DNA from: Dehalococcoidia bacterium
GTDB lineage: Bacteria > Chloroflexota > Dehalococcoidia > Lucifugimonadales > VXLM01
Direction: 5' to 3'
NCBI GenBank assembly: GCA_963667105.2
Contig: OY763089.1
Location: 1,306,362 to 1,370,361, forward strand
Length of the DNA: 64,000 nucleotides
Both the position numbers and the translations under genes were made by a program. The notes under the pieces are model-generated. The model saw nothing but the letters and a program-made list of their open reading frames with translations, searched no databases and was not told where the DNA came from. Each line of letters opens with the position of its first letter. Within the stretch, counting starts at the first letter, position 1. Shown in pieces: positions 1 through 64,000 of the stretch.

Positions 1-157
1 CTTTTATCAAGTTCTTCTTGCCTTTGGCGCTCTTTGGATTCTCGACTGTGATGTCATACGTGGAAAGACCCTCCCATAATATCCTTCTTAGCAAGATAGG
101 AACGGCTTCGCTGTCGCCGGAACCTTCCACGACTGGTACGATGCTCCGACCCTTCAA
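1..157 (-). CDS. Partial (N-terminal part only) Toprim/DUF4276-like protein, partner of the upstream ATPase
   Basis: Absent from the ORF track because it runs off the window. The minus-strand frame opens with TTG at 157..155, 2 nt after the ATPase TAA (162..160). It reads MKGRSIVPVVEGSGDSEAVPILLRRILWEGLSTYDITVENPKSAKGKKNLIK. A hydrophobic strand followed by EGxxD is the Toprim-type N-terminal motif. Confidence 0.45.
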   Translation of the reverse strand, partial: MKGRSIVPVVEGSGDSEAVPILLRRILWEGLSTYDITVENPKSAKGKKNLIK

Positions 158-159
158 GG

Positions 160-1443
160 TTACACTTTTGCGAGCCGCAGGCCTTCCATGCTGTGAAGCT
201 CGCCCGTGGTGAAGAGTCCTTGCTTGACAGCTTCGGCTTGTGTCTCAGAAATCTTTCCCACCTTCGTCTCTCCGTCCACGAACTCCACCGCGCGGATGGA
301 CTCGATGGGAAGATGGTCGATGAGGTCAGGGCTGTGCGTCGTGATGACGACCTGCTGCCGCAACGATGCTTCGTCCAATATCTCAGCGAGAGCGGCCAAG
401 ACTCCGGGATGCACTGCCGACTCCGGTTCCTCGATTCCGAGTAGTGGCGGACGGCGCGGCTGGTAGATTGCGGTTAGGAGGGCCAGCATCCGGAGCGTGC
501 CGTCCGATTCTTGGGCGGCGTTGAACCATTGGTCCTGGCTGAGAACGCTATGCGAGTGCTTGAACTGCAACGCAAGATATTCACCCACAGGGACTGATTT
601 AACGTCTGTTATTCTTGGTATCAAGTGTCTCAGAGAGTTCCTAAGTTCTCTGAAACCTTCTGTCATGAGCTCTTCGGAATCTTCGGCGGTTCCATTGTTG
701 CGCCGCATCCCCCACAACACGGACGCAAGATTCGTCCCATATTCATCAAGAAGACTTGGCCCGGACTTCTTCTCAAGCCCTCGGAACGTATCCGGTGAAA
801 CATGGTAGAACCCTAGGCCGGATAACATCTGTTGCAGTTCAAGAAGGTTTCGATTCAGTCCTTCAATTGAAAATTGCGCCTCTGCATTGCGGGCGAAACT
901 CGCATAAGCGACGTTCGAATAATACTTCAAAAACAGCAAGTCTTCTGAGGGTAAGGGCTTTGGAGCCCTAGAAGCAGAATCATAAACGCCTCTAAGGTAG
1001 GTGGAGACAGTCTTGGGTTCTATTACTTGACGGTCTTGGATATCGAAGACAATCCGCCCTGAGTCGGTATCAAGTTTATAACTGCCATACTCACGTTTGA
1101 CTAGGCCGTTGCCATTTTGATCACTTGTCAGGACAAAATTGTAATCGAGCGTGAGGTCTCGGATAGTTGCTGTAAACCCGATCTCTACATCAGAATCCGA
1201 CCGATGCTGAATGACCCACATGCCATATCGCTGTGAAATGGCATAGTCCAGTCCACGCGATATCGCGTCCCGAATAAACCGCAACACGTCCAGCACGTTG
1301 CTCTTCCCCGACGCATTCGGCCCTACGAGCACGGTGAGCGGCCCCAACTCCATGTCGAGCTCGCGGATGGAGCGATAGTTCTTCGCGCGTATACGGGTGA
1401 TACGAAGAACGTCCTCGTCTATGGCGCTGTCGTTCGTGGTCAT
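160..1443 (-). CDS. ABC/AAA_15-AAA_21-type ATPase (OLD / PARIS AriA / abortive-infection-like)
   Basis: Walker A is VLVGPNASGKSNVLDVLRF after the RIRAKNYRSI N-terminus. The C-terminal ABC signature, Walker B and H-loop are DGTLRMLALL..PPLLGIEEPESAVHP..VVITTHSPDL. I take the start at ATG 1443 (MTTNDSAIDE) rather than the ORF-track start at 1590. GC is visibly lower than in neighbouring genes. Confidence 0.8.
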   Translation of the reverse strand: MTTNDSAIDEDVLRITRIRAKNYRSIRELDMELGPLTVLVGPNASGKSNVLDVLRFIRDAISRGLDYAISQRYGMWVIQHRSDSDVEIGFTATIRDLTLDYNFVLTSDQNGNGLVKREYGSYKLDTDSGRIVFDIQDRQVIEPKTVSTYLRGVYDSASRAPKPLPSEDLLFLKYYSNVAYASFARNAEAQFSIEGLNRNLLELQQMLSGLGFYHVSPDTFRGLEKKSGPSLLDEYGTNLASVLWGMRRNNGTAEDSEELMTEGFRELRNSLRHLIPRITDVKSVPVGEYLALQFKHSHSVLSQDQWFNAAQESDGTLRMLALLTAIYQPRRPPLLGIEEPESAVHPGVLAALAEILDEASLRQQVVITTHSPDLIDHLPIESIRAVEFVDGETKVGKISETQAEAVKQGLFTTGELHSMEGLRLAKV

Positions 1444-1545
1444 AGCTGCACCTTCGTTGGATAAGTCTATCACGTCCATACAACCGCCGACGCCCACCGA
1501 TATGATAAGGTATCCCGCGAACGAAACGACGGCGGGGCCTCGTGC

Positions 1546-2936
1546 ATGAACGTCATCTGGATAGTTGCCGACACCTTTCGACAGGACCACCTCGGCGCCT
1601 ATGGCAAGAAGCCCATCCTGACCCCTCGCTCGACGCTCTCGCGGCCAAGTCCACCCTCTTCACTAGGCATTACGCCGCCGGTTTTCCGACCATGCCCACT
1701 CGGGCCGACCACGCGCTCGGTCGCTGGACCATGTCCTTCATGGGCTGGGAACCGCTGCCCGGCGACGCAACGACGCTCGCCGAGTTGCTCGCCTCCAACG
1801 GCTACCACACCGCCGCGATGGTCGATACTCCCTTCTACCTGCGCGGAGGCATGAACTACGACAAGGGCTTTCAGACCTTCTCAATGTACACAGGTCAGGA
1901 AGGCTCGGTCACGCGGCTCCTGACGCACCATCACCACGAGTCCCGTGACGCCAGAGAGGCATGGCGCTTCGAGGCCGACCGCAATGTCGCCCAGACCGTC
2001 ACCCGCGCCATGCAGTGGCTCCAGCTTCACTACACCGAGGACTTCTTCCTCTACATCGACACGTGGGACCCACATGAGCCGTGGGACGCTCCGACCTACT
2101 ACTCCCGCCTCTACATGCCCGACCACGACGGCGAGGTCGTTCAGCCCCCTTACGGGTTCTGGCAGGAAGCTCCCGGCTACACCGAGGAGAAGGTCGCCAA
2201 AGCGCGCGCCGCCTATGCGGGCGAGGTCACCATGGTCGATACGTGGATCGGCTACCTGCTCCGCATGGTCGAGAACATGGGCCTCACCGAGAACACGGCC
2301 ATCATCTTCACCTCCGACCACGGCTTCTACTTCGGCGAGCACGGCGGCCTCTTCGGCAAGATGACCTTCGCCAAGCGGCCCGACGGCGCCATGTACCGGC
2401 ACGGCGACCCCGGTTCGGCGTGGACCTTCTCGCCCCTCTATGAGGAGACCACCTCGATACCACTCATCGTCCACGTTCCCGGAGCGGAGCCGAACGTCTA
2501 CAGCGGTCTGAGTTCCGCCATCGACGTGATGCCGACGGTGCTCGAAGTCCTCGGACAGGACATCCCCGGTTGGGTGGAGGGCAAGTCGCTTCTGCCGAAA
2601 GTCCGCGACACCTCCACACCCGGGCGCGAGTTCACGGTGACCACCGTTCCCTTCGCCGACCCCGGCGATCCCGTGCGATCCGTCGATAACTTCCGGCGCA
2701 AGCTGGAGAGCAGCCTCGTGACGACGGTATCCACCGACGAGTGGGTGCTCCTCTACACCACCGATGAAGGGATATCTCAACTTTACTACCTGCCCACCGA
2801 TCCGGGGCAGGAGAACAACGTCATCGCCGACAATCCCGACATGGCGCGAGGCGTCCATCAGCACCTCGTCAAGTTCATGCGGGATACCAACCTGCCCGAA
2901 CGCCGTATTCAACCAAGACTCGAACTCAGGATGTAA
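1546..2936 (+). CDS. Sulfatase-family (alkaline phosphatase superfamily) hydrolase; reading frame interrupted near the N-terminus
   Basis: The first 27 codons from ATG 1546 (MNVIWIVADTFRQDHLGAYGKKPILTP) are a typical sulfatase N-terminus. The homology then continues in the 1542 frame (SLDALAAKSTLFTRHYAAGFPTMPTRADHALGR ...). The junction is at the C4 run 1622..1625, where one base is missing relative to a continuous frame. Confidence 0.8.
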
Positions 2937-2955
2937 GCCAGGAGGAATCTAACGA

Positions 2956-3930
2956 ATGAAGAAACGCCAGGAAAAGCTCGTAGGGCCGGTCGTCTCCCTG
3001 CCCACGTTCGTCGATGATGACCACAATCTCCTCCTTGACCGGCAGGCGAAGCACATACGCTGGCTCATGGACCACGGCATTGGTGTGGATGGCAACGGCG
3101 TCCTCCTCGCCGCCGGGGGTTACGGCGAGGGCTACTTCCTCGACGACGGCGAGTTGTTCGCCCTCATCGACGTGCTCGTGGACACCGCGGGCGATAAGGC
3201 CCCCACGATGGTCGGCGTCTTCGACCTCAACGCCAGAACGGCCGCGCGTCGCTCCCGCTACGCCGGGGACGCGGGGATAGACTTCATCGAGCTTGGTCTC
3301 CCGCACTACTCGTGCCCGTCCGAAGAGGACGTGTACCTCTACACCAAATACGTCAACGACAACGCCGACGTTGGTCTGATGAACTACAACAACTTCTGGG
3401 TCACTCCCGCCCCCAAGTACGAGATCACCCGGTCGCTGATGGAGCGGTTCATCGACCTCGAAAACGTCGTCGGATTCAAGTGGAGCTCCGCGAGTCCCGC
3501 CCACTACGTCGGCCTGCTCAAGCTCTTTGCCGACGATTTCAACTTCATCGACAACGGCATGATGAACTCTCAGGGCGCTCGATTCGGAATGGCGGGGTTC
3601 GTCGACTTCTTCGGCAACGTCGCGCCGAGCCTGTCCCTCACCAAATGGGAGATGTTCCGCGACGGTCGCTACGACGAGCTCGACGAGCTTCTCGACACCC
3701 TCCATTTCGACACCGACAACCGCCTGAGCAACGAGGCTCCGGCCTTTACGTCCGTTGCCGATGGTGTCTTCGGCCACGTTCGCTGGGAGGTTATGGGACT
3801 GCACGCAGGCCCCAACTTTCCCGCCCAGGCACCCGCCCCACAGGCCCTCTACGACCACACCCGTAAGGTGTTCACCGAAAGCGGCCTCATGAACCACGTC
3901 GAGTGGGATCAGTCGATATTCGACGATTAG
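2956..3930 (+). CDS. DapA/DHDPS-family aldolase (paralog 1)
   Basis: 324-aa ORF preceded by GGAGG. Family-typical segments are LLAAGGYGEGYFL, APTMVGV and GIDFIELGLPHY. Confidence 0.8.
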   Translation: MKKRQEKLVGPVVSLPTFVDDDHNLLLDRQAKHIRWLMDHGIGVDGNGVLLAAGGYGEGYFLDDGELFALIDVLVDTAGDKAPTMVGVFDLNARTAARRSRYAGDAGIDFIELGLPHYSCPSEEDVYLYTKYVNDNADVGLMNYNNFWVTPAPKYEITRSLMERFIDLENVVGFKWSSASPAHYVGLLKLFADDFNFIDNGMMNSQGARFGMAGFVDFFGNVAPSLSLTKWEMFRDGRYDELDELLDTLHFDTDNRLSNEAPAFTSVADGVFGHVRWEVMGLHAGPNFPAQAPAPQALYDHTRKVFTESGLMNHVEWDQSIFDD

Positions 3931-3946
3931 CGAAGGCCGACACTCC

Positions 3947-3974
3947 CCGTCATTCCCGCGAAGGCGGGAATCCA
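3947..3974. repeat. REP-like hairpin, family B (ccgtcATTCCCGC-gaag-GCGGGAATcca)
   Basis: Perfect 8-bp stem at 3952..3959 / 3964..3971 in the 59-nt gap between two DHDPS genes. A second copy in inverted orientation at 24951..24978 carries a compensatory stem change. Confidence 0.7.
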
Positions 3975-3989
3975 CAGTCAGGAGAAAAC

Positions 3990-4961
3990 ATGCCGAACGA
4001 CTATAGCCGCGAACGACTCCAGGGCAGCGTCCTCTCGATGTTGACATTCACCAACGACGACTACAGCCTGGATCTCGACAGCCAGCGAAAGCACGTCCGC
4101 TGGCTCATCAACCAGGGGATGGTCGAAGGCAAGTGCGTCCACCTCATCGCCGGCGGTGCGGGTGAGACGTACATGCTCGAAGAGGACGAGTTCCGCGCGC
4201 TGGCCGACCTCATCATCGACGAGGGCAAGGGCGTCGCGCCGACCATGGTCATGGTCTCCGAGCTCAGCGCCCGCGCCGCGGCGCGAAAATGCGCCTACGC
4301 CGCCGAGGCCGGCATCGACTTCGTTCTCCTCTCTCCGCCACACTACTCTCAGCCGACCGAGGAAGACATCTACCTCCACCACAAGTACGTCAATGACCGC
4401 GTCGACATCGGCATCATGACCTACAACAGCTTCTGGGTCATGCCCGGCGGGTACTCTTACAGCCCTGCCCTTTTTGAAAAACTCGCAGACCTCGAAAACG
4501 TCGTCGGCGTCAAGTGGACGGGCGCCTCGACCGAGGACTACCTAGGATTCCAGCAGATGTTCGGCGACAGGTTCGCCCTCAGCGAGAACAGGCAGTTCTT
4601 CGGCATGGGCGCGCGCTTCGGGATGAAGAGCAGGATCGACGTCATGGCCAACGCCGCGCCGCGCCTCTCGCTCCACCAGACGCAACTCACGCAGGAAGGC
4701 CGCTACGATGAGTTGGAGGCTCTCTACCGGCAGCTTCAGTTCGATCCCGTCTACCGTCGAGGCCGGCAACGCGTCACTGCCCCCATGGTCGCCGACGGTC
4801 CCCACGCCAGGATGCTCCTCCGCCTGTTGGGCCTTGAGACCGGCCCGTCCTTCCCCGGACAGGCCGAGCCTCCGCAGGAATACGTCGACTTCTGGCATGA
4901 GTCAATCGAGATCAGCGGCGTCCTCGATTGGGTCGACTGGGATCAGTCCCTAATCGATTAG
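3990..4961 (+). CDS. DapA/DHDPS-family aldolase (paralog 2)
   Basis: Start chosen at ATG 3990 (MPNDYSRERLQ), preceded by AGGAG. The upstream part of ORF 3903..4961 is the repeat hairpin. Motifs are LIAGGAGETYML, APTMVMV and GIDFVLLSPPHY. Confidence 0.8.
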   Translation: MPNDYSRERLQGSVLSMLTFTNDDYSLDLDSQRKHVRWLINQGMVEGKCVHLIAGGAGETYMLEEDEFRALADLIIDEGKGVAPTMVMVSELSARAAARKCAYAAEAGIDFVLLSPPHYSQPTEEDIYLHHKYVNDRVDIGIMTYNSFWVMPGGYSYSPALFEKLADLENVVGVKWTGASTEDYLGFQQMFGDRFALSENRQFFGMGARFGMKSRIDVMANAAPRLSLHQTQLTQEGRYDELEALYRQLQFDPVYRRGRQRVTAPMVADGPHARMLLRLLGLETGPSFPGQAEPPQEYVDFWHESIEISGVLDWVDWDQSLID

Positions 4962-4990
4962 TGTACAATAGCCGAAAAAGCGAGGCAGCC

Positions 4991-5191
4991 ATGACCAGCT
5001 TGGCCGAAATCAAAGAAGCCATCCAAAACCTGCCCCCCACCGAATTCGCTGAAATAGCCCGCTGGTTCCAGGACGTACAAGAAGACCAATGGGATCGGCA
5101 AATTGAAGCCGACGCAATCGCCGGTCGCCTCGACTTCTTCAAGGAACAAGTAGCCCAGGCCCGGGCGGCCGGCACGGTGGGCGAACTGTAG
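4991..5191 (+). CDS. Putative type II antitoxin (small acidic helical protein)
   Basis: 66 aa from ATG 4991 (MTSLAEIKEAIQNLPPTEFAEIARWF...). Its TAG stop (5189..5191) overlaps the GTG start of the toxin by 1 nt. Confidence 0.55.
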   Translation: MTSLAEIKEAIQNLPPTEFAEIARWFQDVQEDQWDRQIEADAIAGRLDFFKEQVAQARAAGTVGEL

Positions 5192-5445
5192 TGCATCGCA
5201 CTATACCCCAGTTTTGGGAGCACTTCGCCGCCCTGCCCGAACCGGTCCAGCAAACCGCCCGTCGCAACTTCCAACGCCTCAAGGAAAACCCGGCCTACCC
5301 TTCCCTCCGCCTCAAGAAAGTCGGCGACTACTGGGTTGCGCGAATCGGCCCCAACCACCGCGCCCTTGCCGTAGCCGAAGGCGACGACCTCTACTGGGTC
5401 TGGATCGGCCCCCACAATGCCTACGACCGAATAATCAACTCCTGA
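5191..5445 (+). CDS. RelE/ParE-superfamily toxin
   Basis: 84 aa. The pattern RLKENPAYPSLRLKKVGDYWVARIGPNHRALAV..DLYWVWIGPHNAYDRI is typical of ParE/RelE-like toxins. It has an overlapping upstream partner. Confidence 0.65.
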   Translation: MHRTIPQFWEHFAALPEPVQQTARRNFQRLKENPAYPSLRLKKVGDYWVARIGPNHRALAVAEGDDLYWVWIGPHNAYDRIINS

Positions 5446-5504
5446 TTCCCGACCCCTCTTCCAACTCTGCGCTCCCCGCGCCCTCTGCGGTGAATCCCAC
5501 TCTC

Positions 5505-6683
5505 TCACCACTCGCTGCCCTCTTCGTCGTATACGTGGTCGGGCAGCCTGTAGCTTATGCCCGCCTCGTCGAAGGCGGAGGCTTGGAGCAGAGACGTGAA
5601 GTTTTTGTAGTTGTCGTTGGTGGAATTCGGGAGGTACCACCCAATCACCTTTTCGATACGGGGCTGCATTCGAAACCACGCCAGGACTCCAAAGGTTGTG
5701 CTTCGCGGGTACCTCAGCTGGTCGGCCAAGCTCGTTCCGATGAGCGCGCGAGAAATGGTGAACACGTACTTCGCCAGCTTGCGCCGTTCGGGCGAATCGG
5801 TGATTCCGATGACCAACGGGGCCGAGTTGATCAGCGCGTGCGCCATGACCACCGCCTCGGCTTCCGGGTCCGGCTCGCACACGGTGCCAATGTCGAACAG
5901 TCTCAGCGCTTCCTCTTCATCCTGATACAAAATGGTCTCCGGAATGCCCATGAGGTATCCAGAGTAGCGCCAGACCGCCAGGAAGCTTTCACGCTCCTCC
6001 TCGCTGAACTCAGCGCCCAAATTCTCCATGTGCATTAGCAGTCTCGCCGAAAAAGCGGCAATCGAATAGCCTACGTGCGCGGCGCTAATGGGCACGCCCC
6101 ACTCCTCGTGCTCCCAGTCATCGGAGTTCTTGAGCAGGTGCCTGACCTGTGCGTGTATCATCCTGATGCGGACGGACAGCTTCCAGCCGTCTCCGTCCCT
6201 CTCCATGCCGTTGGGCATGAAGATCTCGATCATGTGCCGGTTGTTCTGCCGGAGCCGTCTGACGCCCCTCTCGCGCACGCGCCCGGTTATGAAGAACGAC
6301 TTGCTGATGTTCGTTGAGAACCCCTCTACGAGTGTGCCTCCCACGAATGCGCCGAGGACGAGTTTCGAATTCCGGTGGAACATGCGAATGCCCGGTTGGA
6401 AGGCCGCGAAGTCTACCCAGTCGGGCGGGGCAGATATTCGTTCGAAGAAATCCCGCAACAAGGGCGGCGCGTCGCGCATCGCGCTCTCGTCTTCATGGTT
6501 CATGAATGCTTCGATGAAGCGCCTTCCCTCTCCCGGTTCAAGAGTGGATAGCTCATCGACCACGGCGTCCATCTCGGGGTCTCCGACGGTTGTGTGGGCG
6601 ACGTAGTTGTCCGCCAACTCCGCGTCAATCGCCCGCGCCTTTTCATAACCGGACGTATAGGCTAAAGGTACATTAATGTGCAT
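5505..6683 (-). CDS. MpaB-family oxygenase (DUF2236)
   Basis: VRIRMIHAQVRHLL and the overall 390-aa pattern fit the family. The start is either ATG 6683 (MHINVPLAY) or ATG 6716, which overlaps the mmpL stop. The two are separated by an 11-nt homopolymer. Confidence 0.7.
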   Translation of the reverse strand: MHINVPLAYTSGYEKARAIDAELADNYVAHTTVGDPEMDAVVDELSTLEPGEGRRFIEAFMNHEDESAMRDAPPLLRDFFERISAPPDWVDFAAFQPGIRMFHRNSKLVLGAFVGGTLVEGFSTNISKSFFITGRVRERGVRRLRQNNRHMIEIFMPNGMERDGDGWKLSVRIRMIHAQVRHLLKNSDDWEHEEWGVPISAAHVGYSIAAFSARLLMHMENLGAEFSEEERESFLAVWRYSGYLMGIPETILYQDEEEALRLFDIGTVCEPDPEAEAVVMAHALINSAPLVIGITDSPERRKLAKYVFTISRALIGTSLADQLRYPRSTTFGVLAWFRMQPRIEKVIGWYLPNSTNDNYKNFTSLLQASAFDEAGISYRLPDHVYDEEGSEW

Positions 6684-6701
6684 GGCATGTTCGCCTATAG
6701 C

Positions 6702-6712
6702 GGGGGGGGGGG
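6702..6712. repeat. G11 (C11 on the coding strand) homopolymer at the mmpL / mpaB junction
   Basis: Direct reading shows cggggggggggga. It is the longest homopolymer I noticed in the window. Confidence 0.9.
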
Positions 6713-6715
6713 ACA

Positions 6716-8989
6716 TTATGCTCGATCCTCTTCAGGCGCTTCCACTCGCAAATCGGGAAGCCACCGGAGGAACGGAGGAAGGTACCAGTTGCCTTTGCCC
6801 AGCACCTCCATGCTGGCCGGAACGAGCACCGACCGCACCAGAGTCGCGTCCAAGAGCACGGCGATGGCGAGGCCGAAGCCCATGAGCTGGTTCACCACGG
6901 TCTCCCCCGAGGCGAACGCCCCGAACACCACCACCATGATGAGCGCGGCTCCCGTTATCAGCCCTGCCGTTGATCGCAGACCGTATGCCACGGCCTCCGT
7001 GTTGTCCTGGGTCTCGTCGTAGCGTTCTCGTATCCGGCTGAGCAGGAAGACGTGGTAGTCCATAGATAGCCCGAACAGAATCGTAAAGAGGAACAGCGGC
7101 AGCCACGCGTCGATCACGTCCGCGTGCTGGAACCCGAACAGGTCGGCTCCAATCCCCTTCTGGAACACCAGCACCAGCAGCCCGTAGGTCGCTCCCACGG
7201 ACAACAGGTTCATGATGATCGCCTTGATGGGGATGACGATCGACCGGAAGACCATCATCAGGATGAGGAAGCTGAGCCCCAGCACAAAGGCAAACACGAT
7301 GGGCGTATAGACCCGCACAATGCCGTAGAAATCGGCGACCTCCGCCGTCAGGCCGCCCACGTACACCTCCGCCGGAACCCCATCGAAGGCCGGTTTGATG
7401 TGCTCCTCTCTCAGCATCTTCATGTCGTCCGCGGCCTCGGGGCTGGTCGATTTGCCGGGGAACGGCAGCGTCAGGAGGGCAACGTCACGGGCCTCGTTGA
7501 CGATCGGCGGCTGAGGTGGGAGAGGGAAGGTCGTGTCCTCCGCCAAGGACTGCTGCACTCGCCCGATCGCTTCCATCACCTGCGGGTCGTCGATGTTGCC
7601 GGAGACCACGATCTCCGCCGGACTCAGGAACCCCGCCGGGCTGACCGTCCCGAAGGAAAACTTCTCCTCCATCAGAAGAAAGGCCTTCTTCGTCTCGGCC
7701 TTGTCGGGGAAGGTGTTGACGTCGTTCAGGCCCGTGCGGATTTCCAGGTAGAAGTACGAAAGCGCGATCATCGGCACACCGACGATGAGGAGACTGATGA
7801 CCGGCTGCCTGGTGACGACGTGCGTAATCTTGTCCCAGAACCCGCCCTGCGACGTGTCCGCGCCCTTCAGCGAGAACTTCGTAAGGAACGGGATGGTCAG
7901 CATGTCCACCTTGGGGCCTAGCAGCGCCAGTACCGCGGGAAGCAGGGTGAGCGTAGCCGCCAGCGACGCGATTACCACGAGAATCGCGCCCAGTGCGAGC
8001 GACTGGTAGAAGGACGCGGGAACGATCAGTAGTCCCACAAGGGCGAGGACTACCGTAGCGCCGCTGAACAGCACCGTGCGGCCCGCCGTGCCCCCGGTCT
8101 TCACGACCGCGTCCTTCGTCGACAGACCGTGCCTCATCTCCTCCTTGAAGCGGGACACGATCAGCAGCGAGTAGTCGATGCCCACGGCAAGGCCCAGCAT
8201 CACGACCATCATGGTTACGAAGAAGACCAACTGGAACTGCTGCCCGATGACGGCCACGGCCGCCAGCGCGATGATGATCGATACAGCCGCCAGTCCCAGC
8301 GGAAGCAGCGTGGCGACCACGGCTCCAAAGAGCACCAGCAGCACCAGCAGCGCCACAGGGACGCCGAACCGCTCACCTTGCTGCAGGTCCTCTTCCGCCA
8401 GCTCGTTGTTCTCGAAAGCGGTGCTCGCGTCCCCTCCTATGAGCACGACGAAGTCGTCCGCTTCGTTCGCCTCCTCCACCACGTGGAGCACGTCCTCGAC
8501 GTTGGCAGTGGCCTCCTGGGACGTGCCGGTCAAGGTGTAGTGCATCAGCACGGTTCCCCGGTCGGCGGAGACGAGGAGCGGGAGCAGTTGGGCCAGCTGT
8601 TCCTCGGAGATAAGCGGCCCTGCGTCGACGACCTGGTAATAGTGGAACAGCGGCTGGCCGTCTATTCCCCCGGATATTGTCCCGGGTCCCAGCGCTGCGA
8701 TCTCTTCGTGTAGCGCCTCGACCTTCGCGCGGAAAGCAGGGTCGTCAACCGTCAGTGTTTCCGAGTGCACGACGACGATTTCGGCGAGCTTCTCAGGCCC
8801 TCGCAGCTTGTCCTCTAAAATGGCGGCGGCGCGCTCCGACTCGTAGCTGCCCCCCAGCCGGAAATCGGTGGTCGTCGCGCTCCCGAGAAACGCCCCGCTC
8901 AGCCCGAGCCCAATCGCCACGAGCAATACCCATACGCCGACGGTCACCCACGGCCTTCGCGCGCTGATACGGGCTAGTACTTCGGTCAT
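6716..8989 (-). CDS. MMPL-family (RND superfamily) membrane transporter
   Basis: About 757 aa with two blocks of TM helices and two large loops, plus MMPL-typical segments (GIDYSLLIVSRFKEE, GLSMDYHVFLLSRIRE). ATG 8989 is preceded by GGAGG. Confidence 0.85.
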   Translation of the reverse strand: MTEVLARISARRPWVTVGVWVLLVAIGLGLSGAFLGSATTTDFRLGGSYESERAAAILEDKLRGPEKLAEIVVVHSETLTVDDPAFRAKVEALHEEIAALGPGTISGGIDGQPLFHYYQVVDAGPLISEEQLAQLLPLLVSADRGTVLMHYTLTGTSQEATANVEDVLHVVEEANEADDFVVLIGGDASTAFENNELAEEDLQQGERFGVPVALLVLLVLFGAVVATLLPLGLAAVSIIIALAAVAVIGQQFQLVFFVTMMVVMLGLAVGIDYSLLIVSRFKEEMRHGLSTKDAVVKTGGTAGRTVLFSGATVVLALVGLLIVPASFYQSLALGAILVVIASLAATLTLLPAVLALLGPKVDMLTIPFLTKFSLKGADTSQGGFWDKITHVVTRQPVISLLIVGVPMIALSYFYLEIRTGLNDVNTFPDKAETKKAFLLMEEKFSFGTVSPAGFLSPAEIVVSGNIDDPQVMEAIGRVQQSLAEDTTFPLPPQPPIVNEARDVALLTLPFPGKSTSPEAADDMKMLREEHIKPAFDGVPAEVYVGGLTAEVADFYGIVRVYTPIVFAFVLGLSFLILMMVFRSIVIPIKAIIMNLLSVGATYGLLVLVFQKGIGADLFGFQHADVIDAWLPLFLFTILFGLSMDYHVFLLSRIRERYDETQDNTEAVAYGLRSTAGLITGAALIMVVVFGAFASGETVVNQLMGFGLAIAVLLDATLVRSVLVPASMEVLGKGNWYLPPFLRWLPDLRVEAPEEDRA

Positions 8990-9041
8990 CAGGCCGACCT
9001 CCACCCTACAGGGATGCTAGTGAAACCTCACGAATGACCTT

Positions 9042-9072
9042 ATATTAGTACGTGCAGTTGATACAAGCACGT
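9042..9072 (-). promoter_or_regulatory. Possible mmpL promoter -10 (TAATAT) with inverted repeat ACGTGC-N11-GCACGT
   Basis: The inverted repeat is at 9050..9072 and the -10-like hexamer at 9047..9042 (minus strand), in the AT-rich gap upstream of mmpL. I found no convincing -35. Confidence 0.25.
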
Positions 9073-9123
9073 ATAGGCACACTTGAATGCCTATCCATGT
9101 CTGGAACGCGACGGATCGCGGCC

Positions 9124-10818
9124 TTAGGAAGTCACCGCGCCCTGTGAGGCTGAACCCACCAGCCGGGCGTACTTCGCCATCACCCCCCGCTCGTACCGGG
9201 ACGCGGGCGCCTGCCACGTCTCGCGCCGTCGCTCAAGCTCCTCATCGGATACCAGTACGCTGAGCTCGCGCGTCTCGACGTTCATGCGAATCGTATCGCC
9301 GCCCTGTACGAGACCGATATTCCCGCCGACGGCCGCCTCGGGGGCCGCATGACCGATCATCGGCCCGTGCGTCGCCCCGGAGAACCGCCCGTCCGTGATG
9401 AGCAGCACGTTGGAGCCGAGGTCGCCCTGGCCCATGATCGCGCCGGTCACCGCGAGCATCTCCTGCATCCCCGGCCCTCCCTTCGGGCCTTCGTACCGGA
9501 TGACGACCACGTCGCCGCTCACGATCTCGCCTCTCGTGACCGCCTCGAAGCAGGCCCGCTCCCCGTCGTAGACCTTGGCCGGACCCTCGTGCGCGAGGTG
9601 CTTCGTCCCCGCCACCTTCATGACTGCGCCGTCGGGCGCTAGGTTCCCCTTGAGGATAACCAGCCCGCCCGTCTTGCTGCGCGGCTTGGAGGCAGGATAG
9701 ATCACCTTGCAGTCCGGCGCGCTGATGTCCATCTCGGCTAGATTCTCGGCCATGCCCTTGCCCGTCACCGTCATGCAGTCGCCGTGCAGCAGCCCCGCGT
9801 CGAGCAGTTCCTTCATGACGACCTGTATTCCGCCCGACCTGTCCACGTCGGACATCACGTACTGCCCGCCCGGCCGAAGGTCGGTCATGTACGGCGTCTT
9901 GCGACTGAGCCGGTCGAAGTCGTCGATGCTGATCTCGACCTTCGCCTCGTGTGCGATTGCCAGCAGATGGAGCACCGCGTTGGTCGATCCTCCCATTGCG
10001 AGGACGACCATCATGGCGTTTTCGAGTGACTCTTTCGTGATGATGTCGCGCGGCTTGATGTCGCGCTCCAGCAGCGTGTAGAGGGCGTCACCGGCGCTGT
10101 ATGCGACTCCCTCGCCCCGCCGGTCGACGGCCGGTATCGACGCCGCGCCGGGTAGGGACATGCCCATCGCCTCGATGGCCGATGACATCGTGTTCGCCGT
10201 GAACATCCCGGAGCACGCGCCCTCTCCCGGACACGCCACTTTCTCCATTCCCGTGAGATCGTCTTCCGAAAGCTGTCCGCGAGACCAAGACCCGACGGCC
10301 TCGAACATGTCCTGGATGTTGATGTCCTTGCCGTGGAAGTTCCCCGGCAGGATCGCCCCGCCGTACACGAAGATCGAGGGGATGTTCAGCCGCGCCATCG
10401 ACATGATGCAGCCCGGCATGTTCTTGTCGCACGCCGCCACCGCGATCAGCCCGTCCATGCTCTCTCCGAAGCACACCGTCTCGATGGAGTCCGCTATGAC
10501 CTCGCGGCTCACCAGCGACGCCTTCATACCCTCCGTGCCCATCGAGATGCCGTCGCTGATCGTAATGGTGCCGAACATGAACGGCACGCTGTCCGCCGCC
10601 CACAAGCCGTCCTTCACCCGCTCAGCGATGCGGGTCAGGTGGACGTTGCACGGGGTAACGTCGCTGGCGAGATTCGCCACGCCAACGAAGGGCTTGGCCA
10701 TGTCCTCGTCACGCAGGCCGACGGCCCGCAGCATCGATCGCGCCGGCGCCCGGTCGGGGCCGAGACTGAGAGCGGCGCTCTTCTTCTTCAACGTATGTCG
10801 TTCGGCGGCAATCGTCAT
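9124..10818 (-). CDS. ilvD: Dihydroxy-acid dehydratase
   Basis: Full-length IlvD/Edd pattern ([49 protein letters not shown]). Start at ATG 10818 (MTIAAERH). Confidence 0.92.
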
Positions 10819-10947
10819 GTGCAGTCTCCCAAGTGGACGATTTGGCGACGGTCCTCCCGTCGCATTCATCGGACGTTTGATAAGTGTCGGAACTCTAAGG
10901 CTAAAGGGTACGAGGGCAGTGTAAAAGGGTCAAGCATATAGAGGGGC

Positions 10948-11982
10948 CTACGCTCCCGCCGCGCCAAGCTCCTTTCTCTTCCTCCGCGACCTCGTCAGGT
11001 TCCACGCCAGGAACACCAGGCCGCCAATCACGATGATGCTCAGATACGTGATCGAACGGTCGACCAGCGCGACGGACACCGCGTCGTGTCGTGCCATCCC
11101 CAGCACGAGGAGGCCGGTCACGCCCGGCTCCACGGCCCCGACTCCGCCAGGCGTCGGCACCGTGCTCAGCAGCGCATGACCCAGCGCGGCGATGAGGATC
11201 AGCGAGAGCGACACGTCGAAGTTCAGCGCCTGCACGACGAAGTATAGCCGTCCGACCTCCAGTATCCACCCCACGAAGCTGAGCAGAAACGGCACTCGAA
11301 GCTCTCCGAAGCTCCCGACCGCTCCATCATGGAATCTCCGGTAGGCGCGTTCGAGCCTGTCGGGGAGGAACCGCGCCAGTCGTGGGCCATACCCCCGCAT
11401 CACAGCCAAAACCGCAAGCAGCGCCATCGCCATCGCGAACGCCGCGCCGACGAGGTAGACCGTACCCGAGAAGTCCGCCGTCAGCGAAAACGCCAGTGCC
11501 CCCACGACGATCAGCACGAACACGGCAACCATGTCCATGATGCGCTCGCCGAAGATCGTGCCGAGGCTCCACGAAAACCCCGTCCGCGCCTCGTCCGAAA
11601 GCGCGTAGGCGCGATAGGCGTCCCCCAACCGTAGCCACGCCACCGAGTTGACGAACCACCCGACGATGATGAGTTGAGAGTAGCGCCACACCGATGGCGT
11701 CCGAGCGTCCGGGATTTCCTCGATGCCCGCGCTCCGCGAGAGGATCCGCCACCGAAGCCCCCGGAATACGAAGCTCAGGTAGTACAGGAGCAGCCCCAGC
11801 GCGTACAGCATGGGGTCGAGCGCCTTGATGTTGCTCCACGTCTGGTCCAAATCGAGATCGAACCGCTCCGCGAGGAAGTAGAGGAACGCGACCGCGACCG
11901 CCAGGGAGATCAGGGTATAGGGAGAGAGAACTCGTTGCCGGAGCGATACCGACGGTGCTTCGTTGCCGTTATCTTGGGGCAT
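10948..11982 (-). CDS. Flippase-like / lysylphosphatidylglycerol-synthase TM-domain family membrane protein (UPF0104)
   Basis: 344-aa polytopic protein. The N-terminal pattern LYFLAERFDLD..W..I and FRGLRWRIL is typical of TIGR00374-like proteins. Confidence 0.6.
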   Translation of the reverse strand: MPQDNGNEAPSVSLRQRVLSPYTLISLAVAVAFLYFLAERFDLDLDQTWSNIKALDPMLYALGLLLYYLSFVFRGLRWRILSRSAGIEEIPDARTPSVWRYSQLIIVGWFVNSVAWLRLGDAYRAYALSDEARTGFSWSLGTIFGERIMDMVAVFVLIVVGALAFSLTADFSGTVYLVGAAFAMAMALLAVLAVMRGYGPRLARFLPDRLERAYRRFHDGAVGSFGELRVPFLLSFVGWILEVGRLYFVVQALNFDVSLSLILIAALGHALLSTVPTPGGVGAVEPGVTGLLVLGMARHDAVSVALVDRSITYLSIIVIGGLVFLAWNLTRSRRKRKELGAAGA

Positions 11983-12015
11983 GATCGAACGTCGTCGGCA
12001 TAGTGAGTCTTGGAT

Positions 12016-12729
12016 CTATAAGGGGCGTTTGGAGGGAATGCCCGGCCGTCTCGGGTAGCTCGGAGGCGTCGCCCGTTGCTTTTCGATTACGACGAGCGTT
12101 CCGATCCCGACCGGCGGCCTAACCAGCATACCACGATCCTCGACCCTGCCGCCCAAGGTAGCGATGGCGTTTCGGGCCTCGCAAAGTTCCACCTCCGGCT
12201 GCGGCCCCTTCTGCGCGATCATCATCCCGCCCACCGAGCAAAACGGCAGACACAGTTCCGCCAGCACGTCCAGCCTCGCCACGGCCCTCGAAACGACGGC
12301 TCCGAAACGCTCCCGCATCTCCGGCCCGTGCGCTTCCTCCTCGGCTCGGCCGGTAACGACCTCGACTCCCTCAAGCCCGAGATTGTCGACCACATGGCGC
12401 AGAAAGGCGGTTTTCTTGGCCGTTGCCTCCAGCAGCGTTACGTCAATCCGGGGATATGCGATCTTCAGCGGCAGGCCCGGAAATCCTGCCCCGCTGCCCA
12501 CGTCGAGCAATCCGCCTCTGCCATCGAGAACGTTCGCCGGTAGTGCCGAAGCGACGGCCAGCGAGTCGAGGAAATGCCGTTCCTGCACCTCTTCCCAGCC
12601 AGTAACCGCAGTCAGGTTGACGTTCTCGTTCCATACAATCAACTCGTTATGGTACGACATGAACCGCTCCACCTGTTCGCCGTCCAGGTCGATGCCCAAT
12701 CGAGCCCCGCCTTCGATCAATACCTCCAT
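12016..12729 (-). CDS. rsmG: 16S rRNA (guanine527-N7)-methyltransferase
   Basis: GidB pattern: WNENVNLTAV..RHFLDSL, LLDVGSGAGFPGLPLKI, LLEATAKKTAFL. Confidence 0.88.
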   Translation of the reverse strand: MEVLIEGGARLGIDLDGEQVERFMSYHNELIVWNENVNLTAVTGWEEVQERHFLDSLAVASALPANVLDGRGGLLDVGSGAGFPGLPLKIAYPRIDVTLLEATAKKTAFLRHVVDNLGLEGVEVVTGRAEEEAHGPEMRERFGAVVSRAVARLDVLAELCLPFCSVGGMMIAQKGPQPEVELCEARNAIATLGGRVEDRGMLVRPPVGIGTLVVIEKQRATPPSYPRRPGIPSKRPL

Positions 12730-12829
12730 TCAACTATTCTCCTCATCGACGTATGAACGGTCGCAAGTGATTCTAGCATCGAACACGCGATAGCTCCCGT
12801 CCACTCCCCGCCGAAGAGAACGTTGCCGC

Positions 12830-12858
12830 TTGACAAACCTCACTCCCCCGCATAAACT
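12830..12858 (+). promoter_or_regulatory. Sigma70-like promoter TTGACA-N17-TAAACT
   Basis: TTGACA at 12830..12835, a 17-nt spacer, then TAAACT at 12853..12858, about 20 nt upstream of the riboswitch. Confidence 0.5.
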
Positions 12859-12875
12859 CCCCCAAAATCAATAGA

Positions 12876-12975
12876 CCCGGGGGGAGCTTGGGCAGGCCAG
12901 GCTGAGAGGTCCCGACGCGAGGGACGACCCCACGACCTGATCTGGGTAATGCCAGCGAAGGGATGCGGTACCGTC
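12876..12975 (+). promoter_or_regulatory. TPP (THI-box) riboswitch
   Basis: The sequence GGGGGAGC..GGCUGAGAGG..ACCCCACGACCUGAUCUGGGUAAUGCCAGCGAAGGGA matches the conserved THI-element core (CUGAGA, ACCUGAUCUGGNUAAUGCCAGCG.AGGGA). Confidence 0.85.
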
Positions 12976-12988
12976 CATCTTTCGTAAA

Positions 12989-13020
12989 GGCCACCCGATC
13001 AGAGGGTGGCCTTCTTGGTT
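12989..13020 (+). terminator. Riboswitch expression-platform hairpin / attenuator
   Basis: GGCCACCC-gatcaga-GGGTGGCC followed by TTCTTGGTT, immediately before the SD and start of the transporter. Confidence 0.5.
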
Positions 13021-13045
13021 AACCGAACGGATGGAGGATGAAACC

Positions 13046-14518
13046 ATGCTCGACGCCGGACTCGCCGTACCCATCGCGCTCGTCACCGCCGCCGTATTCG
13101 TGGTCGCCGGGGTCATGTACGCCCGCCGTGGACATGGGGGAGTCGAGGACTACCTCGTCGCCCGCAACACTGCCGGCAGTACGCTTGCGACCGCGACACT
13201 CGTTGCGTCCGTTGCCGGTGCGTGGATTCTCTTCAGTCCGGCGCAAGCGGGCACTTGGGCGGGTGTCGCCGCCATCGTCGGATACGGCATCGGCCAGGCC
13301 GCGCCGCTCATTGCGTTCATCTGGGTCGGTCCCAAGATGCGGAGCGTGATGCCCGAGGGCCACTCGTTGACCGAGTACGTCTGGTACCGCTACGGACCCG
13401 CCATGTACGTCTTCACCCTCGGCGTCATCATCTTCTACATGTTCGTGTTCTTGTCGGCGGAACTGACCGGCATCTCCAAAGCGCTCAATCTCCTCGCCGA
13501 CATTCCCCTGCTGCTGACCGCGCTCATCGTTGGCCTTCTTACCGTCGGATACACGGCCTACGGCGGCATTCGTGCCTCCATCTTCACGGATGGAATCCAG
13601 TTCGTTCTGCTCATCCCCCTCCTGCTCATAACGTTTGTCTCACTCGTGGTAGCCGTAGATGGGTTCGGCGCGGTGCTTGAGCCGGTTCGCGAGACGGCAC
13701 CGCAGCTCCTGTCCTTCACCAACAAGGTGAGCGTCGACTTCGGTATCACCCTGATAATCGCCGTCCTCGCGGCCAATATGTTCCATCAAGGGTTCTGGCA
13801 GCGGGTCTACACGAGCAAGAACGATCGAGTGCTCCGCAGGGGCTTCGCTGCGGCGGGCGTGGTCGTTATCCCGATGATAATCATCGGCGGACTCGCCGGA
13901 ATCATGGCCGTCGGCAAGGACCTCGTCGGAAGCGCCCCCGATGTAGCAATGTTCTCCCTGATTGTCGGCGTGCTCCCGACCTGGGCGGTGATCGTCGTCC
14001 TCGTCCTGGCGCTCGTTCTCGTGATGAGCAGCCTCGACACGCTGCTCAACGGCATCGCCAGCGTCGTCACGACCGATCTCGCACGGTTCAAGCCCGAACT
14101 GAAGGGGGCGACGGTGCTCAGTTCCTCTCGCGCCATTACGGTGGTTCTCATCATCCCCGCGATACTCATCGCCTCACAGGGATATGATGTGCTCTACCTG
14201 TTCCTGATAGCCGACATGGTCTGCGCCGCCGCCGTGTTCCCTGTCTTCTGGGGACTCTATGCGCCCCGCTTCTCAGGCAGCGACGCACTGATCGCCAGCG
14301 CGCTGGGGCTAGTCGCCGGGATTCTCTTCTTCCCGACCCCGGAGCCGCCCTATCAGACGGGTTGGATCATCACCATAGACTTTGCCAGCCAGCTCATCGT
14401 GAGCTTTGCCGCGGCGCTCGGTGTCTCCATCATCGTGAGCCTCGTTCTCACCGCCCTGCGCAACCGTCCCGAGTACGACTTCGCCCAACTCCGGGAGGAG
14501 GTGCGCCTCATAGACTAG
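13046..14518 (+). CDS. Sodium:solute symporter (SSS) family transporter, ThiV-like (predicted thiamine-precursor uptake)
   Basis: About 490-aa polytopic SSS-type protein directly downstream of the TPP riboswitch. ATG 13046 is preceded by GGAGG at 13033..13037. The substrate is inferred from the riboswitch only. Confidence 0.75.
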   Translation: MLDAGLAVPIALVTAAVFVVAGVMYARRGHGGVEDYLVARNTAGSTLATATLVASVAGAWILFSPAQAGTWAGVAAIVGYGIGQAAPLIAFIWVGPKMRSVMPEGHSLTEYVWYRYGPAMYVFTLGVIIFYMFVFLSAELTGISKALNLLADIPLLLTALIVGLLTVGYTAYGGIRASIFTDGIQFVLLIPLLLITFVSLVVAVDGFGAVLEPVRETAPQLLSFTNKVSVDFGITLIIAVLAANMFHQGFWQRVYTSKNDRVLRRGFAAAGVVVIPMIIIGGLAGIMAVGKDLVGSAPDVAMFSLIVGVLPTWAVIVVLVLALVLVMSSLDTLLNGIASVVTTDLARFKPELKGATVLSSSRAITVVLIIPAILIASQGYDVLYLFLIADMVCAAAVFPVFWGLYAPRFSGSDALIASALGLVAGILFFPTPEPPYQTGWIITIDFASQLIVSFAAALGVSIIVSLVLTALRNRPEYDFAQLREEVRLID

Positions 14519-14519
14519 T

Positions 14520-15212
14520 GTGTTGAACAACATGGAAACCGCTGACGACATCTACCTCATAGCCGACGAGCTGCGCAGCGTCGCCGACCTGGGACTGCAC
14601 TACGCTCAGAACGACTACGACCGCGAGAGATACTCCCGTACTCTCGCACTGAGCGCCCGGCTGATAGCTGCGATAGAGCAGAGGCCGGCGGACGAGGTGA
14701 TGGAAGAGTACGAAGGGAGCTTGCCCCACGCGACGCCCTACGTAGCCGCCGACGCTGCCGTATTCCGGGATGAGCGCATCCTCCTGATAAAACGCGAGGA
14801 CAACGGCCTCTGGGCGATGCCGGGCGGCGCGACTGAAGTGGGCGAGACGTGGGCCTATTCGGCGGAGCGGGAGCTTCACGAGGAGGCAGGTGTGGAAGGG
14901 ACCGCCACGCAGTTGCTCGGCGTGTTCGACTCCCGTCTGTGGGGCAGTCGCGCCAAGTATCATATCTACAGCAGCGTATGGCTCGTCGAAGTCTCCGATG
15001 ACCAGACCCCAGTCTCAGGCCCCGAAACAACCGATGTAGGTTTCTTCGCCGAGGACGAATTGCCCGACCTATCTCCGGGACATACGCGTCGAATCCCCGT
15101 TGTGTTCAAACTCGCACGAGGGGAACTGCCGATTCCGTACTTCGATAAGACCGCTCCACGGGCAGGTTGGACTCATAGACGAGAGGCCGGTTTCCGACCG
15201 AGAGCCTGTTGA
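14520..15212 (+). CDS. NUDIX hydrolase with N-terminal Nudix_N-type helical domain
   Basis: Nudix box GGATEVGETWAYSAERELHEEAGV. The N-terminal segment is LIADELRSVADLGLHYAQNDYDRERY. Confidence 0.8.
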   Translation: MLNNMETADDIYLIADELRSVADLGLHYAQNDYDRERYSRTLALSARLIAAIEQRPADEVMEEYEGSLPHATPYVAADAAVFRDERILLIKREDNGLWAMPGGATEVGETWAYSAERELHEEAGVEGTATQLLGVFDSRLWGSRAKYHIYSSVWLVEVSDDQTPVSGPETTDVGFFAEDELPDLSPGHTRRIPVVFKLARGELPIPYFDKTAPRAGWTHRREAGFRPRAC

Positions 15213-15258
15213 CATCGACTCGCTGATGCTTTACATTGCTGTTGCAACTGGTTGCAAC
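15209..15258 (+). promoter_or_regulatory. Promoter TTGACA-N17-TACATT with tandem palindromic operator GTTGCAAC-TG-GTTGCAAC
   Basis: The -35 is at 15209..15214, the -10 at 15232..15237, and two perfect GTTGCAAC palindromes at 15241..15258. These lie just upstream of the Fur-family gene start at 15263. Confidence 0.5.
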
Positions 15259-15262
15259 AAGC

Positions 15263-15718
15263 ATGAGCTGCGAAGACCACTCCGTCCAGACCCTCCGTGA
15301 CTCAGGGCACCGGCTGACGCCCCAGCGGGTGCTCATCCTCTCGTCGCTCCGACACACCGACGGACACGTGACGGCGTCGGAGATTCTCGACCAGGTCCGC
15401 GAATCGTATCCCTATATCGACGCTTCGACGATCTACCGGACGCTGGGCGTCCTCAAGAAGCTGCGGCTCGTATCGGAGACCGACCTGGGCGCGGGCGAGA
15501 CGATCTATGAGTGGCTCCACCAAGACCGTCATCACCACCTCATCTGCAGGAGGTGCGACCGTCTCATCCAGCTTGACCACCAGTACATGGCAAATCTGGG
15601 AACGGAGATACTCGAGGACTACGGATTCGAGGCAGACGTCGACCACATCGCCATATTCGGCCTGTGTTCCGGCTGTGTGTCCGACCCACATGAGAACGGC
15701 AATACGAACGGGGAGTGA
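15263..15718 (+). CDS. Fur-family metalloregulator (possibly Nur/nickel-type)
   Basis: RLTPQRVLILSSL..HVTASEI, YRTLGVLKKLRLV, HHHLICRRCDRL ... GLCSGC match the Fur fold with its CxxC pairs. Start at ATG 15263. Confidence 0.8.
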   Translation: MSCEDHSVQTLRDSGHRLTPQRVLILSSLRHTDGHVTASEILDQVRESYPYIDASTIYRTLGVLKKLRLVSETDLGAGETIYEWLHQDRHHHLICRRCDRLIQLDHQYMANLGTEILEDYGFEADVDHIAIFGLCSGCVSDPHENGNTNGE

Positions 15719-15727
15719 GATAGAGGT

Positions 15728-16492
15728 ATGGATATCGAGACAGGCGCGCTGGCAGTCCTCATACTGGGGTTCCTCCTGGGACTGAAGCACGCCACGGACG
15801 CCGACCACGTCGTCGCGGTCTCGACGATCGTGACGGAGCAGCGTAACGTCTGGCGAGGACTGTGGATCGGAGCCTCATGGGGCGCGGGCCACTCTACCCC
15901 ACTGCTCATTTTGGGCCTGGTCATCCTCGTCTTGAAGGACTACGTGCTCGACCAATACGAGGCAGTTGCCCCGTTCCTCGAGTTCGGCGTGGGCATCATG
16001 CTGGTGTATCTCGGAGCGAGCGTGGTGTGGAACATTTGGCGGGGCAAGGTCCACATCCACCCGCACACTCATGACGCTCCACACGTCCATATCCACGCGA
16101 CACATGAGGCGCGTTCCACACACGGTTCGGCGCATGACTCCGCCACCGACAGTCACAACAGCTTTTTCGCCTTCGGCAGGCCAGTCTTCCGGGTCAAGTC
16201 ATACGTCATCGGCATAGTCCACGGTCTCGCGGGCAGCGCGGCGGTCATGCTGGCCCTGCTCCCGACCATCGACACGTTCTTGACAGGCGTCGGCTACCTC
16301 GTGCTCTTCAGCGTCGGTACGATGCTGTCGATGGCCGTAGTCACCGTCGTCCTCGCCGTCCCGTTCGTCGCTACCGGGGGTAACGTCATGCTGAACCGCT
16401 CGGTGGGGGTCGTCGCCGGAGCATTGAGCGCCGTCATAGGCATCGTCGTGATGTCGGAGATCGTGCTGGGCGTCACCATCATGCCGTTCTAG
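15728..16492 (+). CDS. NiCoT/NicO-type nickel-cobalt transporter with His-rich loop
   Basis: The signature LGLKHATDADHVVAVSTIV corresponds to the HA-x-DADH motif. A central loop reads HIHPHTHDAPHVHIHATHEARSTHGSAHDSATDSH. The protein is polytopic. Confidence 0.65.
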   Translation: MDIETGALAVLILGFLLGLKHATDADHVVAVSTIVTEQRNVWRGLWIGASWGAGHSTPLLILGLVILVLKDYVLDQYEAVAPFLEFGVGIMLVYLGASVVWNIWRGKVHIHPHTHDAPHVHIHATHEARSTHGSAHDSATDSHNSFFAFGRPVFRVKSYVIGIVHGLAGSAAVMLALLPTIDTFLTGVGYLVLFSVGTMLSMAVVTVVLAVPFVATGGNVMLNRSVGVVAGALSAVIGIVVMSEIVLGVTIMPF

Positions 16493-16559
16493 GTGGTGTA
16501 GACTCGGCGGGCGCGAGCGTATGGTATGCTTGCGAACCACCACGTTTGAGGGGTGAGCC

Positions 16560-17378
16560 ATGCTTACCGAACGTCAGCGAGCGCACTACGAAGCCTTCGG
16601 ATTCCTCTTTTTCAGAGAGTTGTTCTCCCCCGACGAGATGGTCGCCATCGGCGAGGAGGCCGACCGGATATGGCGGGAGGAGTCCCGCCTGCCCGGCTTC
16701 CGTCTCTCCGATCAGGGCAGCCAGCACACGTCGTCATTTGTTGAGCGGTCTCCGCTCCTGTCGAGGATCGTCGAGGACGACCGCATCTTCCTGACGGCAC
16801 AGGAACTCATTGGTGAGGGCATGGTTTGGACGAACTCCGAGGGCAACATAACAGGCTACGGTGAAGCGCCGTGGCACCCGGACCGGTGGAACATGGCCCC
16901 CGGCGACCTGGACTACCCGCGCCTCAAGGTCATGCTCTACCTCGACGAGGTCTCGGCTGAGAATGGGGCGCTCCGCGTGATACCCGGTTCCCACAAAAAC
17001 CCGTTCCATGACTCGCTGTATCCCATGCTTCAAAAGCAGGACAACGACAAGGACTGGGACACGATCCCGGAGGCTGACGACCCTGGGGATATGCCGTACA
17101 GCGTCGCGGGCGACAGGATGCCGTGCCACATCGTCGAGTCAAGGCCGGGCGACGTGCTCTTCTTCAACCAATGCCTGTGGCACGCGGCGTACAACGCCTA
17201 TGCAGGCAGGCGCTACATCGCGTTGAAGTTCGCGGGCAACCCGACGACGGATGGACATCTCGCAACGCTGCGGTGGTACAGCGACGGGGCGTTTTCACCG
17301 CACGAGGCGTTTCTGAACAGCGACAGCGAACGGCTGCGCGGCCTCGTCACCCGCATGGCGGAGCTGAGGAGCGCCTAG
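16560..17378 (+). CDS. Phytanoyl-CoA dioxygenase (PhyH) family Fe(II)/2OG oxygenase
   Basis: The N-terminus LTERQRAHYEAFGFLFFRELFS, then WHPD, ALRVIPGSHK and LWHAAYNA, are typical of the PhyH family. Confidence 0.75.
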   Translation: MLTERQRAHYEAFGFLFFRELFSPDEMVAIGEEADRIWREESRLPGFRLSDQGSQHTSSFVERSPLLSRIVEDDRIFLTAQELIGEGMVWTNSEGNITGYGEAPWHPDRWNMAPGDLDYPRLKVMLYLDEVSAENGALRVIPGSHKNPFHDSLYPMLQKQDNDKDWDTIPEADDPGDMPYSVAGDRMPCHIVESRPGDVLFFNQCLWHAAYNAYAGRRYIALKFAGNPTTDGHLATLRWYSDGAFSPHEAFLNSDSERLRGLVTRMAELRSA

Positions 17379-17941
17379 CACCGTAGTCCTTCCAACTCGA
17401 TCTCGCCTCTGGCGATCTTTTCAAGCACCTTAACGTAGTGCTCCCGCTCCGCCGCTTGGACGCGGTCGCGCAGGGTTTCGAGGGTGTCACCATCCAGCAC
17501 TGGCACCTTGACCTGCGACAAGACCGGCCCGGTGTCGTAGTCTCCCTCGACCAGGTGGACGCTCGCGCCTGTGACCTTCTCGCCTGCCGCAAGGACAGCC
17601 TCGTGCACCCTGTCGCCGTACATGCCTTGTCCGCCGTACTTGGGCAGGAGGGCGGGATGGGTGTTCAGCAGGCGGCCCTTGTAGCGCGAGAGTGTCAGAG
17701 GCCCCAGCCGCTTCATGTACCCGGCGAGCGCGACGACGTCCACCTTGTGACCGTCGAGGGTTCCCATGATCGCGCGGTCGAGGTCGGCTGCGATTGGGTG
17801 AGTGACGCCGCTGAGGTGGGCGGTCGGGATGCCGTGCTTTCGGGCGCGCGCCAATGCGCCGGAGCGCGAGTTGTTGCCGATGACCACGCGCACCTCCGCG
17901 TGTAGCCGACCTTCTTCGCAGGCGTCGATGATCGCCTGCAT
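17375..17941 (-). CDS. purN: Phosphoribosylglycinamide formyltransferase; conserved N-terminus extends upstream of the first ATG
   Basis: LLNTHPALLPKYGGQGMYGDRVHEAV..GASVHLVEGDYDTGPVL is typical of PurN. The same frame upstream of ATG 17941 reads LRLGILASHAGTT (to about 17980), which is the canonical PurN N-terminal strand. No ATG, GTG or TTG occurs there. Confidence 0.85.
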   Translation of the reverse strand: MQAIIDACEEGRLHAEVRVVIGNNSRSGALARARKHGIPTAHLSGVTHPIAADLDRAIMGTLDGHKVDVVALAGYMKRLGPLTLSRYKGRLLNTHPALLPKYGGQGMYGDRVHEAVLAAGEKVTGASVHLVEGDYDTGPVLSQVKVPVLDGDTLETLRDRVQAAEREHYVKVLEKIARGEIELEGLRC

Positions 17942-17980
17942 GGTCGTGCCCGCGTGGGAGGCGAGGATGCCGAGTCGGAG

Positions 17981-18062
17981 GCCCCCCTCTCTGTATCTCT
18001 CCCCCGCAGGGGAGAGACTGGGGATGTTTGCATCCCCGGCGAGGGAGAGACAGGGGGGTTCT
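17981..18062. repeat. GC-rich nested-hairpin REP-like element
   Basis: A 9-bp perfect stem TCTCTCCCC-cgca-GGGGAGAGA lies at 17996..18017. It is flanked by CCCCCCTCTCT ... GAGAGACAGGGGGG arms and abuts the purN 5' end. Confidence 0.6.
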
Positions 18063-18083
18063 GCTGTCCGCTCGACACGTCCC

Positions 18084-19242
18084 TCAGTCCTTCTTCTGCT
18101 CTGCCAGCTGGGCCATGTAGGCCTCGTCGCCCATGATGGTCTTCTTGTAGAACCAGCGCGTCTTCTGGGGGAGCATCGAGATGCTGCGGTCTTCTACGGG
18201 GAACCGCGTGGGCGCGTGGCCGTTGCGTGCGGACTCTCGGAGGGCAACGGCGATTTCGAGGGCCTGACGCATGTCATCGCCTGTGGTGGCCCCTATGGGA
18301 GCACCCGTCTCCAGGTTTTCCACCATCTCATCGACAATGCCGAGCATCACATTGCCGGGGTATCGCCAGCCATCCTCGTCGTAATCACGTTCGCGTATGG
18401 AATCGCGCGGGAGAAAGAGCCCCTGTACGTCGGTGAACTCCTCCCAAACGGGGGGCGCTCTGACGACTCCGCCCTCACGAGGTGAAGGCCCGGCCCGGTG
18501 TTATTCCAGTTGAAGATGGCACCGTGAGTACCCATGATTTCAATCCCACGCCAGTGGTGGTTGGGAAGGCGGTAGTTGCTGAATACCTCGACCTCGTTGT
18601 CGAATCGAAAGTATCCCCCCAGGGCGCCGTAGCCCGGAGTGCCGTCTTCATGCTCGTCCTCCGCCTCTGCCAAGGGGTCTCCTGAGACCCATCCGATGGC
18701 GAGGCCGCCGTTCGGCCTTCCGGCAAAGCGCCGGGCAAGGTTGAGGCCATGTGTCCCCACCTGGTTGTTGTTCTCATACAGGTTGATACGCACTATTTCG
18801 CCGATCTCCCGTCGGCCACGAGTTGGTACGCCTTCTGGTAGTCGGGTGTGCTGGACACGACAACGCCGCATACGAGGGGTATCCCCCGCGACGACGTTTC
18901 CTCGACCATCCGGTCGGCGTCTGTCAGGCTCCCGGTGAGCGGCTTCTCGCAGAAGATGGTCTTGACTCCCGCCTGCGCCAGGGCCACGACGGCGTCGGCG
19001 TTCGGTCGCACGGGGAGCACGGCCATGCCGATGTCGAGCTCGTGGTGCTCCAGCATCTCGTCCCACGTATCGTATCCGGGCACGCCGAAGCGTCCCGCGG
19101 CGAGTTCGAGGTTCGCGCGGTCGGTGTCGGCGATGGCGACGACCTCGCACAGCGGGTGCATGTCGAAGGCACGCGCGCGGGGCACCCCTGCGCGTCCCGC
19201 TCCGATCAGTCCGACCTTGTATTTTTTTGCCTCTTCACTCAT
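18084..19242 (-). pseudogene. Gfo/Idh/MocA-family oxidoreductase (paralog 1) with two frame disruptions
   Basis: The N-terminal Rossmann part (KVGLIGAGRAG...FCEKPL) is in frame 18793..19242, the middle in frame 18347..19150, and the C-terminus (DEDGWRYPGN...LEIAVALRESARNGH) in frame 18084..18350, extended upstream. Junction 1 is at the CCC run 18808..18810 (one base missing). Junction 2 lies somewhere in 18440..18480. The intact paralog at 61530..62669 is colinear. Confidence 0.8.
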
Positions 19243-19255
19243 GGTCGCGCCTCCT

Positions 19256-20351
19256 CTATTCGGGCTTCTGGGACATCAGCGCCGGCCAGTACCAGTCATC
19301 GGTCCTTCCCTCGACGCTCCTCTGGCCGAAAGCCCTCGCGGGCGTCGGGAGGACTCCGAGGCTGCGGTCCTCTATGGGGAACCCGACCCTGGCATAGCCG
19401 TTGCGGTGGGACTCGCGCATGGCGACGATGATCTCCAGCACCTTGCGCATATTCGCGCCGCTGCATCGCGGCTCGACGCCCGCCTCCATCGTGTCGAGGA
19501 ACGAGCGCGTGCTGTTGTCCTGGCGGGTGGCCATGCTTATCCAACCATCCTCGTCGAGGTCGGGACCGAAGTGCTTGCTTGCCGGATAGGCGATGAGTTC
19601 TTCGTCGCCTGAGGCTCCCATACCTGAAGATGCGGGCCTGTTTCCAGTCGTAATATAGATAGCCGTCCTCGCACAGGACTTCCATTCCCCTCGCGTCTCC
19701 CGGCCGCATGTAGATGTAGGCGTTGATGCCGTTCTCGAAGTGGATGCTGCCCGCCATGCCCTGGTCGTTGTCGCGCCACGGGTCGATCTCGACCCAGCCG
19801 GTGAGCCAGTCCACCTCGGAGTCCCAAGCGAACATCCGCATCACGCTGAGGAACTGGCATCCGCCTCCCCATACTTCTCCCAGACCGCCGTACGTCCTGA
19901 ACTGCTGGACTGCGCCAATCTCCCCCGACTCAATTACGGACCGCGCGTCCCACAGGGCGTCGTAGTTGCGCTCCGCGTCGCCGGACGCGAAGTGGACGCC
20001 GTTCGATTCGCAGGCTTCGACCATGCGGTCTGCCTCTTCCAGCGTGACGCACATGGGCTTTTCGCAGAAGACGCCCTTGACGCCGGCCTCGACGGACGCC
20101 ATGACGACCTCGGGAATGACGGTGGACGGCAGGATCGGCGCGGCTATGTCGATGCACTCGTTGGCGAGCATCTCACGGTAGTCGGTGTACCCGCGTTCGA
20201 GGCCGAACCTTCGCCGGAACAATTCGAGTACCTCGGGGTCCTTCTCGGCGACCGCGACGACCTCTGTGCGCGGGTCGAGCTGGTATGCGCGGGCGTGCTG
20301 CGTGCCCTTCAGCCCCGCTCCGATGACTCCTACGCGATATGGCGGTGTCAT
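19256..20351 (-). CDS. Gfo/Idh/MocA-family oxidoreductase (paralog 2); one frame disruption
   Basis: ATG 20351 (MTPPYRVGVIGAGLKG) is preceded by GAGGAG. The frame switches at the CCC run 19617..19619 (one extra base) to ORF 19256..19621 (GASGDEELIAYP...VLEIIVAMRESHRNGY). Confidence 0.8.
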
Positions 20352-20370
20352 TGCGGTCTCCTCATGCAAC

Positions 20371-22963
20371 TTATGGTTCACCGTCGTTAGGTGGATCTTC
20401 GTAGGTCTGCGATTCACGATTCCAAAAAGCATATTCCCAAGCGTCCGCATCACCAGACGGCTCAACGGCCGTTGCTCGAATCCAAAGAGTTATGGGCGAT
20501 TCCCCAGGTCTCGGCGGAGGTGCTTTCACCTGATACATGAGCTCCTCATTGATTATGCCCGCTTGGATGATCTCTACATCAGTGCCTATGGAACCTTGTG
20601 ATCGATAGCAGACCCGAGACCCTTTTGCGAAGACCTGATCATAACCTCTAGGATGTTGGATGCCTGTCTCTACCATGTAGGGATTTTTGGGGGAAAAGTT
20701 TAACACTGCATCCTTAACGTGTTCGAACTCGTCCACACCGCCGTCCGCTTTTGCAGCAACTAATAGGCGCTCCAGAATATGATTGAACTCAAGATACAGC
20801 TTTTCGGTGAGACGCAAACTACCATAGGTCTCGTCGAAAACTGCGATACACCCACCTCGCCATACTTTGCCATCACCATCTCGGATCACAATATTGGTTG
20901 CAGCGGAACCCACGTCCTGTGGCAACACACTGTATTCGTGTGTAAATACCTCACGCAATCTGTCGGAAACTTGGCTTTTCACGCTTCCTTTTTTGAACCA
21001 GTCTTCTTCTATACAGAGTACAACTCCGCTAGTTCTGAAGTTCCGCAAACGAGCCTTCATATTGGGATTACGTTGCTGGAGTTCTTGATATGAATGGAAT
21101 TCCCCGGTTCTTCCGTCAAAGTATCCACCCACCCGCTCAGTGATGAGCATATGACATTCAGCAAGAAAACCATTGTCGCCTCTCTCCAAATGATTTTCAA
21201 TGAGTTCCGTTGCTGTAATGCCAGTGTTGATCCATGTTGTTATCTGAGGACGCGTTGAACGTCCTGGCTTGCTGGGTCTTACCTGAATGAAGGGACTGAA
21301 AGTGGATGCACGCCAAGCTGCAACCTCATACGTCTTCATCATATGGAAGTAGGCAGCCCCCGGATAACACTCTCGTAGTGCTTGGCATTGAGTTGCGTCA
21401 CCTAGTTTGTCCGCATTCTCATTGAGCTTGATCTCCCAGTTAACCTCCCCCACGTTACGAAGCGGATAGTTCCGTTGGGGTGTATCGCCTCCAAGCTCTG
21501 CAATGGGATCAAACTCAGGGGATCGATTTCCTCCGGGTCGGGCCGCGGCGTAGGTATCAGCGAAACCGCTTGGCCAGCGTACGTGTGTTGGGAGGCTTAG
21601 TGAGGCCGCAAGCGCGTCGCGTTCATCCGCTAGGCATCTGCCATGGGCAAACTGCATAAACCGATTGTTAAGGTAAAGGTATGAAGGCTCGACGGACATA
21701 TCATGGTATTCCCGAAAAGATATGCCATACCTTTGAAATAAGTTTGGGGGGCCAATAACTACAAAAGCCCCCAGGTCCATTGCGTCCAACCCGCCCCAGA
21801 CGCTGTCGGTATGCCTTGCGTGTTGGTGGCAAACCCACACTGAATCCGACGCGTAAATTAGGGAAGTCGATTCCCAGTTCTAGCGCGGACGTTGATACTA
21901 TACCCCGGCGGGTTCCAGTCCGAAGTTGCTCCTCTATAAGTCGTCGAGACCGAGGAGTGAATCCTCCGCGATATGAAGCTATTGCTGGGTTGTCAAGAAG
22001 CTCGTCCAGATCCTGCTGAGTGGCCATGGCCAGAGTCTCAACGCCTTTCCGTGAATCCAAGAACGTTATGAATGCACCATCACGCCCTTCTGTGATCACG
22101 CGATGGTGCAAATCTTTAGCAATCTTGAGTTCCTCTCCCTCCAGACACGCCACATGCGCCACGACTCGATTATAACGTGGCGCGCCATCACCTTCGTCGT
22201 CAATGACCGTGAATTTCGCACCTGTGAGTTGCGCAATGTGCTCTCCGGGATTTGAAATCGTAGCAGTAGCGGCAATAAGTTGTAGCGATACGGCATCGTC
22301 TCCCAGAAGATGATTGCGTGCAACAATTAGTCGCCGAATCAAGAAAGCAAAGTTACTCCCGAAAACCCCCTCTAGTGTATGTGCCTCGTCCATCACCAGC
22401 GTTGAAAGTGAGCCAACAAAATCTCTGACTACTGGCATGGCCAACCGTGACATAAGCCAAGCCTGACACACGTCAGGTGTCATAACGACGATACGTGCTT
22501 GTTGCAGTACATCGTCCCGTTCATTTAACGGCACTGAACCGTCTATCTGTCCGACAATGCTTTCGTCGAGGCCGAGTCCACGAGCCATTTCTCGCCAGCC
22601 CCGAAGTTGGTCAGCCACAAGTGCTCTAAGTGGATAGAACACAATCACTCTGCTGGAAGGATTAAGCAATACCTTGTGTAGAGCGAGCGCACGGAATACA
22701 AGACTCTTCCCGGACGCTGTTCCGGTAGACACTACAACATTGTCACCGCTTCCAAGTGCTTCAAGTGCTTCTGATTGGTGAGACCATAGACTAGGTTGCC
22801 CGGAGCCGATTCCACGAGACCACCGATTGAGGTAGTCCCCAACCTTGGAGTCGAATAGGAAAGGGGGTATATCTTTATACCGGGCAGGCCGCCCTTGGGT
22901 CTCAAACGACTCAACGACCGGGAATTCTGAACCATCAAGAAGGTCGTAGATCGTTTCATACAT
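20371..22963 (-). CDS. DEAH-box superfamily-2 helicase, MrfA/YprA-like with DUF1998-like C-terminal region; one frame disruption
   Basis: Motifs are STGTASGKS (I), VMDEAHTLEG (II), AATAT (III) and YRQRLGRVGR (VI). The frame changes at the C5 run 21768..21772 (one extra base), joining ORFs 21701..23104 and 20371..21840. The C-terminal part is colinear with DUF1998-type helicases (YPGAAYFHMMKTYEV, CIAVFDETYGSLRL). Start at ATG 22963 (MYETIYDLL) after GAGGTG. GC is markedly lower than in flanking genes, by eye. Confidence 0.8.
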
Positions 22964-23167
22964 GCTATTGCACCTCAAGATTGAAGCAGATATTGAGGAT
23001 TCGTCATGGGGAAGATGTAGTCTATGGGCGCGAATCTGACCACAGCGTACGGACAGTCTATCAGAATACACACCTGCTTTCGCGGGAGTGATAACAAAGT
23101 ACAACGCCGTGCTCTTTAGCCACCTACCTACTCGCCTGAGTTGGTCAGGGATCCCGGACGAAACCGA

Positions 23168-24293
23168 CTATTCAACCCGCAGGCGGGCGAAGCGGGAGTG
23201 GGTCACGGAGGCCTGGGTACACCACCAGCTTGCGATGAGGGTACCGTCGTCTAGGCGGGCGAGGTTGGGTTTGCCGAACGCGATGTTGTCGTGGCTCTTG
23301 GGGTATTCGGGGACGCGGTCGACTCCGAGGTACTCCTGGCCGACGGCGTCCCAGACCTGCACTTGGTTGTCGACGTCCCACGTCCTGCCCTCGTCGTCTG
23401 AGAGGACGACGTTGATGCCGGGGTTCATGCCCTCGCGGTCGGTGTAGGCGGCCGCCATGAGTCCGTCGCCGAGGTCGGCGATCCAGCACGTTTGGGCCAT
23501 GAGGTTGGTCGGCGCGGGGTAGCTCCATGCGCTGGCGTCCGCGTTGGAGATGGTGAAGTGGGCGGGGAAGTCCTCCGCCGTGCCGGGCTTCTGGGTCCAT
23601 TGCAGCGCCGCGATGCGGCCGTCCAGCATCTTCACGTAGCGGCTGTGCGAGAACATCTTGCCGGGGTCGGACGCGCTCTCCATGGGTATGGCGTCCAGAC
23701 CACGTCTCGCCCCGGTCGTCGGAGAAGGTCGAGTAGCCCTTGATGTGGAGAGGGCCGGCGTCGTCCCACGTCTTCCACTGTTCGAGGCCGAGCCACCACC
23801 GGCCGTCGTTCAGTTCGATGATGGATGAAGGCGTGTCGGGCTCGCCGTCGAGCGGCAGGTCCATGATCCGGGGAGAAGTCCACGACCGCCCGTCGTCATC
23901 GGAGAACAGGATGATCTTCTCGGACTTGCGGATTCCACCGGTCTTGGGGTTGAACTGGGGTCGAGGGTCGGAGTAGTCGAGGCGAAAGGCGTTGAGCACG
24001 AGCGTGCCGTCACGAAGCCGAAAGGTGTGTGGAGCCGAGTAGCTGTACGGTCGGTCGTCGTTCGCCACGTCCCAGACGCGGCCCTCCTGCGACCACGTCC
24101 TGCCGCCGTCGGTCGATCTCGCGACGTTGAGGGTTCCGTCGGTGGAGTAGAAGGCCTGCCCGATGCGGTAGACGCAGACGACCTCGTCGCCGTCGAGGGG
24201 CGTCACGTTGGGGAGGAAGGCGCACTCGGCCTTGAATCCTGGGTCGGGGTTGCGGTAGATGACGCCGTCGTCGAGGAGGTGGAGTTGTTTCAT
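23168..24293 (-). CDS. BNR/Asp-box repeat glycoside hydrolase (sialidase-like beta-propeller); one frame disruption
   Basis: Asp-boxes are STDGGRTWS, SDDDGRSWT, SDDRGETWS and SDDEGRTWD. The frame switches at about 23695..23696, joining ORFs 23172..24362 and 23168..23683. Start at ATG 24293 (MKQLHLLDDG). Confidence 0.75.
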
Positions 24294-24362
24294 GGTGGTT
24301 GCCTGCGGGACTCTATTTGGTTGAGCGCCGAGGGTTATACCCGTAACGCCGTCGTCAACCAC

Positions 24363-24883
24363 TCACTTCACCGGCGTCGAGACGGTGGCGGTGTCGTTGG
24401 AGGCGTCGCTGTCGGGGAGGCTGGTTTGGACGACGGCGGTTGTGACGAGGGTCTGGGGGGCGGATTCCTCGACTTTCACCGAGATGATCGCCTTGACGCT
24501 CTCGGTGGTGTCGATCGCTCCAAGCCGGCAGTTCACCACGCCATCCGACTCGAAACATGCGGGGTCCGGTGGCTGGGCGGAGGTGAACGTAACGCCGTTG
24601 GGCAGGGTGGTGTCGACGACGATTCTTCTTGGCCTACGCCCGGTCCTTCGTTGGTGACCACGACCGTGTAGATCAGGGAGCCGTTTCGCTCCGCCGTTTG
24701 CGGTGATGCCGTGATGGAGAGCGAGAGATCGGGCTTGGCCTTCAGGAAGGAGAAGCTGATGTTGTCCTGGCTCTCGCCTATGAACGCGAGCATACCGATG
24801 AGGGTGGCTATCGTTAGCGCGACGAGGAATACCGAGAACCAGAATACGAATCCTCGCTGCCTAAACCAAATCAGAACCGGCAT
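24363..24883 (-). CDS. Membrane-anchored DUF11 (conserved repeat domain) protein; one frame disruption
   Basis: An N-terminal TM anchor is followed by LSITASPQTAERNGSLIYTVVVTNEGPG. After a -1 shift at about 24615..24645 the frame continues VVDTTLPNGVTFTSAQ...SNDTATVSTPVK, with TGA at 24365..24363. The second frame has no start codon, so it is not in the ORF track. Confidence 0.6.
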
Positions 24884-24950
24884 TTCTCAGGTATCCTCCA
24901 CACGGTCTAGTCCACCGTTCTCGTCAATTGGGTGTGCTAGGGCTATTTTC

Positions 24951-24978
24951 TGGATTCCTGCCTACGCAGGAATGACGG
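24951..24978. repeat. REP-like hairpin, family B, inverted copy
   Basis: The reverse complement ccgtcATTCCTGC-gtag-GCAGGAATcca matches 3947..3974 at 25 of 28 positions. Two of the differences are a compensatory C-G to T-A stem pair. Confidence 0.7.
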
Positions 24979-25171
24979 ATTGGCGCCATTGTATGTGATC
25001 TGCTTTGGCCTCTTCCTCTCGCCGTTTCCTTTTTGTGCCGTCATCGAAGCAAATTGACATTGCTTATACCCTACGGACATGCAGAGGGACAGGTGAGGCT
25101 TGGAGCCTCTGTCCTGTCCCTCATTCTACTCTCCTATGGGAACAAAGGGGTACGCCCCGTTCCCTGTTAGG

Positions 25172-27583
25172 TTAGCACTTGTCCGAGGCGATGTGCGGGC
25201 ACTGTAGGAAGTGTGTGCTCGCGTAGCGCGTCGACCGGTTGCCGGGGTGGTTCACGTTGTCGATGCCGTCCTCGAAGTACGTGAGCATGTTGCCGTAGCC
25301 GCCGGCCTCTTCGCGCATGTGGCGGTTCGGGACGTTCCGGACGTTGTTGCGCTTGAAGACGATGCCGTGGCTGCTTCCCGAGAACCCGATGCTGCCGAAG
25401 TGGTAGTCGTTTTCGAGGTTCAACTCGTACAGCCTCTGACCGATCTCGATGCGCCGCGGGTCAAGCATCCTGTAGGACCTGCCCTCGCCGTAAATGCTCT
25501 GCATCTCCATGAGGAACCCTGTCGGATCGGCAGGGTAGTTGCCGGCGGGAGCGAGCGGCAGGTACTCGTTCTCAGAGCAGCCCGGGCAGTCAACCTGAGC
25601 CGCTCCTACCGGGGCCATTCCCTCGGTACCGCCTGTCTCAAAGTACCGGCCCATCTCCCGTCCGGGATGACTGGCGCGGTAGGGCAGCATCTGCGTCCAG
25701 ACCCACATGTTGGTCATCTGCGGCATGGCGCGCATCCGGATCGGTGCGTCCCCCGTCCCATACGCCCTGTTGCGGCCCTCCTTGAAGTCGAGGTGTACGC
25801 CGATCTCGGCCCACTGGCTCTGGAAGAGTTCGGCGACCTTGATGAATTCCTCTCGGAACTCGGAGAATATCTCGATGTTCTGCCCGTTGTCCGAGCGGTT
25901 CCTGATTCCGTCACCATCGGTGTCGACGAGACCGATCGAGTCGAGGAGCTGGTTGGCCTTCTCAACGTCGCGTATGGCGTTGTACTGCTGCCACTCGTCG
26001 CCGGGGTAGAAGATCGTGCTCGGATGGGGGACCCATGCTTGCGGTGTGCCCAAACCAAGGAAGACGACCTCGTTGATCTCACTGCGGTCCATGCCGAGGT
26101 TCAGGGCCTGACGGAACTCGTGAGTGCGGAAGAGCCTGCCCAGCTCGGGGTCTACGTTGTACTCGGTGTTGACCTGCGTTCCGGCGTCGTTGCCGCTCGT
26201 CTCAGGCCAGTGGCCGATGCTGTAGTCGCCCGATTCCATGTTGGCGATGTAGAGCGGCATCTCGTACAGGACGTAGTTGGCGTTGTACGGCCCGTCCGTC
26301 TCTCCGTTCATCGACCGGAATATGGAGGTGTCCCGGCTCTCGGTGAGGTACCACGTGTACGAGTCGATGTAGGGAAGCTGGTTCCCGTCGGGGTCGACGC
26401 CGTGATAGTACGGATTGGCGCACTGGGTCTGGGAATCGTCGTTTCCACCCTCGCAGTTGTAGAAGTGGCCGAGGAAGGGGACGTCTGCGTCGTAGCGAAC
26501 GTGGTACTTGCCGACCCAGACCTGGGTCCAGTCGGTGTACCCCTTCTCGTCCATGATCTTCTTGAACTCCGTGGGATCGGCGTACTTGGGATGGAATCGC
26601 TGTGAGTAATGGAAGGGCTCGTACATGCATGCGTGGGTACGGGTGCAATGCTGTCCCTGCCGGAACCGCCCGCCCTCCATGAACGTGAAGTACGGCGAGT
26701 CGAAGCTCAAGGTGAAGTTCAGGTCGTCGACCTTGTTGAACGCCACCACGTTGCCCGTAACCGGGTCCTTGACCGTTCCGGAGTAGGCCTTGTTGAGCTC
26801 GGGGTTGAACTGCACGTCTTCGTTCCAGACCCACTCGACGTCCGCCATCGTCATGGGCATTCCGTCCGACCACTTGAGGCCGTTTCGGAGCGTGACGGTG
26901 TAGGTGCGGCCGTCCTCGCTGAGGTTGACGGACTTGCAGGCCAGCGGGTAGAAGTTGACTCCGTTGGCATCGTACTGCATGCAGGTGCCGTTGCCGCCGA
27001 ACGCCTCGAACTTCAGGTACCGGCTGGTCTTCCCGCCGGTGATGAGCCGACCCTCACCTCCATATACGCCGATCTCATCGGGCGGGGCGAAGACGTAGAC
27101 GTCCTCCGACACGGGGAGTCGCTGCTCAAGCGGAGGCAGGCTACCCTCCCGCACCATCTGGGCGAATCTGGGGCTCTCTTGGAACGTCGTGGGGCGAGGG
27201 CTGTACTCCTCGATATATGCCCAATACGCGCCGGGGGCCTGGGGCTTGGCCACGTACTCCATGGCGGCCGATTCCACGGAATCGGGGGCGGTTCGCTCAG
27301 GCTGGCTGGGCGCGACTGCTCCGACTCCTGCCGACTCAGGGGCAGCCGGCAGAGCGGCCGGGCGAGCGGGGGCGGCCTGAGCGGGCTGCTGCTGCGCGGC
27401 GACCTCCACCGCCGGCACCTCAGGCGCGGGCGCCGGATCGGCGGCCGGGGCGGCTGCGCGTGCAGGCTGGGCCGGCGCAGGCTGTTCCGGCTCCTCCGTT
27501 GCCGCGCACGACAGCGCCACGCTCAGCGCGAGCACGGCGGCCACGGCGATCAAAATTCGATATGCAATCGGTATGTTCTTCAA
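25172..27583 (-). CDS. ABC-transporter substrate-binding protein, family 5 (peptide/nickel/oligosaccharide type), with Ala/Pro-rich N-terminal linker
   Basis: About 800 aa. A signal-anchor region is followed by a long AP-rich low-complexity tract, then an SBP_bac_5-like body. A TTG start at 27583 is preceded by AAAGGAGGGAG. No permease or ATPase genes are adjacent. Confidence 0.7.
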   Translation of the reverse strand: MKNIPIAYRILIAVAAVLALSVALSCAATEEPEQPAPAQPARAAAPAADPAPAPEVPAVEVAAQQQPAQAAPARPAALPAAPESAGVGAVAPSQPERTAPDSVESAAMEYVAKPQAPGAYWAYIEEYSPRPTTFQESPRFAQMVREGSLPPLEQRLPVSEDVYVFAPPDEIGVYGGEGRLITGGKTSRYLKFEAFGGNGTCMQYDANGVNFYPLACKSVNLSEDGRTYTVTLRNGLKWSDGMPMTMADVEWVWNEDVQFNPELNKAYSGTVKDPVTGNVVAFNKVDDLNFTLSFDSPYFTFMEGGRFRQGQHCTRTHACMYEPFHYSQRFHPKYADPTEFKKIMDEKGYTDWTQVWVGKYHVRYDADVPFLGHFYNCEGGNDDSQTQCANPYYHGVDPDGNQLPYIDSYTWYLTESRDTSIFRSMNGETDGPYNANYVLYEMPLYIANMESGDYSIGHWPETSGNDAGTQVNTEYNVDPELGRLFRTHEFRQALNLGMDRSEINEVVFLGLGTPQAWVPHPSTIFYPGDEWQQYNAIRDVEKANQLLDSIGLVDTDGDGIRNRSDNGQNIEIFSEFREEFIKVAELFQSQWAEIGVHLDFKEGRNRAYGTGDAPIRMRAMPQMTNMWVWTQMLPYRASHPGREMGRYFETGGTEGMAPVGAAQVDCPGCSENEYLPLAPAGNYPADPTGFLMEMQSIYGEGRSYRMLDPRRIEIGQRLYELNLENDYHFGSIGFSGSSHGIVFKRNNVRNVPNRHMREEAGGYGNMLTYFEDGIDNVNHPGNRSTRYASTHFLQCPHIASDKC

Positions 27584-27724
27584 GGTCTCCCTCCTTTTAG
27601 GCAAGACTCTGGTCCAAACTACGGAATCCGTTTTTCGGTCAAGTCAAATCGCTTCAACTCCGATTATGGGCGCAATACAATCAGAGTTACGTGGAAAAAT
27701 CAATAGGTAGCAGTGCAAGGTAGC

Positions 27725-28696
27725 CTACTGCCATGCGAGAACCGACGCTGCTCTGGGTATTATCGCACGGGAATAGGCCAGCCGAAGCCCTCTATGATGC
27801 CCTCGTAGCTCCTGCCTCTCCTCGTCGTTCAGCGGCTTGGATGGCGGGCGGGAGGACCCGACCGGCTCGCCGAGTATCTCCAGGATGCCCTTCATCACCC
27901 TTCCCTGACCGCCGGAACGGTGATTGATCTTCTCGCCGAACTTGCGGAGCGGCCCTTGGACACTGCGGTACAGCGTCTCGGCCTCGTCCCACCGTTTTGC
28001 CTGGATGAGTTCCCAGACCTTGAGGTCGTGCGGCGGGTAAGCCTCGACGCTCGTCTGGACGAAGCCGTGTCCGCCGAGCTTGGCGCATCGCACGGGGTTG
28101 ACGGTGTTGTCGATGATGTTGAAGCGGTCGACGAATTTTGCCATGTCCTCATAGACCTGCCCGTCGTGGGGACTCCACTTGATCGCCACGACGTTCTCGA
28201 AGTCGCTCATCTTGAGGAGGGTGTCGGTGTCGATTCGTCCGCCCCGGAGCCAGTGGGTGTGGTAGACCATGATCCCGATGTCGATGGCGTCGGACAGGTC
28301 GCCATAGTAGTGAAGCAGGTCGTCTTGGCTAGGGTCGTTGAAGATGGGCGGGCAGACCTGCAGGGCGTGCGCGCCCATGTCCTGCGCGACCTTCGCGTCC
28401 CTGATGGTGCGCTTAGTGTCTTTGTAGTGGAGGCCGCACATGACGGTTGCCTTGCCGTCGGATGCCTGCACGGTCGTGCGGAGCAGGGCGGCCCACTCCG
28501 GGTCGTCGAGCATCGGCCCCTCGCCTGCCGCCGCCGCAACCTTGATGATGCCGTTACCCTTTACCAGTCCGCTGGCGACCCACCATTGCGTGAGGTCGTA
28601 CATCTTACCGAGGTCGACCTCGTAGTTTTCGTCGAATGGCGTCGCGACCGCAGCCGCGGCTCCGACGATGAGTTCACGCAGATTCTCTCTTGGCAT
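27725..28696 (-). CDS. DapA/DHDPS-family aldolase (paralog 3); probable frame disruption 12 codons before the true stop
   Basis: ATG 28696 (MPRENLRELIVG). The body matches the family (AAAAGEGPML, ALQVCPPIF). After ..DEERQELRG, the alternative frame gives IIEGFGWPIPVR-stop (TAA 27762..27760) if one base of the CCC run 27800..27802 is removed. The frame as sequenced gives an atypical tail ending at 27725. Confidence 0.75.
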   Translation of the reverse strand: MPRENLRELIVGAAAAVATPFDENYEVDLGKMYDLTQWWVASGLVKGNGIIKVAAAAGEGPMLDDPEWAALLRTTVQASDGKATVMCGLHYKDTKRTIRDAKVAQDMGAHALQVCPPIFNDPSQDDLLHYYGDLSDAIDIGIMVYHTHWLRGGRIDTDTLLKMSDFENVVAIKWSPHDGQVYEDMAKFVDRFNIIDNTVNPVRCAKLGGHGFVQTSVEAYPPHDLKVWELIQAKRWDEAETLYRSVQGPLRKFGEKINHRSGGQGRVMKGILEILGEPVGSSRPPSKPLNDEERQELRGHHRGLRLAYSRAIIPRAASVLAWQ

Positions 28697-28878
28697 GGGG
28701 GATAAGTCCTTTACCGGATGTGCGAGCAATGCTCGGCGAGTGAGTGTACGACCGAGTAGGGGTCGTGTCAACGCGGACGCGAAACTGGAGTATGTGAGGC
28801 TGCACGGACGTCAGCCTCCTCTCGGCAGCCGTTAAGGGCCGTGTGACAGCACGTACCTTGAGTTATCAGGGGTTTTCG

Positions 28879-29844
28879 TCACGTGACGACGTTGTTGGGG
28901 CGGCCTTCGAGGAAGGCGATGACGTTGGTGACGGCGCCCTCGTTGAGGAGCTCGATACCCTCAGAGGTCTGGTCGGCGAGGTGGGGTGTGAGGACGACTT
29001 GATCGCAAGACAGGATGGGATGGTCGGCGGGGAGCGGCTCCTGGGTGAAGACGTCGAGGCCCGCGCCAGCGAGGTGTCCCGATTGGAGGGCTTCGACGAG
29101 TGCCGTGTCGTCCACGAGTTCGCCGCGTCCGCCGTTGATGAGGAGCGAGCCGGGCTTCATCAGCGCAAGCTCGCGAGCGCCGATGATGTGGCGGCTGTTG
29201 GGGCTGAGGCGGACGTGAAGGCTGACGACGTCGGACTCCTTCAGGAGATCGTCCAGTTCGACGAACTCGACGCCGAGTTCTTGCGCCCGTTCGGGCGAGG
29301 GATTGTAGGTCCAAGCAAGACATTTCATGCCGAGGGCGTTGGCGATGCGGGCGACCTCGCGTCCGACGTTGCCGGTGCCGATGATACCGATGGTGCTGCC
29401 CTGGAGCGTCACGTTTTGCATGAGGGTCCAGCGTCCGGCCTTGAGCTCGATGGTCTGGAAGGCTGCGCGTTTGGCGGCTGCGAACATGAGGCCGATGACG
29501 TGCTCGGCTACGACGGGGGCGGTGCGTCCGGGCTGGTTGCTGACGACGATGCCTAGCTCGCGGGCGACCTCAATGTCGATCATGTCTACGCCTATGGAGC
29601 AGGTGGCGATCATCCTCAGGCTCGGCAGGGCACGGAGGGCCTCGGCGGGCCACTTGACGGCCCCGCGAGTGTTGATGATGACCTGAGCATCCCGCGCGCG
29701 TTCGAGCTGTTCTTCCATGCCCGAAGGCCGGTCGAGGTAGAGGGCTACGTCGCCATAGGGATCGAGTCGGTCGAGATGCGGCGACCCTTGGATCTGTGGC
29801 GGGTCGTCGCCGGGGACGACGAATTTGAGGCGGGTGTCGGTCAT
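28879..29844 (-). CDS. D-isomer-specific 2-hydroxyacid dehydrogenase (PGDH/GHPR-like)
   Basis: The NAD motif is IGIIGTGNVGREVA, with catalytic-region segments LINGGRGELVD and TPHLA. Start at ATG 29844 (MTDTRLKF). Confidence 0.85.
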   Translation of the reverse strand: MTDTRLKFVVPGDDPPQIQGSPHLDRLDPYGDVALYLDRPSGMEEQLERARDAQVIINTRGAVKWPAEALRALPSLRMIATCSIGVDMIDIEVARELGIVVSNQPGRTAPVVAEHVIGLMFAAAKRAAFQTIELKAGRWTLMQNVTLQGSTIGIIGTGNVGREVARIANALGMKCLAWTYNPSPERAQELGVEFVELDDLLKESDVVSLHVRLSPNSRHIIGARELALMKPGSLLINGGRGELVDDTALVEALQSGHLAGAGLDVFTQEPLPADHPILSCDQVVLTPHLADQTSEGIELLNEGAVTNVIAFLEGRPNNVVT

Positions 29845-29860
29845 GGCGTTTGTCGAGGCG

Positions 29861-30544
29861 TCAGTCGGACGCAGCAAGCTCCTTGAAGATACTCTCCCAC
29901 TCGCTGGGATCGCCCCGGCCATATCCGGCACGATAGACGATTGTTCCGTTGGCGTCAATGGCTACTTTGGTGGACTGCTGGGTGACTCTGAAGTTTCTGA
30001 CCATGTTCCCGGCGGCCCTGGCTACGGCGCCGGCGTGGCCGCTCTCGTTCTGGTAACTCTGGAGGTCGCTCAGGGACTCGTCGAAGGCCACGGCGTAGAG
30101 GTCTACCTTGTCCTTGAAGGACGGGTAGATTTCGGTCAGGCTCCGCAACGCGGAGCGACAGTCCGGTCACCACGTTGCGTGGAACAGGATGAAGACGGGC
30201 TTCCTCTGCGCCACGAGATCGGTCGAACTGACCTGGCGGTTCCGCGGAAGGTTGAGCACGTAATCGGGCGCGAGATCGCCGACATCAGTGCCCACCTCGG
30301 CGCTGACGGGCGGTCGCGTGGGTTCCGGCACGGACGTCGCCGTCGGTGGGAGGGAAGTCGGTTCCATGGTTGCCGTGGATTCAGGGGTATCGGTCGGGAC
30401 GGGTGAAGGATCTGCGGCCGGGACGGACTGCGCGAGAGGGGCGGTCGGATCGGCGGCGCCGTCGGACTCGCCGCCACAAGCGATGACGGCAAGAGTCAGC
30501 AGGGCCAGAAACCCGTAGAGCAATATGTGGATGAATAGCCTCAT
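29861..30544 (-). CDS. TlpA/ResA-like thioredoxin-fold lipoprotein with in-frame TGA at the CxxC position (candidate selenoprotein, UxxC)
   Basis: ORFs 30167..30544 and 29861..30148 share one frame and are separated only by TGA 30169..30167. The junction reads ILFHATW-TGA-PDCRSALRSL. The N-terminal signal has the lipobox LAVIAC. A SECIS-like hairpin follows the TGA. Confidence 0.6.
30135..30159 (-). promoter_or_regulatory. Candidate bacterial SECIS hairpin
   Basis: On the mRNA, UGA is followed by the 7-nt spacer CCGGACU, then GUC-GCUCCGC-GUU-GCGGAGC-(CU)-GAC. This is a 7-bp perfect stem (30156..30140) plus a 3-bp extension with a 2-nt bulge. The perfect stem starts 11 nt after the UGA. Confidence 0.45.
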
Positions 30545-30643
30545 TAAGTCCCTTCTCTACTGTTATCGTACCACCAAATTATGTCGAAGGGTGGCCGCAA
30601 AAGTGAAAAGCAGGTGAACGGGGCCAACGGGGATGGCGACGGC

Positions 30644-30672
30644 TTGGAACGAGGCGGGGAGTCACCTATAAT
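30644..30672 (+). promoter_or_regulatory. Sigma70-like promoter TTGGAA-N17-TATAAT
   Basis: TTGGAA at 30644..30649 and TATAAT at 30667..30672, about 48 nt upstream of the aminotransferase start. Confidence 0.5.
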
Positions 30673-30719
30673 ACGCGGCGCGTGAGGGATATTTTTCGAT
30701 GCAATGAGGTGAAGGCGGG

Positions 30720-31913
30720 ATGAGCAGCGTACCCGAATCGAAGGTTCCGGTGATGCCGCCGCGTATACTTCTGGGGCCGGGGCCGAGCAATGCGAGTCCG
30801 CGTGTGCTCCAGGCGATGATGTCGCCGATGATCGGGTACTCCGACCCGGAATTCATGGTCGTCTTGGACGAGGTGTCGGAGCTGCTGCGGCTGGTGTTCC
30901 AGACGGAAGAGGGGCTTGCCATTGCGCTGCCGGGGACGGGAAGCGCGGGAATGCAGGCGGGTCTAAACAGCCTGCTGGAACCGGGCGACACGGTGGTGAT
31001 CTGCTCGTGCGGGTACTTCGGGGAGCGGATGGCGGACATGGCCGAGCGGGTCGGGGCGAACGCGGTCGTCCTTCGCGGCGAGTGGGGAAAACCGTTCCCG
31101 CCGGAGATGCTGGAAGAGGAGCTTAGCAGGCACGACTCGGTGAAGATGGTCTCGGTGGTGCACGCGGAGACATCGACCGGCGTCCTGCAGCCGCTCGATG
31201 AGATCGCGCGTTTGGCGAAGGCGCATGGCGCTCTGCTGATGGTGGACGCGGTGACGTCGCTGGGGGGCAGCGAGTTCAACTTCGACGCTTTGGGTATCGA
31301 CTACGCCTACTCGTGCAGCCAGAAGTGCCTCGGCGCGCCGCCGGGAATATGTCCGGTGGCGGTCGGGCCGCGCGCGCTGGAGGTTATTGACTCGCGGACG
31401 ACGAAGCCGCCTTCGTGGTACCTCGACCTGGGTCTCATCGCGAAGTATTGGGGACCGGAGCATGTGTACCACCACACCCCGCCGGTGAGCATGATCCTTG
31501 GGCTGCGTGAGGCGCTGCGAATCGTGCTGGAAGAAGGGCTGGAAGCCAGGGTAGCGCGTCACCAGATGAACTCGGCGGCGCTCCGGGCAGGTGTCTCGGC
31601 GCTGGGTCTCGATTTCCTGGTGCCGGAGCCGCATCGGCTCGATCAGATTACAGCGGTGCAGATCCCTGACGGGGTGGACGACGCGACGGTGCGGCAGCGT
31701 CTGCTGCGGGAGCACTCTATCGAGATAGGGAAGGGCTTCGGGCCGTTTGACGGGAGCGTGTGGCGGATCGGACTGATGGGCGAGTCGAGCAAGGCGGAGT
31801 ACCTACTGGCGCTGCTTTCGAGTCTGGAGGGCATCCTGCCGGACGAGGGGTACGAGGTGGCTCAGGGCGCGGCTGTGTCGGCGGCGAGTAGGCGTTTGGC
31901 GGAGGGTGCGTAG
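30720..31913 (+). CDS. Class V aminotransferase (serine-pyruvate / alanine-glyoxylate type)
   Basis: LLGPGPSNASPRVLQAM, VSVVHAETSTGVLQPL, MVDAVTSLGG and SCSQKCLGAPPG (PLP lysine) fit the family. Confidence 0.85.
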   Translation: MSSVPESKVPVMPPRILLGPGPSNASPRVLQAMMSPMIGYSDPEFMVVLDEVSELLRLVFQTEEGLAIALPGTGSAGMQAGLNSLLEPGDTVVICSCGYFGERMADMAERVGANAVVLRGEWGKPFPPEMLEEELSRHDSVKMVSVVHAETSTGVLQPLDEIARLAKAHGALLMVDAVTSLGGSEFNFDALGIDYAYSCSQKCLGAPPGICPVAVGPRALEVIDSRTTKPPSWYLDLGLIAKYWGPEHVYHHTPPVSMILGLREALRIVLEEGLEARVARHQMNSAALRAGVSALGLDFLVPEPHRLDQITAVQIPDGVDDATVRQRLLREHSIEIGKGFGPFDGSVWRIGLMGESSKAEYLLALLSSLEGILPDEGYEVAQGAAVSAASRRLAEGA

Positions 31914-31922
31914 GGGGATTTA

Positions 31923-31962
31923 CCCTCACCCCAGCCCTCTCCCGCGAACGGGAGAGGGGGTT
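31923..31962. repeat. REP-like hairpin, family A (CCCTCACCCCAGCCCTCTCCCG-cgaa-CGGGAGAGGGGG)
   Basis: Stem CCCTCTCCCG/CGGGAGAGGG. The 38-mer 31923..31960 recurs exactly, reverse-complemented, at 58479..58516 and with one mismatch at 46907..46944. Confidence 0.8.
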
Positions 31963-32003
31963 CCGATGGGAATAGGCAGTATTACGTGAGAAGAGGACAA
32001 TCA

Positions 32004-32753
32004 ATGTCGAGATTTGAGGAACAGGTAGCGATAGTGACGGGAGCGGGCGAAGGTCTTGGGTTTGGAATCGCGCAGCGGCTTGGGAGCGAAGGGGCGCGGA
32101 TTGCCATCGTCGATATGAACGCGGACGTTGCGGAGCAGGCCTCGCAGGCGCTGGCCGAGCAGGGCGTGGACTCGGAGGTGGTGCTGGGCGACGTGGGAGA
32201 CGACGAGACGGCGCAGCAGGCGGTCAGGCAAGCGATAGACCGGTGGGGGCGCATCGACATCCTGGTGAACAACGCGGGGATCGCGGGGCACTCGGCGAGC
32301 GTTTGGGAGCTGCCGATCGAGGAGATGGACAGGGTGTACCGGACGAACCTGCGCGGGGTGTATGCGTTCTGCCACTACGTGATTCCGCACATGATCGAGC
32401 GGGACTACGGGCGGATCATCAATATCGCGTCCATCGCGGGCAAGGAGGGCAACCCGAAGGCGGTGCCCTACTCGGCGACGAAGGCGGGCGTTATCGGGCT
32501 GACGAAGTCCGTCGGCAAGGAGCTGGCGACGACGGGCATTCGCGTGAACTGCATCACGCCCGCGGTCGTGCGGACGCGCATCCTCGAACAGCTCACGCAG
32601 GAGCACATCGACTACATGATTTCGAAGATACCGATGGGGCGAACGGGAGAGGTGTCGGAGGTGGCGGCGCTGGTCGCGTGGCTGGCGTCGGAGGAGTGCT
32701 CGTTCAGCACGGGCGCGGTGTTCGACATAAGCGGCGGAAGGGCGACGTACTGA
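32004..32753 (+). CDS. Short-chain dehydrogenase/reductase (FabG-like)
   Basis: TGAGEGLG, NNAGI and YSATKAGVIGLTK fit the family. Start at ATG 32004. Confidence 0.85.
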   Translation: MSRFEEQVAIVTGAGEGLGFGIAQRLGSEGARIAIVDMNADVAEQASQALAEQGVDSEVVLGDVGDDETAQQAVRQAIDRWGRIDILVNNAGIAGHSASVWELPIEEMDRVYRTNLRGVYAFCHYVIPHMIERDYGRIINIASIAGKEGNPKAVPYSATKAGVIGLTKSVGKELATTGIRVNCITPAVVRTRILEQLTQEHIDYMISKIPMGRTGEVSEVAALVAWLASEECSFSTGAVFDISGGRATY

Positions 32754-32783
32754 GAAAGTGTAAGATGTAATGAAGGGGGAGCC

Positions 32784-33236
32784 ATGTCTCTGAGACTCAA
32801 TCCGGACATTACCATCAGAAAACGGGACGGCAGGCCAATCGCAATCGTTGAGGTCAAGAACAAACGAGTATTGACCGAACACGACGCATCGTATTTGCGT
32901 CATACATTCCTTGCGCACGGTCTTATGGAGGATGTCCCATACTTCCTCGTTTTGTCGCAAGATGTCGGGTACCTTTGGCATCAGAAAGAATTGACGGGGC
33001 CGGAGGTCGAAACCTACACGCACTTTTCAATGGATGGAGTTCTCAAGCGATTCATGTCGGAAGCCGACCTTGAGGCACGCCTCCACGGGGCCGAGCTTGA
33101 ACTCGTGGTCTGGCAGTGGCTCACGGAAATAGCGGGCAACGGACTGAATGCAGACCAAGAACCTGAAAGCCAGCTCCGTTCATCCGGTTTCCTCGATGCC
33201 CTGCAGGAGACGTCGGTTAGGATGGCGGCTGCGTGA
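32784..33236 (+). CDS. Small PD-(D/E)xK-fold protein (HsdR_N-like nuclease domain) with acidic helical C-terminus
   Basis: 150 aa. PDITIRKRDGRPIAIVEVKNK gives D-x13-E-V-K, followed by YFLVLSQDVGYLW. This pattern matches stand-alone restriction-endonuclease-like domains. GC is lower than in flanking genes. The stop overlaps the next gene's start (GTGA). Confidence 0.5.
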   Translation: MSLRLNPDITIRKRDGRPIAIVEVKNKRVLTEHDASYLRHTFLAHGLMEDVPYFLVLSQDVGYLWHQKELTGPEVETYTHFSMDGVLKRFMSEADLEARLHGAELELVVWQWLTEIAGNGLNADQEPESQLRSSGFLDALQETSVRMAAA

Positions 33237-33844
33237 CAATTTACGTGGAGTCGAATTTCATACTTGAAATCGCTCTCGGCCAGGAGGAGTCACACTATGC
33301 TATGGAGTTGTTGTCTAAAGCCGAGAACGGCGATATAACACTTGCCTTTCCCTCGTTCGCGCTCAGCGAACCGTTCGCAACAGTTACCCAAAGAGATCGT
33401 CGAAGGAAAGCCGTCATCAGGTCGATGACCGGTCTGTTCGAGGACTTTGAGCGGTCTGATCCCCACCGCCATATCGCTGAGTCGATGAATCCTGTGATAC
33501 ACGAACTGCGCAACGTCTATCAGAATGAGGTCTCTCGCCTGGAGTCCACAGTGAAACGCCTGCTTCACGTCGGTCGGTCTATTGAATTGGATAGCACAAG
33601 CTATGAGGCTGCGTTGGAGAACGAGAGCAGGTACGGCCTCTCTCCTCAAGATTCAATCATCTACGCATCAATCGTGCGAGACCTTTCTGTATCGGTTCGT
33701 GCAGACCGGAGTTGCTTTATGAGTCGAAATTGGAAGGACTTCGGCGATCCTGACATCAGGGCAGAGTTGGCATCTTATGATTGCCAGTACGAGGAAAGTT
33801 ACGAGACAGGTGTCTCGCTCGTACGAAAAGGGATTGTTCGGTAA
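33233..33844 (+). CDS. PIN-like domain protein with helical insertion
   Basis: 203 aa. The N-terminal IYVESNFILE, central SPQDSIIYASIV and C-terminal FMSRNWKDF correspond to PIN acidic motifs 1, 3 and 4. About 90 aa are inserted between them. The GTG start at 33233 overlaps the upstream stop by 4 nt. Confidence 0.5.
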   Translation: MTIYVESNFILEIALGQEESHYAMELLSKAENGDITLAFPSFALSEPFATVTQRDRRRKAVIRSMTGLFEDFERSDPHRHIAESMNPVIHELRNVYQNEVSRLESTVKRLLHVGRSIELDSTSYEAALENESRYGLSPQDSIIYASIVRDLSVSVRADRSCFMSRNWKDFGDPDIRAELASYDCQYEESYETGVSLVRKGIVR

Positions 33845-33891
33845 GGGCGAGTCATAAGGTTAGAAGGAAGACTCAATTGAATTCCCCCACC

Positions 33892-34764
33892 ATGAAGGGC
33901 CTGTTTCCCATACTTGCTACGCCGTTTGATGTGGACGACCGGATCGACGTGGAGGATTTACGGCGGGAGGTGGACTTCGTCATCGAGAACGGGGCGCACG
34001 GTGTTGGGATCGCGTTCGCGAGTGAGGTGGTGAAGCTGTCGGATGCGGAGCGCGACGTGGCGACGCGGACGGTGGTGGAGCAGGCCAGAGGAAGGGTTCC
34101 CGTGGTGATGAACACGGGGGCGCCGAGCACGGCAGTGACCGTGCAGTACAGCAGGCGTGCGGAGGAGCTTGGAGCGGACGCCTCGATGGTCACGCCGCCG
34201 GTTGGAGTGTCGGCGGATGTCGTCAAGGAATACTACCGACGGGTATCGGACGCGACGACGATACCCATCTTCATCCAGGACGTGCCCACGGCGGCGGTGT
34301 CGCCCGCGCTGGCGGGGGAGATGGCCCGCGAGATCGAGGGCGTGCAGTACATCAAGGCGGAGAACCCGCCGACACCGGCGAGCATCGCGGGGTTCGTGGA
34401 GGAGGGCGGCGACTCGCTTACGGTCTTCGGTGGCGCGGGAGGCGCGTTCTTCGTTGAGGAGATGCGGCGCGGGTCGGTCGGGATCATGCCCCATGCAGCA
34501 TTCCCCGACCTGTTCCGCTCGGTGTGGGATCTGTTCCAGTCGGGCGACGAGGCGGGGGCCGTGGAGGCGTTCAATAGTATGACGCCGCTACTGCGTGTGA
34601 TGACGCAGGGGGCGGGGCCGTCGTCGCTGCACTTGGTCAAAGAGACGCTGCGGCTGCGAGGGGTGTTCACGTCGGTGAACGTGCGGCACCCGGACGTGCC
34701 GCCGAGCGAGTTTACGTATCGCGAGCTGCGGGAGGCGGTGGAGGCGGCGGGGTTGGCCGTGTAG
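33892..34764 (+). CDS. DapA/DHDPS-family aldolase (paralog 4)
   Basis: ATG 33892 (MKGLFPILATPFDVDDRID). The segments HGVGIAFASEV, PVVMNTGA and GADASMVTPP fit the family. Confidence 0.85.
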   Translation: MKGLFPILATPFDVDDRIDVEDLRREVDFVIENGAHGVGIAFASEVVKLSDAERDVATRTVVEQARGRVPVVMNTGAPSTAVTVQYSRRAEELGADASMVTPPVGVSADVVKEYYRRVSDATTIPIFIQDVPTAAVSPALAGEMAREIEGVQYIKAENPPTPASIAGFVEEGGDSLTVFGGAGGAFFVEEMRRGSVGIMPHAAFPDLFRSVWDLFQSGDEAGAVEAFNSMTPLLRVMTQGAGPSSLHLVKETLRLRGVFTSVNVRHPDVPPSEFTYRELREAVEAAGLAV

Positions 34765-36882
34765 TTACTGAGCCGGTTGCGGTTCCTTTGTCCCGTATAT
34801 CGACGGGTCGGTTGCCAGCAGTGTGCGGAGGCGGGCCACGGCGTCGACGGCATCTTCGTCCAGTCCCAGCAGATCCTGGACGATGCGCCGGTCGAGGTCT
34901 ATGCGGGCGGGGTCGACGGCGCACTGGTGGAATGATCCGAACTTTCGGTCGCTGAAGTCACGCCAGATTGCCTGCGCCGTGTCCAACTGCCATGGGCGGA
35001 GCTTGCGAACGTCGAGCGTGGACATCGTTTCGAGCATTCCCTTGCTTCCCTGTCCTCTGCCGTCCTGGGATCTGTTGGAACCGTTGGCGTGAAGGATTAA
35101 TCCAAGTGTAGAGTTGAACCACAAGGCGAGGGCGGCCTCGCGTTGCGTCTTGAGTGTTGGGTCATCATCTTGAACGCTCAAGGTGTACCACGCTCGCACG
35201 CCCAGGGTGCGGACGTTGGTGCGAATTGCCATTATCGGTTGCGCGTTATATCGGATATCACGTGTCACGTGAAGCGCGCCGGCCTGAGACCAAATTAACT
35301 GATAAGCAATACCCGGCTTGGGAACGAGCCATGCGTTCGGGTCAGTTATCAGACCCTGATGAATCGACGAGTCGAGAGTCCAAAGCGCAGGGAACTGGGC
35401 TTGATCGTTCCGTCCGTGATACCCGTCAAAGACTCCGAGTGAGCCGCGAATTCTGCGATCCTGCGGGCCAACGTTGCACACGTCTTTCATGGGCGCGACG
35501 GGGACGCGGGCGACGGCGCGCGTACCGTCGGACGCCCAGAGCTCGCCCCGTTCAAGGGCCGCGGCGAACTGGGCCGTCGCGCCATTCCTCCACCGTGCCG
35601 CCTTCCAAGGCTCCGAGCCGACGGGGCCTTCCATGATCTCGCCCCACTGCTCTCCCCCCACCATGACCGGACTGCCGCCGACGGGTGGGCCGTCGGAGCG
35701 GTGCATGGGGGTTGAGGCGGCGGCGTTGACGGCGTTGGTTATGGCGAGTGCGTCCGTCTCGCGGTAGGCGGCGCGCCGGAGGTTGACGAAGACGCCTCTT
35801 TGGGGCGGGTTTTCGTTCCCGCGGAGCCGGCGGGCGACGATCAGCGTCTCGGCTATGGCGGTGTCGTAGGACATGGAGCGCAGTTGGGTATCGTGGGAGG
35901 AGACGACGAACTCGACCTCGTACTTGGAGGAGAGCATTTCGCGGATGCCACGCCACGACTCGCCGGACAGCGCGGTAACGGGCAGGACGAGGGCGATGCG
36001 TCCGCCGCGCTTGACCATGCGGTCTGCGAGGACGGTGAACGACGCGCCGTGTCCAGCCATCTGGTTGGCGGGAGTGCCGCGCAGGAGCTCGGACGTGCGG
36101 CGGGCTATGGCATTTTGTGATTCGGGGCCGTCTTCGGGGGCGGACAGGACGCGGGCCAGCGCTTCGCCCTTGCCGCCGTCGCTTCCCCGCCTCGTGAACG
36201 GGGGATTGCTGATAACGAGATCGGCCTGGGGACGCTGGACGATGTCGCCGTTCCCATTCTTCGCGCCTACCTGCTCCTGGGAGCCGGAGAAGAAGGCCTG
36301 TGCCTGGGGCGCTTTGAGCCAGTCGAGGGAGCCGAGTTGGATGTCGCCAGAGGGTTCCATTCGCAGGAACAGCGTATGCAGCTGCATTTGCGCGAATCTC
36401 ACCGTGGGGGACATGGCGGCGAGCGTCGCTGCCGTCAGGTGAATGGCGGCCTGTACGACGTCGGCCCCAAAGAGCACGCGCTCGACGAGGGCCTGATGGA
36501 GCCGGTTGATTTCCGGCGTGGAAACGTCGGAGGCGGCGTAGTTCTGGAATATCTGCCGGTAGGCGGCCATGAGCAGGGTTCCCGTTCCACAAGCCGGATC
36601 TACGACGCTCATCTCTCCCAGCGCCTCGACGTTGGTCCAATCGACGTTGGGCCACCTGTCGGGCGAGAGGGCGAGACCCGCCAAGACGGTGGAGGCGGGT
36701 ATGCTCGTGTAGAAGGCGGCAATCAGCTTCCTGTCGGTGATGAGCCGGTTGAATATCATCCCGGCCAGATCGTGTCGACCGACAGCGCGCATCCCCAGCA
36801 GGCGCTCCGCCGTTCGAGCGCATTCCCACAGTACGGACGGCCCCTCGATGCCGGTAAATGCTTTCACTACGTCCTTAGCCAT
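34765..36882 (-). CDS. N6-adenine DNA methyltransferase (gamma class) plus target-recognition region; probably the C-terminal 705 aa of a type IIG-like fusion
   Basis: Motif I is VVDPACGTGTLL and motif IV is LVISNPPFTR, followed by a long C-terminal TRD-like region. The frame stays open and protein-like upstream of ATG 36882 (ALDAARTGEGTFSKFAQLQIWEEILEVDYYPIFI-M). Confidence 0.85.
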   Translation of the reverse strand: MAKDVVKAFTGIEGPSVLWECARTAERLLGMRAVGRHDLAGMIFNRLITDRKLIAAFYTSIPASTVLAGLALSPDRWPNVDWTNVEALGEMSVVDPACGTGTLLMAAYRQIFQNYAASDVSTPEINRLHQALVERVLFGADVVQAAIHLTAATLAAMSPTVRFAQMQLHTLFLRMEPSGDIQLGSLDWLKAPQAQAFFSGSQEQVGAKNGNGDIVQRPQADLVISNPPFTRRGSDGGKGEALARVLSAPEDGPESQNAIARRTSELLRGTPANQMAGHGASFTVLADRMVKRGGRIALVLPVTALSGESWRGIREMLSSKYEVEFVVSSHDTQLRSMSYDTAIAETLIVARRLRGNENPPQRGVFVNLRRAAYRETDALAITNAVNAAASTPMHRSDGPPVGGSPVMVGGEQWGEIMEGPVGSEPWKAARWRNGATAQFAAALERGELWASDGTRAVARVPVAPMKDVCNVGPQDRRIRGSLGVFDGYHGRNDQAQFPALWTLDSSIHQGLITDPNAWLVPKPGIAYQLIWSQAGALHVTRDIRYNAQPIMAIRTNVRTLGVRAWYTLSVQDDDPTLKTQREAALALWFNSTLGLILHANGSNRSQDGRGQGSKGMLETMSTLDVRKLRPWQLDTAQAIWRDFSDRKFGSFHQCAVDPARIDLDRRIVQDLLGLDEDAVDAVARLRTLLATDPSIYGTKEPQPAQ

Positions 36883-37624
36883 GATGAATATCGGGTAGTA
36901 GTCGACTTCCAGTATCTCTTCCCAGATTTGGAGTTGGGCGAACTTCGAGAATGTCCCCTCTCCCGTACGGGCAGCGTCTAGGGCGGGAACGTATTCTGTT
37001 CACGGGCGAGTCTCTCTTGGAAGAGCATGGCGTTGATGATGACGAGCGCGCCATGTGGGCGACTTCATCGCCTGGGGGAGCGCGGAAGACGTTGGCGACG
37101 CGGGCAAGCGTGCCGGGAGCGCGGTAGAGTATGACCCCGGCCCGACGCGCTCCCTCGTCGAGAACGTTGACAGTCTCGTCCAAATCGCCGGATGGGGGAG
37201 TCGCGAGAGTGACGGCGTTCCCCAGTTCGGATACTTTCCCTGAGAGCTTCGGTCCCGACGTGCCGTCGCTGCGCCATTCCTGCCATTGGAGGGTGGAGGC
37301 CTCCAAGCGGTCGAACAGGTCACGCTGGTCTGTCGCGCGGAGTCGAGCGGGCACGGTTACGGCGAAGGCGTTCTGCACCTTCGCCCCGTCTATTTCCATG
37401 CCGAGCCGGGAGAGGGCGTCAGCCTGCACGGTGCGGGCGGGTTCAAACTCGATTTCAAGGACGATGGGGGCGGCTTGCGGGAGACGAACGATGATGTCGG
37501 GGCGTCTTCCGTTCACGAGGGACTCGGCGACGGCGGAGAAGCCGAGTCGCTCCCGGAGTACCCTGGCGAGCGTGTCGTTGATGACCGATTCGTGGCTGCG
37601 GTCACTGCCGGTTGGGGTTGTCAT
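36875..37624 (-). CDS. N-terminal PD-(D/E)xK-like segment, most likely the same polypeptide as the methyltransferase (two frame disruptions)
   Basis: ATG 37624 (MTTPTGSDRSHESVIN...) overlaps the TGA of the upstream Ldh2 gene (ATGA). RRPDIIVRLPQAAPIVLEIEFEP resembles a nuclease core. Frame changes at about 37043..37057 and about 36981..36989 connect ...PPGDEVAHM / ALVIINAMLFQERLAREQNTFP / ALDAARTGEG... to the MTase frame. The first 150 aa of ORF 36875..38083 are out-of-frame overlap with Ldh2 and are discarded. Confidence 0.5.
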   Translation of the reverse strand: MTTPTGSDRSHESVINDTLARVLRERLGFSAVAESLVNGRRPDIIVRLPQAAPIVLEIEFEPARTVQADALSRLGMEIDGAKVQNAFAVTVPARLRATDQRDLFDRLEASTLQWQEWRSDGTSGPKLSGKVSELGNAVTLATPPSGDLDETVNVLDEGARRAGVILYRAPGTLARVANVFRAPPGDEVAHMARSSSSTPCSSKRDSPVNRIRSRPRRCPYGRGDILEVRPTPNLGRDTGSRLLPDIHHG

Positions 37625-38715
37625 GACGCGTTCCGTTCGAGTCTCGGTATCTCCAGTTCGGCGGCGAGGTGGTCGAAGTATTCTACGACTTCGCGGTGGA
37701 GGGGGATGCCGTTGGCGCGGCGGTCCTGCTCGTGTTCGTGCTCGGAGAGGCCGGCGTAGAAGACGCGGTCGTGGCCGGGGGCGGGTTCGGCCTCGCGGAG
37801 GGCCTTGAGGACGCCGTCCATGTTGTCCTTGAACTGGTCGAGGTCGGTGAAGGCCGCGATGTCGAAGGCGGCGAAGACGTGCTCGCCTTTTATTCGTCCC
37901 GTGAGCATGGTCGGACGCTCGCCGGGCATGAGGGTACTCATGATCATGACCATCATGGCGATGCCGTATGCCTTGTGGGAGCCTAGCTCGCGAGTTCCAG
38001 CGAAGGGGAGCATGGGCGGGTCGTCGGAGTCGGGCGGGTCGATCTCGCGCATGGTGGGGGTGCCGTCGTCTTCCGCGAGCCATCCGGGCAGGAGCTTGAC
38101 GCCCATGCGCTGGGCGAGCCTGATCTTGTTCTGGGCGACGCCCGTCATGGCGGCGTCGAAGACGAAGGGGGCCTCGTTGCGGGCGGGAGCGGCGAATCCT
38201 ATGGGGTTAGTGCCGAGCATTCCCTTGGAGGCGAAGGTGGGGACCATGCGCGACCCGCCGGTGGTCATGACGAGTCCGAGCATGTCCTGGCGTGCTGCCG
38301 TCATGGCGTGGACGCCGAGTGCGCCGGAGTGTCCGGCATTGATGAGAGAGACGTAGCCTACGCCGACGTTCTTGGCCTTCTCAACGGCGAGGTTCATGGC
38401 GGTGCGTCCGAGGATGATGGCGAGTCCCTGGTCGGCGTCGATGACGGCGGTTGCGGGGGTCTCTCGAAGGATGCGCCACTGGGGGTCGGCCTTGATGCGT
38501 CCGTCGCCGTAGCGCTCGACGTAGACCTTGACCATGTTGGAGACGCCGTGGCTCTCGACGCCCCAGAGGTCGGCGGTGACGAGCGTCTCGACGGCGGCAT
38601 CGACGTTGCCGGGCGGCTCTCCCATCTTGGCGAAGATGGCGGAGAGGGTGCGTTCGAGGGACTCGTGGGGGATGCGGATCTGGTCCTGGGCGGGTACTTT
38701 GAAGCGTTCGAGCAT
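37621..38715 (-). CDS. Ldh2-family malate/L-lactate/ureidoglycolate (or pyrroline/piperideine-2-carboxylate) dehydrogenase
   Basis: ESHGVSNM, GHSGALG, LGTNPIGFAAP and FDAAMTGVAQNKI are typical of Ldh_2. Confidence 0.85.
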   Translation of the reverse strand: MLERFKVPAQDQIRIPHESLERTLSAIFAKMGEPPGNVDAAVETLVTADLWGVESHGVSNMVKVYVERYGDGRIKADPQWRILRETPATAVIDADQGLAIILGRTAMNLAVEKAKNVGVGYVSLINAGHSGALGVHAMTAARQDMLGLVMTTGGSRMVPTFASKGMLGTNPIGFAAPARNEAPFVFDAAMTGVAQNKIRLAQRMGVKLLPGWLAEDDGTPTMREIDPPDSDDPPMLPFAGTRELGSHKAYGIAMMVMIMSTLMPGERPTMLTGRIKGEHVFAAFDIAAFTDLDQFKDNMDGVLKALREAEPAPGHDRVFYAGLSEHEHEQDRRANGIPLHREVVEYFDHLAAELEIPRLERNAS

Positions 38716-38813
38716 TTTTTGTGTTTTTTGTATAGGGGGTTGAGTTTGGAGGGTGGGATTATACAGGATGCGGGGGAAGGGGCTGCGCGGTCAGAGGGAG
38801 TCGCGAGGGAAGG

Positions 38814-39989
38814 TTATCCCCTGTTGCCGCCGTAGGTCGAACGAAGGGGGTCTCCCTCGGAGAAGCGTCCGGCGCGCAAGGGCGTGATGTCCACGGTGGG
38901 CGCCGCGCCTGTGGCGATCATCTCGGCGAGGCACTGGCCGATGGCGGGGGCCAGCTTGAAGGAGTGGCCGCTGCCACCGACGGCGAGATACATGCCGTCC
39001 ACGCCGGGCGCACGGTCGACGATCATGCTCCAGTCGGGGGTGATGGTGTAGAGGCCCGACCAGCTTGCGATGACCTCGGCGTCGGCGAGGTGCGGCATCC
39101 TGTGGGCGAGCCGAGCGCCCGCGTCCTCGATGAAGTCAGGATCGGCTCGGTGGTCGTAGTCGTCCGGGGAGACCGGCTCGTTCTCCTTCGGGTGGCCGAC
39201 ACCGATGAGGACGGTACCGGGTTGCTTCGTGGGACGGAAGTATATGCGCTCGACCATGTTGGAAACGGCGCGTTGGGGCGCGGAAGCGCCCGGCGGAACT
39301 TGGAGCATCATCTCCTGCTCGCGGGAGATCTCCAGCGGTAGGTCGAGGCCCGCCATTTGGCCGACGGGTCTCGCCCAAGGTCCCGCGGCGTTGACCACAA
39401 TCGGGCCGTCTATCTCGCCGTTCGGCGTCCGGACGCCCGCGACCTTGTCACCCGACATCTTGATGTCGGTCACGGGGGTGTTGAGGTAGACGTTAGCGCC
39501 CGCGTCACGCGCGCGGTCGGCGAATCCCTGGCACAGAAGGTGAGGGTCGGCGAATCCCCCGTCCGACTCGTAGGCCACGCGGCCGATGCCGTCGGGGTTG
39601 AGGCCCGGCAGGTGTTCCCTAGCGGCCTCCTCAACCGAAACCTCCCACGTGCGGACGCCGAGTCGTTGCAACTGGGCCATGTTCTCGACGAATGACGACT
39701 CCGCTTCCGGCGGAACGAGGAAGCACCAGCCGCACTGCGTGAATACTTCCATGTCCATCTCATCCGGGAAGCTCAGCATTATCTCGATGCTGCGCTTGAC
39801 GAGGCGGATGCTGACCTCGTTGGAGTAGTGCTGCCTGACGATGGCGGCGGAGTCCCCGGTGGAGCCGGACGCCAGGCTCCCCTTGTCCAGCAGGGCAACG
39901 TCGGTTATGCCGAGCTTGGTCAGGTGGTAGAGGGCGCTGGTCCCGACGGCGCCGCCGCCGATGATTATTGCGTCAGCCGTTGTTTTCAA
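38814..39989 (-). CDS. FAD-dependent oxidoreductase (DAO family; sarcosine / D-amino-acid oxidase-like)
   Basis: N-terminal ADAIIIGGGAVGTSALYHL..LLDKG, and a DAO-type C-terminus AVGGSGHSFKLAPAIG. Confidence 0.85.
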   Translation of the reverse strand: MKTTADAIIIGGGAVGTSALYHLTKLGITDVALLDKGSLASGSTGDSAAIVRQHYSNEVSIRLVKRSIEIMLSFPDEMDMEVFTQCGWCFLVPPEAESSFVENMAQLQRLGVRTWEVSVEEAAREHLPGLNPDGIGRVAYESDGGFADPHLLCQGFADRARDAGANVYLNTPVTDIKMSGDKVAGVRTPNGEIDGPIVVNAAGPWARPVGQMAGLDLPLEISREQEMMLQVPPGASAPQRAVSNMVERIYFRPTKQPGTVLIGVGHPKENEPVSPDDYDHRADPDFIEDAGARLAHRMPHLADAEVIASWSGLYTITPDWSMIVDRAPGVDGMYLAVGGSGHSFKLAPAIGQCLAEMIATGAAPTVDITPLRAGRFSEGDPLRSTYGGNRG

Positions 39990-40758
39990 ATAATTCCCTT
40001 CCCATGAACGCGCGGAGGGTGCGCATGTCGGACTTGGGCGGTTTCTCGAACCATCCTCGGCGAGAGACCGTGGGCACTCCGGCGGCGCGCATATCAGCCA
40101 TCATCTCGGCCATCTTAAAGCCCGTCACCATGCCGTCGAGGACCGGCGCGCCGATGACCGCCTCGGCGTCGGGGAGATCGTGGGTGAGCACAGAGCCCGC
40201 TAGAGTACAGCCGGGTATGACCACCTCCGCCCCGTCCTCGTCGACGCAGGCTTTCGCCGCAGACACGACGGCCTCGATGACCTCGCCCGGCGGGGTCCTG
40301 TCGGGATAGAGGTCGTTCGCGTCGATGTCGAACGGGCGCTGGGAGGCGAAGTGCTCGTGCAGGCCGTACGTCCGCACGAGCGACTCCTGAATCTTGCCGT
40401 TCTGGTAGTCCACCGTCACGAGGGAGTACGTCGCGCCCATCATGTGGGCGACCAGCGCCGCCGACTCCAGCGTCGCAGTCACGGGGATGTCTACGAGTTG
40501 CCGCGCCTCGTACAGGCCGATGTCAAGGTTGCACGAGATGAACACCGCGTCGTAGCCCTGCTTCTCGGCGCGCATGACCGTTTCGAGCGTCCCGTCGGTG
40601 CACATATAGCGGAAGTACAGCCACTGGTTGTTGCGGAGGGGGTACATGTCGCCGATGTCCACGACGTCGAACTCCGTATCCGGCCGCGCGATCCGCGCAA
40701 GGTTGTCCCGACCGTAGAACTCGGTGTCGCCGAAGGGATTCACAACGAGGATTTTCAT
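39973..40758 (-). CDS. Asp/Glu/hydantoin racemase-family protein
   Basis: MKILVVNPFG.., the segments FISCNLD and VIPGCTLAG (two catalytic-Cys regions) fit the family. ATG 40758 follows GGAGG. The 3' end overlaps the next gene by 17 nt. Confidence 0.75.
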   Translation of the reverse strand: MKILVVNPFGDTEFYGRDNLARIARPDTEFDVVDIGDMYPLRNNQWLYFRYMCTDGTLETVMRAEKQGYDAVFISCNLDIGLYEARQLVDIPVTATLESAALVAHMMGATYSLVTVDYQNGKIQESLVRTYGLHEHFASQRPFDIDANDLYPDRTPPGEVIEAVVSAAKACVDEDGAEVVIPGCTLAGSVLTHDLPDAEAVIGAPVLDGMVTGFKMAEMMADMRAAGVPTVSRRGWFEKPPKSDMRTLRAFMGRELFENNG

Positions 40759-40936
40759 TGGGACGGCCTCCGCCTGAGCGCCTACACCATGCCACACTCG
40801 CCAACGGGTGTCTACGGTGTTGGAAGGACTGGGAACGCATCGTATACACTCTTGAGAACGGGATTCAGGGGTTGTCACGGCATCGCCTCCGGTTTTCTCG
40901 ATTGACGTTCGCGCGCCCTTGTACGACCATAGAGCT

Positions 40937-41143
40937 ATGAACGGACGAGAATTCGTGAGACGCGCGCGTCGCTACGGGAGAAGACACAAGTTGGCATTCC
41001 GATTCGATACGACAAGCGGCAAGGGCAGTCACGGACGTCTCCACCTTGGAGGCCGACTCACCACGGTTCCCTACGGTGAGATCGGGCCCGGGCTGTTTGC
41101 GTCGATGCTCAAAGACCTCGACATCGACAGAAAGGGATTTTGA
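40937..41143 (+). CDS. hicA: HicA-family toxin
   Basis: MNGREFVRRARRYG...SGKGSHGRLHLGGRLTTVPYGEIGPGLFASMLKDLDI matches the HicA/YcfA pattern. Confidence 0.8.
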   Translation: MNGREFVRRARRYGRRHKLAFRFDTTSGKGSHGRLHLGGRLTTVPYGEIGPGLFASMLKDLDIDRKGF

Positions 41144-41146
41144 CCG

Positions 41147-41575
41147 ATGCGATACGCTTATCCGTGCATCCTCCACCCGGAAGAGCCTTCAGGGTTCTAC
41201 GTGACCTTCCCCGATGTTCCGGGAGCTCTCACGAGCGGAAGAGACCGCGACGAGGCCCTCGAAATGGCGAAGGACGCCCTCGCCGTCGCCCTCGCGGGCT
41301 ACGTCCTGGAGCAATGGGACATCCCCGTTCCGAGTCCCGTTGCGGAAGGGCAGGAACTCGTCCCCGTGCCGCCCGTCATTGCGGCCAAGCTCGCGCTGTA
41401 TACGGCGATGCGGAGCCAGCGCGTCACGAACGCCGCGCTCAGCAAGCGCCTCGGCGTCAGCGAAACCTCGGTTCGAAGGCTCGTCAACCCCAACCACCTC
41501 TCCCAGATCGGCAAGGTCGAAAAGGCCCTCGAAGTCGTGGGCCGCGCCCTGGTAATCGAAGACAGCGCAGCGTAG
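41147..41575 (+). CDS. hicB: HicB-family antitoxin with C-terminal HTH
   Basis: YPCILHPEEPSGFYVTFPDVPGALTSGRDRDEALEMAKDAL is the HicB fold. The C-terminal XRE-like HTH is NAALSKRLGVSETSVRRL. Confidence 0.8.
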   Translation: MRYAYPCILHPEEPSGFYVTFPDVPGALTSGRDRDEALEMAKDALAVALAGYVLEQWDIPVPSPVAEGQELVPVPPVIAAKLALYTAMRSQRVTNAALSKRLGVSETSVRRLVNPNHLSQIGKVEKALEVVGRALVIEDSAA

Positions 41576-41688
41576 GACGCTCCCCCACTCTTCGTTTCCC
41601 CCACTCTACCGAACGGCTCGTTCCGTCCATGAGTCGTTCAAACTCGCTTCATTTGTTGACACTTCCCCCTAATACGGTGAAAATGCCA

Positions 41689-41798
41689 CTTGGCACAGCA
41701 GTATTGATCATTCCGCGCGGAGCCGGAATTCCGGCATCGGGTGGGGGCCTTTGCGCCCCCTTGCCGGCTCCCGCGGATGAAGGAACTGCTGTGCCAGG
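41689..41798 (+). promoter_or_regulatory. About 110-nt highly structured 5' leader element (function unknown)
   Basis: The outer stem of 14 bp pairs 41689..41702 with 41785..41798 (12 perfect pairs TGGCACAGCAGT/ACTGCTGTGCCA, then a G-U pair and a C-G pair). The middle stem pairs CCGCG(c)GGAGCCGG at 41713..41726 with CCGGCTCCCGCGG at 41764..41776. The apical stem is GGGGGC at 41743..41748 with GCCCCC at 41755..41760. The element lies between a TTGACA/GAAAAT promoter-like pair and the TPR gene SD. Confidence 0.4.
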
Positions 41799-41833
41799 TA
41801 GTCACCTATCCTTTGCCGCAAGGGGGGTTCCAA

Positions 41834-43542
41834 TGAGCCGGGGAGTCATTGCCGCAACCGTCATCACGCTGCTTATACTGGCTGCCATCGGATGCAGTGA
41901 CGATGCAGCCGAACCTGCTGAACTCCAGCCTTCGCCCGATTCCAGTCCGTCAGACTCACCCGACACGAGCGTACCGAAGTCTGCCGCCACGAATACGCCA
42001 CCGGACACTCCCACGGTCAACATCCAATTCGTCGGTGACGGCGACTCCTCCGACGAGGGTGGGGCTACTCCCACGATGTCGCCCGTTCCAACCAAGACCC
42101 CCACTCAGGAAGATAGCGGAGAGCACGGCACACCAGGACCGACTGGATTGCAAAGTGTGGAGGACGTTACAGTTCCCCCACCCGGGAGCGACCCAAGCGA
42201 GTACAGGAGGGCAATCGAAAAACTCGATAGGGTGATTGATCTTGACCCCAATAACGCTTCTGCATACAACAGCAGAGGCGATTCCTACCTTGCGCTTGGT
42301 GAATACCGTAGGGCAATAGCAAACTACAGTAGGGTCATCGAGCTTGACGCAGACCTCGCCTCTGCCTACGGAAACAGGGGGAAAGCCTACTACGAACTAG
42401 GCGATCATGAGCGCGCAATTAAGGACTACGATAAGGCTATTGCGCTTGACCCTCACGTCCACCTCGTCTATTTCAATAGGGCGCTTGTCTACAGTTCTCT
42501 AGGCGGCCATCGCAGGACGATTCAGGATCTCGACAGAGCCATCGCGCTTGACTCTAACAATGCCCACGCCTACGGAAACAGAGGTGACGCCCACCTCTCT
42601 TTGGGCAACTATCGCCAGGCTATTCAAGACTACGATAAAGCCATCGAACTTGATCCCGAGGACTCCCGTTCCCACAGCCACAGGGCGTATGCCCACCTTG
42701 TTCTGAGAGAGTATCGCAGAGCAATTGAGGACTTCGACCGGGCCTTTGAACTCGACCCTCACCTCACCTGGACCTTTACTCTAAACTCCCAGCAAACCTT
42801 TGACATCTCTTATGCCTACGCCGACAGAGCTGAAGAACGCTTCTTGCTCGGAGAGTACCGGAGAACAATTGCGGACTACGGCAGGGCTATTGATTTTGCT
42901 CCCGAAGACGCTCTCCCCTCCTACTACGCCAACAGAGCAGCCGCTTACCTCGAATTGGGCGAGCACTCCCAGGCAATTGAGGACTACGACAGGGCTATCA
43001 TGCTCGACCCTAACCTCGTCCTTGCGTATCTCTACAGGGGTTACGCCTACAGCCTTCTGGGTGACCAGCGCCAGGCAATCGAGGACTTCGATAGGGCGCT
43101 TGAACTCAATCCAGTTCTGGGAGTTGCCTATAGCAGTAGAGGGGATGCGTACTTCAGGCTTGGGGAGGCGCACTATGACCAGGCCTTCGCCGATTATGAC
43201 AGTTTCCTAACGATGTATCCCGACCATACGGTCGCGCTCAACAATCTGTGTTGGTACATGAGTCTAGCGGGTCGAGCGGTCGAGGCGCTGGCCTATTGCG
43301 ATCGGGCCATCAGCATCGACCCAAACTACTTTCAAGCGTACGACAGCCGAGGGCTGGCCCACGCCCTGCAGGGCAACTACGAACAGGCGGTGGAGGACTT
43401 TACAAAATTCCTTGAGTGGTTGAGTACCCAGCCGGCCTACGGCAAGAACGGCCCCACTCGCAAGCTTTGGGTCAGTCGTCTCAGCAAAGGGGAGAATCCC
43501 TTTGACGAGGAGCAACTGAGGGCGCTTAGGAATGAATATTGA
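41834..43542 (+). CDS. TPR-repeat lipoprotein
   Basis: ATG 41834 (MSRGVIAATVITLLILAAIGC; the lipobox motif) follows AAGGGGGG. More than 10 TPR units of the form AYxNRGxAYxxLGxYxxAIxDYDKAIELDP follow. The upstream 230 aa of ORF 41140..43542 are Arg/Pro-rich and overlap hicB, so they are judged spurious. Confidence 0.8.
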
Positions 43543-43587
43543 AAGCACTCAAATACTCACCAACTTTGAAAACGGGGGTGATCTGAA

Positions 43588-45436
43588 TTGAAATTTGCTC
43601 GGCCTGTCGCAGGCTTTGCTGTAGCGGCAACGGCGCTGCTTATGCTGACTGTCACCAGATGCGGCGGCGATACCGCCGAACGTGCTGAACCGCTCCCATC
43701 GCCAAATACCGGCGAATCAGCCTCATCTGATACTGGCACTCCCCACACCCCCGGACAAACCCGTCGTCAACATTCGGTTCATCGGGGCCGCCGACCTCTC
43801 CGACGAGAGCAAGTCTTCACTCGCGGATGTCATCGAAAGCATCCAAGCGAGCGTGGTGCAGATTGTCGTGGGCGGGGGAAGCGGATCGGGTTTCATTATC
43901 AGTGAAGACGGCCTAGTCGTAACCAACGAGCACGTTGTGGATAACGCGCGCAACGTGCGTGTCTGGCTGACCAACGGTCGGGCCTATGAAGCGGACGTGC
44001 TGGAACGAGACGCGACTTCCGATCTTGCGCTGGTCAAGATAGGCGGCAATCAACGGTTTGACGCCATCACGGTTGGAGACCCGAACGGCGTGCGCGTGGG
44101 AGATGAGGTGCTCGCGCTCGGCTTTCCCCTTGCCGACAGGATCGGCAATGACCTGACCGTCACCCGGGGTATCATCTCTTCAAAGAGGACGGAAGCCGGT
44201 GTCGATCTCCTGCAGACCGACGCGGCGATTAACCCCGGCAACAGCGGCGGACCGCTGGTCAACAGTTCGGGCGAGGTGATTGGCGTCAATACGTCCAAGG
44301 TGGAGGTGACTTCCGGCGGCAGGCCCGTGGACAACATCGGCTTTGCCGTTTCCGCCAACGAGCTTGAGCGGCGACTGCCCACGTTGCAGGCACGTGGAGT
44401 GGTCAATCCTGGCACACCGACGGCTACGCCGACGATAACTCCGACTCCAACCATAACGCCCACACCGACGATAACTCCGACTCCGACCATAACACCCACC
44501 CCAACTATCACACCCACACCGACTATTACGCCTACACCTACCTTGACGCCTACGCCCACCCTAACTCCAACACCGACACCCACGTTCACGCCGACACCGA
44601 CGAATACGCCGACGCCAACACCTACTCCCATACCACCCTTCGTGACTGTGAGCAGCGGTGGGGACGGTGTCTGTGGGCTACGCGCAGACGGGACGGCTGT
44701 TTGCAGAGGCAATCTCGCAAAACCACCAGACGTGCGCTTTACATCCATTAGTATCGGGGGGAGTTATCATTACGGCGAACACGCCTGCGGGTTACGTGAG
44801 GACGGCCTGGCCATTTGCTGGAGTTACTACAGTGCGCCTCCTCCAGAAGGTGAGCGATTCACATCGATTAGCAGTGGGAACGTGCACACTTGCGGGCTGC
44901 GGGAGGATGGTGTGGCCATCTGCTGGGACAGTAGATCATCACCGCCGGACTATGAACGCTTTGTAGCCATAAGCAGTGGAAGTGAATTCACTTGTGGGCT
45001 GCGCGATGACGGTTTCGTCCTCTGCTGGGGGAGAGCCCCCCAGCCTCCAAGAGATGAGCGCTTCGTAGCTATAAGCAGCGGCGAGGGTGGGAGCGGGGAA
45101 GCCGCCCATGCCTGCGGGTTGCGTGATGATGGAACCGCCGTCTGCTGGGGTGGCAATAGCTGGGGTCAGTCCTCGCCCCCTGAGCACCAAGTCAATCTCC
45201 GAGATGAACGCTTCACGGAGATAAGCACTGGCGCACATCACACTTGTGGCCTGCGAAATGACGGTACAGCAGTTTGCTGGGGTAGCAATGACAGAGGCCA
45301 GTCCACGCCGCCGGAAGGCGAGCGATTCACATCGATAGCGGCAGGTGGTCGCCACACCTGTGGCCTGCGAGATGATGGTGTTATCCTTTGCTGGGGTGAC
45401 AATAGCGAGGGCCAGTCGCATCCGCCGTTGCGGTGA
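43588..45436 (+). CDS. Lipoprotein: HtrA/DegP-like S1C serine protease domain, TP-rich linker and RCC1-repeat propeller; one frame disruption
   Basis: The signal and lipobox [25 protein letters not shown] are in frame 43588. The frame switches at the C5 run 43748..43752 (one base missing) to ORF 43682..45436. The catalytic triad context is TNEHVV / DLALVKI / GNSGGPL. Seven repeats of the form CGLRxDGxxxCWGxNxxGQxxPP follow. Confidence 0.8.
44414..44637 (+). repeat. 18-nt-period tandem repeat encoding (TPTPTI/L)n linker
   Basis: About 12 units read [18 protein letters not shown] or TPTNTP. Units differ at synonymous positions. Confidence 0.85.
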
Positions 45437-45614
45437 ATTTATGAGTGAGGTAGATTTGTTGTGATGTCGCTATAATCTTGCGACCGGGTTCGATAGATTC
45501 CCATGTGCGCGCATTTGAAGTATTATGGTGCAATCATGACGAATTGGTATTACAAACCCTGCTAAGTACTGCGACTTACCCTGTGCAAGAGTGACATAAA
45601 GGAGAAGACGACCT

Positions 45615-45812
45615 GTGGGTTTCTATGTTAATGTGTGTAGTGCTACAGAGAACGAAGGGAACATGAGCATTATCCATAAGGCTGAATGTCAAATGTCGAA
45701 GGCTTATGCCAGAATCCACAACTGGCCATACTTTGAAAAACAACGACGCGCCACAGAGTACGCGAAGTCCACACCCTGCCCAGCCCGAAGGTGCAAAATC
45801 TGCCTAAAATGA
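45615..45812 (+). CDS. Small Cys-containing hypothetical protein (65 aa) in an AT-rich islet
   Basis: GTG 45615 is preceded by AAAGGAG. The protein reads MGFYVNVCSATENEGNMSIIHKAECQ...CPARRCKIC. The pattern (YVN...H-K-x-x-C ... C-x-x-C at the C-terminus) resembles a widespread class of small uncharacterised proteins, recalled from memory only. Confidence 0.4.
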   Translation: MGFYVNVCSATENEGNMSIIHKAECQMSKAYARIHNWPYFEKQRRATEYAKSTPCPARRCKICLK

Positions 45813-45898
45813 GCTACAGCTTCACTGCGTCGCTCTTCATATTGGCCGCCTGCCCTGACTCGGTTGCGGCGTCACTACAACTAGCATAAGTCCGACCA

Positions 45899-46849
45899 AT
45901 GGACTGCTGCATCCCCAATATAGAGCGCATCGGCGCTGAGGCCCCTGCCCTCTCCGCTATCGGCGCGTCCGCCGCTGCTCCCCAAGCCACTTCCGCCAGC
46001 GACTTCGTGCGGTTGGAAGGCGAGTTCCTGATGGGGACGAGGGCGCCCGTGCGGAACCGGCGGGACGGCGAGGACCCCGTTCGGAGGATCACGGTTAGCC
46101 CGTTCTCGATAGCGACGACGACGGTGACGAACCGGGAGTTCGCGGCGTTCGTGGAGGCAACGGGACACGTGACGGAGGCCGAGCGGTTCGGCTGGTCGTT
46201 CGTGTTCCGGCAGTTCGTGTCGGAGGAGGTCGCGGCGACGGTCGATCAGGCTGTAGCGGCGGTGCCGTGGTGGTGGAAGGTGGACGGCGCGTGGTGGCGG
46301 GAGCCTGAGGGGCCGGGGTCGTCCATCGAAACGCGAGATGACCATCCGGTCGTGCACGTGTCGTGGAACGACGCGGTCGCCTACGCGGAGTGGGCGGGAG
46401 CAAGATTGCCGACGGAGGCGGAGTGGGAGTTCGCGGCGCGTGGCGGCCTGGAGCAGGCGCTCTTCCCCTGGGGCGACGACCTGACACCGGGCGGACGGCA
46501 CATGTGCAACATCTGGCAGGGCGACTTCCCGGACGTCAACACGGTCGAGGACGGACACGCCGGCACTGCGCCGGTGTCGTCGTTCGAGCCGAACGGGTAC
46601 GGGCTGTACAATGTCTCCGGCAACGTCTGGGAGTGGTGCTCCGACTGGTTCAGCCGCAGGCATCACGTCGGAGGGCCGCGCGTCGATCCGAAAGGCCCCG
46701 CCGCCGGGGAGAGCAAGATCGCGAAGGGCGGCTCGTACCTGTGCCACGAGTCCTACTGCAACCGGTACCGTCCTGCCGCGAGAACGGCGTCCACGCCGGA
46801 CAGTTCGGCGGGACACATGGGCTTCCGGCTGGCGATGGACGCGGCGTGA
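45899..46849 (+). CDS. Formylglycine-generating enzyme (FGE/SUMF1 family)
   Basis: HPVVHVSWNDAVAYAEWAG.RLPTEAEWEFAARGG, GNVWEWCSDW, KGGSYLC and GFRL are typical of the family. Confidence 0.88.
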   Translation: MDCCIPNIERIGAEAPALSAIGASAAAPQATSASDFVRLEGEFLMGTRAPVRNRRDGEDPVRRITVSPFSIATTTVTNREFAAFVEATGHVTEAERFGWSFVFRQFVSEEVAATVDQAVAAVPWWWKVDGAWWREPEGPGSSIETRDDHPVVHVSWNDAVAYAEWAGARLPTEAEWEFAARGGLEQALFPWGDDLTPGGRHMCNIWQGDFPDVNTVEDGHAGTAPVSSFEPNGYGLYNVSGNVWEWCSDWFSRRHHVGGPRVDPKGPAAGESKIAKGGSYLCHESYCNRYRPAARTASTPDSSAGHMGFRLAMDAA

Positions 46850-46906
46850 AGTTTCTCACCGCAGAGGGCACAGAGGACGCAGAGAAAAGGAGAATGGGGC
46901 CTTTTG

Positions 46907-46965
46907 CCCTCACCCCAACCCTCTCCCGCGAACGGGAGAGGGGGTTAAGAGAATGACGGGAAATG
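46907..46965. repeat. REP-like hairpin family A copy plus GAATGACGGGAAATG module
   Basis: 46907..46944 matches 31923..31960 with one mismatch. The 15-mer GAATGACGGGAAATG at 46951..46965 recurs at 57470..57484. Confidence 0.75.
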
Positions 46966-48298
46966 TGAACATTATGACCGATGAGACGGCTTTTGAGAGG
47001 TTGAATAGCGAGTGCCGGATGCGGCTCTCGTCCGAGCAGATCGCGGAATTCGAGCGGCTTGGAGAGGACGAGGGTATGGCGCGGATGCAGCGGTGGCCGA
47101 TTGGCTCTCGCGCGTCAACGTGCAGAACCATGACGGCGTGAGGATCACGCCGGTGTTGTCGGCCTTGTTGACGCAGACGGAGGATGTCGAGGGGACGATC
47201 AGGCACTTGGACGGACTGCGGGCGAAGACGAGACACGGGCAATTCGACGCGGACGATGAGTTGATGCGCGAGTTGGAGTACCACCGGTTCGCGTCGGAGT
47301 GCAATCGCCAGCGCGACTGGCCGGAAGAACCGGATGAGCAGCGAGCGTTGTTCGATTCGCTGACCGTACTTGAAGACCAGCGTGACGACCCTGCGGTCCT
47401 CACCGAGGAGGACCTTCGGGAGGCCCGCCGCGCTGCCTATGAGGCGGTCGAGCTGCTGCGGTTTCTGCGCGAGTTCAAGGCGGGAACGTCGCGGCCCGTC
47501 GTCGTCTTCGGGAACGAGCGGTACGGGCGGGACTGGGTCGTGCAGCCTTTGGAACCCTACCTGCGGGACGACTTCGACATCCGCTACTGGCGGGTGCAGT
47601 CGCATAGCTCGATGAGGCTGACGGTGCCCCACTGGATCGGCAGGTGGAACCGGTCGGGATTCCCGCCGGAGTTCTGGGTGGAGATGAGCGAGACGCAGCC
47701 CCACATCGTCGTCGTGGACGAGTGCAGCCCGCGAAGGACGGAGCGCTACAGCAAGTTCGCGCGCGGGAGTCCGCGACATGCTCAACTGGTTCATGGTGTT
47801 CAATGACATCCGGGCGCAGGGGGACGGCTCGGCGTACGAATCGGAAAGTACCCTACCCGCCCACCACTTCCCGAGCTGCGGAAGTGGCACGAGTACGTCG
47901 TCACCAAGCGGGATATGCAGCACTACGTCGGGCCGGGCGCGACCTACCGCATCCGTCACTGGGCGCCGGAGCTCAAGGCGGAGGTGCTGATGGGAGACAT
48001 GGTCGTTCCGAGCCGTCCAGCCGAAATGGGAGAAGACGCGCCGACCGTCGTGCTGGCGAATCCCGCCGTCTACAGAACCGAGGGTGACGACCTGCCGGAG
48101 CCGCTCAGGGGCACACGCCCCTACTTTTTCAACGACCCCGAGTACCGGGTGCGGGAGAAGGTCGTTCCGGGGTTCGGCGCGCACGGATTCGAGACGCGAG
48201 TGGTAGGGCCTACGACGGACGAGTACGTGATCGCAGCACGGCTGCAGATCGAGAAGGAAATCGCGGCGATGCTGGACGGGACGGAGCAGACGGCATGA
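46954..48298 (+). pseudogene. Hypothetical protein of about 447 aa, unknown family, three frame disruptions
   Basis: Protein-like reading passes through four ORF pieces: 46954.. (MTGNVNIMTDETAFERLNSE), 47012..47806, 47778..47990 and 47915..48298. The junctions are at about 47070..47095, 47761..47770 and 47871..47874. The TGA stop overlaps the ATG of the next gene (ATGA at 48295..48298). Confidence 0.5.
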
Positions 48299-49425
48299 AG
48301 ATCACGCGAGTCGACGCCTACGCCATAGGCATCGGTGACGTCGGGAAGCCGGAGTACCTCGTCAACGAAGATTTCCGGTACTCCATCTACGGGACCCGCC
48401 ATCAGACCGTCATCGCGCGCATCGAGACCGACGCCGGCATCGTCGGCTACGGCGAAGGGCAGTCGCCGATCTCCCCGGAGACCACGAAGTCGATAGTTGA
48501 TACAGCGCTGAGGCCGATGCTCTTGGGCAGGGACCCGCTCGACTCGTCCGCGCTGTGGTACCGCATGTACTCGGCGATGCGGGAGCGCGGGCACCAGACG
48601 GGGTTCTATCCCGACGCGCTGGCGGCGGTGGACATAGCGTTGTGGGACATCAAGGGGAAGGCTACGGGCCTGCCGGTCTACAAGCTGCTGGGGGGAGCGT
48701 TCCGGGCGCACGTGCCCGTATACAACAATGTGAGCGCCACGACGCCCTCCGAGGCCGCGACGGAAGCGAAGTCGCACGTCGATGCGGGATACGGCGGCGT
48801 GAAGCTCCACATTCGCGGTACGCCATCGGAGACGGCGGAAGTGGCCGAGGCCGTCAGGGACGCCGTTGGGCCGGATGTCAAGATCATGGTCGACGTGCAC
48901 ACCTTCTATACTGTTCCGCCCGCCATTGCCCTAGGACGGAGGCTGGAGGCAATCGACGCGGCGTGGCTGGAATCGCCACTCGTCCCGGAGGACATCGGCG
49001 GCCTCGCCGAGCTTTCGCGCGCACTCGACGTTCCGGTGGCGTCGAGCGAGTGGACACGCACCCGCTGGGACCTGCGGGAGGCGTTCGAGCGGCGCGCGTT
49101 CGACATCGTCATGCCCGACATCGCGCGCACGGGTCTCACGGAGGGCATGGCGATCGGTACGCTGGCGGACACGTACAACATCCCTGTCGCCCCGCACATC
49201 GGCGGCGGAGGGATCGTCTCCATCGTCGCCTCAATCCACTACTCCGCCGCGATACCCAACTTCATCATCATGGAGCACAACCGCAACGCCTACCCCCTGC
49301 GTGGACGGATCGCGAGCGGACAGCCGGAGGTTGTCGACGGCGCGTTCCCGTTGCCGGAGCGTCCGGGGCTGGGGATAGAGATCAGCGATGAGGCTCTTGC
49401 CAAGTATTCGGTGGATGGGGGCTAG
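48295..49425 (+). CDS. Enolase-superfamily enzyme (mandelate racemase / muconate lactonizing family, sugar-acid dehydratase-like)
   Basis: MKITRVDAY...IVGYGEG, DIALWDIKGK, the metal-ligand regions MVDVH.., LESPL and DIVMPD, and a 376-aa length fit the family. Confidence 0.85.
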   Translation: MKITRVDAYAIGIGDVGKPEYLVNEDFRYSIYGTRHQTVIARIETDAGIVGYGEGQSPISPETTKSIVDTALRPMLLGRDPLDSSALWYRMYSAMRERGHQTGFYPDALAAVDIALWDIKGKATGLPVYKLLGGAFRAHVPVYNNVSATTPSEAATEAKSHVDAGYGGVKLHIRGTPSETAEVAEAVRDAVGPDVKIMVDVHTFYTVPPAIALGRRLEAIDAAWLESPLVPEDIGGLAELSRALDVPVASSEWTRTRWDLREAFERRAFDIVMPDIARTGLTEGMAIGTLADTYNIPVAPHIGGGGIVSIVASIHYSAAIPNFIIMEHNRNAYPLRGRIASGQPEVVDGAFPLPERPGLGIEISDEALAKYSVDGG

Positions 49426-49459
49426 GTGTCCTAAGAGGGTGTCAATGAGTCACCGGAAA

Positions 49460-49526
49460 CCGTTCGTGGTAAGCTTGTCGAACCATGAACGGTACCTCGA
49501 CCCTTCGACAGGCTCAGGGTGAGCGG
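49460..49526. repeat. REP-like element, family C (CCGTTCGTGG-loop-CCATGAACGG ... TTCGACAGGCTCAGGGTGAGCGG)
   Basis: A 10-bp stem (one G-U pair) at 49460..49492 is followed by a GC-rich tail, in the convergent gap between the enolase-superfamily and AKR genes. This is the only copy in the window. The motif resembles repeats common in environmental genomes, recalled from memory only. Confidence 0.45.
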
Positions 49527-49545
49527 AGCCTTCTTGGACACCCGC

Positions 49546-50487
49546 TCAGGCATACTCGACGATGTGACCGAAGAGCTCGACCAGTCGCTGAGAGTCGGCC
49601 TGGTCGAGGGCCGGGCGTTCAAGGGCGCGGGCGTTCTGCTCCAAGTGGTTGAGGTTCGACGTGCCGGTCAGCACCGTCGATATGGCCGGATGGTCGGCGG
49701 CGAACTTGTAGCCGGCGGCGACGACCGACTCCACGTCGTCGTGGACGAGCCATCCGAGCGGATCCTTCTCGGGCAGGCTGTCGGGCCGTAGGTAGCCCTT
49801 CTCCTTCCACTCGGTGACGGTCTGTTCGAGCAGGTCGGGATCCGGCAGGCGAATGCGCGCGGCGGCCATGTTGACGATTCCGACGTCGTGCTCGATGGCC
49901 AGCGGGAGAATCTCCTTCACGACGTGCTGATTGAGGATGCCGTATTTGAGCATTATCACGTCCCACAGGTGGGGGTTTCGTGTGAGCGAGATGAGTGCCC
50001 CGTCCTGTGGCGCGTCCACCATGAACTGCGTGCTCAGGCCGATGGCCCCGATCTTGCCCTGCTCGCGCGCCCGTTCAAGAATGGGATAGTATCGCTCGAC
50101 CCCATCGTCGTACCACTCGTCCGTTAGGCCGTGGAGCATGTAGATTTCGATATGGTCGGTGCCCAGGGTTCGAAGGCTCTCCTCAATCGCTTCGGTCAGG
50201 TCTTCCTCCTCAGAGCCGGTCGCCTCCTCCCCGATTCGCCATTTGGTGATGAGTTGGTATGAGTCGCGGGGGATGCCCTTGAGGCACTCGCCCAAAATCG
50301 ACTCGCTCTGCCCGTATCCCTTGGCGGTGTCGAACAGGTTGACGCCCAAATCAAGGCATCGGCGGACGAGCGCGACCTGACCGGAGCGCTCCATGCCTTC
50401 GTTTTGACCAAACAGCCTCGGCCCGCCGGTGCCGTAGCTGAGCAGGGACACCTTCAATCCGGTACGTCCGAGGGTTCTGTAGAGCAA
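49546..50487 (-). CDS. Aldo/keto reductase
   Basis: MLYRTLGRTGLKVSLLSYGTGG, FDTAKGYG and IEIYMLH fit the AKR pattern. Confidence 0.85.
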   Translation of the reverse strand: MLYRTLGRTGLKVSLLSYGTGGPRLFGQNEGMERSGQVALVRRCLDLGVNLFDTAKGYGQSESILGECLKGIPRDSYQLITKWRIGEEATGSEEEDLTEAIEESLRTLGTDHIEIYMLHGLTDEWYDDGVERYYPILERAREQGKIGAIGLSTQFMVDAPQDGALISLTRNPHLWDVIMLKYGILNQHVVKEILPLAIEHDVGIVNMAAARIRLPDPDLLEQTVTEWKEKGYLRPDSLPEKDPLGWLVHDDVESVVAAGYKFAADHPAISTVLTGTSNLNHLEQNARALERPALDQADSQRLVELFGHIVEYA

Positions 50488-50623
50488 CTTTTATATCTCC
50501 CATTCAACGTCGCGGCGTGATTGTACCCTGAAATACCGCTCTGCTACGACCCCGCGTTTGACAGGCCCACTCCGCACGCATACCATGCCGTAGGCTTGAA
50601 CCGACACGTTGGGAGTGGACCAC

Positions 50624-52048
50624 ATGGAAGACTTTGCGCAGTACGACGCGGTGGGGCTGGCGGAACTGATTCGCCGCAAAGAGGTGACGCCGCTTGAGCT
50701 CGTGGATGAGGTCATCGACCGCATCGAGCGGGTCAATCCGACGCTGAACGGCGTCACGATCGAGATGTACGACCACGCGCGGGAGTTGGCCCAGGGTGAC
50801 ATCGGGAGCGGGCCGCTTGCCGGAGTGCCGTTTCTGTTGAAGGACTTCCTCGCGGAGTATGCGGGAGTGGAGTATTCGGCGAGTTCCCGCTTCCTGCAGG
50901 GGTTTGTGCCGGACAGGGACACGGAGCTGGTCAAGCGATTCAAGGCGGGTGGATTCATCACGGTCGCGAAGACGAACCTGCCGGAGTTCGCCATCGGCGC
51001 GACGACCGAGCCGCGACTCCGGGGGGCGACGCACAATCCCTGGGATACCACGCGGACGCCGGGCGGGTCGAGCGGCGGCGCAGGCGCGATGGTGGCGGCG
51101 GGTGTCGTGCCCGTGGCGCACGGCAACGACGCGGGGGGATCGATTCGGATTCCGGCGGCGGCCTGCGGGACGGTCGGCCTCAAGCCGACGCGCGGGAGGA
51201 ATCCCCTCGGCCCGTACTTCGGCGAGGTGTTCTCCGGCTTCGTCGCCGAGCACGTCCTCACGCGCACAGTCCGCGACACGGCGGCGGTGCTCGACATAAC
51301 GGCGGGACCGGACGTCGGCGACTGGTATCCGGCGCCTCCTCAGACGGGGTCATACCTCGAAGAGGCCGGTACGCCGCCGGGCAGGCTTCGGATCGCCTAT
51401 TCCGCCGAGTCTCCGACCGGCACGGAGGTGCATCCCGACTGCGCCAACGCCGTCCGAGAGATCGCGGCGCTGTGCGAGGAGCTTGGGCACGACGTGGTGG
51501 AGCGGTCGCCGGACTATGACACGCATGGGCTGTGGCTCGACTGGACGACGATGATGTCGGCGGGCGTCGCGTGGGGGGTACACGGCTGGGAAGAGCGAAT
51601 CGGAAGGAAGGCCGGGCCGGAAGACCTCGAACCGTTCATCACGGCACTGGTGGAGCGTGGAGACGGCATCGGCGCGCCCGCGTATCTCGGCCACCTCGAA
51701 CGACTGCAACTGGGCGCTCGCGAGATCGGCAAGTTCTTTACCGAGCACGATGTCTGGCTCACGCCGACACTAGGAGAGCCTCCCCTCCCCCTCGGCGTCC
51801 TCACGTTCGACAGCGGCGACCCATTCGAGCTGCGACGCCGACAGGCGACGTTCTCGCCGTTCACGTACATCGCGAACGTGACCGGACAGCCGGGGATTTC
51901 GTTGCCGCTCGCGTGGAACGCGGACAATCTGCCCATCGGCATCCATTTCCTGGGACGCTACGGCGACGAGGCGACGCTCTTGCGACTGTCCGGACAGCTT
52001 GAAGAGGCGCGGCCATGGGCGGGGCGGAGGCCGCCGGTGTGGGCGTAG
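50624..52048 (+). CDS. Amidase (amidase-signature family)
   Basis: The AS motif is [49 protein letters not shown] 50624 follows GGGAG. The ORF-track start at 50609 is an alternative. Confidence 0.88.
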
Positions 52049-52161
52049 CAGGCTGCGGCTGTAAGAAAAGAGGCGTACTCCCCTAACAATCCAACTACGG
52101 ATATTGCACAATTTGAAAGTACTACTTGCAATTTGTGCAAATCGTTGGTATCTTAGCGTCC

Positions 52162-53334
52162 ATGATCGAACGCGAAATCACGGGCTGCTTGACCGCCCTG
52201 TTCGAGCAATACCCTTTTGTTACCGTGACCGGGCCGCGCCAGTCCGGGAAGACGACTCTTTGCCGCTCCGCCTTCCCGAATCTGGAGTACGTTAACCTGG
52301 AAGCGCCCGATCAGCGGGAATTCGCCGAGTCCGATCCGCGAGGCTTTCTCTCGCAGCTTGGCGAAGGGGCTATTATCGATGAGGTCCAGCACGTTCCGGC
52401 GCTCCTATCCTATCTCCAGGTTCTTGCCGACGAACGGGGCCGCAACGGCCTGTTCGTGCTCACGGGCAGCGAGCAGTTCAGGTTGTCCAACGCTATCAAC
52501 CAGTCTCTCGCGGGGAGGACGGCGCTGCTCCGCCTCTTGCCGTTCTCTCTTGCGGAACGGCAGCGCATTGGCGCCGGCGGCGCGATCAACGACATCCTGT
52601 ACTCCGGGTTCTACCCCCGAATTCTCGACCAGGGACTCGACCCGCGGCAGGCGCTCAGCGACTACGTGGAGACCTACGTCGAGCGCGACGTGCGGCGGCT
52701 GGGGGAGATACGCAACCTTTCGGGCTTCAGGCGCTTCCTGCGTCTGTGCGCCGGGCGGATTGGGCAGTTGGCAAACCTCAGTTCGCTGGGTTCGGATGCC
52801 GGAGTGTCGCACACCACCGCGCGGGAGTGGCTTACGGTGCTGGAAACGAGCTACGTCATCTTCCAACTATCGCCATATCATGCCAATATCCGAAAGCGCT
52901 TGGTCAAGTCACCCAAGCTGTACTTCTATGACGTGGGACTGGCCAGCTACCTCATCGGCATCGAAAACGCCGAGCAGGTCGCCACGCATCCCCTTCGCGG
53001 CGCCCTTTTCGAGAACATGGTCGTCATCGAGGCGCTCAAGCACCGGTTCAACCGGGGCCGTGAGTCCAACCTCTCCTTCTTCCGAGACTCAAGAGGCCTG
53101 GAGTGCGACCTCTTCTATGAGACCGGTCGCGGAATCCACGCCTTCGAGATCAAGTCGGGCGCTACCGTCGCCTCCGACTACTTTACGTCGCTGAACCGGG
53201 TGGCCGAACTGATTCCGAGCATCACCACGAAGACCGTGATATATGGCGGAACGACGCGACAGTCACGGACCGATAGTGAAGTGTTCCCCCCGGCCGAACT
53301 AAGCGGGGCGCTCGAACGATTTGAAGGGAAGTAA
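52162..53334 (+). CDS. AAA_14 ATPase with DUF4143 C-terminal domain
   Basis: Walker A is VTGPRQSGKTTL and Walker B is IIDEVQ. The C-terminal region has the typical DUF4143 layout (YHANIRKRLVKSPKLYFYDVGL). Start at ATG 52162. Confidence 0.75.
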   Translation: MIEREITGCLTALFEQYPFVTVTGPRQSGKTTLCRSAFPNLEYVNLEAPDQREFAESDPRGFLSQLGEGAIIDEVQHVPALLSYLQVLADERGRNGLFVLTGSEQFRLSNAINQSLAGRTALLRLLPFSLAERQRIGAGGAINDILYSGFYPRILDQGLDPRQALSDYVETYVERDVRRLGEIRNLSGFRRFLRLCAGRIGQLANLSSLGSDAGVSHTTAREWLTVLETSYVIFQLSPYHANIRKRLVKSPKLYFYDVGLASYLIGIENAEQVATHPLRGALFENMVVIEALKHRFNRGRESNLSFFRDSRGLECDLFYETGRGIHAFEIKSGATVASDYFTSLNRVAELIPSITTKTVIYGGTTRQSRTDSEVFPPAELSGALERFEGK

Positions 53335-53372
53335 CAAATTACCGCTGACCTTACCAACAAGGAGAAGAACCC

Positions 53373-54131
53373 ATGACCCTCCAAGACCGGACCGCCCACA
53401 ACGTCACGTTGCGGACGAACAACGTCCTTGCGAAGATGAGGAAGGGCGAGATCGCGTTCGGGTGCCAGTTCAACTCGCCGTCGTCGGAGCAGGTGGAGTT
53501 GCTGGGCATCGCGGGGTACGACTTCGTCATCTTCGACGGAGAGCACGGGAGCTTTACGCTGAGCGACCTGGAGGAGCAGAGCCGCGTCGCGCAGATGTGC
53601 GGGCTGACGCCGGTCGGCATGGTGCCCGACGTGGAGCTTCCTACCATCCACTCATTCTTGGAGCGGGGTATCATGGGGATTCACGCGCCGAACATCACGA
53701 CGGAGGAGGACGCGCGGAAGCTGGCGGAGGGCTGCCGCTACGCCCCGGAGGGCAGGAGGAGCCTCTCTTTCTCGCGGGCGTCGCACTTCGGATTCGGTCC
53801 GCCGAGGCCGGAGTACATGGCGCACGCGAACACGCAGATCGTCGTGATGGCGCTGATCGAGCACGTGGACGCGCTCGACAACCTGGACGGCATATTGTCA
53901 GTCGAGGGTATCGACTTCTACGGCATCGGGCCGAAGGACCTCGCACAGTCGATGGGACTGCCCGGACAGATGGAGCACCCGCGAGTCAAGGACTTCACCA
54001 AGCAAGTGACCGACGCCGTTCACGCGGCCGGCAAGAAGATGTCACACGAGGTCGTTGTGGCGCACCGCGCCTCGCACTTCTTCCTGGAGGCGGCTGTGGC
54101 GTTCAGAGAGTCGCGGCTGGCGCAGGTTTGA
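53373..54131 (+). CDS. HpcH/HpaI-family aldolase
   Basis: GYDFVIFDGEHG, RYAPEGRRS and MALIE..AL.NLD fit the family. Confidence 0.8.
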   Translation: MTLQDRTAHNVTLRTNNVLAKMRKGEIAFGCQFNSPSSEQVELLGIAGYDFVIFDGEHGSFTLSDLEEQSRVAQMCGLTPVGMVPDVELPTIHSFLERGIMGIHAPNITTEEDARKLAEGCRYAPEGRRSLSFSRASHFGFGPPRPEYMAHANTQIVVMALIEHVDALDNLDGILSVEGIDFYGIGPKDLAQSMGLPGQMEHPRVKDFTKQVTDAVHAAGKKMSHEVVVAHRASHFFLEAAVAFRESRLAQV

Positions 54132-54541
54132 AGTGAGAGGAGCGCGCAAGCTCACACCGATCCGCGATAGCTCTAAAGTTGGACGATTGCTACGGATCGC
54201 ACCTCTGGCAGGAGTCTACGAGGCGGCCAGTCGTATGTGCCCACGCAAGGGCCTTTGCCTTTGTCAGGAAGGGGCCGGGCCAGTCGTACTGCACCCAGAT
54301 GCACAGCGAGCGGTGAATTGTAGCTTTGGGCAGCGTGTCCTTAGCCGCGCCGTTTGGATTTACTCGATAGCTCATTCGGTCCCCACCCAACCTTCCCTGC
54401 TTCGTCACAGTACTTATAGCAGGAATGGCTTTCCGAAGACCATGAGGAAAAAGTACACAATTTGAACGATTCCTAGTGGCCGACGTTGCCCGCAAGCGGC
54501 ACGACCTCGCTCACAACGCGGTACGGAGCCAATTCTCGCGG

Positions 54542-55795
54542 CTAGCCTTCACTCCCCCATTCCACCAGCGCGGCGCGGAGGAGACCGAGGGTGTACATGC
54601 TGGTGCGCTGCCGGTCGGGGGCTCCGCGTCCGGCGGAGTTGAAGACCCGGGACTTCGTGCGGCTGCCGTCGGTGACAGAGATGTAGGTCGTCCCCTTGGC
54701 GAGATTCTGGGACATGTCACCCGGCTCAGGTACGCCGTGAACGGCCAGACCGATGTCAGCCCCGGAACGCGCGCGGACAGCCTCAGCCAGCTTGTCGGTA
54801 GCGGCGGCCTGATCGGCCAGAAAAGCGCCGACGTCCGACACATCGGCGCCCGCGATCAGTCGGCGAATCGAACCGAGGTTGTTGCCGATGGTGCCTTCGA
54901 CGAAGTGGTCCGCGCTGGCCTCGTGGAGCTTGGTGGCGACGATGCCGCTCGTGAGGTCCTCATAGACCGCTATGGTTGTGTTCCCCTGCTCCAGCAGCCC
55001 GCCGATGGCGTCCTCCAACGTCTCCTCGTCTACGGCGAAGACGTGCTTACCGAGGAGTTTGCGCACCTGGGCCTCGACCGGGTCGATGAGCTTGTTGGCC
55101 TCCTCGATACTTGACGCCTTCGCTGCTATGCGCACGTCGACCTGTCCAGGGTGGGCAAGCACCCCAACGGTCGGGTTTTCGGACCCAGCGATGAGATGGC
55201 CGATGCGGTCGTCGACGTTACTCTCCCCGAGGTCGCCTACCTTGAGGATGCGATAGGTCAGCGTCTCCGAGAGTTGAAACCTCTCGCGCAGGTACGGAAC
55301 GACCTCGTTGTCGAAGAGCCACTTCAGCTCGTGGGGCACGCCGGGAAGGGCGATGACCGCTCCACGCGGATCGTCGACGATGAAGGATGGCGCTGTCCCG
55401 TTCGGGTTGTGGACGGCTATGGCGCCCTCGGGAATATCGGCCTGTCGCTCGTTGTTCGGAGTCATGATGAACCCGCGCCTGCGGAAGCGCTGCTCGATGT
55501 CCTCAAGCAGTGCGGGGTCTCGCACCAGCTTCCGCCCGGTAGCGTCGGCGATGGTCTGGCGGGTCAGGTCGTCCTGCGTCGGGCCGAGGCCGCCTCCCGT
55601 GATGACGATGTCGGAGCGGTCCATTGCCCGGTCGATGACCGATCTCATGCGGTCGGGATTGTCGCCCACAATGGTCTTGTAGTAGAGGTCGACGCCAATG
55701 TCGGTGAGCCGCCGCGCCATCCACGCCGAGTTGGTGTCGACGATCTGGCCCAGCAGAAGCTCGGAGCCGATGGAGACTATCTCAGCGTTCGGCAT
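54542..55795 (-). CDS. cinA: CinA-family competence/damage-inducible protein (MoCF-binding domain plus nicotinamide-nucleotide amidase domain)
   Basis: The N-terminus is AEIVSIGSELLLGQIVDTNSAWMARRL..ITGGLGPTQDDLT, and a CinA C-terminal domain is present. Confidence 0.88.
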   Translation of the reverse strand: MPNAEIVSIGSELLLGQIVDTNSAWMARRLTDIGVDLYYKTIVGDNPDRMRSVIDRAMDRSDIVITGGGLGPTQDDLTRQTIADATGRKLVRDPALLEDIEQRFRRRGFIMTPNNERQADIPEGAIAVHNPNGTAPSFIVDDPRGAVIALPGVPHELKWLFDNEVVPYLRERFQLSETLTYRILKVGDLGESNVDDRIGHLIAGSENPTVGVLAHPGQVDVRIAAKASSIEEANKLIDPVEAQVRKLLGKHVFAVDEETLEDAIGGLLEQGNTTIAVYEDLTSGIVATKLHEASADHFVEGTIGNNLGSIRRLIAGADVSDVGAFLADQAAATDKLAEAVRARSGADIGLAVHGVPEPGDMSQNLAKGTTYISVTDGSRTKSRVFNSAGRGAPDRQRTSMYTLGLLRAALVEWGSEG

Positions 55796-55798
55796 ATA

Positions 55799-56275
55799 TC
55801 ACTTCCTCCGATCGACCGGCATGGGGCACACTTCAGTAGGCTTATCGTCAAGCATCGCCAGCAGTCCCTCCGGCACCAACCGTCCCCTACCCACCCTGAA
55901 GTCGTCAATCGGCTTCCAGACCGCCTTGATGGGCGAACCGTCGTCTTCCTGTCCCCAGATCGGGCAACGCCGGTACAGGCCTTCATCCACGAAGTCCGCT
56001 TCGTAGAGCATCACGATCTCATGTCCCAGCTGCCCGTGGACGGTGAAGATGTTTTCGAGCACGCCGAGCCACCGGATATTTCGGACTTCGGTGTTCAGCT
56101 CCTCGGCCATTTCCCTGGCGGCTGCCTCGCCGCTGGACTCTCCAAACTCGATTGTTCCGCCCAGCGGTCGGTAGTAGTGGTCTCTCTTCTCGGTGTCGTA
56201 GCCCTCGGATACGAGCAACTTGTCGTCACGTCGGATCACGCACAGAGCGACGGGCCTGACTGTACCGCTAACCAT
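55799..56275 (-). CDS. NUDIX hydrolase
   Basis: The Nudix box is GGTIEFGESSGEAAAREMAEELN. Confidence 0.8.
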   Translation of the reverse strand: MVSGTVRPVALCVIRRDDKLLVSEGYDTEKRDHYYRPLGGTIEFGESSGEAAAREMAEELNTEVRNIRWLGVLENIFTVHGQLGHEIVMLYEADFVDEGLYRRCPIWGQEDDGSPIKAVWKPIDDFRVGRGRLVPEGLLAMLDDKPTEVCPMPVDRRK

Positions 56276-56307
56276 GAGTTTCGCCCCGGTGGATGGCCAA
56301 GGAACGC

Positions 56308-57399
56308 TCAGGCCCCGTACTTGTCGCGCAGCAGCGCGGCCCCGCGACCGAGGGCGCTAAGCTTCAGGTAGGCCTCATCGAAGTCCATGGGGTTGACGCT
56401 GGAGGGAGAGAAGCCGCAGTCGGGATTGAGGGTGAGGCGCTCCTTCGGCACGTATTCCATCGCCGCCTCCGTCCGGGCGACGACTTCCTCCGGGGTCTCG
56501 ATATGCGGATCGGTGTGGTCTATCACGCCCAGACCGAGCGTCTTGTCCTTCGGGAAGTCCTTGAGAACGCCAATCCCACCGGCGTCGGGGGTGGCAAGCT
56601 CCATGGCGAACCGATCAACGTTCATATCGCCGAGCGCGCCGATGATGAGGTCGTAGGGGCCTTTCGTGCCGTGCTGCCGGTTAAAGTGCGCGTGGCAGAA
56701 GTGAACGCTCAAGGGCATGTCTTCAAGACCTGCGGCGGCGCGATTCATGGACGTGACGGTCAACTCTATCTCGTGGTCGATGTCGGTTATGCCCTCGTTC
56801 TCTCGGTAGTCGGGATCGACGAGAAGGCCAAGCCACGGGTCATCGATCTGGATCATGTCCACGCCGAGAGCCACGAGACGGAGCAGTTCCTCGTTGATGA
56901 TGGGAATGCAGGCCTCGACGAACTCCTCGCGAGTAGGGTACGCCCCGGTCGAGTGGTCTGCGCTCCACATGCGGCGACCGACCGTGTAGGGAGAAGGTAT
57001 TGCGACGATGATCTTCGAGTCGGTGTGCTTGCGCATGAACTCGACCTCGCCCGCAGCCATCGAACGTCGTGTCGAAATCTTGGAGGTCACTGCGGGGTAC
57101 ATCAGGTGCGTGAAGGACGACGTGCCACCCGACGAGACGAGGTCGTTGGTGAAGCCGTCGACGGCCTCGGTGAAGACCTTGACGTAGCTCTCGCGCCTCC
57201 ACTCACCGTCCGAGATGTAATCCACGCCCGCCCGTTCCTGCATTCGGATGGCCGACGGCACCACGTCGTCGAGGAGCCTGTCCGCCTCTTCCTCAGTGAT
57301 GCGTCCCGCCTTGCGGTCCTCGATGAGGTCTCGCACCCATTGCGGTCGCGGGAGGCTTCCGACGACGAAGGTCGGAAAGAGGGGGTCGGATGGGTTCAT
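56308..57399 (-). CDS. Cobalamin-independent methionine synthase-like protein (MetE C-terminal domain family, Meth_synt_2)
   Basis: The pattern VVGSLPRPQW..., DGEWRRESY, and Zn-ligand-like regions (HFCHAHF, PDCGF), with a 363-aa single-domain length. Confidence 0.7.
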   Translation of the reverse strand: MNPSDPLFPTFVVGSLPRPQWVRDLIEDRKAGRITEEEADRLLDDVVPSAIRMQERAGVDYISDGEWRRESYVKVFTEAVDGFTNDLVSSGGTSSFTHLMYPAVTSKISTRRSMAAGEVEFMRKHTDSKIIVAIPSPYTVGRRMWSADHSTGAYPTREEFVEACIPIINEELLRLVALGVDMIQIDDPWLGLLVDPDYRENEGITDIDHEIELTVTSMNRAAAGLEDMPLSVHFCHAHFNRQHGTKGPYDLIIGALGDMNVDRFAMELATPDAGGIGVLKDFPKDKTLGLGVIDHTDPHIETPEEVVARTEAAMEYVPKERLTLNPDCGFSPSSVNPMDFDEAYLKLSALGRGAALLRDKYGA

Positions 57400-57432
57400 G
57401 GACGGCTGATCTCCATGAGTGGAGTGGGCCTC

Positions 57433-57460
57433 ATTGTAGCTTGGGACGTTGGGGTGTCAA
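57433..57460 (-). promoter_or_regulatory. Sigma70-like promoter TTGACA-N16-TACAAT
   Basis: On the minus strand, TTGACA is at 57460..57455 and TACAAT at 57438..57433, about 34 nt upstream of the metE-like start. Confidence 0.5.
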
Positions 57461-57494
57461 GGGATTCGGGAATGACGGGAAATGCCAACACCGC

Positions 57495-58370
57495 CTAGAT
57501 GACCTTGTTGAGCGGATACTCGATGATGTCCTCGGCTCCGGCGTTGAGGAGCTTCGGCGCGAGGTCGCGAACGACGGCGGGGCTCACGACCGTCTCCACC
57601 GAGAACCAGTCGGTGTTGTAGAGCCGGGCCACAGTCGGCGCCTTCATGCTGGGCAGCACATCGACGATATCCTCGATCTTCTCCTGGGGGACATTCATCT
57701 TGAGGCCGACGAGCTTTTCGCCCTGGAGCGCGCCGTTGAGGAGAAGGCCGATCTGCTCGATCTTCGCCCTCTTCACGGGGTCTCGCCACGCCGCGTGGTT
57801 GGCGATAAGCTGCGGCGCCGTCTCCATCAGGTCGTGAATGATCGTCAGTCCGTGCGCGCGAATCGTGCTCCCCGTCTCCGTCACCTCGACGATGGCGTCG
57901 GCGAGCCCCGAAACAACCTTTGCCTCCGTCGCGCCCCACGAGAACTCGACTTCGACGTTGATGTCCCTCTCGGCGAAGTAGCGCCTGGTGTACATGACCA
58001 GCTCTGTCGCTATGGTCTTGCCTTCGAGGTCTTCGAGGCGCTTGATCCCGGAGTCGTACGGAACGGCGAGCACCCACCTTGCCGGACGGGCGCTGACCTT
58101 CGAGTAGACCAGATCGGTGACGACGTGAACGTCCGAGGAGGTCTCGGCGATCCAGTCCTTGCCGGTGATGCCGGCCTCGAGGGGGCCGTGCTCGACGTAC
58201 CTTGCCATCTCCTGTGCGCGGGCGATGGAGCACTCGATCTCATCGTCGTCGATCTGCGGGAAGTAGTTCCGCGAGCTGATGTCGATCTGCCACCCCGCCC
58301 TGTGGAATAGACCTACCGTGGCGTCCTGGAGACTTCCCTTCGGAATACCGAGCTTCAATGGTCCTGACAC
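57495..58370 (-). CDS. hisG: ATP phosphoribosyltransferase (long form)
   Basis: [23 protein letters not shown] and a C-terminal regulatory domain are present. Length is 291 aa. Confidence 0.88.
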
Positions 58371-58478
58371 GCTGACAACAACTCCTCCAACAGTATTGAG
58401 GGCGCCCCTCGTGACGCCCCTGAAAACGACATAACCAGTCTACCAGATTCCCGAAGCCGTGAAGGAGAATTTAGCATA

Positions 58479-58516
58479 CCCCCTCTCCCGTTCGCGGGAG
58501 AGGGCTGGGGTGAGGG
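58479..58516. repeat. REP-like hairpin family A, inverted copy
   Basis: The reverse complement is identical to 31923..31960. Confidence 0.8.
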
Positions 58517-58608
58517 TGAAGCGTCTAGTTCCCAAACCCCCATACAGGAGCAGTTCACGTTGACAGTCTTGGATTCCCACAACTAAACTCCAAACCCACT
58601 AATCGGAC

Positions 58609-59751
58609 ATGGAGACCGTACCTATGGACAACATCGGCGTATACGAAAGACTCGGCGTGCGGCGCATCATCAACGCGTGGGGCGTGTCTACGGAGCTTGG
58701 CGGATGGGCCTGCACCGAAAACGTGACGAGGGCCATGGAGGAGGCCAACCGGAGTCCTGTCGAGATGCGCGAGCTTCTGCAGAAGTCGGGCGACTTCATC
58801 GCCGACCTGCTGGGAGTCGAGGCCGCCCTCGTCACTTCGGGCGCAGCCGCGGCCCAGGCCCTCAGCGCGGCCGCATGCATGGCGGGCGCCGACCCCGACA
58901 GGATCGGCCAACTCCCCAACACCGACGGCATGAAGAACGAGATCGTCATCCAGAAGCGCAACCGCTACATGTTCGACCGGTGCTACACCGTCACCGGCGC
59001 GACCCTCGTGGAGGCCGGGGATGACGACGGGACCACCGAAGACGACCTGAACGCCGCCATAGGGCCCAACACTGCCGCCGTGGCCTACTACATCCAGCCG
59101 CCCTTCGACGACGCCATCGTATCGCTGGACGACACCGTCGCCCTGGCGCGCTCGCGGGGAGTGGTCGCCCTCGCCGACGCATGCTCACAGATATACCCAC
59201 TCGACTATTTTCGCAAGTGTGCACAGTCCGCCGACCTCGTCACCGTCGGGGCCAAGTACATAGGAGCACCCCACTCCGCGGGATTCGTGTGCGGAAAGCG
59301 CGACCTGATCGAAGCCGTGTCGGCACAGAGCTTCGTCTCCTACCACTACGACGGCGGAAATGCCATCGGACGCCCTATGAAGATCGACCGCCACGAGATT
59401 ATCGGCGTCGTCACCACCCTCGAGGACTGGTTCACGATGGACCACGAAGAACGCTTCTTGGAATACGATTCGCGGTTCGCCGTCATCGACGACGCGCTCC
59501 GAGACATCGACGGCGTGAGCACCCGGCTGGTCGATATTCCCTACTACATACCGCAGGTGATGTACATCGACCTCGATGAGTCGGTGGTCGGCAAGACCGC
59601 CGACGATATCCACGCCGAGCTCGACGCCGGCACTCCTCGCATCTGGGTAGGGTCAGTGGACGGCTCCCTCACCGTCGTCGCCAACTGCATGACCGACGAG
59701 GAGGCGGCATTCGTGGCGGAGCGCCTGCGGGACGTGTTGGGAGGTAGCTAG
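58609..59751 (+). CDS. SelA-like / DgaE-like PLP-dependent enzyme (no SelA N-terminal domain)
   Basis: The pattern RRIINAWG..T.LGG, and VGAKYIGAPHSAGFVCGKRDLI with the PLP-lysine context, resemble the SelA-related aminotransferase/lyase family. Length is 380 aa. Confidence 0.6.
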   Translation: METVPMDNIGVYERLGVRRIINAWGVSTELGGWACTENVTRAMEEANRSPVEMRELLQKSGDFIADLLGVEAALVTSGAAAAQALSAAACMAGADPDRIGQLPNTDGMKNEIVIQKRNRYMFDRCYTVTGATLVEAGDDDGTTEDDLNAAIGPNTAAVAYYIQPPFDDAIVSLDDTVALARSRGVVALADACSQIYPLDYFRKCAQSADLVTVGAKYIGAPHSAGFVCGKRDLIEAVSAQSFVSYHYDGGNAIGRPMKIDRHEIIGVVTTLEDWFTMDHEERFLEYDSRFAVIDDALRDIDGVSTRLVDIPYYIPQVMYIDLDESVVGKTADDIHAELDAGTPRIWVGSVDGSLTVVANCMTDEEAAFVAERLRDVLGGS

Positions 59752-59758
59752 CATACCC

Positions 59759-61321
59759 ATGAGACGCCAACGAACCGTCTACTTCAACGACGCGCGGCAC
59801 TTCTACCTGTTCGTGTTCGAGCCGCCGATGAGGATGGAGGACCTGTGGCGGCCCGTCGACGAGGTGGCGGGCACGGGCGTGGACACGCTGGTGTACGGGG
59901 TCGCGAGAGCGGACGGGCTGTTCTACCCGTCGAGGGCGGGCAAGTCGTTCCGATCCGACGTTGACGAGATCGACAACGCGATCTACTGGAAGGTGCGGCA
60001 CAACATTCTGTCGCTGGAGGAGCGGGGCGTGGACATCCTGCAGGCGCTGGCAGACCGCGCACACGAGCGGGGCATGGAGTTCTTCGTCAGCTTCAGGATG
60101 GGCACCTACGAGGGAGTGGGCAGCCCCGAGGCTGACCCGGCCGAGGGAGGCAGGGGCCTTGCCGATGCGGGCGCGCGGGAGAACCAGCTTCGCGTCTTTG
60201 AGGAGATCGTCACGCAGTACGACCTAGAGGGCATCGAGCTCGACTTCGGCGCGAGTCCGGGCGGGATGCCGCCCGTGCTGCTCGATGAGGACGTCGCAGA
60301 GTACGCGCCTGTCCTGACCGAGCACGTGCGGCGCATCGCCGAGATGACCCGGGACGCGGGCATGGAGGTGGGGGTGCGCGTGCCGTGCATCGAGGAGGTG
60401 TGCGACGCGCAGGGGTTCAAGGTTCGGACGTGGCTGAAGGACGGGCTGATCGACTACGTCACGCCCATGATGTACGCCAACCTGCGGCTCGACCCGCAGA
60501 TGCCGATGGAGTGGGCCATCGAGGCGGCGCACGAGGTGGACGTGCCGGTCTACGGGATGCTCCAGCCGTTCGTGGAAGTGGGCTATCCCGGTCATCAGTA
60601 CGACGAGCACTACACCCCGGAGATGATGCGCGCGGCGGTATCCAACTACCTCGCGAAGGGTGCCGACGGCGTGTATGCCTGGTTCCTCGACTGGCCGCTC
60701 GGAGCGACGGAGCGGAACATGCTCACCGAGATGGCGAACCCCGACCTGATGGTCGAGGCGAATAAGCAGTACCGCCTGTCGCGCCGGACCGAGCCGGCCG
60801 CGAGGCTGGGCTACGACACGACGCTGCCCTTGGAGATACCGGAGGTCGAGCCGGGTCGGAGATACCCGATTCCGGTCTACATCGCGGACGACATCCAGGG
60901 CAAGGCCGACCGCATCAAAACCGTCACGCTGCGGATGCGCGTCGGCAACACCGTGACGGCGGACCGCATATCCGTCCGGCTCAACGGAGAGTCACTCGAA
61001 GGCGAATCCGTGAGCCGAGACACGGGCGCATACGTCCGCATCCCCGTCTCCCCACACCGCATCGAGCACTACAGCGCACAGTGGATCGAGATCGCGCTGT
61101 CATCCGTGCGCCCGAGACGGGGCGAGAACGTGGTGGAGGTGTCTCTGGAGGGCCGTCCAGCGGGCCTCGTCGGGGGTATCACGATCGACGATCTGGAGAT
61201 CGTGGTGGAGTACGGAGTGTACAAGGTGAGTATACAGCGTGAACACTCAAGCCGTGTAGGGTACATAAAAAGAAAGGCCACCCTCAAAACTTGGGGCAGC
61301 CTTTCAAGTGATGCCGTCTAG
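59759..61321 (+). CDS. Hypothetical protein, glycoside-hydrolase-like TIM-barrel plus C-terminal beta-sandwich (function unknown)
   Basis: A 520-aa ORF 8 nt after the SelA-like gene. Alternating beta/alpha pattern with EGIELDF and DYVTPMMY segments. The assignment is only by general resemblance. Confidence 0.4.
   Translation: MRRQRTVYFNDARHFYLFVFEPPMRMEDLWRPVDEVAGTGVDTLVYGVARADGLFYPSRAGKSFRSDVDEIDNAIYWKVRHNILSLEERGVDILQALADRAHERGMEFFVSFRMGTYEGVGSPEADPAEGGRGLADAGARENQLRVFEEIVTQYDLEGIELDFGASPGGMPPVLLDEDVAEYAPVLTEHVRRIAEMTRDAGMEVGVRVPCIEEVCDAQGFKVRTWLKDGLIDYVTPMMYANLRLDPQMPMEWAIEAAHEVDVPVYGMLQPFVEVGYPGHQYDEHYTPEMMRAAVSNYLAKGADGVYAWFLDWPLGATERNMLTEMANPDLMVEANKQYRLSRRTEPAARLGYDTTLPLEIPEVEPGRRYPIPVYIADDIQGKADRIKTVTLRMRVGNTVTADRISVRLNGESLEGESVSRDTGAYVRIPVSPHRIEHYSAQWIEIALSSVRPRRGENVVEVSLEGRPAGLVGGITIDDLEIVVEYGVYKVSIQREHSSRVGYIKRKATLKTWGSLSSDAV
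61262..61304 (-). terminator. Intrinsic terminator for the tRNA-Val / oxidoreductase transcript
   Basis: The minus strand reads AAAGGCUGCCCC-loop-GGGUGGCCUUU followed by CUUUUUAU (tail 61272..61262). It overlaps the last codons of the convergent plus-strand gene. Confidence 0.55.
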
Positions 61322-61392
61322 CCCGGATGGACAGACTCGCGCACCATTCACGACACCTACATGGTAGCGTTTGGACGTATTCCCGTCAAGAG

Positions 61393-61467
61393 CGCCCCAG
61401 ACGGGATTCGAACCCGCGACCTACACCGTCGTGAATGGTGTGCTCTGTCCAACTGAGCTACTGGGGC
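61393..61467 (-). tRNA. tRNA-Val (anticodon CAC)
   Basis: Hand-folded cloverleaf. The acceptor stem is GCCCCAG/CTGGGGC. The D arm is GCTC-AGTTGGACA-GAGC. The anticodon loop is TTCACGA. The T arm is GCGGG-TTCGAAT-CCCGT. No CCA is encoded. Irregularities are an A31-C39 mismatch and a 6-nt variable region, possibly another indel. Confidence 0.75.
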
Positions 61468-61529
61468 GAGCGCCATTGTAGCAGTGTCGAGTTGATGGTG
61501 TAGTCTCTCTCTATGAGAAATCGACGGAC

Positions 61530-62669
61530 TCAAGTGCTCTGCCTCTGCCCCCGCGTGAACCTCGCGATCTCCTTGGCGTAGGCCGCGCGGCCGTAGACCT
61601 CTTTCTTGTTGTACATGCGGCTGGGGTGAGGGATGAGGCGCAGGCTCCGGTCTTCGAGCGGGAGCTTGACGGGGACGTGTCCTCTTCTGTGGGACTCACG
61701 GATGGCGATGGCCATTTCGAGGACCTTCCTCCCGTTGTCGCCGTTGCCTCGAGGCTCTATGTCATGGTCGAGAGCGTCGATCATGGACTGCGCGGTTGCA
61801 CGCTGACGGTTGCCGGGGTCCTCCCAGCCCTCCTCGTCGATTTGGCCGAAGCCTCCGTGTACGCCCTCATCGTCGGAGAACGGGCTGATTACCTCCGTCG
61901 CGTTCATGAGCGTCGGTCGGGACTCGTCGAGGTCGTGGGTGTACATGCGGACGGTCATGTTGTCGCTGGTGAACCGGCCGCGCTCGCAGAGCACCTCGAA
62001 GCCGTAGCGGCCGGTGTCGCGGCGGTGGAGGAACGCCTCGACGCCATTGACGAACTTGATGTAGCCCGCGCCTCCCTGGTCGTACTCGCTCCAAGGATCG
62101 GTCGCGACCCACCCCGTTATCCAGTCGACCTCGGCATCGTCGGCGAAGAGACGAGCCAGGCCGAAGATCTGGCAGCCGCCGCCGGAGAGCTGCGTGCCAC
62201 TCCCCTGGAAGAAGCTGATGCTCCGCACCGCGCCGACCTCCCCTGCCGCGATCCTGTCCTTCGCCTCCCAGTAGTAGTGGTGGTTGCGTTCGAGGTCGCC
62301 GCAGCCGAACTTGATGCCCCGCTCACGACAGGCGTCGACCATCTCGTCGGCGTCCGATAGCCGCGCGGCGAGAGGCTTTTCGGTACAGATGGCGGGCACA
62401 CCGTGCCTTACGGTATCCAACACGACCTCACGGTTGGCGATGACCGGAAGGACGGCCAGGACGATATCGACGTTCTCCTTGCGGAGCATCTCGTTGTAGT
62501 CGGCATAACCGGGCACGCCGAACCGCTTGGTGAAGATATCGAGGTTTTCGGGGTCGGGGTCGGCTCCGGCAACCACGACGGATCGCTGGTTCAGGTTGTA
62601 GGCACGCGCGTGCTCTGTGCCCTTCCTGCCGCACCCGATTGCGGCGACGCGGTAAACCTTGTCGGTCAT
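61530..62669 (-). CDS. Gfo/Idh/MocA-family oxidoreductase (paralog 3, intact)
   Basis: ATG 62669 (MTDKVYRVAAIGCGRKG) follows GGGAGG. The gene is full-length and colinear with the two disrupted paralogs, including the C-terminal LEMAIAIRESHRRGH..PLEDRS. Confidence 0.85.
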   Translation of the reverse strand: MTDKVYRVAAIGCGRKGTEHARAYNLNQRSVVVAGADPDPENLDIFTKRFGVPGYADYNEMLRKENVDIVLAVLPVIANREVVLDTVRHGVPAICTEKPLAARLSDADEMVDACRERGIKFGCGDLERNHHYYWEAKDRIAAGEVGAVRSISFFQGSGTQLSGGGCQIFGLARLFADDAEVDWITGWVATDPWSEYDQGGAGYIKFVNGVEAFLHRRDTGRYGFEVLCERGRFTSDNMTVRMYTHDLDESRPTLMNATEVISPFSDDEGVHGGFGQIDEEGWEDPGNRQRATAQSMIDALDHDIEPRGNGDNGRKVLEMAIAIRESHRRGHVPVKLPLEDRSLRLIPHPSRMYNKKEVYGRAAYAKEIARFTRGQRQST

Positions 62670-62736
62670 GGTGCTGCCTCCCGGGGTCACAGTCTACGTG
62701 ACCGGGAGGGAAAGCGCATCAGGGAGCAAGATTCGA

Positions 62737-63561
62737 TCATACGAGAACCCTGTCGTCGGAGGTGAGCCGGAGGAGACCGTCATCGATAAGAGCATCCAGG
62801 ACATCCTGAGGGGTGTACGGGTGATCCCCTGCTGCCAGTCGCTGCGCGAGAAAGTCCTTAAGCTCGGCATGTGACAAGGATGTGTTTTCTTGAGCGAGTA
62901 CGTGACGGAGCGCCTGCGTGCGAAAGGAACGGAACGACCCCTCGAAGGCGCTCTGGCGTGAGTAGTGCCTGCTGCGACGGTTGATCGTCCTGTCGCGGAG
63001 TTCGATCGCTCCGTAGTCGAACAGAGCATAGCCCCACTCGCGCGGGTCTTCGGTCCACACGGCCCTGCGGGCGATCTCCATGATGCGACTGTCGGGAACG
63101 TCATCCTCGCCGGGAAAGAAGAAGAACAGGTAGACACGACGGATGTTGGTGTCGAGGAAGGGCTCGGCGCTCCCGAACGCGAAGCAGGCCAGAGCGCCCG
63201 CGGTGTATGGACCGATGCCGGGAAGTGTCATCAGCTTCGCAGGGTCGCGTGGGAATTCGCTGTCGAACTCGTTGACGATCATTCGGGCGGCGTCCCGAAG
63301 GCGCAACGCACGGTTCCAGTAGCCGAGTCCCTGCCACGTCCGAAGGAGGTTCGACTGGGAGGCGGCGGCGAGTGCCTCCGGCGTGGGGAACTCGCAGAGA
63401 AATTCTTCGTATTTGGGAAGGACGCGGGAGACCTGCGTCTGCTGAAGCATGACCTCGGAGACCAGAATCTTGTATGGATCGCGGGTGTTGCGCCAAGGCA
63501 TGTCCCTGCGGTTGTGGCGACCCCAGTCGAGGATAAGGCGTTGGAAGTCGGAGATTTCCAT
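62737..63561 (-). CDS. MutY-like HhH-GPD DNA glycosylase lacking the 4Fe-4S cysteine loop and the NUDIX-like domain
   Basis: PWRNTRDPYKILVSEVMLQQTQV holds the catalytic Glu context. LPGIGPYTAGA is the HhH motif. LDTNIRRV holds the catalytic Asp context. No Cys-x6-Cys-x2-Cys-x5-Cys follows. Confidence 0.75.
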   Translation of the reverse strand: MEISDFQRLILDWGRHNRRDMPWRNTRDPYKILVSEVMLQQTQVSRVLPKYEEFLCEFPTPEALAAASQSNLLRTWQGLGYWNRALRLRDAARMIVNEFDSEFPRDPAKLMTLPGIGPYTAGALACFAFGSAEPFLDTNIRRVYLFFFFPGEDDVPDSRIMEIARRAVWTEDPREWGYALFDYGAIELRDRTINRRSRHYSRQSAFEGSFRSFRTQALRHVLAQENTSLSHAELKDFLAQRLAAGDHPYTPQDVLDALIDDGLLRLTSDDRVLV

Positions 63562-63713
63562 GGGAGTTACACCCTAGCGGGTAGCCGTGACGAGTGACAA
63601 GAGTACACTCCGCGAAACAGTCCCCTCGGAAAGGCGCTCTGTGCCTCTCTTTGAATCGTTATGGTATAGTGCCTCCGTGACCTTCGCGAGGAGAATCTCG
63701 TAGGGAGCGTGAG

Positions 63714-63980
63714 ATGGCAACCGTTTTCGTTCCTCCGCTGATGCAAAAGCTGACCGGCGGTCAGGCTACCGTCGAGGTGCCCGGCAAGACGGTTCGTGAG
63801 GTCGTCAAGAACCTTGAGGCGGCCCACCCCGGCACGCAGGCACGCCTCGTGGACGGCTTCAAGCTCAAGCCCAACATCACCGTTGCGGTCGACGGGGAGG
63901 TCACGCCCATCGGGATGCTCCAAAAGGTGGGCGAAGACAGCGAGGTGCACTTCCTCCCCGCCATCGGCGGCGGGTCGTAG
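63714..63980 (+). CDS. MoaD/ThiS-family ubiquitin-like sulfur-carrier protein
   Basis: 88 aa with a beta-grasp pattern (VAVDGEV......SEVHFLPAIGGG) and the C-terminus ...AIGGGS. Confidence 0.7.
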   Translation: MATVFVPPLMQKLTGGQATVEVPGKTVREVVKNLEAAHPGTQARLVDGFKLKPNITVAVDGEVTPIGMLQKVGEDSEVHFLPAIGGGS

Positions 63981-64000
63981 TCGCACGGCTGCCCTGCCCT

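What the first reader, a model, noticed from the sequence alone, without database searches (positions are those of the whole stretch)
29861..30544. In-frame TGA at the first Cys of a thioredoxin-fold CxxC motif, with a downstream SECIS-like hairpin: candidate selenoprotein
Seen:
- ORFs 30167..30544 and 29861..30148 share one frame and are separated only by TGA 30169..30167.
- The read-through product is a TlpA/ResA-like lipoprotein. Its active site reads FHATW-[TGA]-PDC, so the stop replaces the first Cys of WCxxC.
- Ten nt downstream of the TGA begins a perfect stem-loop GCUCCGC-GUU-GCGGAGC (30156..30140), extendable by GUC/GAC.
- Every other broken gene in this window is an indel; this one is a clean in-frame stop.

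Established: UxxC thioredoxin-fold selenoproteins exist in marine bacteria, and bacterial SECIS elements lie just 3' of the UGA.
Basis: partly seen in the sequence, partly recalled or inferred. Interest (0 to 1): 0.65.

Follow-up and report, generated by a model that had tools for sequence, protein, structure and literature searches.

The report
Selenocysteine ResA-like lipoprotein gene with SECIS
The apparent stop codon inside this gene almost certainly encodes selenocysteine at the active site of a membrane-anchored thioredoxin-like redox protein of a sponge-associated Dehalococcoidia bacterium; the call is correct, but it adds one more member to a kind of selenoprotein that is already described.

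Summary
A minus-strand gene (30544..29861) has one in-frame TGA (30169..30167) at the first Cys of W-C-P-D-C. Ten nt downstream lies a perfect 7-bp, GUU-loop hairpin (30156..30140).

The TGA is neither an error nor a pseudogene lesion:
- Four independent sponge sequencing runs show no other letter there.
- All 30 gene copies found carry TGA at this codon. They come from the window, two metagenome contigs and 14 Dehalococcoidia species genomes, and include a diverged tandem paralogue.
- The frame after the TGA is under the same purifying selection as the frame before it (pN/pS 0.19-0.40).
- Codons +1 to +8, which form the spacer and hairpin, are nearly frozen at synonymous sites (p = 2.4e-4).
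- A 46%-identical Cys-form relative has TGT there, and its hairpin is broken.

The hairpin meets all four constraints of the published bacterial SECIS model. The read-through domain folds as one ResA/TlpA-like thioredoxin domain (pLDDT 94; TM 0.84 to ResA), with Sec at the start of helix 1.

Verdict: a genuine UxxC selenoprotein, a new member of the known 'Prx-like thiol:disulfide oxidoreductase' kind. Public gene calls split it in two.

The parts
29861..30544 (-). Complete selenoprotein gene: 227 codons plus the TGA terminator, read through at codon 126
   Evidence: Pfam AhpC-TSA/Redoxin/Thioredoxin_8 span the TGA. Public gene calls in relatives split it into 125-aa and 95-aa products.
30476..30544 (-). 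Signal peptide with lipobox (MRLFIHILLYGFLALLTLAVIA-C, Cys23)
   Evidence: Read from the translation. Conserved in orthologues and in the paralogue. Lipoprotein status is inferred from the motif, not tested.
30299..30475 (-). Pro/Thr/Ser/Glu-rich linker (residues 24-82)
   Evidence: Translation. Its length varies among relatives, with up to about 200 extra residues in the 'a' copies of L005-L008. Low pLDDT in the full-length model.
29864..30298 (-). ResA/TlpA-like thioredoxin-fold domain (residues 83-227)
   Evidence: AlphaFold2 model from a 41-sequence alignment: pLDDT 93.9, pTM 0.90. Best PDB matches are ResA 4nmu (TM 0.84), other ResA entries, and DsbE/CcmG. Profile search of PDB sequences: E = 9e-11 to ResA.
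30167..30169 (-). Sec codon UGA (residue 126), first position of the U-P-D-C redox motif
   Evidence: Aligned with Cys in all Cys-form homologues. TGA in 30 of 30 copies. No alternative letter in 4 DNA runs or in 2 metatranscriptome runs of relatives.
30158..30160 (-). Resolving Cys129 codon (TGT) of UxxC
   Evidence: Invariant column in alignment A5.
30140..30156 (-). SECIS core hairpin GCUCCGC-GUU-GCGGAGC. The apical loop starts 17 nt after the UGA.
   Evidence: -11.6 kcal/mol. Meets the bSECIS model constraints quoted in PMC13188914. The core CUCCGC-GUU-GCGG[A/G]G is invariant in all 30 copies, and the A/G change keeps U-A or U-G. The hairpin is broken in the Cys-form relative.
30157..30166 (-). 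10-nt spacer CCGGACUGUC between the UGA and the hairpin (codons Pro-Asp-Cys)
   Evidence: Almost no synonymous change across the 30 copies.
30550..30554 (-). Shine-Dalgarno-like AAGGG, 5 nt before the ATG
   Evidence: Read from the sequence; inference only.

Best explanation
This is one gene for an exported, lipid-anchored thiol-disulfide oxidoreductase of the ResA/TlpA type. Its nucleophilic active-site residue is selenocysteine.

Proposed mechanism:
- During translation, the 17-nt hairpin that starts 10 nt after UGA126 is bound by SelB-GTP-Sec-tRNA(Sec). That complex decodes the UGA as Sec instead of terminating (inferred from the standard bacterial mechanism).
- The 227-residue product is exported through its signal peptide and lipidated at Cys23.
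- A Pro/Thr-rich linker holds it off the membrane of this monoderm Dehalococcoidia cell.
- Sec126 and Cys129, at the N-terminus of helix 1, form a selenylsulfide/selenol-thiol redox couple that reduces or exchanges disulfides on extracytoplasmic substrates.

Shown here:
- One open frame with a single TGA at the Cys position.
- TGA fixed in every orthologue and paralogue.
- Purifying selection on both sides of the TGA.
- A conserved hairpin that fits the bSECIS model.
- A single thioredoxin domain that spans the TGA.

Inferred: Sec insertion by SelB, export and lipidation, and the redox partner or substrate, which is unknown.
For: 1; the frame, the motif FHATW-U-PDC, and Pfam domains that span the TGA.

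2; four independent sponge DNA runs cover 30167..30169 without any other letter, while nearby strain differences are reported.

3; 14 Dehalococcoidia species genomes plus metagenome contigs give 30 gene copies, including a tandem paralogue only about 50-60% identical in protein. All have TGA at W-U-[P/S]-x-C.

4; pN/pS is 0.19-0.40 downstream of the TGA, the same as upstream.

5; at third codon positions, the mean count of minority letters per 30 sequences is 0.75 in codons +1..+8 and 7.4 in the flanks (Mann-Whitney p = 2.4e-4).

6; the loop is 3 nt (G-U-U), the stem 7 bp, the spacing 17 nt and the energy -11.6 kcal/mol. All lie inside the published bSECIS limits. Every variant hairpin is at or below -9.3 kcal/mol.

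7; the Cys-form relative P0035 (46% identity, WCPVC, TGT) has a broken hairpin in the homologous 17 nt (-2.5 kcal/mol).

8; the domain model has pLDDT 93.9. Residue 44 (Sec) lies between strand 35-40 and helix 45-61. The best structural match is ResA, TM 0.84.

9. TGA ends 23 of 57 long ORFs in the window, including this gene, so the genome has not reassigned TGA.

10; relative L003 carries, on the same 122-kb contig, a UGSC-family selenoprotein gene (153 bits, cut-off 125) with TGA at the U.

11. Literature: PMC13326102 lists two Dehalococcoidia MAGs with 49 and 46 selenoprotein genes. PMC5649159 reports SelA/SelB enriched in sponge symbiont bins.
Against: - None lies in the window or in the 1.4 Mb of loci held (selD only).
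- The hairpin shows conservation, not covariation. No fully compensatory pair change was seen, and three copies carry a single mismatch.
- A hairpin this stable follows 1.5% of TGA triplets by chance.
- The 3-nt loop sits at the lower limit of the model.
- There is no direct evidence of selenium in the protein.
- No ccdA/resBC or other known partner genes lie nearby.
Confidence: 0.92

Rival explanations
1. UGA126 is read through without selenocysteine. A near-cognate tRNA inserts Cys, Trp or Gly, or Cys-tRNA(Sec) delivers Cys, so the protein is a conventional or inactive CxxC-type redoxin. The conserved hairpin would only slow the ribosome or stimulate read-through.
For: The Sec machinery was not shown for this genome. 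The hairpin is short, with a triloop at the lower limit of the bSECIS model.
Against: - The TGA sits exactly at the catalytic Cys column, and it is fixed in 30 copies although a single-base change would give TGC or TGT.
- The lineage carries other recognised selenoprotein genes (PMC13326102).
- TGA is an ordinary terminator elsewhere in the window.
Confidence: 0.04
2. The gene is a pseudogene inactivated by a nonsense mutation, or the TGA is an assembly or sequencing error.
For: Gene callers report two fragments.
Against: - The same TGA appears in 30 copies from at least 15 genomes and in 4 independent runs.
- Purifying selection continues downstream.
- Relatives' transcripts cover the site.
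Confidence: 0.01
3. These are two separate genes: a 125-aa lipoprotein that ends at the TGA, and a 95-aa protein that starts at TTG 30148. The hairpin would act as an intercistronic regulatory or attenuator structure.
For: There is a TTG start 18 nt after the TGA. Public annotation lists both ORFs.
Against: - Neither half is a domain. Pfam and PDB profiles and the AlphaFold model (pLDDT 94) need both halves for one thioredoxin fold.
- The 6 codons between the TGA and the TTG are conserved as coding sequence, including the resolving Cys.
- The Cys-form relative is one uninterrupted ORF.
Confidence: 0.02

Closest known systems
Prx-like thiol:disulfide oxidoreductase selenoproteins (PF00578, UxxC/UxxU), listed as 'predicted with high confidence' in the 2026 review PMC13188914
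   Same: The PF00578 match is above the gathering score (42.6 against 26 bits). Both share the UxxC motif with Sec in the first position, Cys-form homologues, and a SECIS directly downstream of the UGA.
   Different: - This clade is a lipoprotein with a Pro/Thr-rich linker.
- It is confined, in my sample, to sponge and marine Dehalococcoidia, and is often tandemly duplicated.
- It carries Ser in place of the cis-Pro.
- I could not check whether these exact sequences are already in BSepDB.
ResA / TlpA / DsbE (CcmG) extracytoplasmic thiol-disulfide oxidoreductases (e.g. Bacillus ResA, PDB 4nmu, 1su9; E. coli CcmG, 2b1k)
   Same: Same fold (TM 0.84 to 4nmu), membrane tethering, the W-C-P-x-C active-site context, and a size of about 145 residues.
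   Different: - Sec replaces the first Cys.
- Scores are far below the NCBIfam cut-offs: ResA 44.7 against 170, DsbE 33.8 against 123.
- The cis-Pro is replaced by Ser.
- No cytochrome c maturation genes lie nearby.
NF041057 Rcas_1661 family thioredoxin-like (seleno)lipoprotein ('DsbG-like', UxxC), a Chloroflexota selenolipoprotein family
   Same: A thioredoxin-like UxxC selenoprotein with a lipoprotein signal, found in Chloroflexota.
   Different: Only 16.6 bits against a cut-off of 190, and the match covers only the signal/linker region. It is not a member.
E. coli fdhF-type bacterial SECIS and the bSECIS consensus model
   Same: A stem-loop inside the coding sequence directly after the UGA, G-U at the start of the apical loop, and a loop 17 nt after the UGA (model range 16-37).
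   Different: It is much smaller: a 7-bp stem with a 3-nt loop, no bulged U, and no conserved lower stem. Its sequence is almost invariant across the clade.

Membership tests
Bacterial selenoprotein gene (Sec-UGA plus bSECIS) | In-frame UGA aligned with Cys in homologues (Sec/Cys pair) | tested here: met
   P0005, 24 Cys-form homologues, and the 46%-identical P0035 with TGT.
Bacterial selenoprotein gene (Sec-UGA plus bSECIS) | TGA-containing homologues in other organisms, with coding conservation on both sides | tested here: met
   30 of 30 copies carry TGA. pN/pS is 0.19-0.40 both upstream and downstream.
Bacterial selenoprotein gene (Sec-UGA plus bSECIS) | bSECIS model: 3-9 nt loop, 4-16 bp stem, G in the first two loop positions, 16-37 nt from the UGA to the loop, MFE at or below -7.5 kcal/mol | tested here: met
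   Loop GUU, 7 bp, 17 nt, -11.6 kcal/mol. Model as quoted in PMC13188914. I did not run bSECISearch itself.
Bacterial selenoprotein gene (Sec-UGA plus bSECIS) | selA, selB, selC (tRNA-Sec) and selD in the same genome | not testable with these tools
The window's proteins are not in the contig look-up collection. None of these genes is in the window, and no selD is in the loci held.
Bacterial selenoprotein gene (Sec-UGA plus bSECIS) | Selenium present in the polypeptide | not testable with these tools
   Needs 75Se labelling or mass spectrometry.
Prx-like thiol:disulfide oxidoreductase selenoproteins (PF00578, UxxC) | PF00578 domain above the gathering score, with the U-x-x-C motif | tested here: met
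   42.6 bits against 26, covering residues 88-204; motif U126-P-D-C129.
ResA/TlpA/DsbE (CcmG) family | Thioredoxin fold with the redox motif at the N-terminus of helix 1, on a membrane-tethered extracytoplasmic domain | tested here: met
   Model pLDDT 93.9, with Sec between strand 35-40 and helix 45-61. TM 0.84 to ResA 4nmu. The lipobox is read from the sequence.
ResA/TlpA/DsbE (CcmG) family | Score above the curated NCBIfam cut-offs (NF002854 ResA, TIGR00385 DsbE) | tested here: not met
   44.7 against 170 and 33.8 against 123 bits.
ResA/TlpA/DsbE (CcmG) family | Conserved cis-proline loop ([IL]-P-T) facing the active site | tested here: not met
   Q-S-T aligns with L-P-T of ResA and with I/L-P-T of all 24 Cys-form homologues.
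ResA/TlpA/DsbE (CcmG) family | Genomic association with cytochrome c maturation or CcdA/DsbD electron-supply genes | tested here: not met
   No such Pfam families occur within 10 kb either side in the syntenic loci L001-L003. The rest of the genome was not searched.
NF041057 Rcas_1661 thioredoxin-like (seleno)lipoprotein | Score above the cut-off of 190 bits | tested here: not met
   16.6 bits, on residues 13-80 only.

The most novel reading that the evidence does not exclude
This may be a distinct subfamily of surface-tethered ResA-like redoxins in sponge-associated and marine Dehalococcoidia.

Features that set it apart:
- It uses Sec in every copy sampled.
- It has replaced the universal cis-Pro of the fold by Ser.
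- It keeps an unusually small, sequence-invariant SECIS (7 bp, GUU triloop, 17 nt after the UGA).
- It has been duplicated in tandem with the recoding signal intact.

The loss of the cis-Pro and the absence of cytochrome-maturation neighbours could mean a chemistry other than classical disulfide reduction. One possibility is peroxide or hypohalite detoxification at the cell surface inside the sponge.
Probability: 0.2. Interest if true: 0.5.

Novelty: new member of a known kind. Interest (0 to 1): 0.27.

Why it matters
In practice, this is an annotation error repeated across public data. In every record I could see, the gene is split into a 125-aa and a 95-aa 'hypothetical protein'. Redox capacity and selenium dependence of these abundant sponge symbionts are therefore undercounted.

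Biologically, it adds an extracytoplasmic selenoenzyme to a lineage already reported as selenoprotein-rich. It also offers a very compact natural SECIS that could be useful for reporter work.

It does not change what is known about how Sec is inserted or which kinds of proteins use it.

Tried and rejected
The planned search of the own genome for selA/selB/selD (Pfam/NCBIfam) and tRNA-Sec (RF01852) could not be made.
- The window holds only tRNA-Val and a TPP riboswitch. A scan for other TGA-split ORF pairs in the window gave no second credible selenoprotein.
- The window's aminotransferase is not in the contig look-up collection, so I could not extend the window's own contig.
- I looked for the UGSC selenoprotein in the sister chromosome (contig length 3,145,608) through the protein search. 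None of the best 120 hits came from it or from the other fingerprinted chromosomes.
- ARAGORN's 94-nt 'tRNA-Glu' beside the UGSC gene in L003 had no Rfam match, so I dropped it.
- The first AlphaFold run, full length with 5 sequences, gave pLDDT 49 and I did not use it.
- I ran no further search on SelD. With an E. coli query, the lineage's own SelD would not rank among the rows shown.
- Covariation analysis of the hairpin was not informative, because the stem hardly varies.

Full report
OBSERVATION

On the minus strand, an ATG at 30544 opens a frame that runs to a TGA terminator at 29863..29861. It contains one in-frame TGA at 30169..30167.

Read through, the product has 227 residues:
- a signal peptide that ends in a lipobox (LAVIA-C23);
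- a Pro/Thr/Ser-rich linker;
- a thioredoxin-fold domain whose active site reads FHATW-U-PDC.

Pfam AhpC-TSA (42.6 bits, gathering score 26), Thioredoxin_8 and Redoxin match residues 88-204, so they cross the TGA at residue 126.

Ten nucleotides after the TGA lies the perfect hairpin GCUCCGC-GUU-GCGGAGC (30156..30140), at -11.6 kcal/mol. The proposed GUC/GAC extension needs a 2-nt bulge and is not conserved in relatives.

IS THE TGA REAL?

Logan contigs of four independent sponge-derived runs cover the gene. They report many strain differences nearby, including 30142 T>C inside the hairpin, but no alternative letter at 30167..30169.

Metatranscriptome contigs of more distant relatives also cover the site with TGA unchanged.

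TGA is an ordinary terminator in this genome. It ends 23 of 57 long ORFs in the window and ends this gene itself. A genome-wide reassignment is therefore excluded.

COMPARATIVE EVIDENCE

The protein collection holds the gene only as fragments cut at the same point. Their contigs (L001-L003) are syntenic with the window.

A scan of one genome per species found the gene in 14 Dehalococcoidia MAGs, most of them from sponges. One is OY762443.1, a 3.15-Mb chromosome about 95% identical to the window over 20 kb.

Most of these genomes carry two tandem paralogues. Counting the window, this gives 30 copies, and every one has TGA in the motif W-U-[P/S]-x-C.

Between the window's gene and the diverged paralogue, synonymous divergence is about 0.55. 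pN/pS is 0.38-0.44 on both sides of the TGA, and 0.19-0.26 against closer copies. The region after the TGA is therefore translated in this frame.

A pseudogene, a sequencing error or two independent genes cannot explain this pattern.

THE HAIRPIN

Across the 30 copies, TGA plus the next eight codons are almost frozen. At third codon positions, the mean count of minority letters per 30 sequences is 0.75 there and 7.4 in the flanking codons (Mann-Whitney p = 2.4e-4).

The only common change, A/G at 30142, converts a U-A pair to U-G, although it also changes the amino acid (Ser/Gly). Three copies carry a single mismatch or wobble at the outer pairs. All variants stay at or below -9.3 kcal/mol.

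The element meets all four constraints of the published bSECIS model quoted in PMC13188914:

| Constraint | Model | Observed |
|---|---|---|
| Apical loop length | 3-9 nt | 3 nt |
| Stem length | 4-16 bp | 7 bp |
| G in the first two loop positions | required | G-U |
| UGA to loop | 16-37 nt | 17 nt |
| MFE | at or below -7.5 kcal/mol | -11.6 kcal/mol |

By itself such a hairpin is not rare. It follows 1.5% of the TGA triplets in the window. There is no fully compensatory covariation, so the case rests on conservation.

A useful control is a Cys-form relative, P0035:
- It is 188 aa, 46% identical, also a lipoprotein, with the motif WCPVC.
- It has TGT at the position.
- Its homologous 17 nt, GCUCUGAGUUGCGGCGC, no longer form the hairpin (-2.5 kcal/mol).

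The hairpin is thus kept where the TGA is and not where Cys is.

WHAT THE PROTEIN IS

With a 41-sequence alignment (17 Sec-form and 24 Cys-form sequences), the Sec column is the invariant first Cys of ATW-C-PDC.

AlphaFold2 gives a confident single domain (pLDDT 93.9, pTM 0.90). Residue 44 (Sec) lies between strand 35-40 and helix 45-61, the classical thioredoxin-fold position.

The best solved neighbours are Bacillus ResA (4nmu, TM 0.84; also 1su9, 1st9), DsbE/CcmG and TlpA-like proteins. The surface lipoprotein thioredoxin Etrx2 also appears (sequence-profile matches).

The protein nevertheless falls far below the curated NCBIfam cut-offs for ResA and DsbE. It is not a member of the Chloroflexota selenolipoprotein family NF041057 (16.6 against 190 bits).

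The whole subfamily, Sec and Cys forms alike, has Ser where ResA, CcmG and all 24 outgroup sequences have the cis-Pro.

No cytochrome c maturation or CcdA genes lie within 10 kb. The neighbours are a divergent class-V aminotransferase and a 2-hydroxyacid dehydrogenase that starts 16 nt after the stop.

MECHANISM

Most likely (about 0.92), the hairpin recruits SelB with Sec-tRNA(Sec), which decodes UGA126 as Sec. The product is exported and lipid-anchored, and it works through a Sec126/Cys129 selenylsulfide couple on extracytoplasmic substrates.

The steps shown here are the recoding signature and the fold. SelB dependence, lipidation and the substrate are inferred.

WHAT COULD NOT BE TESTED

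The decisive refutation test is the presence of selA, selB, selC and selD in this genome. The window's genome is also not in the contig look-up collection.

The indirect support is at lineage level only:
- Relative L003 carries, on the same contig, a UGSC-family selenoprotein gene above the NCBIfam cut-off with TGA at the U. More than 230 gene calls in the collection stop at that same point.
- BSepDB lists two Dehalococcoidia MAGs among the ten most selenoprotein-rich bacteria (PMC13326102).
- SelA and SelB are reported as enriched in sponge symbiont bins (PMC5649159).

Earlier notes of this scan describe the same family, and Sec machinery genes, in other Dehalococcoidia genomes. I treat those as leads, not as evidence.

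COMPARISON AND NOVELTY

UxxC thioredoxin-fold selenoproteins are established predicted families. They include 'Prx-like thiol:disulfide oxidoreductase' (PF00578) and 'thiol:disulfide interchange protein' (table in PMC13188914). This gene meets the PF00578/UxxC definition, so it is a new member of a known kind.

The less ordinary points are:
- Sec in every copy of the clade that I sampled;
- tandem duplication with the SECIS intact;
- a very compact, sequence-invariant SECIS;
- the missing cis-Pro.

These justify a modest 'novel case' but not a high score.

Noticed in passing
window 29927-29935 (residues Q-S-T, about 190-192); alignment A5: The whole subfamily (30 Sec copies and the Cys-form P0035) has Ser where ResA, CcmG/DsbE and 24 outgroup TlpA-like proteins have the conserved cis-Pro ([IL]-P-T). 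This suggests altered substrate handling.
   Followed up: partly
L085 6001-6567 (also L084, L086): Cys-form relative (188 aa, WCPVC, 46% identity) on a 5.45-Mb contig, flanked by several transposase genes. Its sequence homologous to the SECIS is similar but no longer pairs. It could be a Sec-to-Cys revertant or the pre-SECIS state.
   Followed up: partly
L003 19317-19853: UGSC-family selenoprotein gene (NF041046, 153 bits) with TGA at U97, called as two ORFs of 96 and 74 aa. 234 gene calls in the protein collection end at the same point, one of them named as from a 'SAR202 cluster bacterium'.
   Followed up: partly
L003 10001-11081: In this relative, the first tandem copy has its signal peptide and its thioredoxin domain in different frames. 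The frameshift lies inside the long Pro/Thr-rich linker. The called 286-aa ORF runs out of frame across the active site. This is either a real lesion or an assembly error in low-complexity DNA at 14x coverage.
   Followed up: no
window 30138-30179: Several metatranscriptome contigs (runs X17, X18) match only these about 40 nt, the TGA plus the hairpin, and diverge on both sides. Other transcribed genes therefore seem to share the same active-site/SECIS module.
   Followed up: no
window about 32753-33889 and about 20362-23149: The window holds extra DNA (about 1.1 kb and about 2.6 kb) relative to the collinear sister chromosome OY762443.1. In L002 the first site holds a PIN-domain toxin-antitoxin-like pair.
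   Followed up: no
window 12870-12980 (+): TPP riboswitch (RF00059, 63.2 bits).
   Followed up: no
L012 11017 and L017 10820, 10148: Some paralogues read W-U-S-D-C, W-U-S-S-C or W-U-P-S-C. The spacer codons can therefore change while the hairpin core stays fixed.
   Followed up: partly
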